From contig CBDHDR010000002.1 of NCBI GenBank assembly GCA_965261815.1, forward strand, positions 1,223,820 to 1,255,819: DNA of 32,000 bases, in the 5' to 3' direction. Made by a program: the position numbers and the translations under genes. This document shows, piece after piece, positions 1 through 32,000 of this stretch; positions within the stretch are counted from its first letter, which is position 1; each line of letters starts with the position of its first letter. Below the pieces are notes generated by a model. It saw only the letters and a list, made by a program, of their open reading frames with translations. It did not search any database and was not told where the DNA came from. The DNA is from Dehalococcoidia bacterium. Lineage in GTDB: Bacteria; Chloroflexota; Dehalococcoidia; Lucifugimonadales; CAZENU01.

Positions 1-39
1 GACAACCCCGGGTCCGTCAGGGCGCTGCGACGCCTGGCG

Positions 40-2043
40 ATGGGTTCGCCGGTAGCGTTCCAAGCCTGGATGCGGCGCTTTGGAGACGACCAAACGCATG
101 ATTGGCTGATCGACTCCTTCGCCTCCCTGGCTTTCTGTGACGAATCGGCCGCGCTGGCAGTCCTCCAGATGCCTTTCCTGGACGACGCCGGCGTCGGGGA
201 CTACGTCGAGGCCGGCGATCGTCTCATACTGCGCGGCCTGTCCAGATTGGCCCGGTCCAGCCTGAATGGTCTGAACAGGGTGCTCTCCCATCCTGATTTG
301 CAAGGCGGGATCACCGATAAGTCGACCGCTCTCGTCCTGTTGCTGCTGTTGGAGGACTCGTCAGCCGCCGAGGCGATACGGGCGTTGCCATGGATGGAAG
401 ACGGCATCACGGATGTCGGTGGCGACGAGTGGCCCGGTGGATTCGTCGAAGACGAGACCGCGCACGTCATGGGGCTGATAGATATGGCGCGGCGCGCCAA
501 CCTGTCGTTCTGGGTGTTCGTGGACATCCCCTGGGTGCGAGACGGGTATGACCGGTTCGAGTGGCCCATCATCGCCGATCTCCAGGAGATGGCGCGATTG
601 GACGATGGAGCGACGGCTCGCGTCCTGGGGATGCCGTTCCTGGCGACTCCCGGCTACGGTGACGAGCCCATAACGTCGCTGCTGCTGGAGGTCGCCCGTC
701 GACGTAGTCTCCAGCGGCTTCTGTCCAGCAACTGGCTCGCCGGCGGCATCAGGGAGGGCCAGCTCGCCGCGGTGGCTCTGGCTAACCTGGAGGTGCGGGG
801 CCCCGATGCGGCCGATGCCCTCAATCGCCTCGATTGGCTTCGGGATGGGATCGATCCTTCCGAGCAGGACGTCATTCTCTCCCTGGTCGACGCCGCGATC
901 GATTCACATGCGCTGTTCCCCGCCCTGGTCGCGAGGACCTGGGTACAGGACGGCCTGACGCCGGACGAAAAGAAAGTCGTCGATCTTCTCTCGACGATGG
1001 CGAGCACACCCGCGGCCGGAACGGGCAGAGCAGACGCAGCCACACCACTGCAAATCCTCGACATGTCGTTCCTGGAGGAGATCGAGCCGCTGGATGTCGC
1101 GGCCCTGAGCGCTCTGTCGGCGATCATGCTCTCGTCCGGGAAAGACGCCCTGCAGCTGGTACTGTCCCATCCCGAGCTGCGGGGCGGCATCACGGACGAC
1201 TGGACAGATTTCGTCGCGGTCACGTCGCTGGCGGCGCGGTACCCCGGGCTGTTGGAGATCGTGCTCGACCCGGAGCGAACCTGGGTGGACAAGCAGGTAG
1301 TCGAGCTGCCACTCGCGGGCAAGGTGGGACTGACCGTCGTCGAGTCCAGAGTCAGCGATGAGCAGTACTTTGCCCTGGACGTGGAAGCGCTGTTGGAACC
1401 CATGGATCTTCTGGAGCACGCGTTGCGTACGTACGAAGAGTTCATGGGCGTCGCGTTCCCCAAGAGCGATCTAGTCCTGCTCGTTGCCGATCTCGAGGGC
1501 TTCGGAGGCGGCGAGTACGCCCATGGCGTTATTGGCTCACGCTGGAGGAGCAGCGCAGCCGTAATCGCTCACGAAACAGCGCACCTATGGAACGTCACGC
1601 CCACCTGGCTGGCACGGCCCACCACCTGGATATTCGAAGGCGCTGCAGAATTTCTGGCCTCCATCTCGGAGAGAGCTCGCCGCGGCACGCCGCTCCTCGG
1701 ACCGGAAGACTCGTGCAGCCTGGCCAACAACATCGCCGAATTGGTCAGGGTAGAGGCGGACCCCGACGTAATCTTCAGTTCGGCCTGCAACCACACCCTG
1801 GGGCGAGGCATGTTCCTGGAGCTCTACGACAGCCTGGGGGATACAGCCTTCCGCCAGGGGTTGCGCAACCTGTACCTGATGAGCACCGAGGACGTGGCGG
1901 CGTGGTACGGTCAGAGCACGTGCGGAGGCATAGATGCCGGGTTGTGCCATCTGTCGGCGGCTTTCTTGACCGGCATGGCTCCCGAACACCGCGCAATTGC
2001 CAATGAGATCATTACCCGCAGATATTTCGGAACCTCGCCGTGA
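40..2043 (+). CDS. repeat-containing zinc metallopeptidase (M1-like gluzincin HEXXH...E catalytic module at the C-terminus)
   Basis: 667-aa ORF. The frame is open back to base 1, so the true start may lie upstream of the window. N-terminal two thirds carry recurring W(M/V/L)(E/R/Q)DG(I/Y/L)(T/D) and HP(D/E)L(Q/R)GGITD motifs. C-terminus has IAHETAHLWN followed 17 residues later by WIFEGAAEF, the HEXXH + E gluzincin pattern. Confidence 0.6.
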   Translation: MGSPVAFQAWMRRFGDDQTHDWLIDSFASLAFCDESAALAVLQMPFLDDAGVGDYVEAGDRLILRGLSRLARSSLNGLNRVLSHPDLQGGITDKSTALVLLLLLEDSSAAEAIRALPWMEDGITDVGGDEWPGGFVEDETAHVMGLIDMARRANLSFWVFVDIPWVRDGYDRFEWPIIADLQEMARLDDGATARVLGMPFLATPGYGDEPITSLLLEVARRRSLQRLLSSNWLAGGIREGQLAAVALANLEVRGPDAADALNRLDWLRDGIDPSEQDVILSLVDAAIDSHALFPALVARTWVQDGLTPDEKKVVDLLSTMASTPAAGTGRADAATPLQILDMSFLEEIEPLDVAALSALSAIMLSSGKDALQLVLSHPELRGGITDDWTDFVAVTSLAARYPGLLEIVLDPERTWVDKQVVELPLAGKVGLTVVESRVSDEQYFALDVEALLEPMDLLEHALRTYEEFMGVAFPKSDLVLLVADLEGFGGGEYAHGVIGSRWRSSAAVIAHETAHLWNVTPTWLARPTTWIFEGAAEFLASISERARRGTPLLGPEDSCSLANNIAELVRVEADPDVIFSSACNHTLGRGMFLELYDSLGDTAFRQGLRNLYLMSTEDVAAWYGQSTCGGIDAGLCHLSAAFLTGMAPEHRAIANEIITRRYFGTSP

Positions 2044-2154
2044 GCTGCTTCGCCGCCCCACTCGTGGGCCGCGCGGCCGTCGTCGGTCAGCACCCAACGG
2101 GGTACACTGGGGCATGATGGCGACTCCACACGGCGAGGCGAGGCGGGGCGTAGC

Positions 2155-3915
2155 GTGAACAACTCCGAGATAGCCGAGGTCTTCCAGGACATCGCGGGCC
2201 TGCTCGAGATGAAGGGCGAGAAGCGCTTCACGGTCGTCGCCTACCAGCGGGCCGCCCGCGCCCTCGGCCACCATCCATCCGACATCGAGCAGGCGGTCCG
2301 GCACGGCGCCGACCTGACCGAGATACCGGGCGTGGGCAAGGCCATCGCCGCCAAGACTACCGAGCTGGTGACGACGGGCCGGATGGCGTACTTCGAGCGG
2401 CTGCGCGCCGAGTTCCCCGACGGCATCCTGGACGTCATGCGGGTGCCCGGCATCGGGCCGAAGACGGCCAAGCTGATCAGCGACGAGCTCGGCGTCTCCA
2501 CCGTCGCCGACCTGGAGAAGGCCGTAGAGGCGGGGCAGCTCGCCGAGCTTCCCAGGATGGGCCGGAAGAAGGCCGACAACGTCCTGCGGGAGATACGCGC
2601 GGCGCGGACCAAGGACGACCGCGTCCCGATCGCCCGTGCGATGCCGGCGGCCGAGCGGCTGATCGCAGCGCTGCGGGAACGCTGCCCGAGCATCACCGCG
2701 CTGCGGGCGGCGGGCAGCCTGCGCCGCTTCGAGGAGACGATCGGCCACATCGACCTGGTGTGCGCCGCCGGGGACCCGCAGCACGTGCTCGACACGCTGG
2801 TCGAGCAGCCGAACGTCGCGACCGTGCTGGTGCATGGCGACACGAAGGCCGCCGTCGTGCTGAGCGAGGGGGTGCAGGTCGACCTGCGCGTCGTCGAGGC
2901 GTCCAGCTTCGGCGCGCTGCTCGCGTACTCCACCGGCAACCGGCAGCACAACATCCTGCTGCGCGAACACGCCCTGAGGCTGGGACTCTCGCTCAACGAG
3001 TACGGGCTCACCGACGTCGAGAGCGGCGAGCTGGAGCGCTTCGCTGACGAGGAGGCGCTGTACGAACGCCTCGGCCTCCAGTACGTCGCCCCCGAGCTCC
3101 GACAGGGGATGGACGAGATCAAGATGGCCGCCGCGATGGAGCTTCCCAGGCTCGTCGAGGTCGGAGACCTGCGCGGCGACCTGCACGTGCACACCGACTG
3201 GAGCGACGGGCGGGACGACGTCGAGCTCATGGTGGTCGGGGCCAAAGACAGAGGCTACGAGTACGTCGCGATCACCGACCACTCCTCGGGACGCGGCATC
3301 GCCAACGGGCTGACCGAAGAGCGGCTCGTCGCGCATGCCGGGGAGCTTCGGCGCGTCGAGGAGAGCGTGGGCGGCATCAGGGTGCTGAAGGGTACCGAGG
3401 TCGACATCCGGGCCGACGGGACGGTCGACTACGCGGACGACGTCCTGACCGAGCTCGACTGGGTCGTGGCGTCCGTGCACTCGGGACGCGGCCAGTCGTC
3501 GGCGGTCATGACCGACCGCATCATCCGGGCCATGCACAATCCGCACGTGACCGCCATCGGGCACCTGTCAACGCGGCTGATCGGACAGCGCGACCCCATA
3601 GACGCCGACTACGAAGCCCTCTTCCGCGCGGCCGCCGAGACCGGCACCGTTCTGGAGGTCAACGCGTCGCCGGAGCGGCTCGACCTGAAGGACACGCACG
3701 CGCGGCGCGCCGCGGACATCGGCGCGTTCCTGGCCGTCGCCAGCGACGCCCACACGGTTGATACGCTGGCCAACCAGCGGTATGGTATCGGTGTCGCCCG
3801 GCGCGCCCGGTGCGAGGTGCGGCACGTCGTCAACACGCTGCCGGTGGCCGAGTTCGTGAGTTTCCTCGGCCTGCCGAAGTCGAAGAGGAGCCGGTTCATG
3901 GCGGAGCGCGGTTAG
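2155..3915 (+). CDS. polX: family X DNA polymerase with C-terminal PHP phosphoesterase domain (PolX)
   Basis: GTG start. N-terminus MNNSEIAEVFQDIAGLLEMKGEKRFTVVAYQRAARAL and helix-hairpin-helix GVGKAIA / GIGPKTA are typical of Pol beta-like PolX. C-terminal HVHTDWSDG...ITDH...SDAH is a PHP metal-binding pattern. Confidence 0.9.
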   Translation: MNNSEIAEVFQDIAGLLEMKGEKRFTVVAYQRAARALGHHPSDIEQAVRHGADLTEIPGVGKAIAAKTTELVTTGRMAYFERLRAEFPDGILDVMRVPGIGPKTAKLISDELGVSTVADLEKAVEAGQLAELPRMGRKKADNVLREIRAARTKDDRVPIARAMPAAERLIAALRERCPSITALRAAGSLRRFEETIGHIDLVCAAGDPQHVLDTLVEQPNVATVLVHGDTKAAVVLSEGVQVDLRVVEASSFGALLAYSTGNRQHNILLREHALRLGLSLNEYGLTDVESGELERFADEEALYERLGLQYVAPELRQGMDEIKMAAAMELPRLVEVGDLRGDLHVHTDWSDGRDDVELMVVGAKDRGYEYVAITDHSSGRGIANGLTEERLVAHAGELRRVEESVGGIRVLKGTEVDIRADGTVDYADDVLTELDWVVASVHSGRGQSSAVMTDRIIRAMHNPHVTAIGHLSTRLIGQRDPIDADYEALFRAAAETGTVLEVNASPERLDLKDTHARRAADIGAFLAVASDAHTVDTLANQRYGIGVARRARCEVRHVVNTLPVAEFVSFLGLPKSKRSRFMAERG

Positions 3916-3916
3916 A

Positions 3917-4648
3917 GTGACCACGGTCAGTACAGATGCCCCGACCGCCAGTCAGGCGGCCATAGACCACCTGCGCGACGCGTTGGAGGCGGGCCTCGAC
4001 TGGCCGGAGCCGCTGCTGCAGGCGATGTCGATTTGGACCCTCCCCGAAGAGTCGTACCGCGGCCGGGTCAACACGTACTTCATCGCCGGCGAGGCGTTCG
4101 ACTGGCTGCTGCTCGCCGAGCGTCTTATCGACGCCGCCAAGAAACACGTCCCGGAGTCGGAAAAAGAGGCCCTGCTCTTCCACGGCCGCTTCCCGGCGCA
4201 CTTCGACGCGTCCCAGCTCGGCGGCCTGCTCGGCGTCGACAAGTACCGTGGCTATCTCAACTACCACTACGGCGTCACGGTCGAGGAGGCCCTACAGCTC
4301 ACCGCGGAGCTGGAGCTGCAGAAGCGCGACGTGGCGAACGGCCTCACGGACCGCGACGACTACACCGAGAACGCGTTTCGGAAGCTGTACAGGGCGCCAA
4401 GGAGCGAGCTGCTGAAGGAGTTCCGGCGGGAGAGGGGCGCGGCCAACCGCCGGTCGATCGGGGTGACTGAGTCGAAGGCGTTCACGTATTGGCTGTTCAA
4501 GCGGCGCCTGCGGGTCTCGGACAAGCCCAGGGTCGCCAGCGATACGAGAAAGGGTCTGGAGCAGCTTCGCCGCATGGCGAGGACGCCTCCCGCGCATCTC
4601 CCCGCGGCAGAGCATCGGACAGCGCCTGTTCACGCCCACGTTGGATAG
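3917..4648 (+). CDS. hypothetical protein, tightly coupled to polX
   Basis: 243-aa ORF. GTG start lies 1 nt after the polX stop (TAG 3913-3915). No family motif recognised by eye. Basic C-terminal tail. Confidence 0.5.
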   Translation: MTTVSTDAPTASQAAIDHLRDALEAGLDWPEPLLQAMSIWTLPEESYRGRVNTYFIAGEAFDWLLLAERLIDAAKKHVPESEKEALLFHGRFPAHFDASQLGGLLGVDKYRGYLNYHYGVTVEEALQLTAELELQKRDVANGLTDRDDYTENAFRKLYRAPRSELLKEFRRERGAANRRSIGVTESKAFTYWLFKRRLRVSDKPRVASDTRKGLEQLRRMARTPPAHLPAAEHRTAPVHAHVG

Positions 4649-4663
4649 CGGCTCGATTTACGC

Positions 4664-6886
4664 ATGGCGATGAACATCCTCGACGGCCTGAACCCGATGC
4701 AGCGCGCGGCCGTCACAACCATCGACGGCCCGCTGCTGATCAACGCGGGGCCGGGCAGCGGCAAGACCAGAGTCATCACTCACCGCATCGCATACCTCGT
4801 CCGCGACTGCGGCGTCTATCCCTACCGTATCGCCGCCGTGACGTTCACCAACAAGGCGGCACGCGAGATGCGCGACCGCCTTCGGCCCCTGCTCGGCGAG
4901 GACGCGGAGCGTCTTACCGTCGCGACGTTTCACGCCTTCTGCGCCACCGTGCTGCGCAGCGCGGGCGACCGGATCGGGCTGGACCGGAGCTTCGTCATCT
5001 ACGACGACACGGACCAGATCGCGATGGTCAAGCGCGCCATGGAAGACGCCGGCGTGGACCCCAAGACGTTCGCTCCCAGGGCGATCCTGTCCGCCATCTC
5101 GGGCGCAAAAAGCAAGCTGCTCGACGCTGAGGCCTTCCGACTGGCACAGGAGAACCCCTACGACGAGATCGTCCACCGGGTGTACGACGCCTACGAACGG
5201 CACCTGGCGCAGAGCTCCGCCGTCGACTTCGACGACCTGCTGCTGAAGGTCTACCGGCTGTTTCACGACGTCCCGGAAGTGGCGGAGCGGTACCAGCGCC
5301 GGTACGCCCACTTCATGGTCGACGAGTTCCAGGACACCAACGTGGTCCAGTACGCCATCGCCAAGAAGATATCGGAGGTGAACAGGAACCTGTGCGTGGT
5401 CGGCGACCCCGACCAGTCGATCTACTCCTGGCGCAACGCGGACATCCGCAACATCCTCAGCTTCAAGCACGACTATCCCGAGGCCAAGGTGATCGCGCTG
5501 GAGGAGAACTACCGGTCGACCCAGACGATCCTCGACGCGGCCCAGGCGCTGATCTCGTCCAACGAGCAGCGCGTGGAAAAGGAGCTGTGGACCAGCAACG
5601 GCCGGGGCGAACCCATCACAATTGGCGAGGGCTACAACGAGGCCGAGGAGGCCCGCATGGCCGTCGGGGAGCTCGACCGGCTGGTCCAGGACGAGGGCTA
5701 CCGCCTCGGCGACGCAGCGATCATGTACCGCGTGAACGCCCAGTCCAGGGCCTTCGAGGAAGCGTGTCTCCGCCACGGCGTGCCGTACCAGCTCGTGGGC
5801 AGCGTGCGGTTCTACCAGCGCCAGGAGATCAAGGACGTCACGGCCTATCTGCGGCTGGTCGCCAACCCGCACGACGACGCCGGCTTCGCCAGGGTGGTCA
5901 ACGTCCCGGCCCGCGGTATCGGACAGCGGACCCAGGACGAGCTGACGAGGCTGGCCCGCGACACCGGCACGTCCCTGTTCGACGCGGTAGGCGCACTCGC
6001 GGGCGACGCCGCCGCTGCGTTCGCGACAAGGTCGGCGGGGGCGCTGACCAAGTTCCGCGAGATGATCGAAGGGCTCGCCGGGGACAGCGCGGACCTCGAC
6101 CTCGTCGAGATCGTCGACGAGGTGTTGGAGCGGACCGGCTACAAGAGGTTCGTGCAGGGGCAGGACGAGAGGGCCGAGGAGCGCTGGGAGAACATCATGG
6201 AGCTCAGAAGCTCCGCCAAGGACTTCCTGACCCTCGGACGCGGCAGGGACGCGCTGTCGGCGTTCCTGGAGAGCGTTGCGCTGGTGAGCGACACCGACAA
6301 TCTGGAAGACGCGGCAGACGCGGTGACCCTGATCACGCTACACCAGGCCAAGGGGTTGGAATTCCGGGCCGTGTTCATAGTCGGCATGGAGGAGGGCCTG
6401 CTGCCGCACATCCGCTCGCTGGAGGACGAGGCCGAGATGGAGGAGGAGCGCCGGCTGGCCTACGTGGGCGTCACGAGGGCCAAGGAGCGTCTGTACCTGC
6501 TGCGGGCCTTCAGGCGGGGCTTCCGGGGGATGTCGGGGCCCAGCCTGCCCTCGCGGTTCCTCGCCGACATACCGCGCCGGCTGGTCGCGCGAGAGCCCCG
6601 AAGAGCTCCGACCTCGGCTGCTGCGGCCGGCCGCTCCCGGAAGCGCCCGGCGGCGCCCGCGGCGGGCGTCGGTCGGCTGCCACTGGAGACGGCCGCGTCG
6701 GGAACGCCGGACGCCAAGCCGCACCTGGGCACTGGCGACAAAGTCAGGCACGCGAAGTTCGGCGAAGGCATCGTCACGGGGGCCAAGCCCACGCACGGCG
6801 ACATCGAGGTGACGGTCGCGTTCGCGAACGGCAACGGGATCAAACGCCTGCTGCTGAGCATCGCGCCGTTGGAGAAGGTCGGATAG
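4664..6886 (+). CDS. pcrA: ATP-dependent DNA helicase PcrA/UvrD (SF1)
   Basis: LNPMQRAAV...AGPGSGKTRVITHRIAYL (motif I), VDEFQDTN (motif II), ENYRST, TLHQAKGLEF, YVGVTRAKERLYL. C-terminal GDKVRHAKFGEGIV Tudor-like tail. Confidence 0.93.
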   Translation: MAMNILDGLNPMQRAAVTTIDGPLLINAGPGSGKTRVITHRIAYLVRDCGVYPYRIAAVTFTNKAAREMRDRLRPLLGEDAERLTVATFHAFCATVLRSAGDRIGLDRSFVIYDDTDQIAMVKRAMEDAGVDPKTFAPRAILSAISGAKSKLLDAEAFRLAQENPYDEIVHRVYDAYERHLAQSSAVDFDDLLLKVYRLFHDVPEVAERYQRRYAHFMVDEFQDTNVVQYAIAKKISEVNRNLCVVGDPDQSIYSWRNADIRNILSFKHDYPEAKVIALEENYRSTQTILDAAQALISSNEQRVEKELWTSNGRGEPITIGEGYNEAEEARMAVGELDRLVQDEGYRLGDAAIMYRVNAQSRAFEEACLRHGVPYQLVGSVRFYQRQEIKDVTAYLRLVANPHDDAGFARVVNVPARGIGQRTQDELTRLARDTGTSLFDAVGALAGDAAAAFATRSAGALTKFREMIEGLAGDSADLDLVEIVDEVLERTGYKRFVQGQDERAEERWENIMELRSSAKDFLTLGRGRDALSAFLESVALVSDTDNLEDAADAVTLITLHQAKGLEFRAVFIVGMEEGLLPHIRSLEDEAEMEEERRLAYVGVTRAKERLYLLRAFRRGFRGMSGPSLPSRFLADIPRRLVAREPRRAPTSAAAAGRSRKRPAAPAAGVGRLPLETAASGTPDAKPHLGTGDKVRHAKFGEGIVTGAKPTHGDIEVTVAFANGNGIKRLLLSIAPLEKVG

Positions 6887-6926
6887 TGCCGGCCGCACTT
6901 CCAGATAGGGAGCACGTCCAGGGACA

Positions 6927-7382
6927 ATGACCGAGCAGTCCGCAGTCACAGACGCGATGCGCCGGGCCGTCGGCGTGGAGAGCGAGCCGAAGACGCACCC
7001 GGTCGAGGCGTACGCGGTCCGGAAGTTCGCCGACGCGATCGGCGACCCGCGTCCCGCGTACCGCGGCGATGCGTCGGCCGCAGCCGTCGCCCCGCCGACC
7101 TTCCTGAGATCGTTGGACGCGGGCCCAGCCGCCGCAGACTTCGAGAGCCCCTACCCTGACCTGCTCGACGGCGGCAGCGAGTGGGAGTACTTCCGGCCGG
7201 TCCGCGCCGGCGACAGGATCACCGTGACCCAGACGCTGGTCGACATCGCCGAGAAGTCGGGCCGGCTCGGGCCGATGCTCCTCACGACCTGGCAGACCCG
7301 GTACGTCGACGACGGCGGCGCCACTGTCGCCACCCAGCGCAACACACTGGTCTACTACCGCGCCGAGCGGAACGGCACGTGA
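6927..7382 (+). CDS. MaoC-like/FAS1-like dehydratase N-terminal-type hotdog subunit
   Basis: 151 aa. YAVRKFADAIGDP...PPTF...GDRITV pattern as in HadA-like non-catalytic hotdog subunits. Immediately precedes its partner gene. Confidence 0.7.
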   Translation: MTEQSAVTDAMRRAVGVESEPKTHPVEAYAVRKFADAIGDPRPAYRGDASAAAVAPPTFLRSLDAGPAAADFESPYPDLLDGGSEWEYFRPVRAGDRITVTQTLVDIAEKSGRLGPMLLTTWQTRYVDDGGATVATQRNTLVYYRAERNGT

Positions 7383-7387
7383 CGTCG

Positions 7388-7852
7388 ATGGAGGAGGAAG
7401 TCGGCTTTCAGCGGCCCATGACCGATCAGCTTCACTACGACGACGTGGCGGAGGGCGACGCGCTCCCCGCGCTGGAGAAGACGCCCACGACGCGGCAGCT
7501 CGTTATGTACGCGGGCGCGTCCGGCGACTACTACGAGATCCACTACGATCAGGACTACGCGCGGTCGCTCGGGCTGCCGGGCGTCATCGTCCACGGCGCC
7601 CTGAAGTCCGCGTTCCTGGCGCAGCTCGTTACCGACTGGATGGGCGAGCGCGGTGCGTTGAAGCGCCTCAGCGTGCAGTACCGCGGCATGGACATGGTCG
7701 GCCAGTCGATGCGCTGCGCGGGCACCGTCGCCTCCAAGCGCGTAGAGAACGGCGAGCACCTTGTCGAGTGCGACCTCTGGACGGAGAACCCATCCGGCGA
7801 CAAGACCACCCTCGGCTCGGCGCTGGTATCGCTCCCGCCGGACCCGCGGTAG
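7388..7852 (+). CDS. MaoC family (R)-specific enoyl-CoA hydratase/dehydratase hotdog subunit
   Basis: YAGASGDYYEIHYDQDYARSLGLPGVIVHGAL is the MaoC hydratase motif. ATG at 7388. An alternative GTG at 7379 overlaps the upstream stop (GTGA), suggesting translational coupling. Confidence 0.8.
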   Translation: MEEEVGFQRPMTDQLHYDDVAEGDALPALEKTPTTRQLVMYAGASGDYYEIHYDQDYARSLGLPGVIVHGALKSAFLAQLVTDWMGERGALKRLSVQYRGMDMVGQSMRCAGTVASKRVENGEHLVECDLWTENPSGDKTTLGSALVSLPPDPR

Positions 7853-7873
7853 TTCCCCGCTCGAGGAGATCCG

Positions 7874-8638
7874 ATGGCCGGCAGATTCCTACCCGGCGTT
7901 CCCGGCCCTCAGGTCGAGGAGATGTACCATAACGCTCCGGGCAACGAGATAGAAAAGGGGAAGTTCGACCACCCCGAGTCGTCCGCACGCCTTGCCGCCA
8001 ACGCCTTTGGATTCTTCATCAATCGCCCCGAGGACATGCCCCCGCTTCCGGGCTGCGAGCACGAAGAGTGGCCTGCGACAGCCGTGGCTCTCGAACAGAC
8101 GGTGCGCTTCCCGTGGCGCGGAGGACGCCATCCCGTCCTGGACGTTCTCGTGACCACGCCGTCGGCGCTCATCGGTATCGAGTCGAAGAGGTTCGAGCCA
8201 TTTAGGCGGCGCCAAGCTTTCTCCAAGGCTTACTGGCGGCCGGAGTGGGGCGACCGCATGACGCGCTACGAGCGGATCAGAGACAGACTCGACGACGAGG
8301 AAGTCAAGGACAAGAGCCTTGACGCGGCGCAACTGGTCAAACACGCGCTGGCCCTGCGAACCCAGGTAAGCTCTGGGGGCACGCACGAAGGACTGACGCC
8401 CATCCTCTTCTATGTCTACGCCGAGCCGGAGGTTTGGCCCGGAAACGGCAAGCCGGTGGACGAAGAAGCGATAGCCGGTCACAGAACACAGATCGAAGCG
8501 TTCGCGGAGAACGTCGCTGGCGACGAGGTGAGATTTGTCCACTGCGCGTACCGCAGGCTGCTGGACAGCTGGAAGGAGTCGGGCGCGCCTGACATTCGGG
8601 CGCATGCGGAAGCCCTGCTGCAGTGTTTCTCCCCCTGA
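7874..8638 (+). CDS. hypothetical protein with PD-(D/E)XK nuclease-like motif
   Basis: 254 aa, GAGGAG RBS 5 nt upstream. HPVLDVLVTTPSALIGIESKRFE gives D-x12-E-x-K. N-terminal SSARLAANAFGFF resembles restriction-endonuclease-fold proteins. No adjacent methyltransferase. Confidence 0.5.
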   Translation: MAGRFLPGVPGPQVEEMYHNAPGNEIEKGKFDHPESSARLAANAFGFFINRPEDMPPLPGCEHEEWPATAVALEQTVRFPWRGGRHPVLDVLVTTPSALIGIESKRFEPFRRRQAFSKAYWRPEWGDRMTRYERIRDRLDDEEVKDKSLDAAQLVKHALALRTQVSSGGTHEGLTPILFYVYAEPEVWPGNGKPVDEEAIAGHRTQIEAFAENVAGDEVRFVHCAYRRLLDSWKESGAPDIRAHAEALLQCFSP

Positions 8639-8664
8639 TACAAGGAGCTTGACAACGTGGCTGC

Positions 8665-8673
8665 TGGTATACT
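8665..8673 (+). promoter_or_regulatory. candidate extended -10 promoter (TGgTATACT) for the 82-aa gene
   Basis: TGGTATACT at 8665-8673, about 58 nt upstream of ATG 8732. The upstream TTGACA (8649-8654) is only 13 nt away, so it is not a canonical -35. Confidence 0.35.
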
Positions 8674-8731
8674 CGACCTCCCATCGACGGGCTTGGCCGT
8701 TGCATGACGTGAACATGGGAAGGAGAGAACC

Positions 8732-8980
8732 ATGACCACGCTCAGCAGTCAGATAGCCGCATACGAAGAGATGCGCGACGTCTTGGAGGTCGACCACTTC
8801 GGAAAGTGGGTCGTCTTCTATGGTGGGGACCTCGTGGATACGTACGGGTCGTCCGAGGAGGCCGCCGTGGACGCCGTCCGCCGATTCGGCCGCGGGCCAT
8901 ACCTGATCAGGCAGGTAGGCGCTCCCCCTGTCAGGCTGCCAGCCTCTGTATGGTTTCGGCCGGCGGATGCCACCAACTAG
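8732..8980 (+). CDS. small hypothetical protein (DUF5678-like / antitoxin-like fold suspected)
   Basis: 82 aa, GGAAGGAGAG RBS. The core GKWVVFYGGDLVDTYGSSEEAAVDAVRRFGRGPYLIRQVG resembles small 'GKWVAI...' proteins. Confidence 0.5.
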   Translation: MTTLSSQIAAYEEMRDVLEVDHFGKWVVFYGGDLVDTYGSSEEAAVDAVRRFGRGPYLIRQVGAPPVRLPASVWFRPADATN

Positions 8981-9010
8981 CACCGGGTACTTAGGCCCAA
9001 GGAGGCCGAC

Positions 9011-10093
9011 ATGAAAGCCGCCGTGCTGTACGAACCCCTGACGCCGCTCGTCATCGAGGAGGTCGATATCGACGAGCCCGGGGCGGGCGAGGTGCTGGTG
9101 AAGATGTCCGCCAGCGGCGTCTGCCACTCCGACTGGCACGTCGTCAAGGGCGAGTGGACTCACGTGCCGCTGCCGGCGGTGCTGGGCCACGAGGGGGCGG
9201 GCGTCGTCGAGGCGGTCGGGCCCAACGTCACGCGTGTGAAGCCGGGCGACCACGCCATCCTGTCGTGGAAGCCTAGCTGCGGCGTCTGCGAGATGTGCCA
9301 GAAGGGCTGGCCCAACCTGTGCCTGAAGGATTTCGAGATCTCCTCCAGGCTGCGCGTACGTGCGACGGGCGCGGAGATCAGCCAGATGGCGGGCCTTGGC
9401 ACCTTCGGCTCCTACCAGGTCGTGCCGGAGATGGCGGTCGTGCCCATCGACAGGGACGTCCCTATGGCGCAGGCGTCGCTGGTCGGCTGCGGCGTGATGA
9501 CCGGCGCCGGCGCCGCGATCAACACCGCCAAGGTGCAGCCGGGCACGACGGTCGCAGTCTTCGGCTGCGGGGGCGTCGGCCTGAACTGCATCCAGGGATC
9601 CCGCATCGCGGGCGCGACGACGATCATCGCCGTCGACCTGCTGGACAACAAGCTCGACATGGCCAGGGAGTTCGGGGCCACGCACACCGTCAACGCCTCG
9701 CGCGAAGACCCGGTGGAGCGCATCAAGGAGCTCACCGGCGGCGAAGGGACCCACTACGCCTTCGAGGCGATAGGACTGGTGGAGGCGCCCTTCGTCCAGA
9801 GCATACTCTGCACCCGCAGAAGGGGCATCACGGTGTGGGTCGGCCACGCGCCGGTGAACACCAAGATCACCATCGACGCGCAGGACCTGATCATGGAGAA
9901 GACGGTCATAGCGTCCATGTACGGCAGCGCGCGGCCGCAGATCGACTTCCCCAGGCTGCTGGCGCTCTACCAGGCCGGCAAGCTCAAGCTCGACGAGCTG
10001 GTCTCCCGCCGGTTCCCGCTCGACGAGGTCAACACGGCCTTCGAGGTCCTGGGCAAGGGCGAGGTCGCGCGCAGCGTGCTACTCTTCGACTAG
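9011..10093 (+). CDS. zinc-dependent alcohol dehydrogenase family oxidoreductase
   Basis: GVCHSDWH, GHEGAGVVEAVG, structural-zinc CGVCEMC, Rossmann VAVFGCGGVGL. AAGGAGG RBS. Confidence 0.9.
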   Translation: MKAAVLYEPLTPLVIEEVDIDEPGAGEVLVKMSASGVCHSDWHVVKGEWTHVPLPAVLGHEGAGVVEAVGPNVTRVKPGDHAILSWKPSCGVCEMCQKGWPNLCLKDFEISSRLRVRATGAEISQMAGLGTFGSYQVVPEMAVVPIDRDVPMAQASLVGCGVMTGAGAAINTAKVQPGTTVAVFGCGGVGLNCIQGSRIAGATTIIAVDLLDNKLDMAREFGATHTVNASREDPVERIKELTGGEGTHYAFEAIGLVEAPFVQSILCTRRRGITVWVGHAPVNTKITIDAQDLIMEKTVIASMYGSARPQIDFPRLLALYQAGKLKLDELVSRRFPLDEVNTAFEVLGKGEVARSVLLFD

Positions 10094-10209
10094 GAGCGTT
10101 GACGGGCCGGCACCGGGCCAACCTTCCGACAGGTCCGCCGCCGAATAGAGCCGGGACTGCGCTCGGAACAGTCATCCGGCGCCAGCGATGGAGTAGGAGA
10201 CACCGCATC

Positions 10210-11325
10210 ATGCCTGACCAGGACTCGAATATGCCGTTGGACCTGCCCGATTGGGTCACCTTTCCGGAAGACGACTGGGTCCGCATCACGCCTGCCGAGG
10301 CGGGGCTCGACCCCGACAGGTTCGATGCGTTCGTCGGCGGCCTGGACATCCGGGGAACCGACTTCGGGGGCGAGGACCACTCCGGCAACAGGTGGGGCGC
10401 GGTGCTGACGCGGGGCGGCTACCTGGTGCGGGAGTGGGGAGACAGGGACTACAGGTTCCAGACCGCTTCCGTGGGGAAGGCCTTCTCGTGGGCGCTGATC
10501 GGGTTCGCCGTCGAGGATGGCCTGCTGGACCCGGACGAGCCCATCAACAGGAGCTGGACGGGAGAGGGACAGCTATCCCACCCTCACAAGTACCTGGACA
10601 GGGGCCACCACCAGCGCCTGACCTGGAAGCACGTCATCGGGCCCAGGGAGAAGTCCGAGCACTTCGGAGGCTTCGCCATCGAGCTCGGCCTGCGCTGGCG
10701 GCAGCGACAGTCGGGCGTGCGCGAGGTCACGCCGGGCGTTCCCGACTGGGTCAAGTGGACCGGAGACCCTTTCTACGATCTCTACGCTCATGCCGAGCCC
10801 GGCACCGTTGGCCTATACTCCAGCGCCGGGTTCTGGCGGCTATCCCAGGCGCTGACGGCGGTGTGGGGCCGGGACCTCAAGGATGTCCTGGACGAGAGGC
10901 TCTTCGGCAAGATCGGCATTCCCCCCGACCGGTGGGACTGGCTGCCAGGCGGGTACGTGAAGGACCAGAAATACTTCTACCCCGACATCCCGGACTCCTA
11001 TACCTACCTCGACCCGCCCTACGAGATAGACGGCAATACCGTCCGGAGCGGGCCTGGATGGGTCGTAATCAGCGCGTCCGACCTGGCCCGATTCGGCCAC
11101 CTCAACGCGACGCGGGGGAACTGGAAGGGCAAGCAGATCATCGATCCGTCGTGGCTGCGGAGCCATAGCGGCGGCAACGCGTCCGGGACCAGCGGCGAGT
11201 CGAAGCACTTCACCGCGATGGGCGTGGTTACGACCGAGGGCTTCGACCATCCGCACGCGACCGTGACAACGAGCCTACTGCCCGAGGACATCTTCGTCGG
11301 CCCCGTGCACCGCAAGCGAGACTAG
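10210..11325 (+). CDS. beta-lactamase-fold serine hydrolase
   Basis: In-frame ATG at 10210 preceded by GGAGTAGGAGA. S-x-x-K nucleophile motif in FQTASVGKAFSWALIG. The N-terminal 305 codons of track ORF 9295..11325 overlap the ADH gene out of frame and are Arg/Gly-rich shadow. Confidence 0.75.
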   Translation: MPDQDSNMPLDLPDWVTFPEDDWVRITPAEAGLDPDRFDAFVGGLDIRGTDFGGEDHSGNRWGAVLTRGGYLVREWGDRDYRFQTASVGKAFSWALIGFAVEDGLLDPDEPINRSWTGEGQLSHPHKYLDRGHHQRLTWKHVIGPREKSEHFGGFAIELGLRWRQRQSGVREVTPGVPDWVKWTGDPFYDLYAHAEPGTVGLYSSAGFWRLSQALTAVWGRDLKDVLDERLFGKIGIPPDRWDWLPGGYVKDQKYFYPDIPDSYTYLDPPYEIDGNTVRSGPGWVVISASDLARFGHLNATRGNWKGKQIIDPSWLRSHSGGNASGTSGESKHFTAMGVVTTEGFDHPHATVTTSLLPEDIFVGPVHRKRD

Positions 11326-11545
11326 TGGATAGTGAATAGTGAATAGTGGATGGTTGGGGGAGTCGATTTTCCGTGTGAGGTGTCCCATTGTGTTCCAAAG
11401 TGTCCCATTCCTATCTGGGCGATGGGACACTTTGCCGGAAAATGGAACACCAGGCGTTCCACGGTTCGTATCTGAGGTGGAACAGGGCGGAACAAAGTGG
11501 GACACCGGTATTCCATAGTGGATGGTGGATAGTGGGTAGGTGGGA
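11326..11545. repeat. heptad tandem-repeat blocks flanking a dyad-symmetric core (unknown function)
   Basis: Block A 11326-11353: TGGATAG TGAATAG TGAATAG TGGATGG. Block B about 11519-11539: TGGATGG TGGATAG TGGGTAG. Core has GTGTCCCA / TGGGACAC and GGAAC / GTTCC motifs in both orientations. Confidence 0.6.
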
Positions 11546-11728
11546 CGTGGAGTGTGGTCGTCACGCGGGTATAGTAGCACGGATGTACTGGCGCCGCAAC
11601 GTGGCTGTTCTGAGTCGAGGGGTGCAGGCAACCCGCTCCCCCTGAGTAGCGGCGGTGCTTTGACTGGCGTATCGAAGGGCGCGCGCAACTTCGCCCCGAA
11701 CACTGAGCTGTGCGGGCCCCTCGATACA

Positions 11729-11804
11729 CCCCGACGAAGCGTCGGGGCACTCGGGGTGAACGGGGCGTGCGGCAACTCCGAACAGACACCACGGAGGTCG
11801 TGGT
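11729..11804 (+). other. conserved structured intergenic motif, copy A
   Basis: Hairpin CCCCGAC-gaagc-GTCGGGG (11729-11747), then ACTCGGGGTGAACGGG...CAACTCCGAACAGACACC, then hairpin ACCACG-gaggt-CGTGGT. Near-identical blocks recur at 23927-23972. Confidence 0.45.
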
Positions 11805-11882
11805 CTCCAATCTCCAGCAGTGGCGCCGCTGAGGGGAACCGGCGCACCCATCGGCGACCCTGGATTCCCGCCTTCAGGGGGC

Positions 11883-12317
11883 CTACGCCGGCTCCGCAAC
11901 GAACACCGGGATCGTGCGTGACGTCCGATTCTGGTAGTCCTCGTAGGGTGGGAACGCCGACACCGCCAGGTCCCACAACCGCGCCCGCTCCTCGGCGTCC
12001 TCGACCTCGCGGACGCGCATCTCGAACACCTCGGTCCGGTCCCGAATCTCCACGTCGGCGTGCGCCCGGAGGTTGTATACCCACACCGGGTTCTCCGGCG
12101 CGCCGCCCTTCGAGCCCACCAGTATGTAGCTGCTCCCGTCCTTAACCCGCATCAGCGGCGTCTTGCGTATCGCGCCCGTCCGGTTCCCCGTGTTCGTCAC
12201 GATGATGACGGGCAGCCCGGTATCGCGCAGGGTCGTTCCCTCCGTGCCCCCGCTGCTCTCGTAGAGCTCCACCTGCTCGCGTACCCAGTCTGACGGGGAC
12301 GGTATGTACTCTGCCAT
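11883..12317 (-). CDS. nitroreductase-family deazaflavin (F420H2)-dependent oxidoreductase, Ddn/FDOR-A-like
   Basis: 144 aa from the internal ATG (12317), preceded by GGAGCAAGGA. WVREQVELYESSGG...GLPVIIVTNTGNRTGAIRKTPLMRV...GSKGGAPENPVWVYNL is typical of this family. TATAAT on the minus strand at 12361-12366. Confidence 0.85.
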   Translation of the reverse strand: MAEYIPSPSDWVREQVELYESSGGTEGTTLRDTGLPVIIVTNTGNRTGAIRKTPLMRVKDGSSYILVGSKGGAPENPVWVYNLRAHADVEIRDRTEVFEMRVREVEDAEERARLWDLAVSAFPPYEDYQNRTSRTIPVFVAEPA

Positions 12318-12528
12318 AGTTCGTTCCTTGCTCCTGATCGCCGACGGCTTTGCCTTCATCATTATAGGTCGAAGAAGGCTTGGCTCATCCGCCTGCTCAG
12401 GCTGCCCAACGGTATCGCATCTCACGACACCTTCGGTCGGGTCTCCGCGCTGACGGAGCAGGTCGGGGTTCTGTCGGATGGCCGAGCGATGGGCGAGACG
12501 CGGGGCCGGAATCCAGAGTTCAGCGGGA

Positions 12529-13194
12529 TCATGCTTCTGTAGTGGCCGGCTCGCTCCTGTCCCAGCCGTCGACCACCCAATAGCCGACCCGGGGCACTTC
12601 CGCTACCGTCGCCAGCCCTTGGGCACGCTTTAGCCGTTGGATGTTATACAGGTGGGTGATTTCCTCGTAGTAGACGTGCCTCATGGTCGCCTCGAGCGTC
12701 CAGACCGAGCCCCCCTCCGTCTGAGTGACGCCGGACTCGTGCGCCTGTAGGGTGAGGTCCGACTCTGGAGAGCCCGAGCCCTCGCGGAAGAGAGTGTGGC
12801 CTCTCAGGAAACCGACCGAGCGCCTGTCCAGGACTCGCCGGGCGAGGCTGATCCCCTCCTCCAGCCTCACCATGATGTCGTCGATCTCCAGGCGGCGCGA
12901 GCTGTCCAGGCGCCGGTCGGCCGCGTCGGCAATCACAGTCAAGTCTTCTACCCCATATTCGCCTCGGGGGAAGAGCGTCTCTCCCCACCGGACAGCCAGC
13001 CACCGGTAGATGAGCGCCGCCATGTGGCTCAGCTGGATACGGATACTCCACTCGCTCCACTCCCACCGGTCCGACGCGAAGTCGAGCTGCGCGTCGCTCA
13101 GCCCCTCCACCTCGGGCGTGATCAGGTCGTAGAGGGTGGCGAACTCTGGAAAGAGTACGCTGCCCGGTGCGTCGTCGGCGATGGGTATGCTCAC
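12529..13194 (-). CDS. DinB-family (four-helix-bundle metalloenzyme-like) protein
   Basis: 221 aa. GTG start overlaps the stop of the upstream truncated Ddn-like ORF (GTGA). LSDAQLDF...WSIRIQLSHMA...EEITHLYNIQ resembles DinB/DinB_2 His-containing helices. Confidence 0.6.
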   Translation of the reverse strand: MSIPIADDAPGSVLFPEFATLYDLITPEVEGLSDAQLDFASDRWEWSEWSIRIQLSHMAALIYRWLAVRWGETLFPRGEYGVEDLTVIADAADRRLDSSRRLEIDDIMVRLEEGISLARRVLDRRSVGFLRGHTLFREGSGSPESDLTLQAHESGVTQTEGGSVWTLEATMRHVYYEEITHLYNIQRLKRAQGLATVAEVPRVGYWVVDGWDRSEPATTEA

Positions 13195-13496
13195 GTTGTT
13201 TCCTCCACGGCGGTCTTGTCCCGAATCTCCACGTCGCCGTTCGCTCGAAGATTATACGCCCACACCGGATTCTTCGGCGCGCCGCCCATCGAGCCTACCA
13301 ACACGTAGTTGTTCCCGTCCTTCACCCGCATGAGCGGCGTCTTGCGTATCGCCCCGCTCCGGTTCCCCCGGTTCGTTACGATGATGACGGGCAGCCCGGA
13401 ATCGCGCAAGGTCGTTCCCTCTGTTCCCCCGCTGCCCTCGTAAAGCTCGACCTGTTCACGCACCCAATCCGACGGGGACGGTATGTACTCGGCCAT
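13191..13496 (-). CDS. C-terminally truncated paralogue of the Ddn-like deazaflavin oxidoreductase (possibly non-functional)
   Basis: 101 aa. About 85-90% identical by eye to residues 1-97 of the 11883-12317 product. Diverges after EIRDKT and stops where the DinB gene starts. About 45 C-terminal residues are missing. Confidence 0.6.
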   Translation of the reverse strand: MAEYIPSPSDWVREQVELYEGSGGTEGTTLRDSGLPVIIVTNRGNRSGAIRKTPLMRVKDGNNYVLVGSMGGAPKNPVWAYNLRANGDVEIRDKTAVEETT

Positions 13497-13637
13497 AGGC
13501 CGCTCCTTGCGCCTGATCGCCGACGGCTTTGCCTTACTCATAAGCCGAAGCGCCATCATAGGTCGGATCGCCGGGTCTCTGATGGTGATTTGGCGCATCC
13601 ATAGTCTACGATGGAGTGAACCAATTTGGGAGACTCC

Positions 13638-14495
13638 ATGATGACCACTTTAGACCAGCATGAGGCCGGAGGTGTGGCTGGGCGGACCGTGCTGATCACT
13701 GGCGCCTCGTCCGGCATAGGCAAGGCCACCGCCAAGAGGCTGTTGAAGGAAGGCTACTCTGTCTATGCCGCAGCACGCCGAGTCGACCGGATGCGAGACC
13801 TCGAAGACCTGGGCGCCATCGCGCTCAAGATGGATGTTACCAACGAAGAAGATGTCGTTGCCGGCGTGGAGCGAATCAACGTGGAGCAGGGGGGCACGGA
13901 CATCCTCGTCAACAACGCCGGCTTCGGATTGTACGGGGCGATGGAGGACACGCCGCTCGACGACGCGCGGTACCAGTTCGAGGTCAACCTGTTCGGGGCG
14001 GCGAGGCTGACCCAACTCGTCCTTCCCTACATGCGAGAACAGGGCGCGGGGAAGATCGTGAACGTCTCCTCGATCGGTGGGAAAATCTATACCCCGCTGG
14101 GGTCCTGGTACTACGCCACAAAACACGCGCTCGAAGGATGGTCGGACTGCCTGAGGTGGGAGCTCAAGCACTTTGGCATCGACGTCATAGTCATAGAGCC
14201 AGGACTCATCCGCACCGACTTTGGCAATGTCATGCGTGGGCCCCTGGTGGAATATTCGGGCGACTCCGCCTATGGCGGTATCGTCAAGAGGCTGACGGAA
14301 AGGACGAAGAACCACGGCCGCGGGTCGCCGCCATCGGTCATCGCCGACACGGTCCTCAAAGCGGTCCAGGCCAGGCGGCCCAGGACACGCTATGCGACCG
14401 GCCAGTACGCGAAGACGGCCCTCCTCCTTCGCAGACTGATCACCGATCGGATGTATGACCGGCTCATGGACCTGATGGCCGCTCCCAGGCGGTGA
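13638..14495 (+). CDS. SDR-family short-chain dehydrogenase/reductase
   Basis: TGASSGIGKA (TGxxxGxG), NNAG, YATKHALEGW (YxxxK). ATG 13638 follows GGGAGA. Track start 13626 is TTG. Confidence 0.88.
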   Translation: MMTTLDQHEAGGVAGRTVLITGASSGIGKATAKRLLKEGYSVYAAARRVDRMRDLEDLGAIALKMDVTNEEDVVAGVERINVEQGGTDILVNNAGFGLYGAMEDTPLDDARYQFEVNLFGAARLTQLVLPYMREQGAGKIVNVSSIGGKIYTPLGSWYYATKHALEGWSDCLRWELKHFGIDVIVIEPGLIRTDFGNVMRGPLVEYSGDSAYGGIVKRLTERTKNHGRGSPPSVIADTVLKAVQARRPRTRYATGQYAKTALLLRRLITDRMYDRLMDLMAAPRR

Positions 14496-14670
14496 GAACC
14501 GGGAACGTCAGGAAAGCGGGCGGCGCTGCCCGTCTCGAGCCAGTGAGTCTAAGCATAGGTGGGCAAAGAACTGGCCTGTTCGGAGCGCAGAACGGACCAC
14601 AGCGTGAAGGCCACAGCCCGGTTGGCTGGACACGAGTTCGACGTGCTAGGACTTCCGTCCTTCTCCGAGA

Positions 14671-15225
14671 TTAGTCGTCGCTCTGCTGGAGCCCTTCAAC
14701 GCTTAGTTCCAAGTGTGCGGCCGCCTCGACATACATCTGAACGGTCGCCTTATCTAGATGTATTGTCCGGACGTCCCTTCCATGTGCTATGAGATTCCGC
14801 ACAGCAGCCATATCTTGAAGGACTGCAGCTAACGAATCGTCGATGACACCGTCCTTGCGCAGTAACTCGACTTGCTTTCGTATCGACGCCCGTCGACTTA
14901 CGTGGCGCGTCTCAGCAAGGTCTGCAATGGCTCTTTCGACCGAGGCCCATGACGCAAGAATCGTAATCCTTGGATCAGTATCGACATAAAAGGTTCTTGG
15001 CGATAAGTCTTCGTCTACCGCCTCCAGCGACCTAGTCTTCTTTGTGAGTTCCTGAAAGACGGGTCTGAAGTCCACTTGCCAGTCCTTGTATCTGACCTTC
15101 TCTATGAGAGGGACTAGTTTAGACAGAGGGGACCGTAGCATGAGAAGGGCCACAACCGCGACCAACGGCCAGGCCGCAGCATCAAGTAGAGAAACTAGCA
15201 ATTCAACTAGCTCCACACCAGTCAA
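14671..15225 (-). CDS. membrane-anchored protein with C-terminal HEPN/Abi_C-like RN-x-x-x-AHG motif
   Basis: 184 aa. TTG start after AAGGA. One hydrophobic helix (AAAWPLVAVVALLMLRSPL). C-terminal ILASWASVERAI...LQDMAAVRNLIAHGRDV gives Rx4H. Lies in the low-GC islet. Confidence 0.6.
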   Translation of the reverse strand: MTGVELVELLVSLLDAAAWPLVAVVALLMLRSPLSKLVPLIEKVRYKDWQVDFRPVFQELTKKTRSLEAVDEDLSPRTFYVDTDPRITILASWASVERAIADLAETRHVSRRASIRKQVELLRKDGVIDDSLAAVLQDMAAVRNLIAHGRDVRTIHLDKATVQMYVEAAAHLELSVEGLQQSDD

Positions 15226-15369
15226 CGTCCTTGTCTCCTCTCCCCTACGAAAGAACTTGGCACCCTAGTCAGCGACCCTGTATCAGCCGGTTGCTAGGGT
15301 TCGAGCTCTTCCGCCGGAGTTCAGCACGCGTTCGAGATGTGCTATGTCCAAGACTCAGCGGATAAGATG

Positions 15370-16797
15370 TCAAATGCGTAATGTCAGTCGTAGCTGCTCG
15401 TACTTCTCGTCACTCCCAATGTTACTAAGTCGGTCCCTCCGGTACGTTCCGATAAAGTCCAGCATTTCCTTCAGTCGCGGGTTAATGGCTCGCGTCTTCA
15501 GGGTGGCGGTGAGCCTTTGATACTCGGTTGCACAGGAGTCGAATTGCAGTCGTGAAGCTACCTCAGGATCGAGTACAAGCTTGACGAATGCTCGGATGTG
15601 AGAGTCTGAGAATCTAGTCAACAATTCGTCGTAGTGGTCTTGGGCAGCCCAGGAAACACCATAGCCATTCCCGATCCGACACATGGTTACCGCTTTGACG
15701 TACTTTGATCGCACGGGCCTAGGGACTTCACCATTGGCCGGTACAAGGCGTTGAAGAAGCCGCGCTGGGGCTGCCTCGGTAAAGAAGTTGTCCATGCCGT
15801 AGTGAGCTGTGGTGAGATTGTCAAGAGTCACCGCCATTTCGGCAGTAAGTACTTCAGTCGTGAGAAACTCCAAACCCTCGACTATTTCAAGGAATTCTCG
15901 TGCGAGTTTCGCCCTTTCCACCTCACCATTAGCCGCGAGCATCGCATGTTGCAAGCCGACTCCTCGGCGCGCCTCGGTTGAAACAGCCTCCCAGATCGGT
16001 TTCGCAGCTAGTTTGAGATTGTCTCTGACGTGAGCGTCAACCGTCGTGTCCGTGTACATGCCGAATACCGAGCGAAGTAACGATTCTGACAGGTCCTCAG
16101 TTAGCGATGGCAATGCCGCTTCGATGTGTGGCATGTCGGCTTCAGAGAGGTGCTGTGTCCGCAGGCTGTGAAGCAGTTTACGAACTTCGATAACCGGACC
16201 GGCAGGTTCCTTTGCCAAAACCTCCACTATGCACGTCTCTAGCCAGGATATAATCTGTAGTCCTGTTATATGATTCTGATTTGGATGTGCAGCACTAGCG
16301 TAGTTCCTCATATTCCGAACATAGTCGAGATGGCGAAAACCGTTTTCTGTGATGATACCGGTCGTGCGGCACCCTAGAATGAGTTCCCAATCGTCAAGCT
16401 TCTCCAAGTCGGCTTCGTTCCTGAGCTTGGATCGGCGGGTTGAGTCGCTAACCGCGCTGTCGAAGAAATACCGTAGATCGAACCGAGCCACCTTCTCCCG
16501 CAGATTCCTAACGGTTTCATTCCAGATATAGTTCAACGCTGAGTCGAAGAGGCCGACAGCGCATGCAGCCACGAACTTGGAAATGTAAGACGCGACCGAC
16601 TTTTGGTCGTCCGTCAAGGACTCGAGAACGATAGGCATATTTTGGAATACCGGACGCCGACGTTCGTAAGGGACCAGGATCTGGTCTTTAGGTAGCCCTA
16701 CGTAGTCCAAATAGGAGTCGAGTTGAGTGCCAAAAGTCTTGACGGCTGGGGCAATCTCTGCACTTGAGTGGGCTTGAATACTCTCGTTGGTGTCCAT
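15370..16797 (-). CDS. hypothetical 475-aa protein with N-terminal HEPN/Abi_C-like module and helical C-terminal domain
   Basis: GGAGG RBS 6 nt upstream of ATG 16797. FRHLDYVRNMRNYASAAHPNQ gives an R-x4-6-H type signature after a helical segment (AACAVGLFDSALNYIWNETVRNLREKV). Sampled lines about 45-50% GC. Confidence 0.6.
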   Translation of the reverse strand: MDTNESIQAHSSAEIAPAVKTFGTQLDSYLDYVGLPKDQILVPYERRRPVFQNMPIVLESLTDDQKSVASYISKFVAACAVGLFDSALNYIWNETVRNLREKVARFDLRYFFDSAVSDSTRRSKLRNEADLEKLDDWELILGCRTTGIITENGFRHLDYVRNMRNYASAAHPNQNHITGLQIISWLETCIVEVLAKEPAGPVIEVRKLLHSLRTQHLSEADMPHIEAALPSLTEDLSESLLRSVFGMYTDTTVDAHVRDNLKLAAKPIWEAVSTEARRGVGLQHAMLAANGEVERAKLAREFLEIVEGLEFLTTEVLTAEMAVTLDNLTTAHYGMDNFFTEAAPARLLQRLVPANGEVPRPVRSKYVKAVTMCRIGNGYGVSWAAQDHYDELLTRFSDSHIRAFVKLVLDPEVASRLQFDSCATEYQRLTATLKTRAINPRLKEMLDFIGTYRRDRLSNIGSDEKYEQLRLTLRI

Positions 16798-17164
16798 TCG
16801 AAGCCTCCAGTACGAAGCCTAAAGGCGAATCGGCGACTGCTTCGAGGCAAACCGTACGCCAGAGACACCACGATTCGCCGTGCTGCCATGAAGGATCTGC
16901 CGCCGAGTCACCAAGTAATATCTCCGTACCGCATTATAGCGATCTGCCCAGCCAAAGCTCGACGGCGGTGCCGACAAGGACACGCTGGCCCTGCTCAGCC
17001 CCAGCAGCTCGCGTCCCCTACGGCGGTTGGGGCTGTTTTTGTAGTTTGTGGTGGCCTGCCGTCTGCCATCGCGCTTGCTGTAACGTCCCTTGAGGTGAGC
17101 CGATCACGGGCGCTCGTGATTGGCTTCGCGTCGCTACCCGGCGGCGGTGATGTATCATATCCGC

Positions 17165-18049
17165 ATGAGTACCACGTCAGACATCAGGGTCGGCGTCCTG
17201 TTCCCGACCACGGAGATCGGGACGGACCCGGTCGTCATACGGGACTACGCCCAGACCGTCGAGGGGCTGGGCTACGACCACATGCTCTTCTTCGAGCACG
17301 TCCTCGGCGCCAACGCCGAGTCGCCGCAGGCGCGCGGCAAGCCCTGGCAGCACACGACGCCATACCACGAGCCATTCACGCTGTTCGGCTACCTTGCGTC
17401 TGTTACCGAGTCGATAGAGTTTGCCACCTGCATCATGGTGCTGCCGCTGCGCGAGACGGCGCTCGTCGCCAAGCAGGCGGCGGCCGTCGACGTGCTGTCC
17501 GGCGGACGGCTGAGACTCGGCGTTGCCGTCGGGCTCAACGACGTCGAGTACGAAGCGATGGGAAAAACCTTCCACGACCGTGGCGCGCGCATGGAGGAGC
17601 AGATCGAAGTGCTCAGGCTGCTCTGGACGCGCGAGCTCGTCACCTTCGAGGGCCGCTGGCACAAGATCACCGATGCCGGCATCAACCCGCTGCCGGTCCG
17701 TCGGCCTATACCGCTGTGGATCGGCGGCGGGGCAGACCCCGTAGTGCGACGCATCGGCCGCCTTGCCGACGGCTGGATGCTGCCGGGCACCATGCGGCAG
17801 CCGGACGACGCCGCGCGCGCCATCGACACGATGAGGGACCACGCCCGGCGGGCGGGCCGAGACCCCGACGAGATCGGCCTGCAGCGGGTCGTCTCCGGCG
17901 ATGGCCCGGCGGAGTGGGCAGACTCTGTCCGCGAGTGGCGTCTCCTCGGGGTTACCCACTTCGCGGTCAGCCCGAGCGGGCCGACGCCGGACGCGCAGTT
18001 CGAGAAGCTGCGGCAGTTCCGGGAAGTCGTATCCGAGGTGGGCGCCTGA
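17165..18049 (+). CDS. LLM-class (luciferase-like) F420-dependent oxidoreductase
   Basis: 294 aa from ATG 17165. VGVLFPTTEIGTDPVVIRDYAQTVEGLGYDH...GGRLRLGVAVGLNDVEYEAMG...INPLPVRRPIPLWIGG is typical of the LLM TIM-barrel family. Confidence 0.85.
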   Translation: MSTTSDIRVGVLFPTTEIGTDPVVIRDYAQTVEGLGYDHMLFFEHVLGANAESPQARGKPWQHTTPYHEPFTLFGYLASVTESIEFATCIMVLPLRETALVAKQAAAVDVLSGGRLRLGVAVGLNDVEYEAMGKTFHDRGARMEEQIEVLRLLWTRELVTFEGRWHKITDAGINPLPVRRPIPLWIGGGADPVVRRIGRLADGWMLPGTMRQPDDAARAIDTMRDHARRAGRDPDEIGLQRVVSGDGPAEWADSVREWRLLGVTHFAVSPSGPTPDAQFEKLRQFREVVSEVGA

Positions 18050-18912
18050 TGAGAATCGGGGTAGTCTTCCCGCAGATCGAGATCGGGCCCGACCCCGTGG
18101 CCGTCCGCGACTACGCGCAGGCGGCGGAGTCGCTGGGGTACGCCCACGTGTTGGCCTACGACCACGTGCTCGGAGCCAACGCCGGCAGCCGACCCGGCTG
18201 GAGCGGCGCGTACAGGCACACCGACCAGTTCCACGAGGTGATGGTCCTGTTCGCATACGTCGCCGGGCTGACCGAGACGGTGGAGTTGGTCACCGGCATC
18301 CTCATACTGCCCCAGAGGCAGACGGCGCTCGTCGCCAAGCAGACGGCCGAGGTCGACATACTCAGCGGCGGCCGGCTGAGGCTCGGCATAGGCATCGGCT
18401 GGAACGACGTAGAGTACGAGGCGCTGAGCGAGGACTTCGGCAACCGCGGGCGGCGGTCCGAGGAGCAGATCGAGGTGCTCCGGCTGCTGTGGACGAACGA
18501 GCTGGTCACATACCGGGGCCGCTGGCATACGGTCGACGACGGCGGTATCAACCCGCTGCCGGTACAGAGGCCGATCCCGGTGTGGTTCGGCGGGATGGAC
18601 GAGCGCGTCCTGAAGCGGTTGGCCAGGGTCGGCGACGGCTGGATGCCCCAGGGCGGCCCGGACGACCGGCTGCGCGCCATGGCAGAGCGCGTCAGGACCT
18701 ACGCTCGCGAAGCCGGCCGCGACCCCGACGAGATCGGCGTCGACGGCAGGCTGACCATCCAAGGCACACCCGACGACTGGGCCCGAGATCTGGCCGGCTG
18801 GCAAGACCTCGGGGCCACCCACGTGTCCCTGACCACGACGGGCGCCGGCCTGCAGACGCCCCAGGACCACATCGACGCGATCACCCGGTTCAAAGAGGCG
18901 GTCCTGCGGTAG
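18049..18912 (+). CDS. LLM-class F420-dependent oxidoreductase (tandem paralogue)
   Basis: ATG 18049 overlaps the upstream stop (TGATG). The product is colinear with the preceding gene (MRIGVVFPQIEIGPDPVAVRDYAQAAESLGYAH...GGRLRLGIGIGWNDVEYEAL...). Confidence 0.85.
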   Translation: MRIGVVFPQIEIGPDPVAVRDYAQAAESLGYAHVLAYDHVLGANAGSRPGWSGAYRHTDQFHEVMVLFAYVAGLTETVELVTGILILPQRQTALVAKQTAEVDILSGGRLRLGIGIGWNDVEYEALSEDFGNRGRRSEEQIEVLRLLWTNELVTYRGRWHTVDDGGINPLPVQRPIPVWFGGMDERVLKRLARVGDGWMPQGGPDDRLRAMAERVRTYAREAGRDPDEIGVDGRLTIQGTPDDWARDLAGWQDLGATHVSLTTTGAGLQTPQDHIDAITRFKEAVLR

Positions 18913-18968
18913 CGCGGTATGCTGAAGGCGCTCGCCAGGACTGCGAAGAACCGCCAAACAAGGATACG

Positions 18969-20087
18969 ATGACAGAGGCGAGCCAACTCAAGCGGACTCC
19001 CCTGTACGACACCCACCTCGAGCTCGGCGGGCGGATGATGCCCTTCGGCGGCTGGGACATGCCGGTGCAGTACACGGGCATCCTCAACGAGGCCCGGGCC
19101 GTCAGGTCCAACGCCGGCCTGTTCGACGTCTCGCACATGGGCCGCATCGATATCAGCGGGCCGGACGCGGTGTCGCTGCTGAACCGGGTGCTCAGCGTTG
19201 ACGTGCCGAAGCTGCGGAGACGAAGGGCGCGCTACGGCGTCATATGCAACCTCGACGGCGGGATCATCGACGACACGATCGTCTACCGGCTGGGCAGAGA
19301 GCGGTTCCTGCTGGTCCCGAACGCCTCCAACGCGGACACCGTAGCCGACTGGCTGCTCCGCTGGCGAAGGGGCTCCGACGAGGTCGACGTCAATGTCATC
19401 ACCGACGAGCTCGCGATGATCGCGCACCAGGGACCCACGGCGCAGCTCATGTTGTCCGGGCTGACCGACCACGATCTGTCCTCGCTGCGGCTGTTCAGGG
19501 CTGCGGAGACCGAGATCGCGGGCGCGCCCTCCATCGTGGCCCGCACCGGCTACACGGGCGAGGACGGCTTCGAGCTGATGGTCCCCGCCGGCGACGCCGC
19601 GAGAATATGGCGGGCGCTGAGCGACGCCGGCGCGGTGCCGTGCGGGCTCGGAGCGCGGGACGTGCTGCGTCTGGAGGCGGGGCTGCCCCTTCACGGCAAC
19701 GACATCGACGCGGGCACCAACCCGTACGAGGCCGGGCTGGGCAGGTTCGTAGACCTCGACCGGGACGAGTACGTCGCCAGGGAGTCCTTGATACGCCTCC
19801 GGGACGCGGGCCCGGCCCGCAGGCTGGTCGGCTTCGACGTGGTCGGACGAGGCATCGCGCGACAGGGCCACGCCATCGTCGCAGGAGACGAGCGCGTCGG
19901 CGAGGTTACCAGCGGAAGCTACTCTCCCACGCTTGACAGGGCAATAGGCATGGGCTATGTTCGAGAAGACTTGTCGGATCCTGGGACTCCCCTCCACGTG
20001 GATGTCCGGGGCCGTATGGTGGAGGCCGAAGTGGCGTTGCTTCCCTTCTACGCCGAGCGGCAGGCCCCCATACTCGCGCCCATATAG
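18969..20087 (+). CDS. gcvT: glycine cleavage system aminomethyltransferase (T protein)
   Basis: KRTPLYDTHLELGGRMMPFGGWDMPVQYTGILNEARAVRSNAGLFDVSHMGR and RTGYTGEDGFEL. Confidence 0.93.
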   Translation: MTEASQLKRTPLYDTHLELGGRMMPFGGWDMPVQYTGILNEARAVRSNAGLFDVSHMGRIDISGPDAVSLLNRVLSVDVPKLRRRRARYGVICNLDGGIIDDTIVYRLGRERFLLVPNASNADTVADWLLRWRRGSDEVDVNVITDELAMIAHQGPTAQLMLSGLTDHDLSSLRLFRAAETEIAGAPSIVARTGYTGEDGFELMVPAGDAARIWRALSDAGAVPCGLGARDVLRLEAGLPLHGNDIDAGTNPYEAGLGRFVDLDRDEYVARESLIRLRDAGPARRLVGFDVVGRGIARQGHAIVAGDERVGEVTSGSYSPTLDRAIGMGYVREDLSDPGTPLHVDVRGRMVEAEVALLPFYAERQAPILAPI

Positions 20088-20129
20088 GCTGGAAGAGTCC
20101 CCCGTCACATACATTCCCCTGTACCCGCG

Positions 20130-20135
20130 TATAAT
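20130..20135 (+). promoter_or_regulatory. consensus TATAAT -10 box placed for a leaderless gcvH transcript
   Basis: TATAAT at 20130-20135, then 6 nt (gagcgc), then ATG 20142. No Shine-Dalgarno in the 54-nt gcvT-gcvH spacer. Confidence 0.35.
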
Positions 20136-20141
20136 GAGCGC

Positions 20142-20531
20142 ATGACGAACCCCTCAGATCGCAGATACATCCAGGAGCACGACTGGGTACGCGTGGGCGC
20201 CGACGGGCTGGCGACCTTCGGGATCACCGACCACGCCCAGGACAGCCTTGGAGACGTGGTGTTCGTAGACCTTCCCGATCCGGGCGCGAAGGTCCTGCGG
20301 GCCGAGCCGTTCGGGGAGATCGAGTCCGTCAAGGCCGTGTCGGAGCTCGTCGCACCGACGAGCGGGACAGTCGTCGAGCGCAACGAGGCCGTCGTAGGCG
20401 CTCCGGAGCTGGTCAACGAGTCGCCCTTCGAGGACGGGTGGCTGGTGAGGGTGGAGTTGGCGGACGCGTCCGAGCTGGACGGCCTGATGTCCGCGGAGGA
20501 GTACGACGCGTTCCTCGTGTCCGGGTCCTAA
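20142..20531 (+). CDS. gcvH: glycine cleavage system H protein (lipoyl carrier)
   Basis: FGITDHAQDSLGDVVFVDLP...GEIESVKAVSELVAPTSG, with the lipoyl-lysine in ESVKA. Confidence 0.93.
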   Translation: MTNPSDRRYIQEHDWVRVGADGLATFGITDHAQDSLGDVVFVDLPDPGAKVLRAEPFGEIESVKAVSELVAPTSGTVVERNEAVVGAPELVNESPFEDGWLVRVELADASELDGLMSAEEYDAFLVSGS

Positions 20532-20552
20532 CAGCTCCCGACGATCCACAGC

Positions 20553-21875
20553 ATGGGCTTCACCTCACCCTACACGCCGAACACCGACTCCGACCGGCGG
20601 ACCATGTTGGACGCTATCGGCGTCGACTCCGTGAATGACCTCTTTTCCGACATCCCCGCGGAGCACCGCAACCCTGAGCTGGACCTGCCGGCGCCCACTT
20701 CGGAGCTCGAGCTGCGCCGGGAGATCGAGGCCATGGCGGCAGAGAACGTCACGCCCGGCAGGTACTCGTCCTTCCTGGGCGGAGGCTCGTACCGCCACTT
20801 CGTCCCCGCTGTGGTGCGGCAGATCGCCTCCCGCAGCGAGTTCATGACCAGCTACACGCCGTACCAGCCCGAGGTCTCCCAGGGCACGCTGCAGGCGCAC
20901 TACGAGTTCCAGTCGATGGTGTGCCAGCTCACCGGGATGGAGGTCGCCAACGCCGGCATGTACGACGGATCGACGTCCATGGCCGAAGCCGTGCTCATGG
21001 CCGCCAGGCTGACCAGGAGAGACCGTGTCGCCGTGCTCGACACGGTGTCGCCGTACTACCGGGACGTGCTGGCCACCTACGTGCAGGCGCCCGGCCTGCG
21101 GATCAACACCGTGCCGCCGGGCGACGACACGCTCGCCGAGGACACGGCGTGCCTGGTCGTACAGCAGCCGGGTTTTCTGGGCTACATGGATGACCTGGAG
21201 GTCCTCTCCCGCAGGGCTCACGACCGCGGCGCGCTGCTGATCGTCGTGGCGGACCCGGTATCCCTGGCGATGTTCAGGCCCCCCAGCGACTACGACGCCG
21301 ACATCGTCGTAGCCGAGGGACAGACTCTGGGCATCGCGCCTACCTACGGCGGGCCGTACGTCGGCATATTCGCCTGCAAACAACGGTACGTGCGGCAGAT
21401 GCCGGGCCGCATCGTCGGCCGGACCGTGGACTCGCGCGGCCGCACCGGGTACGTGCTCACGCTCCAGGCAAGGGAGCAGCACATCCGCCGCGAGAAGGCC
21501 ACCTCCAACATATGCACGTCGGTCGGGCTCATCGCGCTCATGTCCGCGGTCTACATGGCCTCGCAGGGCAAGCGCGGACTGCGGCACGTCGCCGAGCTCT
21601 GCTACCACAAGGCCCACTACGCCGCGTCGTTGGTCCAGGACATCCCCGGGTACTCCCTCCCGATCGGCGGGACCTTCTTCCGCGAGTTCGTCGTCCGATG
21701 TCCGAAGCCTCCCGAGGAGACCAACCGCCTCCTGTTGGAGCGCGGCATCATCGGCGGTCTCGACGTCAGCGACCAGGTGCCCAACGGAATGCTGATCTGC
21801 TGCACCGAGGTGAACAGCAGGGAGGAGATAGATTCCCTGGCCAGAGCATTGGCCGAGATAGGCGGCGCCGATTGA
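20553..21875 (+). CDS. gcvPA: glycine dehydrogenase (aminomethyl-transferring) subunit 1
   Basis: PYTPNTDSDRRTMLDAIGV...FLGGGSYRHFVP...TSYTPYQPEVSQGTLQ...REQHIRREKATSNICT. Confidence 0.93.
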   Translation: MGFTSPYTPNTDSDRRTMLDAIGVDSVNDLFSDIPAEHRNPELDLPAPTSELELRREIEAMAAENVTPGRYSSFLGGGSYRHFVPAVVRQIASRSEFMTSYTPYQPEVSQGTLQAHYEFQSMVCQLTGMEVANAGMYDGSTSMAEAVLMAARLTRRDRVAVLDTVSPYYRDVLATYVQAPGLRINTVPPGDDTLAEDTACLVVQQPGFLGYMDDLEVLSRRAHDRGALLIVVADPVSLAMFRPPSDYDADIVVAEGQTLGIAPTYGGPYVGIFACKQRYVRQMPGRIVGRTVDSRGRTGYVLTLQAREQHIRREKATSNICTSVGLIALMSAVYMASQGKRGLRHVAELCYHKAHYAASLVQDIPGYSLPIGGTFFREFVVRCPKPPEETNRLLLERGIIGGLDVSDQVPNGMLICCTEVNSREEIDSLARALAEIGGAD

Positions 21876-23359
21876 ACGCGGCCAGCCGAAACGGCGACGA
21901 CCGGCGCCGCCAGCTGCTGATGGACCGCAGCGTCCCCGGCAGGCTGGGCACGACCCTGCCCCTGCTGGACGTGCCCGCCCAGGACCTGCCGCCGTCGGAG
22001 ATGCTGCGCGACTCGCTGGAGATGCCCGAGGTGGCCGAGGGAGAGCTGGTCCGCTACTTCTCGCAGATCAGCCAGTTCAACTTCTCCATCGACCATAACT
22101 TCTACCCGCTTGGGAGTTGCACCATGAAGTACAACCCCAAGCTCAACGACGAGATGGCGGGGCTCCCCGGGATGTCGGAGATCCACCCTCACCAGCCCGA
22201 GTCGACCGTACAGGGCGCGCTGAGGCTCGTGTTCGAGCTGCAGAGCTACCTGACCGAGATATCGGGCATGGCGGCGACGAGCCTGGCGCCCAAGGCCGGC
22301 GCCGAGAGCGAGCTGGCGGGGATGCTCATGGCGCGCGCCTACCATCTCGCCAACGGCGGCGGCGACCGCCGGGACGTGCTCGTCCCCGACAGCGCACACG
22401 GCACCAACCCGGCCTCCGCGGCGATGGCCGGCTTCAGGCTCGTCGAGCTGCCCTCCGACGCGTCCGGCAACACCGACCTCGACGCGCTGCAGGCCGCCAC
22501 GGGCGACGGTCTGGCCGCCTTCATGCTCACGCAGCCAAGCACCTTGGGGTTGTTCGACACCAACATCCTGGAGGTCACCCGAATCGTTCGCGCCGCGGGC
22601 GGCGTGGTCTACGGCGACGGTGCCAACCTGAATGCGCTGCTGGGCCGCGTGAAGCTGGGAGAGCTTGGCTTCGACGTGGTCCACTCGAACCTGCACAAGA
22701 CGTTCACGCAGCCCCACGGCGGCGGCGGGCCGGGAGCCGGCGCGGTCATGGTCAGCGAGCGGCTGGTGCCGTTCCTGCCGACGCCCGTCGTGGAGCGGCT
22801 GGAAGAGGATGGCGAGACACGGTACGCGCTGGGGTCTCCCCCGCAGTCGATCGGCCGTATGGGCGCCTTTCACGGCAACTTCGGCGCCCTCGTCCGCGCC
22901 TACTCGTACATCCGGACGCTCGGCAACGAAGGTATATCTCAGATCAGCGAGGACGCGGTCATCAACGCCAACTACGTGCTGAGCCAGCTCAGGGACGACT
23001 ACGTGCTGCCGTACGACCGCACCTGCTTCCACGAGGTCGTGCTGTCCGCCAGCAACCTGAAGCGCGACCACGGCGTCACCGCCCTGGACGTGGCCAAGCG
23101 GCTGATCGACTACGGGATACACCCGCCGACGATGTACTTCCCGCTGATCGTCGACGAGGCGCTGATGATCGAGCCGACCGAGACCGAGAGCCTCGAGACG
23201 CTCGACCACTTCGTCGCGGTCATGAAGGCAATCGCCCGCGAGGCCCGCGACGACCCCGAGCTCGTTCGCTCGGCTCCCCACGACACGCCGAACTCGCGCC
23301 TGGACGAGGCGCGCGCGGCACGGCAGCCGGACCTGCGCTGGCGGCCGGCCTCGGAATGA
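21872..23359 (+). CDS. gcvPB: glycine dehydrogenase (aminomethyl-transferring) subunit 2
   Basis: YPLGSCTMKYNPK, PDSAHGTNPASA, NLHKTF (PLP lysine). Start assigned to TTG 21872, which overlaps the gcvPA stop (ATTGA) so that the conserved N-terminal LLMDRSVPGR segment is retained. ATG 21920 is the alternative. Confidence 0.85.
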   Translation: MNAASRNGDDRRRQLLMDRSVPGRLGTTLPLLDVPAQDLPPSEMLRDSLEMPEVAEGELVRYFSQISQFNFSIDHNFYPLGSCTMKYNPKLNDEMAGLPGMSEIHPHQPESTVQGALRLVFELQSYLTEISGMAATSLAPKAGAESELAGMLMARAYHLANGGGDRRDVLVPDSAHGTNPASAAMAGFRLVELPSDASGNTDLDALQAATGDGLAAFMLTQPSTLGLFDTNILEVTRIVRAAGGVVYGDGANLNALLGRVKLGELGFDVVHSNLHKTFTQPHGGGGPGAGAVMVSERLVPFLPTPVVERLEEDGETRYALGSPPQSIGRMGAFHGNFGALVRAYSYIRTLGNEGISQISEDAVINANYVLSQLRDDYVLPYDRTCFHEVVLSASNLKRDHGVTALDVAKRLIDYGIHPPTMYFPLIVDEALMIEPTETESLETLDHFVAVMKAIAREARDDPELVRSAPHDTPNSRLDEARAARQPDLRWRPASE

Positions 23360-23393
23360 ATCTACACCCGCTCACCCGGACAGGAGGACAGAC

Positions 23394-23846
23394 ATGGTGG
23401 AAATAGGCGACACGGCACCGGACTTCACGCTGGTCGACCAGAATCGGAACGAGGTGACGCTCAGCCAGCTCCGCGGCGAAAAGAGCGTCGTACTCTCGTG
23501 GCACATACACTCCTTCACCGGCGGCTGAACGGACCAGGTCTCCTCGTTCCGGGCCGCGAACCCGGACTTCGAGGAGAAGAATGCCCAGGTACTGGGCATT
23601 AGCACGAACGCACAGCCGGCCCAGAACGCCTACTCGGTATCGCTGGGGAATATCCCCTACCCGATCCTGAGCGACTTCTACCCGCACGGCGAGGTCGCAC
23701 GGCAGTACGGGGTCTTCAACGACGAGACCGGGGTCTCGTTCCGGGCGATCTTCGTCGTTGACAAGGACGGCGTCGTCCGGTTCAAGCGCGTCTACACCAG
23801 CGCGGGCGACATCAGCATCGACGAGGTGCTGGCGGCCGTCGGCTAG
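23394..23846 (+). CDS. peroxiredoxin (AhpC/TSA-Bcp family) with in-frame UGA at the peroxidatic position: candidate selenocysteine peroxiredoxin 1
   Basis: AGGAGG RBS, ATG 23394. Hand translation: MVEIGDTAPDFTLVDQNRNEVTLSQLRGEKSVVLSWHIHSFTGG-TGA(23526-23528)-TDQVSSF...AQVLGISTN...YPILSDFYPHGEVARQYGV...RAIFVVDKDGVVR...; TAG at 23844-23846. The frame stays open and Prx-like for 105 codons after the TGA. Confidence 0.75.
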
Positions 23847-23899
23847 TCCCGGCGGCCCCGGCTACCGGGCATGATGGTGAAACCCAGCGCGCGCCCCTC

Positions 23900-23992
23900 G
23901 AGTAGCGCCGATGAAACATCGGCGCTACTCGGGGTGAACGGGTTGCGGGGAGTTCAACTCCGAACAGTCACCGGCCGCGACTTACCGGTTGC
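23900..23992 (+). other. conserved structured intergenic motif, copy B
   Basis: Perfect 14-bp hairpin GAGTAGCGCCGATG-aaa-CATCGGCGCTACTC (23900-23930), then ACTCGGGGTGAACGGG...CAACTCCGAACAGTCACC, then a further stem. Matches copy A at 11748-11790. Confidence 0.45.
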
Positions 23993-24088
23993 GGTGGGAC
24001 GGCGGCCGCCGGGCTGGCGACTGCCCCAGGCCTGGGGCAGTCATCACGTCGAGTCGCTTCGAGCCGACGGTAGAGCCTTGTGCGGTTG

Positions 24089-24096
24089 CTATAATG
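24089..24096 (+). promoter_or_regulatory. candidate extended -10 promoter (TGcTATAAT) for the second Sec-peroxiredoxin gene
   Basis: TGCTATAAT ends at 24096, 28 nt upstream of ATG 24125. AGGAGG RBS lies in between. Confidence 0.4.
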
Positions 24097-24124
24097 GCGC
24101 CGTCTCGTCCAGGAGGTACGCCTC

Positions 24125-24640
24125 ATGATCGGAGTCGGCAGCCGGGCCCCGGACTTCACCCTCGTCGACCACAACAAGCGCGGCGTCACCCTGAGCGGCT
24201 ACCGGGGCCGCAAGAACGTCGTCCTGTCGTTTCACGTCTACACCTTTACGGACGGCTGACGGGACCAGATTCTCTCGTTCATGGCGATAGGCCGTCAGTT
24301 CGAGAAGAGGGATACCCAGGTACTGGGTATTAGCACCGACGCCAGGCCGACGCAGGCCGCCTACTACCTGTGCATGGGCCCCACGCTCTACTACCCGATA
24401 CCGCTGCTGAGCGACTTCCATCCGAAGGGCGAGGTCAGCCGCCTATACGGCGTATACGACGACGAAAAGGGCACGGCCAAGCGCGCCGTGATCATGATCG
24501 ACAAGGACGGCGTCGTGCGCTCGGCCCGGCTCTACACCAGCGTCATCAAGGCCGGAACGACCGGCCAGGCCTACGTAGAGTCGGATCTCGACGCGGCCAA
24601 CGTCCTCACCGAGCTCGACCAGGTGTTGCCCGCCGACTAA
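24125..24640 (+). CDS. peroxiredoxin (AhpC/TSA-Bcp family) with in-frame UGA at the peroxidatic position: candidate selenocysteine peroxiredoxin 2
   Basis: ATG 24125. MIGVGSRAPDFTLVDHNKRGVTLSGYRGRKNVVLSFHVYTFTDG-TGA(24257-24259)-RDQILSF... continues in the same frame into track ORF 24281..24640 (TQVLGISTD...PLLSDFHPKGEVSRLYGV...RAVIMIDKDGVVR). The TGA is codon 45, as in paralogue 1. Confidence 0.75.
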
Positions 24641-24680
24641 CGCTCGCCGGCGCGGCAAGAGACGACCGACGGAGACATGG

Positions 24681-25508
24681 ATGACCGACCAGACCCCACG
24701 GTACATATTCGAGGAAGGCGACTACGCCCTCGTCGTCGACAGGCGGGGGCGGCGCTACTTCGTGCGCCTCAAGGCGGACGGGAACTTCAACTCGCACCTG
24801 GGACACTTCCGCCACGACGTCCTGATCGGCCAACCCGAGGGCGCACGCGTCGAGACGTCCAAGGGCCACTGGATGCTGGCCGTGAAGCCGACGATGGCCG
24901 ATTTCACCCGCGAGATGCCCCGCATCGCCACCATCGTGTACCCGAAGGACCTCGGCGCGGTGGTCGTATACGGCGACCTGTTCCCCGGCGCGCGGGTACT
25001 CGAGGCCGGCAGCGGCTCGGGCGCCCTGACCATGGCCATCGCCCGCGCCGTCGGCCGGGATGGCATGGTCGTGTCGTATGACGTGCGCGAGGACATGACC
25101 GAGCGGGCCCGGGAGAACGTCGCCTACATGCTGCCGGACCACTCATGGGTCACCTTCAAGAAGGGCGACGTCTACGAGGGCTTCGAGGAGACCGAGCTCG
25201 ACCGGGTGGTGCTGGACCTGCCGGAGCCATGGCACGTGGTGCCCCACGCGCTGCGGGCGCTGGTCCCCGGCGGCATCTTCCTCGCCTTCGTGCCGACGGT
25301 CGTGCAGTTCCACGAGGTCACGCGAGCGCTCAGGGGCGAGCGCTCGTTCGAGCTGATCGAGACGTTGGAGATTCTGATGCGTCCGTGGGAGGTCTCCGGA
25401 CGCAGCGTCAGACCGTCGCATCGCATGGTCGGCCACACCGGCTTCATAACCACCGCCCGCAAGTGCGCGCCGCGACAGACCTCGGACGACGACCAAGCCG
25501 ACGAGTAG
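24681..25508 (+). CDS. trmI: tRNA (adenine58-N1)-methyltransferase TrmI/GCD14 family
   Basis: FEEGDYALVVDRRGRRYFVRL...RIATIVYPKDLGAVV...GARVLEAGSGSGALT...VVLDLPEPW. Confidence 0.85.
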   Translation: MTDQTPRYIFEEGDYALVVDRRGRRYFVRLKADGNFNSHLGHFRHDVLIGQPEGARVETSKGHWMLAVKPTMADFTREMPRIATIVYPKDLGAVVVYGDLFPGARVLEAGSGSGALTMAIARAVGRDGMVVSYDVREDMTERARENVAYMLPDHSWVTFKKGDVYEGFEETELDRVVLDLPEPWHVVPHALRALVPGGIFLAFVPTVVQFHEVTRALRGERSFELIETLEILMRPWEVSGRSVRPSHRMVGHTGFITTARKCAPRQTSDDDQADE

Positions 25509-25549
25509 CCGTCGCGGGCACCCGAAGCAACACGCCAGAGGAGTGAGAA

Positions 25550-26107
25550 ATGGACAGAGCCACGGCCAACCTGGTAGTCGAAGAGCACGTCGAGAGCGAC
25601 AGCCTGCGGAGGCACCTCTTCGCGGTCGAGACCTGCATGCGCGCCTACGCCCTCAAGGAGGGTGAGGACGAGGAGACGTGGGGCATCGCGGGCCTGTTGC
25701 ACGACTTCGATTGGGAAGTCTGCCCGACCCCCGAGTCGCACCCGACCTTCGGGGCGGAGATCCTCCGGGACCGTGGATTCCCGGAAGAGATCGTCCGCGC
25801 CGTGCTGTCTCACGGCAACCACACCGGCATAGCGCGCGAAACGATGATGGAGAAGGCTCTCTTCGCGTGCGACGAGCTGTCCGGCTTCGTCACGGCCGTC
25901 GCGCTGGTCCGGCCCACGAAGTCTCTCTCGGACACGAAGGTCAGCTCCGTCAAGCGCAAGATGAAGGACAAGGCGTTCGCCAAGTCCGTCAGCCGGGACG
26001 ACATGCGCCAGGGCGCGGCGGAGCTCGGCGTCGAGCTAGACGACCTGATCGCCTTCGTCATCGACGCCCTGAAACCCGTCGCCCCGCAACTCGGCCTGAA
26101 CGAGTAA
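25550..26107 (+). CDS. HD-domain metal-dependent phosphohydrolase
   Basis: 185 aa. H...GLLHDFDWE (HD motif) ...SHGNHTG. GAGGAG RBS. Confidence 0.75.
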   Translation: MDRATANLVVEEHVESDSLRRHLFAVETCMRAYALKEGEDEETWGIAGLLHDFDWEVCPTPESHPTFGAEILRDRGFPEEIVRAVLSHGNHTGIARETMMEKALFACDELSGFVTAVALVRPTKSLSDTKVSSVKRKMKDKAFAKSVSRDDMRQGAAELGVELDDLIAFVIDALKPVAPQLGLNE

Positions 26108-26164
26108 CGCCAAAGGCCCGTTGCGGATGCTCCGCGACCCGACAACGCCCCCGGTTCGACATGG

Positions 26165-26415
26165 ATTCCGGCTCGGGGGCCGGAATGACGAGCAGGCTCT
26201 CCTCGCGAGGCAGATACAGCCTACCGCTATGCCCGCGAAAGCAGACCTTCGCATAACCGTCGTTCCCGCGCAGGCGGGAATCCAGGGCGGCGGGGAGCGG
26301 GATGGGTTCCCGTCGTCACGGGAACGACGGAAAGACGCTTCACCGTCACACCAACCCTCTACCGTCAAGGCAGAGGGAGTTGCGCAAAGGTCTCCGAAAG
26401 CGGGTATCCAGGGGT
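26165..26415. repeat. cluster of REP-like GC-rich palindromic units
   Basis: ATTCCGGC-tcgggg-GCCGGAAT (26165-26186). TTCCCGC-gcag-GCGGGAA followed by TCCAGGG (26263-26287). GTTCCCG-tcgtca-CGGGAAC (26306-26325). CCCTCT-n11-AGAGGG (26355-26377). Half unit GCGGGTATCCAGGGG (about 26400-26415). Confidence 0.7.
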
Positions 26416-26502
26416 CTGGAGGGGGCATTTGTCCCATCACCTGTTATCAGTTGCCTTCAGGGGATAGGCTGTGCGGCCACCAGGAGACGGGGGAGGCCGG
26501 CT

Positions 26503-27678
26503 CTAGTCGCCGAACTCGTCCGGTTGCCAGGCGAGATGGGGGTACCGCCCCTCCAGCAGCCTGACGTGCTCGTCGGTCAGCAGCGGCAACTCTCCCGATA
26601 CCGGCCCAGCCTCGTCGAGCCGCTCGGTCGATACGTCGCCCTTCGCCTGCACCAGCACCTTGAAGCCGCCGAGTCCATCGGGCTTGACGAGCTCGCGCAT
26701 CGCCATCAGGTTCGCCATGCGGCGCGACTCCGGCATCGGCTCGCGGCGCATCCGATCCAGCCAGCCGCTCGACCCCATCTCCTTCAGGAACCGGGCCTGG
26801 CTTCGGAGACTCAGGGCCCGCAGCCCCGCGCGGCGACCCTCCTCGACGACGTGGGTGAAGTCGACGTGGGCCGTCAGGTCCTGCTCGCCAACGCGGTCGT
26901 AGAGAGACGCTCCGCCGGTGTGCCGGTAGTAGCCCTGTACCGTGTCGCCACTCCCGGCCGGGTCGACCTCTCCGCGAACGTAGCCGTAGTCGATCGTGAG
27001 CACGAACCCTCGCTCCAGAGCTTCCGCCACGTCGGCCATCCACGGCGCGATGCCGGTGTTCAGCTCGCCCCGGAAGCCCTCCGGCAGCTCCACTCCAAGC
27101 CGCTCGACGTAGGCTGCGAGCTCCGGCTTCGACGGCTCGTCCAGCTCCTCGGCGAACCTGCCGCCCCGGACGACGACGTAGACCTCGAGGACACGCCCAC
27201 CTCGTATCTCGAAGCGGTGGACCGGGAACGCGTCCAGCAGCTCGTTGGACAGCACGCAGCCTACGACGTCGGCGACCGGCATACCGGACGCGACCACGTG
27301 TCTGACCGCGTCGACGGCTTGCGACGGCCGTGCACGGTCGACGGTGACGTAGTGCAGGGCGCCGGCGAAGGGAGTCAGGGCGCGCTGGACGTAGGAGACG
27401 ACGTCACGGGCCAGCAGGCCGCCCCCGGCCCCCATCTCGACGGCGGTGAAGCATCCCGGACGGCCGAGCGCCTCCCACATGCGGGAGAGCTGGACCGCGA
27501 CCAGCGCGCCGAACGCCGGGTGCGCCGCCGGGCTGGTGTAGTAGTCCGCGTCGGGACCGGTGCCCGTGTAGTACCCGCCGTGCGGATCGTACAGGGCCGC
27601 CTCCATGAACTCCGCGAACGTAACGCGCCCCCGCTCGCCGATCCGCGCCCGTATCTCCCGCTCCACCCCGCTACTCAC
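26503..27678 (-). CDS. class I SAM-dependent methyltransferase, MidA/NDUFAF7 (DUF185) family
   Basis: GTG start. GRVTFAEFMEAALYDPHGGYY...DYYTSPAAHPAFG...VEMGAGGGLLARDV...LSNELLDAFPVHRF. Confidence 0.85.
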   Translation of the reverse strand: MSSGVEREIRARIGERGRVTFAEFMEAALYDPHGGYYTGTGPDADYYTSPAAHPAFGALVAVQLSRMWEALGRPGCFTAVEMGAGGGLLARDVVSYVQRALTPFAGALHYVTVDRARPSQAVDAVRHVVASGMPVADVVGCVLSNELLDAFPVHRFEIRGGRVLEVYVVVRGGRFAEELDEPSKPELAAYVERLGVELPEGFRGELNTGIAPWMADVAEALERGFVLTIDYGYVRGEVDPAGSGDTVQGYYRHTGGASLYDRVGEQDLTAHVDFTHVVEEGRRAGLRALSLRSQARFLKEMGSSGWLDRMRREPMPESRRMANLMAMRELVKPDGLGGFKVLVQAKGDVSTERLDEAGPVSGELPLLTDEHVRLLEGRYPHLAWQPDEFGD

Positions 27679-27891
27679 GCCGCGCGTGCCTCGGCCTCCG
27701 GCAGCACAGCGAACTCAAGGACGGCTTCGGTGATAGTGGTCAATGGCGTTGCCTATGCCAACATCAGACGTTCGCCTTCGGTCCGCGAATTGGACCGCGG
27801 AGTTCCCCGCGCCGTCTCAATCTGGATTCGCCGTGGGGTGGGGGTAGACCTCCACATTTCGAACGGGTCCAATGCTAATGCTGGCTCCCAG

Positions 27892-30522
27892 CTAGTGGGC
27901 TGAACGAACAAGATTCAAGCAATATTGATTGGCCGGGTCCCGTTCCAACCCAATGTTCGCTATATCGAGCGCCCTGCTAGTGTTGCCAATGTTTCGATAA
28001 AGCCAAGCAAGTCGGGAGCAATCCGTAGCGGTTAGTATATTCAAACGTCGTTCCATCGCCTGACTTGCTCGTTCAATCAGTTCCTGAAGTCCTCCAGACC
28101 ACGCTACTTCAACATTCCGCCTCTTGAGCTCGCTGAGAAGAATGTTTAGGCGATTCGCATTTCTGCTTATCTCTTCCCTGTCGGAAGTTGACAGCAACAT
28201 CGCCTCGCTCAAAGCATGGACCGCTCCAAGCCAGTCTTCCCTCCGTTCGCAAAGCCCCGCAAGTCTCAACCACGCGTCCAGCCGATCAGGTGGAGCTGCG
28301 ACTTCTAAGAAGCTCCTTAGGTAACGTATTGCCCGTTCCATCGCATCGGAAGAGTCGTCGACTTCCATCACCAAGTCTGCGAGTCTAAGATATGCTTTTG
28401 GTACCCTCTCTGCCAAATACTCCAAGACCGGCAAGACTTCGTCCAGCGTCTCTGCCTCCTCGCTTGCGCGTTTTGCTACGGCCTGGACAAGATTATCAAT
28501 CCTCGGTAGCACTCCACGCGCAGCGTCCTCTTGTTTCCCCGCCCCGAATTCCATCAAAAGTTTTCGGTCCTGCTCAATCGCGGCTTTGAACGGGCTCACT
28601 TCCAGCTTCCGCCGTCCGTATTCTGCTGCCGCAAGTGGAACGCCGACAAAAGCCCCCCCTCCTTCCAAAGAGTCTTCAACAAAGCCGACTCGATCCACTA
28701 GAGAATAGCGACTCAGCTCTTCCAATGCGCTAGATACATCAAACCGCTCCGTGCCGGGACGGAGGGATACCGCCTCAACAGCGACCTCTGGCACAAAGAC
28801 TCGCCAGCTGCATAGCAAGAGAAACACTCGCTGTCCAGCAAGGCTCAACGCGCTATATGTTCTTTGGAAAAGAGACCGTAGCAAATCGTCAGACGATGCA
28901 ACAACACGTCTCGGAGCCACCGCTTGTCCTTCTTTGGCAACTGCTCCGAGCAGAATCTTGATAACATATGGATGACCGTCAGATTCTCGAATCAGTGTTT
29001 CCTTGTATGTTGGAGTAAGGAGACTGACAATGCCTAGACGGCTTGCGTGTTCGTCAATAAGCCAATTCGCCTCTTCGTCGGTCATGCCACCTATCTCAAT
29101 ATGGTAGTCGCCAACAAAGCTTCTGAATCGGGTCGTGATCAACACCTTATTGGGTGGCCGAACGTAAGTGTCAACCCATTTGAATGCATCAGAGGGATTC
29201 TGCATGGTTTCGAAATTATCAAGTACAAAGAGAGTCGGCTCTCCCCAAGCGCCTTTTTCTAGGCAGTCCTGGAAGTAGGCCCGTCGATCGAGCTTACCGT
29301 TGGCCGTATGGGCCGCCTCCAGCAGGTCTACTGCGGCATCCGCAATGTTGTCTTCTGTCACAACTCGCGGCGAAACAGGCTTTGGTCCGAATTCAAGGAG
29401 ATCGATGTCTCGAGCACTTATCCAAAGAATGACCTTGTAAGGTGGGGCCTCTTGGCTAACAATTTCACGAATAGCTGAGATGGCGATCGTGGTCTTTCCT
29501 ACACCTCCCGGACCAGTCAACGACACTATAGGATGCTGTTCGAAATTCACCAACTCTTCTCTAACCCGACTCTCTAAGACGTTCCTAGCAATGTGACCAA
29601 TCGGCATCGGAGGAACGTTTGCGAACGTGTTACCAAGGATCTCAAGCTCCGCACTGCCTTCAGTTTCGCTCGAAGGGAGACGCGAAGGAGGGTCTGACCA
29701 CTCCGAGCCATCCTTGATCGTCACGTCGTTTGTTATATACGACAGCGCCTCGAAATGGTTACTTTTGTAATTGCCGTTAGGTAACGCAATATCGCGGATG
29801 TCAGGATCAGAAAACACAAGAGGAGTATGGATAGGACGATCGCAGTAGAAATATACTCCATCCTGTAGCTGAACATTCCTCTCTCTCTTCAGATAGTCGA
29901 AAGGTGACGTGTCGGATAATAGTGGCGATACACGATATTTCCCCGACAGGTTTTGATGAAGATGAACCCAAGGGATTCCAAATATCACCAAGTTGTCGAC
30001 GACAGCACTCAAAGCTTCGGCGAGGCTAGGGCAACATCGGGCACACTGTTCGGTTGTAGGGGCTCCGTGTCCTCGGCTTCTATTTCGGAAGCTAACGCAA
30101 AGATCGAAGAATTGTCGCAATGATACGCGGTTGCTCAACTGAGCCTCAACTCCTATCTCGTTCGCCGCTTGGGCCATATTGGCCACGGCTGCAAACCGCC
30201 AATCTCCGTGACCTACTCTCTGGGTTAAATCTCTCACTAAGTCAAGTGCGTTGCCGCTAAAGAGTTGGCTGGATGGTCCAATCAAAGCAGCATGAAGAGT
30301 CTCAATCCAATTGCCAAACGAGTCAGTCCGAAGTAGTCGATGCTCCAGGGAGTACCGCTGCCGATCTACGTCGTCGCCGACACATGCCACAACTCCAGCT
30401 GTGACTATCTTTGCCAAATATTCGAGTTTTAGGCTCAGAGCGTGGAAGTACGCATGATCGCCATCTTCTTTGTCGAGTGCAACGCGAGTATCCATCCGCT
30501 CGAATAGGAGATTCTGTACCAT
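27892..30522 (-). CDS. STAND (NB-ARC-type) P-loop NTPase with RN-x-x-x-GHG N-terminal module and TPR-like C-terminal region: candidate antiviral NLR/Avs-like protein
   Basis: 876 aa. Walker A LTGPGGVGKTT, Walker B LFVLDNFE, NB-ARC-like KVLITTRF and GHPYVIKIL, winged-helix-like LEELSRYSLVD. N-terminal roughly 330 aa contain CVSFRNRSRGHGAPT. C-terminus is helical-repeat-like (AWLYRNIGNTSRALDIANIGLERDP). Sampled lines about 50% GC. Confidence 0.8.
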   Translation of the reverse strand: MVQNLLFERMDTRVALDKEDGDHAYFHALSLKLEYLAKIVTAGVVACVGDDVDRQRYSLEHRLLRTDSFGNWIETLHAALIGPSSQLFSGNALDLVRDLTQRVGHGDWRFAAVANMAQAANEIGVEAQLSNRVSLRQFFDLCVSFRNRSRGHGAPTTEQCARCCPSLAEALSAVVDNLVIFGIPWVHLHQNLSGKYRVSPLLSDTSPFDYLKRERNVQLQDGVYFYCDRPIHTPLVFSDPDIRDIALPNGNYKSNHFEALSYITNDVTIKDGSEWSDPPSRLPSSETEGSAELEILGNTFANVPPMPIGHIARNVLESRVREELVNFEQHPIVSLTGPGGVGKTTIAISAIREIVSQEAPPYKVILWISARDIDLLEFGPKPVSPRVVTEDNIADAAVDLLEAAHTANGKLDRRAYFQDCLEKGAWGEPTLFVLDNFETMQNPSDAFKWVDTYVRPPNKVLITTRFRSFVGDYHIEIGGMTDEEANWLIDEHASRLGIVSLLTPTYKETLIRESDGHPYVIKILLGAVAKEGQAVAPRRVVASSDDLLRSLFQRTYSALSLAGQRVFLLLCSWRVFVPEVAVEAVSLRPGTERFDVSSALEELSRYSLVDRVGFVEDSLEGGGAFVGVPLAAAEYGRRKLEVSPFKAAIEQDRKLLMEFGAGKQEDAARGVLPRIDNLVQAVAKRASEEAETLDEVLPVLEYLAERVPKAYLRLADLVMEVDDSSDAMERAIRYLRSFLEVAAPPDRLDAWLRLAGLCERREDWLGAVHALSEAMLLSTSDREEISRNANRLNILLSELKRRNVEVAWSGGLQELIERASQAMERRLNILTATDCSRLAWLYRNIGNTSRALDIANIGLERDPANQYCLNLVRSAH

Positions 30523-30702
30523 TTAGGTATTCACCTGTTCGCTTGGTTTTTCCTCAAGCCAAAGCTCCACGGCTTCGCTAATGTGCTCGAGGGCCGCCTC
30601 CTGAGTATCGCCGTGGGCCGTGCAACCTGGGAGCTCGGTCGCTTCGGCAACATATGAGCCGTCCTCGTTACTCCAGTAGATGACCATCTCGTACTTGTGC
30701 AT
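30523..30702 (-). CDS. HicB-like (UPF0150) small antitoxin-fold protein
   Basis: Not in the ORF track (59 aa). Hand translation of the minus strand: MHKYEMVIYWSNEDGSYVAEATELPGCTAHGDTQEAALEHISEAVELWLEEKPSEQVNT. GAAGGGGA RBS. Its TAA (30523-30525) directly abuts the ATG (30522-30520) of the STAND gene. Confidence 0.75.
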   Translation of the reverse strand: MHKYEMVIYWSNEDGSYVAEATELPGCTAHGDTQEAALEHISEAVELWLEEKPSEQVNT

Positions 30703-30733
30703 CAGTCGTCCCCTTCAAGCCGGGGATTCCGTG

Positions 30734-31153
30734 CTAAGGGGCTTCCCAGGGATTTACCAGGTCGACTCCCAGCCCCTCGAAGTCCCGGACATTCCGGGTG
30801 GCGACCGCCAGGTCATGCGCCTTGGCCGTTCCTGCGATGAGTATATCGACAATATCAGGGGGGCGCCCGGACCGGACCGCGTCCGCCCGAAACCGTGCGG
30901 CCCACTCCGCACTGGCCCGGTCGATGGGTAGAATGCGATCCGCGTAGCGCGCGAGCAGACTCAAGATGTCCGCTCGCAGCCGCTCCCGGCGCCTTCCGGG
31001 TGGTGCGAGCTGCAGCCCAAACTCCAACTCATGGACCACCAAGGACGCCAGCCACAGATCGGCCGGTTGGGCCAGAAAGGCAATGACCTGGAGACTGGGC
31101 CGGCTCTTCGTCATCTCCGACACGACGTTCGTGTCGAGGAGAAAACCCCTCAC
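30734..31153 (-). CDS. vapC: type II toxin VapC (PIN-domain ribonuclease)
   Basis: LLDTNVV...HELEFG...DILIAGTA...TRNVRDF: the four acidic PIN positions in the expected order. Overlaps the antitoxin gene by 4 nt. Confidence 0.85.
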   Translation of the reverse strand: MRGFLLDTNVVSEMTKSRPSLQVIAFLAQPADLWLASLVVHELEFGLQLAPPGRRRERLRADILSLLARYADRILPIDRASAEWAARFRADAVRSGRPPDIVDILIAGTAKAHDLAVATRNVRDFEGLGVDLVNPWEAP

Positions 31154-31455
31154 TTGTCTCCCCAGTCGTCATCGTCCCAGTCCGAGAAGGGGACCTCGCG
31201 TCGCGAACTCCGACCGCGCTCGGGGATTTCGAGGTTGGTCCCGCGCGTCATGTTCTTGATGAGCCACTGGCCCAGCGGTTCGCGCGTCGGCGCCTCGCGT
31301 TCCCGCCAGATTTGTTCCGGCACAACCACGAACGGCCGCCTCGTACCGATGCGTTGCGGTCCCTCCGACTCGGCGAGGCGCAGGATTTCGGACAGCCGCG
31401 CCTTCGCCTCGGCGATGGTCCACGCGCCGCGGGAATCGGGGGTTTGGATGGCCAT
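31150..31455 (-). CDS. type II antitoxin, Phd/YefM family (VapB-type partner)
   Basis: 101 aa. WTIAEAKARLSEILRLAE...PFVVVPEQIW. GGAGGGAG RBS. TATAAT on the minus strand at 31484-31489. Acidic C-terminal tail. Confidence 0.8.
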   Translation of the reverse strand: MAIQTPDSRGAWTIAEAKARLSEILRLAESEGPQRIGTRRPFVVVPEQIWREREAPTREPLGQWLIKNMTRGTNLEIPERGRSSRREVPFSDWDDDDWGDK

Positions 31456-31484
31456 GCTCCCTCCAGATAGTCAGTGCCAGACCA

Positions 31485-31760
31485 TTATAGACCAGTTTGG
31501 CAGCCCAGACTGCTGCCGATGTGCGGCACAAGGTCCCGGCGGGTCAGGCCCGCCTGGTCCATCCGAAACTCGATCGCCGCGATTGGGTCCGGTGGGGCGA
31601 TCGGATGGCACCTGTCCTCGTAGTGCTTGACCAGGTCGGAGAGTATGTCCCGCTCGTCACCCTCCGCGGTACCATCCTCTGCCTCGAAGATCTCCCAAAG
31701 CCTGGCCAGCGCCGCCTCGTAGTCGTCCTCGGTGCGGATCGGGTTGATCGTAACCATCAT
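31485..31760 (-). pseudogene. HigA-family antitoxin, apparently truncated within the HTH domain
   Basis: The N-terminal 80 aa match the HigA pattern (I.TEDDYEAALARLWEIFEAEDGT.EGDE...LVKHYEDRCHPIAPPDPIAAIEFRMDQAGLTRRDL). The ORF ends as GSSLGCQTGL instead of continuing through the expected HTH helices. The end coincides with the vapB promoter. Confidence 0.5.
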
Positions 31761-31899
31761 TACACTCCCTCGGCGTCGATCCGGTCGTGCTCCGCGTGCG
31801 TGCCGACAAGCGTCAGATCAATATCTCACGATACTGTCCCGGCCGCATTCCGTCGACCGCGTCCTGTATCTCGTCGACCCGGAACCGGATGCGCGGCCA
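31760..31899 (-). pseudogene. decayed higB-type (RelE-fold) toxin remnant
   Basis: The last 21 codons read DIDLTLVGTHAEHDRIDAEGV, with a stop overlapping the higA-like ATG (TAATG). This matches the ...IGTHA.YD.IDAE.. C-terminus of HigB toxins. Upstream is an in-frame TGA (31826-31828), and the GQYREILI segment is in another frame. Confidence 0.35.
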
Positions 31900-32000
31900 A
31901 GAAGTCGATAGCAGGACGAGCACCGCAAGTCGCCGACCGGCAAGGTTCTGCTGACTACGAAGTTACTGGTCCGTGGTCACAATGAGATCGTAACCGTGCT

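Follow-up and report, generated by a model that had tools for sequence, protein, structure and literature searches.

Tandem AhpE-like peroxiredoxin genes of an uncultured Dehalococcoidia bacterium carry UGA at the peroxidatic codon and are predicted to encode selenoproteins

AhpE (Rv2238c) is a one-Cys, mycoredoxin-dependent peroxiredoxin of Actinobacteria. Peroxiredoxins with a TxxU motif, in which U denotes selenocysteine (Sec), are an experimentally verified selenoprotein family that has been known since 2001 and is abundant in marine metagenomes; the precedent for Sec-containing peroxiredoxins that an earlier, sequence-only reading of the present locus had drawn on is sound. PrxU of Eubacterium acidaminophilum and the related Sec-peroxiredoxins (PF00578) have the AhpC/TSA fold, a UGA codon for the peroxidatic residue in T-x-x-U, an intra-coding stem-loop right after the UGA, and widespread Cys homologues. 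The published consensus for bacterial SECIS elements (bSECIS) describes one hairpin, located 16 to 37 nucleotides (nt) from the UGA, with a loop that has G in its first two positions, and according to a 2026 review, part of the known selenoprotein genes lies outside this model. Some Dehalococcoidia rank among the bacteria richest in selenoproteins known to date.

The locus described here lies in a 32-kb window (the whole stretch of DNA that was analyzed) from an uncultured member of the Dehalococcoidia (Chloroflexota). It contains two tandem genes, prx1 and prx2, both on the + strand, as are all features given below. prx1 (positions 23394 to 23846) starts with ATG at 23394, which follows 6 nt after the ribosome binding site AGGAGG (23382 to 23387; direct sequence reading). 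Its codon 45 is TGA (23526 to 23528) in the context SFTGG-TGA-TDQ and is followed by 105 open codons and a TAG stop (23844 to 23846). The translation has 150 residues, with a predicted Sec45 and no Cys at all (one-Sec type). The paralogue prx2 (24125 to 24640) encodes 171 residues with a predicted Sec45; here, AGGAGG is found at 24111 to 24116 (likewise a direct reading), ATG at 24125, TGA as codon 45 at 24257 to 24259 in the context TFTDG-TGA-RDQ, and, after 126 open codons, TAA at 24638 to 24640. The start signals, the position of the TGA codons, and the open frames reported by the sequence-only reading were thus all confirmed. The same tandem pair with both TGAs is also present in the closest relative, with a 3.46-Mb sequence (L001), where the prx1 orthologue is ∼90% identical and both ribosome binding sites are conserved.

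When read through the TGA, both products match the Pfam AhpC-TSA profile (PF00578; cut-off of 26 bits), with E = 1.8e-33 and 115.6 bits for prx1 and E = 1.5e-27 and 96.4 bits for prx2, in agreement with the AhpC/TSA peroxiredoxin identity proposed for them earlier. The best solved relatives of prx1 are structures of Mycobacterium tuberculosis AhpE (1XXU, 1XVW, and 4X0X; E ∼1e-32, residues 1 to 133), and the top PDB matches were all Rv2238c/MT2298. Thr42, U45, and Arg117 (Arg120 in prx2) align with Thr42, Cys45, and the catalytic Arg column of AhpE, so that the TGA of both genes occupies the peroxidatic Cys position, as had been claimed; the same column holds TGC or TGT in 61 homologues. The two proteins share with AhpE the length class, the catalytic residue 45, the conserved Thr and Arg and, in prx1, the lack of a resolving Cys, and actinobacterial homologues are 42 to 48% identical. 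They differ from AhpE by a predicted Sec for Cys45, by Ile or Val for Pro38, by a gene neighborhood with gcvPB upstream and trmI downstream, and by their host, a member of the Chloroflexota, in which mycothiol and mycoredoxin would not be expected. The missing Pro is that of the universal PxxxTxxC/U motif (Ile38 in prx1, Val38 in prx2); at position 38 of 92 distinct homologues with TGA at codon 45 (TGA forms), Val occurs 50 times, Ile 36 times, and Pro 6 times.

The likeness to PrxU that had been pointed out stands as far as the general kind is concerned, a Sec-peroxiredoxin with TxxU, but does not extend to orthology. The NCBIfam PrxU equivalog model (NF040737) gave 66.6 bits for prx1 and 59.5 bits for prx2, below its cut-off of 270, and the products of 150 and 171 residues compare with a PrxU profile of 233 positions. 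Further differences from PrxU and the described Sec-peroxiredoxins are the Ile/Val in place of the Pro of PxxxTxxU and a second conserved hairpin after the first. Judged by these comparisons, prx1 and prx2 are AhpE-like, predicted one-Sec enzymes and not PrxU orthologues. Since TxxU Sec-peroxiredoxins are already known, the two genes join an established kind, and current understanding is not overturned; what they would add is an AhpE-type, Pro-less, predicted one-Sec peroxidase in the antioxidant set of the selenoprotein-rich Dehalococcoidia.

prx2 is 55% identical to prx1; it has three additional residues ahead of the LSDF motif and is extended at its C terminus. Its single Cys, C83, is absent from a prx2-like protein from another sample (P0005). 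Because the two paralogues are 55% identical and have both downstream hairpins in common, they descend from one Sec-containing ancestor. The argument that two independent paralogues speak against pseudogenes therefore has to be divided: the pseudogene reading is indeed rejected (see below), but the two genes are not independent. The evidential weight of the pair is that TGA has been maintained in both paralogues since their common ancestor, not that it was acquired twice.

The RNA after the UGA folds into a first hairpin, H1, in both genes. H1 of prx1 (23539 to 23577) is of the SECIS type; it has 8 + 6 bp, and its first nucleotide lies 13 nt beyond the U of UGA. The apical loops are CCGCGAA in H1 of prx1 and GAUAG in H1 of prx2 (24270 to 24308), at distances of 25 and 26 nt from the UGA, respectively. 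The 80-nt fold of prx1 has −37.7 kcal/mol (z = −4.14) and that of prx2 −26.1 kcal/mol (z = −1.66), the latter being modestly better than shuffled sequences. The structure is specific for the TGA forms, with mean z values for the 48 nt after the codon of −3.05 in 24 TGA forms versus +0.12 in 60 Cys forms (Mann-Whitney p = 5e-11). In the TGA forms, compensatory changes were found in 8/8 pairs of the lower helix of H1, with 85.6% of cells paired. For the structure as a whole, the observed values were reached by none of 500 shuffles, and pairing was 79.5% compared to 37 to 46% in slid controls. Rfam searches of the whole window at gathering thresholds gave no match.

We also implemented the published one-hairpin bSECIS model as a constrained fold. 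prx2 passed it with its GAUAG loop, and prx1, in which the minimum-energy H1 loop (CCGCGAA) lacks G at the first two positions, passed only with the closing pair opened. The model was passed by 18/23 TGA forms and 47/60 Cys forms, and we dropped it as evidence because both groups pass at the same rate of about 78%. Of the SECIS element expected after both UGAs, the TGA-specific covarying hairpin was found, but the bSECIS model does not distinguish TGA forms from Cys forms. The H1 loops of the two window genes resemble the published consensus in their distance of 25 to 26 nt from the UGA and in adequate stability. Most H1 hairpins of the family, however, lack the loop G (a canonical G[G/U] loop start is present in 17 of the 92 TGA forms), and the canonical loop motif is found in a second hairpin ∼60 nt from the UGA.

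This second hairpin, H2, abuts H1 and is, as a second hairpin, undescribed; in the literature covered, searches on two-hairpin bacterial SECIS elements, PrxU gene context, and SAR202 selenoproteins found nothing relevant. H2 has 8 to 9 bp and a GGUNC loop ∼60 nt from the UGA, is specific for the TGA forms, and covaries strongly. In prx1 (23580 to 23600) it reads AAUGCCCAG-GUA-CUGGGCAUU, with 9 bp and a 3-nt loop (a GGUAC loop if the closing pair opens), and in prx2 (24311 to 24331) GAUACCCAG-GUA-CUGGGUAUU, with a compensatory G-C to A-U change relative to prx1. Across the TGA forms, 90.4% of H2 cells are paired. The loop with its closing pair is GGUNC in most of the 59 TGA forms of alignment A5, with G-U at columns 64 and 65 in all but one.

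We considered whether H2, rather than H1, might bind SelB, with H1 acting as a folded spacer that places H2 near the mRNA entrance of the paused ribosome, a question within the Sec reading of the genes. At least 7 of the 8 pairs of the H2 core are kept in 91/92 distinct TGA forms, compared to the 17/92 with a canonical H1 loop start. Pair 58-72 connects the first base of a Thr/Ala codon with the synonymous third base of a Gly codon; 41 sequences have G-C here, 41 have A-U, 6 have G-U, and none has A-C. The rare codons GTA, GGT, and ATT are used in genes with a GC3 near 0.9. The H2 loop resembles the A-GGUC-U loop of Escherichia coli fdhF. The GGUNC loop fits the commonest published apical-loop pattern, N1-G-[G/U]-N-N2 (PMC13188914). 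H2 is missing from a single TGA form, L070, whose H1 presents the canonical loop CGUGC; this is the one informative sequence for an association between the two features (p = 0.18). Against a role of H2 as the SelB site, its loop lies ∼60 nt from the UGA, beyond the published range of 16 to 37 nt, whereas H1 sits at the canonical distance and covaries too. In addition, the loop G-U belongs to a conserved Val codon that is also present in the Cys forms, so that only the H2 stem is informative, and H2 could stabilize H1 by stacking or have another role. We therefore regard SelB binding by H2 as possible, though rather unlikely. With similar reserve, we suggest that this Prx family might use a two-hairpin Sec insertion element composed of H1, mostly without the SelB-type loop, as a compact spacer and of the covarying H2, whose placement is invariant, with the canonical GGUNC loop ∼60 nt from the UGA. 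If true, bacterial SECIS elements would include a separate, two-hairpin class not covered by the 16-to-37-nt rule of current selenoprotein finders. The extra hairpin H2 lends itself to a clean test, and it could broaden the model of bacterial SECIS elements.

Taken together, UGA is best read as Sec in both genes because of the Sec/Cys column in the homologues with TGA in 102 genes, the purifying selection downstream of the codon, the TGA-specific covarying structure, the ordinary role of TGA as the stop codon of nearby genes, and the presence of a TGA form in a genome published as rich in selenoproteins. On this evidence, prx1 and prx2 very probably encode Sec-containing AhpE-type peroxiredoxins with one catalytic residue and without a resolving Cys. 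At UGA codon 45, the downstream RNA structure would recruit SelB-GTP-Sec-tRNA(Sec) to the ribosome, and Sec would be inserted in place of termination. By analogy with peroxiredoxin chemistry, the selenolate of T-x-x-U, aided by Thr42 and Arg117, would then reduce a hydroperoxide and become a selenenic acid, from which an external thiol reductant would regenerate the selenolate.

An explanation without selenium would be that a near-cognate Cys-tRNA or Trp-tRNA, or a Cys-charged tRNA-Sec, reads through the UGA to give a low level of a Cys or Trp enzyme and that the hairpins merely promote this read-through. Among the fetched loci, the column holds TGA in 102 genes and TGC or TGT in 61; the TGA forms come mostly from Dehalococcoidia/Chloroflexota genomes and marine metagenomes, where the family seems to be abundant, and the Cys forms mostly from Actinobacteria. 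The position tolerates change in some lineages, since both hairpins are retained in a close homologue (L082) with a genuine TGC codon, and another (L083 and L084) has TCA (Ser). TGA has nevertheless been kept over deep divergence, although a single-base change would give Cys, which points to selection for Sec itself. In addition, the lineage is documented to be rich in selenoproteins, and the structure occupies the usual position of bacterial SECIS elements. Selenium-free read-through is accordingly very unlikely.

Insertion of Sec is also to be preferred over the view that prx1 and prx2 are pseudogenes or nonsense-split genes, in which the TGA terminates translation and the downstream part is decaying or separately expressed. 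Gene callers do split members of this family into two pieces, one of 44 residues and a C-terminal one of 85 to 125 residues, as the sequence-only reading had anticipated for automated annotation, and standard pipelines would miss or split both prx genes. Most entries for the family in the protein collection searched are C-terminal fragments or carry W at the site, and the proteins with Cys there are mostly more distant actinobacterial forms. The called C-terminal fragments, however, start inconsistently and in differing frames, and the same TGA is found at the catalytic column in 102 genes across diverged genomes, followed by the covarying structure specific for the TGA forms. GC3 is coding-like on both sides of the TGA (0.84 before and 0.92 after in prx1, 0.93 and 0.88 in prx2). 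Comparison of the window with L001, which keeps both TGAs, showed 14 synonymously versus 10 nonsynonymously differing codons after the TGA in prx1 and 23 versus 10 in prx2; the downstream frame is under purifying selection in both genes, contrary to the degenerate orthologues that a pseudogene pair would be expected to have in close relatives. The conserved TGAs, the selected downstream frame, and the covarying structure effectively refute the pseudogene reading, which we consider highly improbable.

Many database proteins of the family show W at the site, but the one that was traced (P0001) comes from a short contig (L091) that carries TGA at the codon, so that its W looks like a table 4 gene call and not TGG. 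In the window, gcvPA, gcvPB, a luciferase-like gene, and others end at TGA. We scanned all six frames of the 32-kb window for in-frame TGAs, requiring coding-type composition on both flanks; the scan flagged the prx2 site and no other gene, with prx1 narrowly missing the filter on its upstream side, in line with the earlier statement that TGA is not seen inside many other genes of the window. With TGA ending the neighboring genes, no further coding-flanked in-frame TGA flagged in the 32 kb, and a Trp or Gly at the peroxidatic position expected to inactivate the enzyme, the reading of UGA as an ordinary sense codon for a standard amino acid, either Trp or Gly as under genetic codes 4 and 25, was rejected as having next to no likelihood.

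For the selenium machinery itself, ARAGORN detected no tRNA-Sec in the window or in 21 TGA-form loci and no tRNA gene of any kind in the window. No sel genes were present in the 32-kb window or found in 727 kb of fetched loci, and tblastn with an approximate E. coli SelD sequence gave no match in the same 727 kb. We also scanned all loci heuristically for further selenoprotein genes, taking in-frame TGAs near redox motifs, to reveal the SECIS loop preference of the lineage; the 789 candidates returned were mostly out-of-frame open reading frames of high-GC DNA, and the output was unusable. One TGA-form homologue (L010) comes from the genome of Dehalococcoidia bacterium 10f4566d-ab44-49ae-b774-fc9f760c6436. 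BSepDB, which takes selenoproteins only from species with a Sec pathway, lists this bacterium with 46 selenoprotein genes (PMC13326102).

The prx genes directly follow the glycine cleavage genes gcvT (18903 to 20087) and gcvH (20088 to 20531), both assigned by Pfam matches, and gcvPA (20553 to 21875) and gcvPB (about 21900 to 23359, with its TGA stop at 23357 to 23359), both assigned from the L001 gene table and 90 to 93% identical between the window and L001. Downstream of prx2 lies a trmI-like tRNA methyltransferase gene (24681 to 25508; Pfam GCD14/TrmI-like_N). The glycine cleavage context emphasized by the sequence-only reading holds in that the position after gcvPB recurs among TGA forms, but in L001 two other genes lie between gcvPB and prx1. 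The order gcvPB-prx-trmI recurs among the TGA forms, with trmI downstream being commoner than gcvPB upstream; trmI is the most often conserved neighbor and lies directly downstream of prx in 41/81 evaluable TGA-form loci. As a weaker, additional suggestion, the gcvPB-prx order may reflect the use of dihydrolipoyl H-protein as the reductant of a thiol-less peroxidase.

A consensus promoter scan upstream of prx2 found no full −35/−10 site. The sequence TGCTATAAT at 24087 to 24095 might be an extended −10 promoter element of prx2, and this TGnTATAAT motif is conserved in L001 though its flanks diverge.

Direct reading confirmed the description of the tandem AhpC/TSA peroxiredoxin genes in the sequence-only reading: prx1 (forward strand, ATG at 23394 to TAG at 23846) and prx2 (forward strand, ATG at 24125 to TAA at 24640) are each preceded by an AGGAGG sequence (23382-23387 and 24111-24116, respectively), and each carries TGA as codon 45 (forward strand, 23526-23528 in the context SFTGG-TGA-TDQ and 24257-24259 in the context TFTDG-TGA-RDQ), beyond which the frame remains open for 105 and 126 codons, respectively. 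The core claim of that reading, Sec at the peroxidatic residue of both proteins, proved to be real and correctly interpreted, and we consider it very likely that both are genuine selenoprotein genes. TxxU peroxiredoxins count among the selenoprotein families verified by experiment (PrxU, 2001, as cited by PMC13188914), and a 2006 survey of bacterial genomes reported 12 Sec-peroxiredoxin members and 5 Cys-to-Sec events (PMC1794560); prx1 and prx2 therefore extend a known family. Their particular features are an AhpE-type scaffold, the loss of the motif proline, the tandem duplication, and a two-hairpin RNA element.

The window has a GC content of 64%, and GC3, a strong mark of coding frames there, is alike on both flanks of the TGA (upstream/downstream, 0.84/0.92 in prx1 and 0.93/0.88 in prx2). 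A six-frame scan of the whole 32 kb for in-frame TGA codons, with coding-type composition required on both flanks, flagged the prx2 site only, with prx1 narrowly missed by the upstream filter, and flagged none in other genes. A reassigned UGA code, which had already been argued against, is excluded because gcvPA, gcvPB, and several further genes in the window end in TGA. The pseudogene reading is likewise excluded, as had been proposed, because synonymous codon differences between the window and its closest relative (L001, a metagenomic contig of 3.46 Mb) outnumber nonsynonymous ones on both sides of the TGA (downstream, 14 versus 10 in prx1 and 23 versus 10 in prx2).

The read-through products match Pfam AhpC-TSA (E = 1.8e-33 for prx1 and 1.5e-27 for prx2). 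The top NCBIfam model was PrxU, but orthology to PrxU is ruled out because the scores of 66.6 and 59.5 bits, respectively, are below the cutoff of 270. The nearest solved structures are all of Mycobacterium tuberculosis AhpE (Rv2238c; E of ∼1e-32), with whose peroxidatic Cys45 residue 45 of both proteins aligns, and Thr42 and the catalytic Arg are kept in the alignment with AhpE-like homologues. The scaffold type thus matches that of AhpE, from which prx1 and prx2 differ by the TGA at residue 45 and by the absence of Pro38, the proline of the PxxxTxxC/U motif. Position 38 is Ile in prx1 (codon 23505-23507) and Val in prx2 (codon 24236-24238); 86 of 92 distinct TGA forms (homologous genes with TGA at the catalytic codon) have Val (50) or Ile (36) and 6 have Pro, which is retained in the aligned Cys forms (TGC or TGT at this codon) except for two, both close relatives of Sec forms. 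The two products are 55% identical, and that of prx1 contains no cysteine and would therefore be a one-Sec enzyme.

The protein collection searched gave three kinds of match. Some were full length with W as residue 45, some were C-terminal fragments (85 to 104 residues), and others were full length with Cys45, these last being mostly actinobacterial AhpE-like proteins together with a few closer relatives. The single W protein that was traced (P0001) looks like a table-4 gene call, because the short contig encoding it (L091) has TGA at that codon. Scans of genome and metagenome collections yielded 160 loci; with the window, L001, and three individually retrieved contigs included, the catalytic column holds TGA in 102 genes and TGC/TGT in 61, which, together with AhpE Cys45, confirms the Sec/Cys column. 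The TGA forms come from Dehalococcoidia/Chloroflexota genomes, largely marine contigs, and one Betaproteobacteria genome bin, and the Cys forms mostly from Actinobacteria. L001, with ∼90% protein identity to the window, has the tandem pair with both TGAs.

In both genes, folding placed a SECIS-type hairpin (H1) beginning 13 nt after the U of UGA, with another hairpin (H2), of 9 uninterrupted base pairs, two nucleotides further on. When the 48 nt that follow the catalytic codon were folded, z averaged −3.05 over 24 TGA forms and +0.12 over 60 Cys forms (P = 5e-11, Mann-Whitney test). When 59 TGA forms were aligned over 80 nt without gaps, the lower helix of H1 (columns 14 to 21 with 45 to 52) was paired in 85.6% of cells, with compensatory changes at all 8 of 8 pairs, the upper helix drifted in register (55%), and H2 (columns 55 to 63 with 67 to 75) was paired in 90.4%. 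The values observed for the whole structure were reached in 0 of 500 shuffles, and sliding the partners by 1 to 3 columns reduced pairing from 79.5% to 37 to 46%. For 92 distinct TGA forms, pairing at these columns amounted to 81.9% of cells in H1 and 90.0% in H2, against 53.8% and 61.4%, respectively, for the Cys forms. A SECIS-type structure downstream of the TGA is supported by folding and covariation. Both genes can be fitted to the one-hairpin bSECIS model, implemented as published (PMC13188914), prx2 with the loop GAUAG and prx1 only with its closing pair opened, but we do not count this as evidence, since 78% of the Cys forms pass as well. The TGA and both hairpins are common to prx1 and prx2, so that, contrary to the sequence-only reading, these are not two independent cases; the Sec state was inherited from a single ancestor.

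H2 (forward strand, 23580-23600 in prx1 and 24311-24331 in prx2; columns 55 to 75) has 8 to 9 bp and a GUN loop, and its midpoint falls on the codon for Val in the conserved motif Q-V-L-G-I-S. Of 92 distinct TGA forms, 91 retain at least 7 of its 8 core pairs; Cys-form genes with the identical amino acid motif are mostly unpaired here. Pair 58-72 is G-C in 41 sequences, A-U in another 41, and G-U in 6, with 4 mismatches, none of them A-C; one partner is position 1 of a Thr/Ala codon, and the other is position 3, a synonymous site, of a Gly codon. Despite a GC3 of ∼0.9, prx1 and prx2 have the rare codons GTA, ATT, and GGT at H2. The literature searched contained no description of H2, and the published bacterial SECIS model does not include it; that model covers 16 to 37 nt from UGA, and H2, at ∼60 nt, falls outside. 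H1 could be the SECIS and H2 an accessory, for example, by stacking that stabilizes H1. The canonical G[G/U] start is present in only 17 of 92 H1 loops. In H2, most of the 59 aligned sequences read GGUNC across the loop and its closing pair, which matches the most frequent of the apical-loop patterns published for bacterial SECIS elements (PMC13188914); it is conceivable, if rather doubtful, that SelB binds H2 and that the folded H1 acts as a spacer.

One close homologue (L082, 653-655; NCBI GCA_044345325.1) combines a true TGC with both hairpins, a state suggestive of a recent change from Sec to Cys. A second one, present in two samples (L083, 1223-1225, and codon 45 in L084), has TCA (Ser) at the catalytic position, with H1 kept and a mismatch in H2, and may be an inactive or repurposed variant.

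The pair directly follows gcvT-gcvH-gcvPA-gcvPB and precedes a trmI-like tRNA methyltransferase gene and an HD-domain gene. The noted juxtaposition with the gcv genes holds for the placement after gcvPB, which recurs among TGA forms, but it is not strict, because L001 has the order gcvT-gcvH-...-gcvPA-gcvPB-(two inserted genes)-prx1-prx2-trmI-HD; the insertion (L001, 7336-9341) comprises a DNA methylase gene and an unannotated gene of 285 residues. Where the flanks of TGA-form loci were long enough, trmI was the next gene downstream in 41 of 81 and gcvPB the next gene upstream in 17 of 78, and loci with short flanks added further gcvPB cases; of 58 Cys forms, just one (L082) has gcvPB immediately before it, and trmI was scored immediately after none. 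Judged by this recurrence of gene order, the neighborhood is a lineage trait and not an accident of one genome. The order gcvPB-Sec-prx-trmI(-HD) was seen in many Dehalococcoidia and marine contigs at 50 to 75% protein identity. Mycobacteria have a lipoyl-dependent AhpC/AhpD system, and by analogy we speculate that dihydrolipoyl-GcvH might act as the reductant of the Sec-peroxiredoxin.

Ahead of prx2, TGCTATAAT at 24087-24095 is conserved, and a consensus promoter scan found no full promoter there; prx2 may have its own promoter. Folding of the 278-nt prx1-prx2 spacer (23847-24124) gave a very strong structure (−155.9 kcal/mol; z = −5.55). The spacer includes a 12-bp palindrome (24019-24042) and an inverted repeat with a perfectly paired 18-bp core (arms within 23885-23945). 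L001 lacks much of this spacer, which may represent a small insertion or serve as a terminator or processing region.

The 32-kb window contains no tRNA gene and no sel gene, and the fetched loci gave none either, with 21 TGA-form loci scanned for tRNA-Sec and 727 kb searched by tblastn with E. coli SelD. BSepDB, which takes selenoproteins only from species with a Sec pathway, lists 46 selenoprotein genes in Dehalococcoidia bacterium 10f4566d-ab44-49ae-b774-fc9f760c6436 and 49 in a second Dehalococcoidia genome (PMC13326102). A TGA-form homologue (L010) belongs to the former genome, whose entry gives indirect support for Sec machinery in the lineage.

Elsewhere in the window, two stretches with clearly reduced GC and a weak codon-position signal (14600-16800 and 27892-30522) are probably acquired islands; one holds a 475-residue ORF without a Pfam match and the other an 876-residue NB-ARC/AAA_16 (STAND-type) NTPase gene, and a pair of PIN-domain genes occupies the corresponding place in L001. 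A tandem pair of luciferase-like monooxygenase genes and a gene for an F420H2-dependent quinone reductase (17120-18912 and 11883-12425) would, with the marine metagenome relatives, fit SAR202-like Dehalococcoidia.
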